This document shows positions 1 to 4,261 of a stretch of 4,261 nucleotides of DNA, piece after piece. The notes beneath the pieces are model-generated. The model saw nothing but the letters and a program-made list of their open reading frames with translations, had not been told where the DNA came from and did not search any database. The stretch spans positions 1 through 4,261 of IMG/VR virus record IMGVR_UViG_2657245448_000003, one strand, 5' to 3'. The stretch's first letter is position 1, and each line of letters opens with the position of its first letter. Made by a program: the position numbers and the translations under genes. The DNA comes from a virus. Lineage: Duplodnaviria > Heunggongvirae > Uroviricota > Caudoviricetes.

Positions 1-2
1 GG

Positions 3-77
3 TACATGGATATGATGTGTGAAGCGCGTGGCGCGGCGGATCTTGTTTCCTCATCAGCGAGGGAAAGAGGGCTTTAA
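3..77 (+). CDS. Possible 3' end of an upstream gene entering the window (frame 3; ...YMDMMCEARGAADLVSSSARERGL*), unknown product
   Basis: Frame 3 is open from the window edge to TAA at 75-77, and that stop overlaps the ATG of the next gene (TAATG). Only about 24 codons are visible, so this may equally be a short spurious frame. Confidence 0.2.
   Translation, partial: YMDMMCEARGAADLVSSSARERGL
59..71 (+). promoter_or_regulatory. Shine-Dalgarno-like purine run (GAGGGAAAGAGGG) serving the 77..412 gene
   Basis: AGAGGG at 66-71 lies 5 nt upstream of ATG 77-79. Confidence 0.4.
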
Positions 78-412
78 TGAAACGGTTATGTTTGGCGTTA
101 GTTATGATGGTTACTGCTCCGGCGATGGCTGCAATTCAGTGCGGCAACTACACGATGACCGGTGACGGAATGACTGTTATTAACGGTGAAACTGTCACAT
201 CACAGAAGATAAAATTTCTGGGAAAAGATGGTGACTATTCAAACATGAAAATGGACATGGGCCTGATGCCTTCCCGTGATGGTAACAATTACGGCTTTGA
301 GTTTGTGAAACGTAACGGAAAAGCTTTCCTGAACGTCCAGCTGCTGCAGAACAGCATGGACGCGCCGAAAATCATTGGATCTTTCCCGTGTAAAAAAGTG
401 AGCAGCAAGTGA
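77..412 (+). CDS. Small secreted (periplasmic) protein of unknown function, 111 aa, with a cleavable Sec signal peptide
   Basis: ATG start with a good RBS. The N-terminus MKRLCLALVMMVTAPAMA-AIQ has a basic n-region, a hydrophobic core and an AxA signal peptidase I site. The mature part has Cys22 and Cys105 and is rich in G, N, D and K. The context before C22 (A-I-Q-C) does not resemble a lipobox. The stop overlaps the GTG start of the next ORF (GTGA at 409-412). Confidence 0.7.
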   Translation: MKRLCLALVMMVTAPAMAAIQCGNYTMTGDGMTVINGETVTSQKIKFLGKDGDYSNMKMDMGLMPSRDGNNYGFEFVKRNGKAFLNVQLLQNSMDAPKIIGSFPCKKVSSK

Positions 413-921
413 CAGTTGATGATGATCCTTTGAATTCATTTCAAGACCCTGACTTTCAGGAACTTCTCGGCGGAATTGATATTACTCTTGTTATAAGGTT
501 TTTTAATTATTTTTCGCGTTTCGAATATGCGTTAAAAAGAATTAATTTCAAAAAAACTGATCGTAGAAATTATCTAATCGGTGCTGACTGGAGCCGCTAC
601 GCTACTGATGATACGCGGCCTTTATATCCTACTGGAAATAGAAATGTCGATAGGGCAGTTGAGTATCTATGTCAGCAACCTGTGAAGCAGCAGAGGCATG
701 ATTTTTCGTGGGAGGATAAACCTCCAATCGAACCTCATTCTCTTGCTGAAGCATTAAAGCAGATCCCGTATATAAGAAATAATCTCTTTCACGGCGGGAA
801 GTATTTACGTCCCGCCCCCGTTCGTGATGAAAAGTTATTGAAATACTCTATTTATTTGATGCAGTTGTGTTTGATAACTGATAATCAGCTTTCTGAATAC
901 TTTAATACTATCCACCGATAG
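409..921 (+). CDS. AT-rich accessory ORF, 170 aa, hypothetical protein with a HEPN-like R-x4-H motif (IRNNLFHGGKY, codons at 772-801); candidate RNase toxin or abortive-infection protein
   Basis: It is the only long open frame on either strand across 409-921. The GTG start at 409 overlaps the upstream stop (an alternative in-frame TTG is at 430), and there is no in-frame ATG until near the 3' end. From about 481 the composition turns strongly AT-rich, with many AGA, AGG and ATA codons, unlike the flanking genes. R123-N-N-L-F-H128 fits the HEPN consensus R-x(4-6)-H with a polar residue after the Arg. An intrinsic terminator follows the stop. The functional call is inference from the motif only. 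Confidence 0.5.
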   Translation: MTVDDDPLNSFQDPDFQELLGGIDITLVIRFFNYFSRFEYALKRINFKKTDRRNYLIGADWSRYATDDTRPLYPTGNRNVDRAVEYLCQQPVKQQRHDFSWEDKPPIEPHSLAEALKQIPYIRNNLFHGGKYLRPAPVRDEKLLKYSIYLMQLCLITDNQLSEYFNTIHR

Positions 922-937
922 TCATTCTTCATGAGAT

Positions 938-970
938 AAAACCTGCCACCCGGCGGGTTTTTTGCTTTTT
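938..970 (+). terminator. Rho-independent terminator ending the accessory cassette
   Basis: A-tract 938-941; stem CCTGCC (942-947), loop ACCC (948-951), stem GGCGGG (952-957) giving 6 bp including one G-U pair; then TTTTTTGCTTTTT (958-970). It lies 17 nt after the TAG stop at 919-921. Confidence 0.65.
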
Positions 971-974
971 GGAG
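971..974 (+). promoter_or_regulatory. Shine-Dalgarno (GGAG) for the spike gene
   Basis: GGAG sits 7 nt upstream of ATG 982-984. Confidence 0.4.
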
Positions 975-981
975 CCTACCA

Positions 982-1734
982 ATGGCAGTAACTGACCAGA
1001 CCCGCAGTGGCGATCTTGCCGAAACATTTAAATCTGAACGGGAAACAACAAAGAACCAGATCCGTGTCGCCTTGCCTGGCATTATTCAGTCATTCGATCC
1101 TGACGCGGTGACGGCGGTTGTGCAGCCAGCTATCCGGTCAGTTGAAAAGGATAACGACGGTAACCGCATTACCAAAAATTACCCATTGCTGGTGGATGTG
1201 CCAGTGGTATTCCCGCGCGGCGGAGGCTGTACGTTGACTTTTCCGGTAAAAGCTGGGGATGAGTGTCTTGTCGTTTTTGCCGATCGTTGTATTGATTTCT
1301 GGTGGCAGAGCGGCGGGATACAGGAGACGGTTGATGACAGAATGCATGATTTATCGGATGCGTTTTGTATTGTCGGTCCCCAGTCGCAGGCTAGGAAGAT
1401 TAGCGGTATTAATACCAGTGCCACACAGTTGCGTAGTGACGACGGCAGCACCTATTTTGAGCTTAATCCTGATACCAGGAAAATTAAAATTGTCGCTCCG
1501 GGGGGGCTTGATGTGGTTGCCCCCCTGGCTGATTTTTCTGAGAAAGTAACCATTCATGGCCTGTTAACCTGGATGGGGGGCATGGTGGGGTCTGTGGTTT
1601 CTGGTGTGGCTTCAAAAATCACTGGTGCTGTTGAGTTTTTGGGGAGCGTGAAGGCTAACGGCAAGCCAATCGATGATACGCACACTCATGGTGGTGTTCA
1701 GCGCGGTGGAAGCAGTACCGACGGGGTAAACTGA
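982..1734 (+). CDS. Baseplate central spike / baseplate assembly protein (Gp138-N / P2 gpV / Mu gp45-like), 250 aa
   Basis: The N-terminal region (FDPDAVTAVVQPAIRS...YPLLVDVPVVFPRGGGCTLTFPVKAGDECLVVFADRCIDFWW) matches my recollection of the Gp138 N-terminal spike domain. The C-terminal part is Gly/Val-rich and ends with THTH (1678-1689), resembling the metal-binding HxH apex of phage spikes. Position directly upstream of gp46-like and baseplate J-like genes fits. No homology search was run. Confidence 0.8.
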   Translation: MAVTDQTRSGDLAETFKSERETTKNQIRVALPGIIQSFDPDAVTAVVQPAIRSVEKDNDGNRITKNYPLLVDVPVVFPRGGGCTLTFPVKAGDECLVVFADRCIDFWWQSGGIQETVDDRMHDLSDAFCIVGPQSQARKISGINTSATQLRSDDGSTYFELNPDTRKIKIVAPGGLDVVAPLADFSEKVTIHGLLTWMGGMVGSVVSGVASKITGAVEFLGSVKANGKPIDDTHTHGGVQRGGSSTDGVN

Positions 1735-2087
1735 TGCGATACAGACGTGAAGACGCCGATGGCGATTACACCTTTGGCAGCGGTGATGACACCTGGCTGA
1801 TTAACTCACCGGAGGCCGTGGCGCAGGCGGTAAAAACGCGATTCGAATTGTGGTATGGGCAATGGTTTCTCGACACCACCGAGGGGACTCCGTGGATCCA
1901 GTCCGTACTCGGTAAGCAGAAGCCGGAAACCTACAACCTGGCGATCCGTAAGCGCATCCTCGAAACGCAGGGCGTTAAATCAATCCTCTCTTTCAATACG
2001 ACGCTGGATACCACGACCCGACGTGTCATGTTTTCCGCTGAAATCGACACTCTTTATGGAATAACGACTGTTACATCGGAGGCGTAA
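1734..2087 (+). CDS. Small baseplate protein (Mu gp46-like / gpW-gp25-like), 117 aa
   Basis: The size and the position between spike and baseplate J match Mu gp46 / P2 gpW. The start overlaps the upstream stop (ATGA at 1732-1736). The assignment rests on synteny and size more than on a recognised motif. Confidence 0.65.
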   Translation: MRYRREDADGDYTFGSGDDTWLINSPEAVAQAVKTRFELWYGQWFLDTTEGTPWIQSVLGKQKPETYNLAIRKRILETQGVKSILSFNTTLDTTTRRVMFSAEIDTLYGITTVTSEA

Positions 2088-3286
2088 TGGCTCTGAACCT
2101 TGATTCTCTCGGTTTATCTGCAAAGGTAACCGCGGAGGGGATCAGTGCGCCTGATTATCAGACGATACTCAGCACCCTGATTAGCTATTTTCAGCAGATT
2201 TATGGCAGTGATGCCTACCTCGAACCGGACAGCAAAGACGGCCAGATGGTGGCTCTGATGGCGCTGGCGATTCATGATGCCAATAATACTGCGATAACTG
2301 TCTACAACTGTTTTTCACCGGCAACCGGCTATGGGGCTGCACTGACCTGTAACGTGAAAATAAATGGTATTTCACGTAAAGGCGCGACGAACTCTACGGT
2401 TGATTTGCTTCTTACAGGAACTGCCGGAACAACCATCATTAATGGCAGCGTGAAAGACAGTAATAATGTGATATGGCGTTTGCCTGCTTCAGTGGTGGTA
2501 GGCGTGGATGGTACAGTGATGGTGACCGCAACATGTTCCGTCAGTGGTGCAGTGGCGGCGCTGGCTGGAACTATCACTGAAATTAATACGCCAACCCGTG
2601 GCTGGGTTTCGGTAACCAATCCTGCTGCAGCCACTGTGGGCACTCCGGCAGAAACTGACGCTGAGTTACGTATCCGCCAGTCGCAAAGTGTTGCGTTGCC
2701 ATCAATAACCCCATTTGAAGCACTGGATGGTGCTGTTTCTAATGTTACCGGTGTAACCCGCCACAAACTCTATGAAAACGATACTGGTTCGGAGGACGGT
2801 AACGGGTTACCGCCACACTCTGTTGCTGTAATTGTGGATGGCGGTGATGTAACGGATATTGCTCAGGCTATCAGAGGGAATAAAGGCCAGGGGACAGCCA
2901 CTCACGGTACAACATCCGTTACGGTTCCGGATAAATACGGCAATCCCCATGTAATCAAATTCTCGCGTTCCAGTGATGTGCCTGTTTATGCCCTGATTAA
3001 ATTAAAAGTTTTTACGGGTTATACCTCACAGATAGGGCAGCAGATCCAGCAGGCTATTTCCGACTATATCAATAGTCTGATGATTGGTGATTCGGTCCTT
3101 TTAAGTCGCATTTACTCACCGGCGAATCTTGGCGTGGTGAGTGGCGGGAATGCACGCTATTACGATATTCAGGAACTGACGATTGGGAAATCCCCGGGGG
3201 CTTTGTCGTCATCAAACATTGATATCAGATACAACGAATCTGCGTCCTGTACCCCGAAAAATATCGTTATAACGGTGGAGTCATGA
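2087..3286 (+). CDS. Baseplate J-like protein (P2 gpJ / Mu gp47 family), 399 aa
   Basis: A 399-aa protein immediately after the gpW-like gene, with the start overlapping the upstream stop (TAATG at 2085-2089) and GGAGG just upstream. Length and composition are consistent with baseplate J wedge proteins. This is a synteny-based call. Confidence 0.8.
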   Translation: MALNLDSLGLSAKVTAEGISAPDYQTILSTLISYFQQIYGSDAYLEPDSKDGQMVALMALAIHDANNTAITVYNCFSPATGYGAALTCNVKINGISRKGATNSTVDLLLTGTAGTTIINGSVKDSNNVIWRLPASVVVGVDGTVMVTATCSVSGAVAALAGTITEINTPTRGWVSVTNPAAATVGTPAETDAELRIRQSQSVALPSITPFEALDGAVSNVTGVTRHKLYENDTGSEDGNGLPPHSVAVIVDGGDVTDIAQAIRGNKGQGTATHGTTSVTVPDKYGNPHVIKFSRSSDVPVYALIKLKVFTGYTSQIGQQIQQAISDYINSLMIGDSVLLSRIYSPANLGVVSGGNARYYDIQELTIGKSPGALSSSNIDIRYNESASCTPKNIVITVES

Positions 3287-3963
3287 GCAAATACACCGAA
3301 CTAATCACGAACTACCACGCCACCAAACCTAAATTTCTTGCGCATGTTGATCTGATGACCCGGCCACTTATTGATGTTGCGGCTGCCACCAGAGGGCTGA
3401 TTAGTGCATTTGATATTGACTCTGCGGTTGGTGTGCAACTTGACATCCTTGGATTGTGGATCGGACGTAGCCGTGTTGTCAGCCAGCCTATCTCAGGTGT
3501 CTATTTCAGCTGGGATACCGACGGGCTTGGATATGATCAGGGGGTATGGCAGGGACCATACGATCCTGATTCAGGATACATGTATCTCAGCGATGAAACT
3601 TATCGTGTCATTCTTAAAGCGAAGATTGCGATTAATAACTGGGACGGACGGAATGATTCGCTTCCGGCAATTCTTGACGCGGCAACAGCAGGATCCGGGC
3701 TGCGAATGCAGATAGTCGATAACCAGGACATGACGATATCGGTCTGGGTCTTTCCTGATACTGATATTTCAGATGTATCGCGTGAGTTAATTGCGGCAAT
3801 TAAACAGGGGTATCTCACAGTAAAAGCCGCCGGGGTATGGGCGGGTGGCATTGAAACACCTTCGGTGGAAACCCCATCGGAAGGCTCAAAATTTTTTGGT
3901 TTTGATATGGATAACGAATTCATCAGTGGTTTTGATGTAGGAGCATGGGGAGTATTACTCTGA
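3283..3963 (+). CDS. Baseplate/tail protein (P2 gpI / Mu gp48-like), 226 aa
   Basis: Follows baseplate J with an ATGA overlap at 3283-3286 and a GGTGGAG RBS upstream. Its place between J and the tail fibre matches gpI/gp48. The stop overlaps the next start (TGATG at 3961-3965). Confidence 0.65.
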   Translation: MSKYTELITNYHATKPKFLAHVDLMTRPLIDVAAATRGLISAFDIDSAVGVQLDILGLWIGRSRVVSQPISGVYFSWDTDGLGYDQGVWQGPYDPDSGYMYLSDETYRVILKAKIAINNWDGRNDSLPAILDAATAGSGLRMQIVDNQDMTISVWVFPDTDISDVSRELIAAIKQGYLTVKAAGVWAGGIETPSVETPSEGSKFFGFDMDNEFISGFDVGAWGVLL

Positions 3964-4261
3964 TGGCGAAAAATGACTTTAAAGCGTTTGCAACGGATCG
4001 AAATGCCAATGTTATATCGCAGGAGGAATGGGAAGCGTTGCCCGCGCTTTTATCTGGATTTACAGCAGGGAAAGCCTCCAGTGCGCAAGTCAATAAGGTT
4101 ATTCGGCAGGCCAGCTTCATTTTTACGGGGGCGAGAACCGATCGGGAAGTTGATGATCATATGCTCGCCGCGCTGGGCTGCATGGCTGTTATCGTCTTCC
4201 AGAGTATCTGGCGCACCAGCAACATACACCACCGGTTCATCGTGCACGACAGGCGCATCTT
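3963..4261 (+). CDS. Tail fibre protein, conserved N-terminal region (MAKNDFKAFATDRNANVISQEEWEALPALLSGFTAGKASSAQVNKVIRQASFI); frame stays open to the window end but is probably not genuine tail fibre beyond about 4124
   Basis: The N-terminal approx. 53 codons look like the conserved N-terminus of enterobacterial prophage tail fibres (recalled pattern ...ASSAQVNKxIRQxxFI...). After about 4122 the same frame uses rare codons (AGA, CGG, AGG, ATA) and gives an atypical peptide, while the opposite strand shows good codon usage. Confidence 0.5.
   Translation, partial: MAKNDFKAFATDRNANVISQEEWEALPALLSGFTAGKASSAQVNKVIRQASFIFTGARTDREVDDHMLAALGCMAVIVFQSIWRTSNIHHRFIVHDRRI
4125..4261 (-). CDS. 3' part of a convergent gene of unknown function running off the window edge (...DAPVVHDEPVVYVAGAPDTLEDDNSHAAQRGEHMIINFPIGSRPR)
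   Basis: The minus-strand frame is open from the window edge and uses typical E. coli codons (CTG, CCG, GAA, GGT, GCG). The six-frame track reports it from a GTG at 4247 running to a stop at 4050, but the frame continues open upstream to 4261. Below about 4125 it overlaps the conserved tail-fibre N-terminus and is probably fortuitous read-through. Confidence 0.3.

Follow-up and report, generated by a model that had tools for sequence, protein, structure and literature searches.

What are a gene for a predicted secreted protein, a gene for a HEPN-like protein and a transcription terminator doing directly in front of the spike gene in the tail operon of a phage? We addressed this question in a window of 4,261 nucleotides, comprising positions 1 to 4,261 of the IMG/VR virus record IMGVR_UViG_2657245448_000003 (Caudoviricetes). 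A preliminary description of this window had reported the cassette, and both ORFs and the hairpin are indeed found in front of the spike gene (Table 1). It had also proposed that the cassette occupies the place expected for hub, tube or sheath genes, either because a moron was inserted into the late operon or because the prophage is degenerate and its upstream tail genes were replaced. Our analysis indicates that the first 981 nucleotides probably span a hotspot for accessory genes, located in the late tail operon of an intact temperate E. coli myovirus of the SEN34-like (Brunovirus-like) type. The order of the elements is hub gene, ORF1, variable cargo, conserved intrinsic terminator and spike gene, and all long ORFs in the ORF list of the window are on the plus strand.

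Tail module and source phage

The window was found at high identity in both bacterial genomes and phage records. Positions 1-4121 are 100% identical in 43 complete E. coli genomes, while positions 1-4120 are present at 99.6-100% identity in three Escherichia phage records and positions 1-3963 at 100% identity in a fourth. These four phage records are 33-43 kb long, and a literature search found no paper on the isolates. SEN34, a Salmonella phage related to this one, is an inducible temperate myovirus (PMC5261728). An Rfam scan identified no RNA family in the window.

We next looked at the genes that precede the window in matching genomes. The hub gene, of which only the 3' end lies in the window, is present at full length in E. 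coli WP3-W18-ESBL-08 (locus L001, positions 19013-20077, 1065 bp). On the 5' side of the window, this locus contains, in order, genes for the antiterminator Q, a holin and a lysozyme, followed by terminase, portal and head genes. Next come genes for a neck terminator, a DUF3383 protein (sheath), a DUF3277 protein (tube) and a tail chaperone, as well as a gene of 1986 bp, the size of a tape-measure gene. The last genes before the window encode a baseplate protein, a plug protein and the hub. Checking the flanking sequence thus placed sheath, tube, tape-measure and hub genes directly upstream in matching genomes. The cassette does not take the place of hub, tube or sheath genes, but lies between the hub and spike genes.

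The presence of a full tail module upstream in 100%-identical genomes also refutes, for this element, the proposal that the prophage is degenerate. Degenerate copies of this phage type do exist, as in E. coli PEC145, where the hub gene is a 5'-truncated pseudogene beside lambda-like early genes, and in the P0014 context an integrase adjoins a partial ORF1; yet a prophage that lost its hub, tube and sheath genes and had the cassette substituted for them is extremely improbable here, as the end of the hub gene is in the window, the tail module is complete in all 100%-identical genomes and the same DNA is found in phage records of the size given above. A tail operon that is interrupted by a low-G+C cassette and its terminator therefore need not signal a defective prophage, which corrects a tempting misreading in annotation.

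Table 1. Features of the window, with positions counted from its first nucleotide.
Feature	Position	Strand	Remarks
Baseplate hub gene, 3' end	1-77	+	100% match to annotated genomes; phrog_196 'baseplate hub', E-value 2.3e-88
ORF1	77-412	+	111 aa
Exchangeable segment (cargo slot)	400-938	.	Last four sense codons and stop of ORF1, all of ORF2, 17 nt beyond
ORF2	409-921	+	170 aa; cargo gene
Codons for R123-N-N-L-F-H128	775-792	+	Rx4H signature of HEPN nucleases
Intrinsic terminator	938-971	+	Right border of the slot; 10-bp GC-rich stem with loop ACCC (938-961), then T run
Ribosome-binding site of spike gene, GGAG	971-974	+	Read from sequence; conserved in alignment of terminator region
Spike gene, membrane-puncturing	982-1734	+	Conserved downstream flank; PF18352 N-terminal domain (E-value 5e-44) and Apex motif
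Wedge or sheath-initiator gene	1734-2087	+	phrog_120
Baseplate J gene	2087-3286	+	
DUF2612 gene	3283-3963	+	
Tail-fibre gene, start only	from 3963	+	

The cargo slot and its borders

To locate the borders of the variable region, we compared the window with SEN34 and with relatives from E. coli, Citrobacter, Pantoea and Enterobacter. On the left, homology breaks off at window positions 391-403. On the right, it resumes at 935-941 in most pairwise comparisons, with single cases at 924 and 966, and many E. coli matches begin at 936-951. These break points are consistent between pairs, and we therefore delimit an exchangeable block of approximately 400-938. The mosaic junctions are at about 399, within the final codons of ORF1, and at about 939, at the foot of the terminator hairpin.

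Base composition is discontinuous as well, as the preliminary description had anticipated. ORF2 has a G+C content of 38.4% and a GC3 of 33.9%, against 49-53% for the baseplate and flanking genes, and the compositional change point on the right side is best fitted at about 940. A model with two change points in G+C was uninformative on the left boundary, where its 2-lnL support interval spans 72-848. An AT-rich trough with a G+C content of 22-30% in 60-bp windows extends from 481 to 580. The sharp drop at about 481, which had been taken for a mosaic boundary, is thus real, but it lies inside ORF2 some 80 bp to the right of the junction and is not a boundary. Across a first set of 37 loci, the G+C content of the slot was lower than that of its flanks in 36.

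This first set consists of four phage records, the E. coli locus described above, a Pantoea locus (L009) and 31 of 36 species-representative genome loci. It was collected through ORF1 and is biased for that reason. A second set, anchored on the hub gene, contains the best 80 IMG/VR loci with a hub protein at least 96% identical, 74 of which include the spike gene, and corrects the bias for close relatives only. In the 37 loci, ORF1 and the spike gene are separated by 29 to 3641 bp, with 38 protein clusters between them. The 74 hub-matched loci have near-identical backbones and 18 slot architectures, with the HEPN cargo in one of them. Adding these loci to the first set (more than 100 loci in total) resulted in approximately 47 protein clusters among 203 slot ORFs. 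ORF2 is present in a single locus out of the 80, while many unrelated genes stand in its place elsewhere, and in one hub-matched locus (L081) the slot is empty and measures 68 bp.

The cargo includes PD-Lambda-1 (E-value 1.4e-82), an Mrr-like nuclease that matches both type IV restriction and ZorD models, YafO toxin pairs, a tRNA_anti-like OB-fold protein, DUF2335 and DUF4236 proteins and an IS256-type transposase. An unannotated two-gene pair is found in roughly half of the close relatives. Beyond these sets, 412 E. coli genomes have related elements with YafO, DUF2335, DUF4282, DUF4236 or other cargo. With conserved flanks and many alternative cargos, known defence systems among them, this position is a phage defence hotspot. 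ORF2 carries the marks of a moron, being absent at the same position in close relatives, distinct in composition and accompanied by a terminator. The proposal of a moron in the late operon thus holds for ORF2 and for the slot, but not for ORF1, as discussed below. Cargo may be swapped by recombination between the conserved 3' end of ORF1 and the terminator and spike leader.

The right border of the slot is formed by the terminator. Its hairpin folds at -19.3 kcal/mol (z = -2.8), which was equalled by none of 200 shuffled sequences. A hairpin of the type AACCCGCC-N4-GGCGGGTTTTTT is located about 40 nt 5' of the spike ATG. Hairpin and T run are present in 32 of the 34 slots over 100 bp in one locus set, and the hairpin is found in 69 of the 74 hub-matched loci regardless of cargo; even the empty slot of L081 has kept it. 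An alignment of 23 diverse copies showed that the stem is maintained, with compensatory changes in three of six consensus pairs. The hairpin is lacking in three distant relatives (L035, L042 and L044) in which cargo and intergenic space are absent as well. We assign the terminator to the slot rather than to ORF2.

ORF1, ORF2 and their expression

Of the 80 hub-matched loci, 75 have ORF1 directly after the hub gene and five lack it. Homologues in the same post-hub position were identified in SEN34, Yersinia phage YP3, Klebsiella phages GZ7 and Mulock, several Klebsiella prophages and E. coli E2348/69. Its GC3 of 0.545 is like that of the backbone (G+C content 45.2%). Because related intact phages (SEN34, YP3, GZ7, Mulock and the Klebsiella prophages) have ORF1 in the same place, it is a resident gene of this phage group and not part of a recent insertion, and the view of ORF1 as an inserted moron has to be given up.

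The ORF1 protein starts with a predicted signal peptide of about 18 residues, read from the sequence, that ends in AMA before an alanine (MKRLCLALVMMVTAPAMA, then A). Two cysteines, C22 and C105, are invariant in the alignment, and the structural model is a predicted eight-stranded beta-barrel (pLDDT 79.5). Searches of Pfam, NCBIfam and PADLOC returned nothing useful for ORF1, and its PHROGs matches were limited to families of unknown function. Across loci whose hub proteins are 96-100% identical, ORF1 identity ranges from 54 to 100%, and two genomes contain tandem ORF1 paralogues. An exported, disulfide-bonded barrel that is highly variable among near-identical phages and sometimes duplicated suggests, at low confidence, a conflict-related periplasmic binder. 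Such a protein would have a periplasmic role, perhaps in exclusion or as a binder of the immunity type, and might keep out incoming relatives whose tape-measure protein has an SLT domain. We rejected ORF1 as a lipoprotein, since no lipobox precedes a cysteine, and as an antitoxin for ORF2, because it is predicted to be exported and accompanies every kind of cargo.

Both genes are translationally coupled to the genes upstream of them. The stop codon of the hub gene (TAA, 75-77) shares bases with the ATG of ORF1 in the sequence TAATG, and the GTG start of ORF2 overlaps the ORF1 stop by 4 nt in the sequence GTGA, an overlap that is retained in a 52%-identical ORF2 homologue from Pseudescherichia. 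The best promoter candidates upstream of ORF1 or ORF2 had 9 of 12 consensus matches, which is no commoner than in shuffled sequence. Because no promoter rose above chance and the genes are coupled to the hub gene, ORF1 and ORF2 may be made only late in lytic growth. Because a gene for a Q-family antiterminator is present in the prophage, the hairpin would be no barrier to late transcription in lytic growth. In a lysogen, the hairpin would stop only Q-independent transcription, which would be the classical moron arrangement.

This coupling, together with the backbone-like GC3 of ORF1 and its place after the hub in most hub-matched loci and in SEN34, YP3 and GZ7, might be taken to mean that both genes are ordinary conserved late genes for virion or assembly factors rather than accessory genes. 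We consider this very unlikely in view of the signal peptide and conserved cysteine pair of ORF1, its variability, its absence from five loci and its tandem paralogues, as well as the presence of ORF2 in only one of the 80 loci and its replacement by unrelated genes. ORF1 would also not be a virion component because it is predicted to be exported, whereas the virion assembles in the cytoplasm.

Returning to the cargo gene, we asked what kind of protein ORF2 encodes. Residues R123, N124, N125, L126, F127, H128 and G129 do not vary among 26 homologues with identities as low as 27%, and the alignment also shows an invariant S36-R37-x-E39 in the first long helix. An Rx4H motif with a polar residue after the arginine is the signature of HEPN nucleases (PMC3710099). 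The AF2 model of ORF2 is confident. Its best fold matches are HEPN RNases, although these matches are weak; those listed are TTHA0636, a Cas13b HEPN domain, two HEPN-MNT toxins, HI0074 and SO_3166. Foldseek found no significant match of the model in the PDB. A profile match to the HEPN region of the CRISPR-associated CARF-HEPN protein 8y7f is centred on RNNLFH and marginal (E-value 0.045), as is the match of Abi_2 to three of the 26 homologues (E-value 0.042). ORF2 itself had no match in Pfam, NCBIfam or PADLOC, and in PHROGs it matched only families of unknown function. ORF2 is quite probably a divergent member of the HEPN superfamily, and it is outside every described HEPN family. That it is instead a helical protein other than a nuclease, in which the Rx4H-like motif arose by chance or is non-catalytic, seems rather unlikely.

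A word-indexed search yielded 27 ORF2 homologues, the 14 closest of which are 49-75% identical. The four of these whose context was examined occupy the same slot in prophages, or remnants of prophages, that are related to this one. When the alignment was used for a full HMMER scan, it detected at least 2392 cluster representatives (50% identity) at E-values up to 1e-3. Most family members are stand-alone proteins of about 165 aa, while a few are fused to DUF6884, for which a search found no functional information. Among 50,697 phage records, those with ORF2 were the four E. coli phages and a Klebsiella siphophage, whose 30%-identical version has a different, moron-like position. Distant homologues were found in one locus with HEPN_AbiV, TIR, RNase_T and an Mrr-helicase, in another with a STAND NTPase and in a third with an XRE-ImmA pair.

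HEPN nucleases work as dimers that pair two Rx4H motifs. ORF2 would form dimers or oligomers and stay inactive as an RNase until a superinfecting phage triggers it; it would then cut RNA and abort the infection, as HepS and Tha do (see below). By analogy with these proteins, ORF2 could act against competing phages as an RNase that, once triggered, aborts their infection, a reading whose chances we consider evenly balanced. No antitoxin or sensor gene is adjacent to ORF2, as its neighbours are ORF1 and the spike gene.

A serious rival, which we nevertheless regard as unlikely, is that ORF2 is produced together with the late proteins and serves lytic growth, as an RNase for counter-defence or host takeover. 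The lack of a separate promoter above chance is consistent with this, and the overlap with ORF1 that is kept in Pseudescherichia implies expression together with the late operon. The degradation of signalling nucleotides by some HEPN domains, as in Csm6, also counts in favour of a lytic role. Conversely, the slot elsewhere holds systems that protect the lysogen, including PD-Lambda-1, the Mrr-like nuclease and the YafO pairs, and distant homologues of ORF2 are found in chromosomal contexts that resemble defence islands. Moreover, where an operon is antiterminated, a terminator would be of use mainly against transcription that is independent of Q.

With abortive infection as the preferred function of ORF2, the parts can be combined into a tentative picture, which we hold to be possible rather than probable. 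ORF2 would found a family of solo-HEPN abortive-infection proteins that is absent from Pfam and PADLOC 2.0, the dock between ORF1 and the terminator would be a dedicated cargo site of SEN34-like phages, and ORF1 would be a diversifying periplasmic exclusion factor. If this is true, the unannotated cargos are a reservoir of new anti-phage systems, for example the two-gene pair mentioned above; such hotspots have repeatedly yielded new anti-phage systems. With the exact flanks, namely the 3' end of ORF1 and the terminator with the spike leader, as a simple anchor, cargo can be mined from hundreds of enterobacterial prophages. The predicted HEPN cargo would be inexpensive to test, as it is a single gene for 170 aa with two obvious predicted catalytic residues.

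Comparison with known systems

Hotspots and morons in late operons are a known kind of locus, whereas this hotspot and its HEPN cargo family appear to be undescribed in searchable sources; no description of this particular hotspot was found in the literature searched. The morons of HK97 and HK022, the Z/fun locus of P2 and the P2/P4 hotspots (Rousset et al. 2022) resemble it in having conserved structural flanks around a hypervariable interior. These loci further share with it a cargo of lower G+C content, a downstream terminator, validated defence systems and toxin-antitoxin genes, and a location in or near the tail cluster. The P2 Z/fun hotspot is located between tail genes, downstream of a baseplate gene (PMC9122126; bioRxiv 10.1101/2024.10.15.618418). 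Unlike the P2 and HK97 cases, the present slot belongs to a SEN34-like lineage with lambda-like early genes and an E217/Pam3-type contractile tail, lies between a hub-adjacent gene for a secreted protein and the spike gene, and scored at chance level when scanned for a promoter of its own.

The predicted barrel of ORF1 resembles in fold the periplasmic beta-barrel inhibitors and immunity proteins PliC/MliC, PhiA and BtaiB (of the T6SS), but this fold is generic and avidins score higher, so that the likeness is a lead only. ORF1 has no sequence similarity to PliC/MliC-type proteins, PhiA or BtaiB, and neither membership of the MliC/PliC sequence families nor their inhibitor loop motifs were found in it.

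Among HEPN proteins, the HEPN-MNT toxins (7ae2, 8xdj and 5yep) and TTHA0636/HI0074 are 10-17% identical to ORF2, which has no Pfam match and no gene for an MNT nucleotidyltransferase antitoxin on either side. HepS ('HEPN Solo'), from prophage Gifsy-1, forms a tetramer without activity until a siphophage tail-tip protein opens it, whereupon it cuts tRNA anticodon loops (PMC13043305). It resembles ORF2, a predicted HEPN protein, in its single domain, its origin from a prophage, where it frequently occurs, and its lack of a partner gene, and its R100-N101 and H105 parallel R123-N124 and H128 of ORF2. HepS (STM14_3211, PDB 9OIK) was not among the matches of ORF2 in a profile search of PDB sequences (E-values up to 10) or in a Foldseek search of the PDB to April 2026, and the resemblance would be functional rather than familial. 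The Gifsy-1 record of strain LT2 contains no ORF with both R100 and H105, so the copy in that strain is probably without HepS.

Tha, from S. aureus prophages, is an RNase that is triggered by minor tail proteins and causes abortive infection (PMC11087260). It resembles ORF2 in being a prophage moron with a HEPN RNase domain, which is predicted in the case of ORF2 and has the motif RNSIMH in Tha. The two differ in size and arrangement: Tha is 301 aa long, has an extra N-terminal region and is controlled by an overlapping antisense transcript and Ith, whereas ORF2 encodes 170 aa and is in sense orientation within the late operon.

Slot contents among relatives

The segment between the 3' end of ORF1, the gene for a secreted 111-aa protein, and the terminator preceding the spike gene is an exchangeable cargo slot, which in the window holds ORF2, predicted to encode a HEPN-type protein. 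In a close relative (L081), the slot was empty (68 bp) and the terminator retained. Three more distant relatives (L035, L042 and L044) possessed neither cargo nor terminator, and their spike gene directly follows ORF1. The most frequent cargo among close relatives was a two-gene pair encoding products of 243-266 aa and 123-153 aa, found in half of the loci with a hub at least 96% identical that include the spike gene (37/74) and also in E. coli E2348/69. Searches of this pair against Pfam and PADLOC returned zero matches.

Variation in ORF1

ORF1 identity ranged from 54% to 100% among loci whose hubs were 96-100% identical. This spread, despite the near-identity of the hub, suggests allele exchange or diversifying selection in ORF1. 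At the DNA level, ORF1 was far less conserved over its signal peptide and the initial ~30 residues of the mature protein than over its C-terminal two thirds; in several relatives, DNA homology was restricted to window positions 1-43 and 179-399, leaving a gap at window 44-178. Serratia aquatilis and Pseudescherichia vulneris have tandem ORF1 paralogues (n = 3).

Degenerate copies and the right end of the window

Truly degenerate copies of the same phage type occur in other loci. The hub gene of E. coli PEC145 survives as a pseudogene truncated at its 5' end and adjoins lambda-like kil/cIII genes; at a second locus, an integrase gene is next to a partial copy of ORF1, after which come an ORF2 homologue and the spike gene. 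At the right end of the window, the prophage tail-fibre gene, represented by its N-terminal part, runs abruptly into part of the core E. coli gene xdhD. Every complete E. coli genome of the collection lacks this junction, which therefore probably reflects misassembly, rearrangement or artificial joining.

Locations of features in the window and in related loci (L-numbers)
Feature	Location
Tail-fibre gene, N-terminal part	window 3963-4120
xdhD part (last ~140 bases)	window 4119-4261
Two-gene pair	L010:5483-6211 + L010:6214-6639; L055:2829-3981; L003:3589-4386
ORF1 tandem paralogues	L036:4458-5801; L041:629-2236
Degenerate copies	L052:1245-1577; L051:2319-5540
Distant ORF2 homologue neighbourhoods	L046:4247-8537; L049:1074-4847; L006:5101-5972
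Slot defence/toxin cargo (PD-Lambda-1, Mrr-like nuclease, YafO)	L040:5362-6585; L032:5399-6244; L028:6346-7400

ORF2 relatives and known defence or toxin genes

The ORF2 HEPN-like family includes fusions to the Pfam domain DUF6884 (proteins P0167 and P0175, 332 and 650 aa), a domain for which we sought functional information and found none. Distant ORF2 homologues neighbour HEPN_AbiV, DUF4268, RNase_T, TIR_2 and Mrr-helicase genes at one locus, stand alongside a 1257-aa STAND NTPase at a second, and lie immediately 3' of an XRE-ImmA (Peptidase_M78) pair at a third. The slot itself is occupied by known defence or toxin genes in other genera: PD-Lambda-1 in Dryocola (E-value of 1.4e-82), an Mrr-like nuclease in Rouxiella and, in Photorhabdus as well as in E. 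coli, a YafO toxin with a partner gene upstream.

What the first reader, a model, noticed from the sequence alone, without database searches (positions are those of the whole stretch)
409..921. AT-rich 170-aa ORF with a HEPN-type R-x4-H motif inside a prophage tail module: candidate undescribed toxin or anti-phage gene
This ORF is compositionally foreign to its neighbours (strongly AT-rich from about 481, with AGA/AGG/ATA codons). It has no close in-frame ATG and is followed by its own terminator. It contains IRNNLFHGGKY (R123-x4-H128, codons 775-792), which fits the catalytic R-x(4-6)-H signature of HEPN RNases (Abi-type proteins, HepT toxins, Cas13, RnlA/LsoA). Small AT-rich genes carried as morons in prophage late regions are often defence or exclusion genes. 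I did not recognise the protein as a named family.
Basis: partly seen in the sequence, partly recalled or inferred. Interest (0 to 1): 0.75.

Follow-up and report, generated by a model that had tools for sequence, protein, structure and literature searches.

The report
Standalone HEPN-like prophage cargo gene
The ORF is a real, horizontally acquired cargo gene in a swappable slot of an E. coli prophage baseplate operon; it most likely encodes a small self-contained HEPN-type RNase used in anti-phage defence, from a large uncharacterised family that a published machine-learning screen flagged as defensive but nobody has tested.

The parts
409..921 (+). Coding sequence of the 170-aa HEPN-like protein (WP_001551481.1); the GTG start overlaps the upstream stop
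   Evidence: homologues start at the same residue; AlphaFold pLDDT 91.4
775..792 (+). R123-N124-N125-L126-F127-H128, the putative HEPN catalytic motif; the conserved block continues G129-G130-K131
   Evidence: R, H and G129 are 144/144, N124 143/144, K131 143/144; aligned to Csx1-Crn2 catalytic R401/N402/H406
511..537 (+). F35-S-R-F-E39-Y-A-L-K43, a family-specific conserved motif on predicted helix 1
   Evidence: E39 144/144, K43 143/144, R37 133/144; helix 25-44 in the model. A role in the active site is inferred, not shown
400..939 (+). The swappable cargo cassette; similarity to sister prophages with other cargo ends at about 399 and resumes at about 940
   Evidence: alternative cargo DUF4282, DUF2335, DUF4236 and hypothetical + YafO toxin
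938..971 (+). Terminator-like hairpin (938-961) plus T-run; a conserved backbone element bounding the slot, followed by GGAG and the spike ATG at 982
   Evidence: conserved in all five phages compared, with a different loop but a preserved stem in strain M-17
77..412 (+). Upstream 111-aa gene with a signal-peptide-like N-terminus (phrog_3443); a backbone gene, stop/start overlapped with both the hub gene and the HEPN-like gene
   Evidence: 70% identical in SEN34, which lacks the HEPN-like gene, and 38% identical in Pantoea. It is therefore not a dedicated partner
982..1734 (+). Baseplate spike gene (PF18352 N-terminal domain plus Apex motif); the right-hand flank of the slot
1..77 (+). 3' end of the baseplate hub gene (TAA 75-77 overlaps ATG 77-79); the left-hand backbone

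Best explanation
The ORF encodes a minimal, self-contained HEPN-fold ribonuclease carried as exchangeable cargo in the baseplate operon of an E. coli myovirus prophage. Its most likely role is anti-phage defence of the abortive-infection type. By analogy with characterised HEPN enzymes, two protomers would pair their R123-N124-x3-H128 motifs into a composite, metal-independent active site. The enzyme would be inactive or tolerated at rest and would be switched on by an infection cue, either a phage protein or a small molecule. It would then cut RNA, most plausibly tRNA anticodon loops or other cellular RNA, and stop phage production. Shown here: a real gene, foreign composition, a swappable slot, invariant R/N/H, a HEPN-like predicted fold, no conserved partner, and mobile or defence contexts. 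Inferred: dimerisation, RNase activity, substrate, trigger and the defence phenotype.
Confidence: 0.55

Rival explanations
1. It is a HEPN-type RNase that serves the phage's own lytic programme rather than lysogen defence. It would be co-expressed with late baseplate genes and would degrade host or competitor RNA during late infection, as host takeover or as exclusion of co-infecting phages and satellites.
For: Stop/start overlaps chain hub, the 111-aa gene and this gene together. No significant independent promoter was found. A second phage carries a homologue inside its tail region.
Against: Most family members are in non-phage chromosomal or plasmid contexts. The gene is dispensable cargo, replaced by unrelated genes in sister prophages. 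Its AT-rich composition is typical of recently acquired accessory genes.
Confidence: 0.15
2. It is the toxin of a toxin-antitoxin or addiction module whose antitoxin was not recognised (a small RNA, an overlapping small ORF or a distal gene), and it stabilises the prophage or plasmid rather than defending against phage.
For: HEPN toxins such as HepT are classic toxin-antitoxin toxins (one search hits). The slot holds a YafO toxin in sister prophages. Homologues sit on 5-kb plasmids. One homologue follows XRE + M78 genes.
Against: No conserved adjacent gene in 76 loci, and no nucleotidyltransferase (MNT) among the recurrent neighbours. The upstream gene is backbone, appears secreted, and is present without the HEPN-like gene in SEN34. 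pF3517-3 already has ccdAB, and nothing lies adjacent to the family gene there. No Rfam RNA was found in the window. The motif is RNNLFHGGKY, which is not the HepT R-X4-H-X-Y.
Confidence: 0.12
3. It is a helical protein with a HEPN-like fold but no nuclease function, for example a ligand- or nucleic-acid-binding regulator or a phage accessory protein.
Against: Absolute invariance of R, H and G, plus N and K at 143/144, across about 30%-identical homologues points to chemistry rather than packing. The profile alignment to a proven catalytic site is residue-exact. The contexts are defence or mobile rather than regulatory.
Confidence: 0.1

Closest known systems
HepS (Gifsy-1 prophage, Salmonella; Sargen et al., Nature 2026, PMC13043305)
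   Different: HepS lies between replication and antirepressor genes of a lambdoid siphovirus, not in a myovirus baseplate operon. Sequence relatedness could not be tested because hepS is absent from the LT2 Gifsy-1 record and no supplements are held. The family profile retrieved no HepS chain from PDB sequences at E<=10. The trigger (tail-tip J) and substrate (tRNA anticodon loops) are unknown for this protein.
ApeA (Gao_Ape; Apea-like HEPN, PF18739)
   Same: A one-protein HEPN defence system. It is the best remote hit for this exact protein in DefensePredictor (HHblits 61.6%), the source of the UniRef name, and a sub-threshold Pfam hit for 2 of 144 members. Its active-site residues lie on helix H3.
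   Different: ApeA is a roughly 560-aa three-domain protein (N-terminal 1-198, Mid 199-309, then HEPN with insertions). It forms ring oligomers, mostly decamers, and is activated by deoxydinucleotides bound between the N-terminal and HEPN domains. The window protein is 170 aa with no N-terminal or Mid domain, and has no PADLOC or Pfam hit.
Csx1/Csm6 HEPN domain (type III CRISPR ancillary RNases; Csx1-Crn2, PDB 8Y7F)
   Same: The only natural solved proteins hit by the family profile. RNNLFHGGK aligns with RNSVAHGGR, that is, to catalytic R401/N402/H406, and the following helix also aligns.
   Different: E is only 0.03-0.16. Csx1 has CARF and HTH domains and is activated by cyclic oligoadenylate, whereas this protein has no CARF domain.
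HepT/MNT HEPN toxins (DUF86; PDB 7AE2, 8XDJ, 5YEP) and minimal HEPN proteins TTHA0636 and HI0074
   Different: No MNT nucleotidyltransferase neighbour. No R-X4-H-X-Y tyrosine (the sequence is H128-G-G-K-Y132). Extra beta-hairpin inserts between helices 1-2 and 2-3, and a family-specific FSRFE..K motif.
AbiD/AbiF (Abi_2, PF07751) and other single-gene HEPN Abi proteins (AbiV, AbiU2, AbiJ)
   Same: Single-gene HEPN abortive-infection proteins on mobile elements. Abi_2 is the most frequent sub-threshold Pfam hit (4 of 144). One homologue lies next to an AbiV gene.
   Different: No hit reaches significance (best E 0.027).
DS-28 / ANEX HEPN family nuclease WP_000528930.1 (DefensePredictor, experimentally validated)
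   Same: A 163-aa E. coli HEPN protein with an RNSVAH motif and a Csx1-like remote hit; validated as defensive.
   Different: It works as a two-gene unit. hhalign against the family gives a probability of 0.5% and BLASTP finds nothing, so it is unrelated at family level.

Membership tests
HEPN superfamily | Conserved R-x4-6-H motif, usually with a polar residue (N/D/H) after R | tested here: met
   R123 and H128 are 144/144 and N124 is 143/144 in diverse homologues. The sequences came from an HMM search without a motif filter, but they are the 150 best-scoring hits.
HEPN superfamily | All-alpha four-helix core with the motif on the third core helix | tested here: inconclusive
HEPN superfamily | Significant sequence or profile match to a recognised HEPN family | tested here: inconclusive
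   Csx1-Crn2 at E 0.027, with exact alignment of the catalytic residues. Only sub-threshold hits to Abi_2, HEPN_Apea and HEPN_Swt1. HHblits to ApeA at 61.6%. No Pfam hit for the window protein at E<=1.
HEPN superfamily | Dimerisation into a composite active site and metal-independent RNA cleavage | not testable with these tools
   No multimer prediction or biochemistry was available.
ApeA (Gao_Ape) | Three-domain architecture of roughly 560 aa (N-terminal, Mid, HEPN_ApeA) with a ligand pocket between the N-terminal and HEPN domains | tested here: not met
   The protein is 170 aa with a single domain.
ApeA (Gao_Ape) | Match to the PADLOC or Pfam ApeA models | tested here: not met
   No PADLOC hit at E<=1. 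No Pfam HEPN_Apea hit for the window protein. Two of 144 members hit below threshold.
HepS family | Sequence homology to STM14_3211 | not tested
   The HepS sequence could not be obtained. The family profile retrieved no HepS chain from PDB sequences at E<=10, but whether HepS is in that copy is unknown.
HepS family | Standalone small HEPN protein, prophage-borne, with no partner gene | tested here: met
HepT-MNT type II/VII toxin-antitoxin | Adjacent MNT nucleotidyltransferase antitoxin and an R-X4-H-X-Y motif | tested here: not met
   No nucleotidyltransferase among the recurrent neighbours in 76 loci. The motif is RNNLFHGGKY, with G at H+2.
Abi_2 (AbiD/AbiF) | Pfam PF07751 match above the gathering threshold | tested here: not met
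   Best E 0.027 among 144 members, and none for the window protein.
DS-28 (ANEX) HEPN nuclease | Homology to WP_000528930.1 and a paired second gene | tested here: not met
   hhalign probability 0.5%; BLASTP E 0.78.
Prophage moron / cargo-hotspot gene | Dispensable, compositionally distinct gene in a slot with alternative contents between conserved backbone genes | tested here: met
   The classic moron feature of its own promoter and terminator is not met: the terminator is backbone and no promoter was shown.

The most novel reading that the evidence does not exclude
This protein represents a very large, phylum-spanning and so far unnamed family of minimal HEPN enzymes: about 165 aa, with a family-specific FSRFE..K motif, invariant E39, and beta-hairpin inserts. 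Each member would be both sensor and effector in one domain. The copy parked in a myovirus baseplate slot would sense a virion or late-stage product of competing phages, as HepS senses tail-tip proteins, while sparing its own phage. That would make it a second, independent case of self-sparing prophage HEPN immunity, with a new trigger-recognition module.
Probability: 0.25. Interest if true: 0.65.

Novelty: new member of a known kind. Interest (0 to 1): 0.45.

Why it matters
Single-protein HEPN defences such as HepS and ApeA have only recently been shown to combine infection sensing and tRNA cleavage in one polypeptide. This family is smaller than either. It is very widespread (2,392 clusters at 50% identity, across bacteria and at least one archaeon) and has no curated model in Pfam, NCBIfam or PADLOC, so current annotation and defence-finding tools miss it. 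A validated function would add a common, minimal RNase effector to defence catalogues. It would give a compact system for studying how a bare HEPN domain is kept silent and then triggered. It would also document a cargo hotspot inside the baseplate operon of a common group of enterobacterial prophages.

Tried and rejected
(1) Foldseek against PDB and BFVD found no hit with E<=0.001. The afdb50 library was unavailable.
(2) A homologue search seeded with the Csx1-Crn2 HEPN fragment, meant to build a profile for hhalign, found nothing. That search was wasted.
(3) I tried to retrieve HepS for a direct comparison. It is not in the LT2 Gifsy-1 record, either among annotated CDS or in any ORF with R-N-x3-H at positions 100-105, and no supplements are held.
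(4) DS-28 was considered as the same family and rejected.
(5) The upstream 111-aa gene was considered as an antitoxin or partner and rejected. It is a backbone gene with a signal-peptide-like N-terminus and is present without this gene in SEN34 and in sister prophages.
(6) A conserved operon partner was sought across the family. None was found within two genes either side in 76 loci; the XRE + M78 pairing is confined to a few loci.
(7) 'Own terminator' was rejected.
(8) No structured RNA was found in the window.
(9) No significant excess of promoter-like sites was found.

Full report
OBSERVATION. The window carries a 513-nt ORF at 409-921 on the + strand (170 aa). It starts at a GTG whose last two bases begin the TGA stop of the preceding ORF 77-412. 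That ORF's ATG in turn overlaps the TAA of the baseplate hub gene. RefSeq annotates the same coordinates as WP_001551481.1, 'hypothetical protein'. The ORF has GC 38.4% and GC3 33.9%, and 15 of 171 codons are rare. The five neighbouring genes have GC 45-53% and GC3 44-63%. The peptide IRNNLFHGGKY is present, with R123 at 775-777 and H128 at 790-792. The bare motif is weak evidence, because 64% of shuffles of this protein contain an R-x4-6-H. A terminator-like hairpin lies at 938-961.

WHERE IT SITS. The window is the baseplate module of an E. coli myovirus prophage. It is 100% identical over 1-4121 to many chromosomes and to the induced phages vB_EcoM-606R2 and 611R5. The gene order is hub, 111-aa gene, this ORF, spike, sheath-initiator-like gene, baseplate J, DUF2612. 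The ORF itself is in only 25 of 5,426 complete E. coli genomes, whereas parts of its first 1,300 bases match 408 genomes. Sister prophages keep the flanks but carry other cargo: a DUF4282, DUF2335 or DUF4236 protein, or a hypothetical protein plus a YafO-family toxin. Salmonella phage SEN34 and Klebsiella phage GZ7 also differ at this position. DNA alignments place the junctions at about 399/400 and about 940. The hairpin, T-run, GGAG and spike ATG are conserved in every variant, with a changed loop but an intact stem in strain M-17. The terminator is therefore part of the backbone and not the gene's own. The upstream 111-aa gene is also backbone: it is 70% identical in SEN34, which lacks the ORF.

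THE PROTEIN AND ITS FAMILY. There is no hit in Pfam, NCBIfam or PADLOC, only an uncharacterised PHROG, phrog_19013. A word-indexed search found 27 homologues. An exhaustive HMM search found 2,392 representatives at 50% identity (606 at E<=1e-30), almost all 155-185 aa. A genome scan found at least 415 loci across Proteobacteria, Bacteroidota, Planctomycetota, Verrucomicrobiota, Chloroflexota, Acidobacteriota, Nitrospirota and one methanogen. In 144 diverse members, E39, R123, H128 and G129 are invariant, and N124, K43, K131 and R139 are each 143/144. There are two conserved blocks, F-S-R-F-E-x-x-L-K on helix 1 and R-N-N-L-F-H-G-G-K.

CONTEXT OF HOMOLOGUES. I called ORFs in 76 loci and scanned the two nearest genes on each side in bulk. 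No partner is conserved. The most frequent neighbours are integrases (5), type I R-M specificity subunits (4) with N6_Mtase methylases (4), Abi_C (2), HEPN (2), PIN (2) and AbiEii-type AAA_21 (2), plus single SIR2 and TIR proteins. Many neighbours are ordinary genes. In L081 the gene lies in the order hsdM, hsdS, X, two further genes, hsdR, with its start overlapping the hsdS stop. Other examples follow XRE + M78 peptidase genes, sit next to AbiV, TIR, Mrr and type ISP R-M genes, or follow a 1,257-aa STAND NTPase. The gene is solitary cargo on the 4.9-kb plasmid pF3517-3. It lies inside the tail region of Klebsiella phage ST101-KPC2phi6.1. Rare fusions carry an N-terminal DUF6884, a YaaA-like nucleic-acid-binding domain.

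LITERATURE. DefensePredictor (Science 2026) lists WP_001551481.1 in Table S10 with mean log-odds 9.44 (cut-off 4), as a 'Predicted novel defense gene', one of 1,041 untested clusters. It is absent from the tables of cloned and tested units, and the overall validation rate was 45%. HepS (Nature 2026) is a standalone prophage HEPN protein with R100/N101/H105 and no partner. It is inactive as a tetramer, is activated by siphovirus tail-tip proteins, and cleaves tRNA anticodon loops. ApeA is a three-domain HEPN tRNase of roughly 560 aa that is activated by deoxydinucleotides. The validated DS-28 HEPN nuclease is unrelated.

MECHANISM. The most likely mechanism (confidence 0.55) is a self-contained HEPN RNase that dimerises to form a composite R/N/H site, stays silent until an infection cue, and then cleaves cellular RNA to abort infection. 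Everything beyond the fold and the context is inference. The rivals are a late-expressed phage-serving RNase (0.15), an unrecognised toxin-antitoxin toxin (0.12) and a non-catalytic HEPN-like protein (0.10).

VERDICT. There are two corrections: the terminator is backbone, and the bare motif is not significant by itself. There is also one qualification: the protein has already been flagged computationally, though never tested. It is a new family-level member of a known kind, the standalone HEPN defence nucleases. Interest is moderate.

Noticed in passing
window 4119-4261: The last ~143 bases are not prophage. They match xdhD (molybdopterin oxidoreductase) in 5,177 of 5,426 E. coli genomes, while identity to the prophage stops at 4121, inside the tail-fibre gene that starts at 3963. 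In complete genomes the prophage lies next to yfhH/tadA/mltF/purL, not xdhD. The window end is therefore a rearrangement, an assembly chimera or an artificial splice.
   Followed up: partly
window 77-412: This conserved 111-aa backbone gene has a signal-peptide-like N-terminus (MKRLCLALVMMVTAPAMA), belongs to phrog_3443 (unknown function), and some UniRef entries call it 'Secreted protein'. It is present in E. coli, Salmonella (SEN34) and Pantoea prophages between the hub gene and the cargo slot. A secreted protein encoded inside a baseplate operon is unexplained.
   Followed up: partly
window 938-971: A strongly conserved intrinsic-terminator-like hairpin sits in the middle of the baseplate operon, directly upstream of the spike gene's ribosome-binding site, in all related phages examined. 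It marks the right edge of the cargo slot and may act as the recombination anchor, or may require antitermination for late gene expression.
   Followed up: partly
protein collection, cluster of window:409-918: The 170-aa protein is filed in a 90%-identity cluster of 353 members whose representative, and most listed members, are the 110-111-aa product of the upstream gene. This looks like a clustering artefact. It explains why the first homologue search returned no self-hit.
   Followed up: no
L013:5980-6501: A contig labelled Chryseobacterium sp. 18061 carries a 53%-identical homologue in the same hub, 111-aa gene, X, spike, baseplate J arrangement typical of enterobacterial prophages. This could be contamination or mislabelling of that assembly, or a wide host range for this phage type.
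   Followed up: no
L081:1493-9871: The family gene is embedded in a type I R-M operon (hsdM, hsdS, X, GMT-wHTH protein, DUF5131, hsdR) in an Anaerolineales MAG. This recalls how the anticodon nuclease PrrC sits inside a type I R-M locus (that comparison is from my own knowledge). The two other inserted genes may also be defence cargo.
   Followed up: partly
P0047 and P0055 (representative proteins): These are fusions of an N-terminal DUF6884 domain (YaaA-like, proposed to bind DNA lesions or DNA-RNA hybrids) to the HEPN-like domain. Four further fusions of 290-343 aa have N-terminal regions without a significant Pfam match. They may be sensor-effector variants of the family.
   Followed up: partly
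L001:17322-18456 (downstream of the window in complete genomes): In complete genomes, the end of the prophage tail-fibre region has oppositely oriented tail-fibre-assembly and gp53-like genes next to a truncated recombinase pseudogene. This looks like a decayed invertible host-range (shufflon-like) segment.
   Followed up: no

Follow-up and report, generated by a model that had tools for sequence, protein, structure and literature searches.

The phage part of the window

The window analysed here is a stretch of 4,261 bp that makes up the whole of contig CDRV01000363.1 from the fragmented draft assembly GCA_000937355.1; the locus as fetched is identical to it. Positions 1–4121 represent the baseplate/tail-fibre module of a SEN34-like temperate myovirus, with all genes on the + strand, and within this region positions 1–3963 are an ordinary contractile-tail baseplate module. 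The window enters the module in the 3′ end of a prophage tail/baseplate gene (1–76), which encodes a 354-aa hypothetical protein when intact and is identical over this length to positions 12001–12076 of the prophage locus in NZ_AP022003.1 (L001, CDS 11013–12077). Downstream of two small ORFs lie the genes for the baseplate central spike protein (982–1734), with a spike N-terminal domain and a GpV apex motif (PF18352, E = 5e-44; PF18946), a gpW/gp25-like baseplate wedge or sheath-initiator protein (1734–2087; phrog_120, PF10934), a Baseplate J/gp47-family protein (2087–3286; PF04865) and a DUF2612/baseplate wedge 1 protein (3283–3963; PF11041, E = 2.5e-47). The last phage gene is the tail-fibre gene (3963–4121), of which only codons 1–53 of the intact gene's 264 are present.

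Escherichia phages vB_EcoM-606R2 and 611R5 have the same gene order (spike, wedge, baseplate J, DUF2612, fibre) and are identical to window 1–4121 but for one base, and Salmonella phage SEN34 is ~77% identical over the same region. The records of the two Escherichia phages contain the complete 264-codon fibre gene, whereas the window has its first 53 codons only. When 5,426 complete E. coli genomes were searched with megablast, positions 1–4121 matched a prophage in 22 of them, differing at the one base 4118; a match spanning at least 80% of this region in one piece was present in 79 genomes, and the end of the match was always 4121.

The two small ORFs occupy a variable cargo slot between the tail/baseplate gene and the spike gene. 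The first (77–412, +) encodes 111 aa with a signal-peptide-like N-terminus and belongs to phrog_3443; the second (409–921, +) is AT-rich (36–40% GC), belongs to phrog_19013 and encodes 170 aa that include RNNLFH, an Rx4H HEPN-like motif. Neither gave a Pfam or PADLOC match. The slot is closed by a strong terminator-like hairpin (938–961, +) with a 10-bp stem followed by a T run. Because related prophages have other cargo at the same position (a HEPN-domain protein, a YafO toxin, DUF4282), the slot at 77–961 looks like a moron/defence hot spot.

The fibre gene abuts an internal fragment of xdhD

The remainder of the window, positions 4122–4261 (4119–4261 when a shared ATT is counted), matches an internal part of xdhD on the opposite strand with 100% identity. 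This fragment comprises nt 926–1065 of the gene, codons 309–355 of 956, and runs off the end of the contig; the minus frame 4259–4122 reads XdhD residues 310–355 exactly. The break on the xdhD side falls after codon 355, at the first residue of MoCoBD_1, the first molybdopterin-binding domain. By megablast, 4122–4261 matches the interior of xdhD in 5,177 of the 5,426 complete E. coli genomes, at one place per genome. The 100%-identical allele is present in at least 60 genomes, E. coli 042 among them, other alleles differing by 2–3 nt that are all synonymous in the minus frame. Beyond the joint the xdhD frame runs on accidentally into fibre antisense (4050–4121, −) for 23 codons, NEAGLPNNLIDLRTGGFPCCKSR, to a stop at 4050–4052. 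No protein with this chimeric XdhD′ C-terminus was present in a collection of 5.8 billion proteins, and neither an exact look-up of the minus-strand partial product nor a cluster look-up of the 99-aa + strand product returned anything.

The allele in the contig tail is of the 042 type (A4125, G4128, G4194). In 042 itself the annotation lists xdhD (L002:3195–6065) as a pseudogene: a stop inside the gene, at codon 294, ends translation after 293 residues. The tail allele differs at 2–3 synonymous sites from the xdhD of the three identical-prophage genomes that we checked (L005, L007, L008). The two halves of the contig thus best match different lineages, which is a weak hint that they may not come from one background. 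A tiny xdhD contig that overlaps the tail (P0007, 339 nt) was set aside because it comes from a different assembly.

A preliminary description of the window, made from its letters and open reading frames, had noted that the tail-fibre frame breaks after the residues RQASFI. Comparison with the intact 264-aa fibre bears this out: the + product from 3963 is identical over residues 1–53 (53/53) and shares none of the following 46, and the DNA match to the prophage ends at 4121. The difference in codon usage that it reported is also real, the + frame past the joint having 5 very rare codons in 46 (AGA, AGG, CGG twice and ATA) and the minus frame 0 in 46; in the six complete phage genes of the window very rare codons make up 3.4%. 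It was right, too, that the two overlapping frames cannot both be genuine. The minus frame is xdhD, and the + frame, which from 3963 would stay open for 154 codons in total, is accidental past 4121. An alignment of the intact fibre continuing past residue 53, or a minus frame lacking homologues and good codons, would have spoken for an unbroken fibre gene, and we found neither. RQASFI does not, however, mark the end of the conserved fibre N-terminus as had been supposed: PHROG profiles cover residues 1–120 of the intact protein, so the break lies inside a conserved domain and not at a module boundary.

A three-way comparison of the contig with its two parental sequences defined the joint at 4118–4121. 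Across it the prophage reads ...GGCCAGCTTTATT and then GCTGCAGC, xdhD reads ...GGCGGCGATATT and then TTTACGGG, and the contig reads ...GGCCAGCTTCATT and then TTTACGGG. The junction had been placed near 4122–4127, within a few bases of its actual position at 4118–4122. The parental sequences abut base to base with no extra DNA between them. Both parents have TATT here, a 4-nt microhomology, and the contig has CATT, so that ATT alone is retained; the chance probability of such sharing is P = 0.016 for at least 4 nt and 0.05 for at least 3 nt. The C at 4118 is therefore a T in both parents. It was found in none of the 5,177 xdhD copies, and none of 493 copies of the fibre N-terminus matched the contig exactly with C4118 included, which led us to reject a natural polymorphism at this position.

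The surroundings of the joint are otherwise unremarkable. No inverted repeats were found in 3800–4261, and the only direct repeat there was an unrelated one of 10 nt; none flanks the joint. A hairpin or quasi-palindrome at the breakpoints was rejected, since neither the parental sequences nor the joint folded better as DNA than shuffled controls (z 0.1–1.2). Extended patchy homology to the left of the joint (15/30 matches including TATT, 11/26 without it, P ~0.04) was judged too weak to be retained.

The intact prophage continues past the joint

Among the possibilities first raised for this locus was a cryptic prophage boundary. Intact copies of the prophage continue for ~3 kb past the joint, to an insertion site beside yfhH, and in three genomes the interior of xdhD lies 380–390 kb from this yfhH-side insertion site, which does away with a boundary in the narrow sense. 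In NZ_AP022003.1 the fibre gene (L001:15963–16757) is followed by tfa (+), a second tfa (−), an alternative fibre C-terminus (−), a truncated invertase gene and one further ORF, after which come the host genes yfhH, pgpC, tadA, mltF and purL. The prophage adjoins yfhH wherever we inspected the flank (NZ_AP022003.1, and the prophage record ON470588, which has the same host flank), and two further genomes have it equally far from xdhD.

The intact fibre locus (L001:15963–18456; L006:10963–13504) is organised as a Gin/Pin-type invertible segment. As in the Mu G/Gin, P1 C/Cin and e14 P/Pin systems, the fibre N-terminus is constant and is followed by two sets of fibre C-terminus and tfa that converge, the crossover repeats are inverted, and an invertase gene lies alongside. 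The crossover repeats, AAACCTTGGTTTGGGAGAAG, are 20 nt long and lie in inverted orientation at L001:16295–16314 and 18109–18128. The invertase gene is truncated (267–315 nt) both in the chromosome and in the deposited phage record, and the segment is therefore probably frozen in one orientation. Convergent coding after a constant N-terminus resembles the layout of the window, which made invertase switching the most obvious candidate among biological causes. The joint, however, corresponds to L001:16118–16121, 175 bp upstream of the crossover site, and the convergent sequence is antisense xdhD, out of frame with the fibre, and not an in-frame alternative fibre C-terminus (0/46 residues shared, many rare codons).

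Two of the deposited phage records are of interest in their own right. That of vB_EcoM-611R5 (L006, ON470588.1), deposited as a complete phage genome, ends, at 15233–17486, in the host genes yfhH, pgpC and tadA; it thus covers a stretch of prophage with flanking host DNA and not the genome as packaged. That of vB_EcoM-689R2 (ON470582.1) stops at window 3963, precisely on the start codon of the fibre gene, which suggests that this gene is a recurrent breaking point in assemblies of the phage.

Arrangement of the two halves in reference genomes

In NZ_AP022003.1 the prophage part of the window lies at 1,371,526–1,375,646 on the + strand and the xdhD part starts from 985,990, also on the + strand, so that the contig jumps backwards by 389,657 bp. 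The same arrangement is found in NZ_CP040263.1 and in NZ_CP122451.1, the latter from a different lineage, the jump back being ~380–390 kb in the three genomes. As the two halves are on the same strand with the second upstream of the first, neither a simple deletion nor an inversion can produce the joint, on the assumption that the source genome has the reference synteny; the deletion junction that had been proposed is excluded on these grounds of order and orientation. Were the order reversed, a deletion would also take out essential genes such as lysS and prfB. The joint connects a downstream point to an upstream point on the same strand (1,375,646 to 985,990 in NZ_AP022003.1), as in a tandem duplication or circle, and on the reference coordinates its geometry would fit only a duplication or circle joint or a chimera. 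The interval between xdhD and the prophage in NZ_AP022003.1 also contains a chromosomal ISEcp1–blaCTX-M-24–IS903B unit, between kduD and araE (L004:31675–35478).

Occurrence of the joint

The two parts of the window were found together at one place in 0 of the 5,426 complete E. coli genomes; the best coverage was 97% and stopped at 4121. The joint was likewise not found in plasmid and phage collections, nor was an exact 36-mer spanning the junction found in the GTDB representatives (185,579 species-representative genomes) or in JGI metagenomes. A literature search on the assembly accession and the phage records found nothing relevant. The contig carries the flag 'samples_with_this_contig 2'; the same flag was seen for an unrelated NCBI contig, and it probably denotes a GenBank/RefSeq duplicate and not an independent replicate. 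CDRV01000363.1 itself ends 140 nt past the joint (143 nt including the shared ATT).

Origin of the joint

The joint is unique, sits at a contig end and has the structure and geometry described above, from which we infer that it arose in vitro or in silico. On what is a circumstantial case, the joint is probably an artefact, that is, a chimeric contig end and not biology. Ligation or polymerase template switching in library preparation, or possibly mixed template, would have produced a chimeric DNA molecule or read consisting of part of the fibre gene and part of xdhD. In putting together a fragmented, probably low-coverage draft, the assembler would then have used it to carry the contig roughly a read length beyond the point at which it left the true fibre sequence. 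The cell would in that case have neither the 99-codon 'fibre' ORF nor the truncated XdhD′ ORF: its xdhD would be intact and ordinary, and so would its fibre gene be ordinary (or assembled separately).

The observations agree with a chimeric end in several respects. The foreign tail is limited to about one read length at the end of the contig, as would be left by a chimeric read or by a side branch of the assembly graph, and the joint is reproduced in no independent genome. Since xdhD is single-copy, a genuine unique joint should have assembled kilobases further. The left end of the contig likewise lies within sequence that is single-copy in relatives, which suggests coverage-driven fragmentation, a situation in which chimeric reads go unopposed, and the orphan base C4118 is consistent with a base called from very few reads. 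The record ON470582 of the same phage also breaks at the fibre gene, and the 042-type xdhD allele of the tail weakly hints at a mixed origin. In short-read drafts, chimeric contig ends and misjoins look much like this: distant single-copy loci abut, a tail about as long as a read sits at the end of a short contig, the joint is unique and a base belonging to neither parent is present. Two features go beyond what such a model calls for, the microhomology of 4 nt and the contig's unbroken course on the phage side. The latter speaks against an artefact: because the contig crosses the joint unbroken from the phage side, the assembler saw no competing fibre continuation. As for the former, a shared TATT has P ~0.016 under random blunt ligation and so favours a template switch, which is possible in vivo as in PCR. 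The length of the tail also restricts the form that an artefact could take. At 140–143 nt it exceeds k−1 of most de Bruijn assemblers of the period (k in SPAdes goes up to 127). A simple merge in the graph therefore does not account for it; read extension, an overlap-based assembler or a long k would be needed.

The same features can be read as the real joint of a ~380–390 kb tandem duplication or amplification, or of an excised circle, running from xdhD to the fibre gene and present in all or part of the culture. We consider this unlikely. RecA-independent template switching at TATT would have created the joint, accompanied by a de novo T>C point mutation within the microhomology, and a natural E. 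coli isolate would carry the joint fixed or at high frequency. The same-strand, backward-jumping geometry is the signature of such an event, and the end-to-start connection is shared with the RecA-independent, template-switch duplication joints at microhomologies of E. coli and Salmonella; a short common sequence at the breakpoint (TATT in the parents, of which the contig keeps ATT) and a substitution next to the junction may be further points of likeness. Base changes close to microhomology joints are a known feature of stress-induced amplification in E. coli. A tail longer than k−1 of common de Bruijn assemblers is also what a real event could give. Since the flanks would exist in their normal context as well, the assembly graph would fork in xdhD, and the early end of the contig beyond the joint could be due to that. 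That argument has a counterpart on the phage side, where the fibre N-terminus should branch into either the remainder of the fibre gene or xdhD, yet the contig is unbroken for 4.1 kb. In addition, the joint occurs in no other genome, no hairpin beyond shuffled controls is present at either breakpoint, and selection is not apparent. Large duplications without selection are unstable, usually subclonal and seldom dominate an assembly, and a span of ~390 kb is large for microhomology-mediated duplication events.

The missing branch on the phage side would be accounted for by a real unique breakpoint, i.e. a deletion, inversion or translocation in a genome where the prophage is placed or oriented otherwise than in the references. 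This amounts to the cryptic prophage boundary of the preliminary description in a broad sense; the fibre gene and xdhD would both be truncated and the prophage defective. The phage is mobile and present in more than one lineage, so that another insertion site is conceivable, and in a fragmented assembly a random break 140 nt after the joint could occur. Set against this, the prophage sits beside yfhH in the flanks inspected and keeps its distance from xdhD in the two further genomes, the reference synteny excludes a deletion or inversion, and for contigs of several kb the chance of ending no more than 140 nt past a unique joint can be put at ~1–3%. We therefore regard a unique breakpoint as very unlikely.

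Phage-recombinase and mobile-element mechanisms, by which the invertase would have acted at a pseudo-site in xdhD, an IS or transposon would have inserted, or the prophage would have excised aberrantly as in specialised transduction, are nearly excluded: the fibre locus of the intact prophage does include an invertible segment, a 20-nt inverted crossover repeat and a remnant of an invertase gene, and aberrant prophage excision yields circle-type joints at short homologies, but the joint lies 175 bp upstream of the crossover repeats and is unlike them in sequence, the invertase is truncated in relatives, no transposase, terminal inverted repeat, target-site duplication (the last two having been suggested as things to look for) or extra inserted base was found at the joint, the supposed foreign segment is the core E. 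coli gene xdhD, present in 5,177 of 5,426 genomes, and an excision circle would measure ~390 kb in the reference synteny, ~9 times the 42.7-kb phage genome.

Implications

If the joint were real, it would be a rearrangement joint of a known kind that inactivates two genes, and of modest interest; as a duplication, it would add one more microhomology-mediated large duplication in a wild isolate to a known class of event. If, as we think probable, it is an artefact, the 99-codon 'tail-fibre' ORF and the truncated XdhD of CDRV01000363.1 should not be counted as genes, and the joint would be neither a prophage boundary nor evidence of prophage decay. The lesson for draft assemblies is that an abrupt break in homology should be checked for a nearby contig end before biology is read into it.
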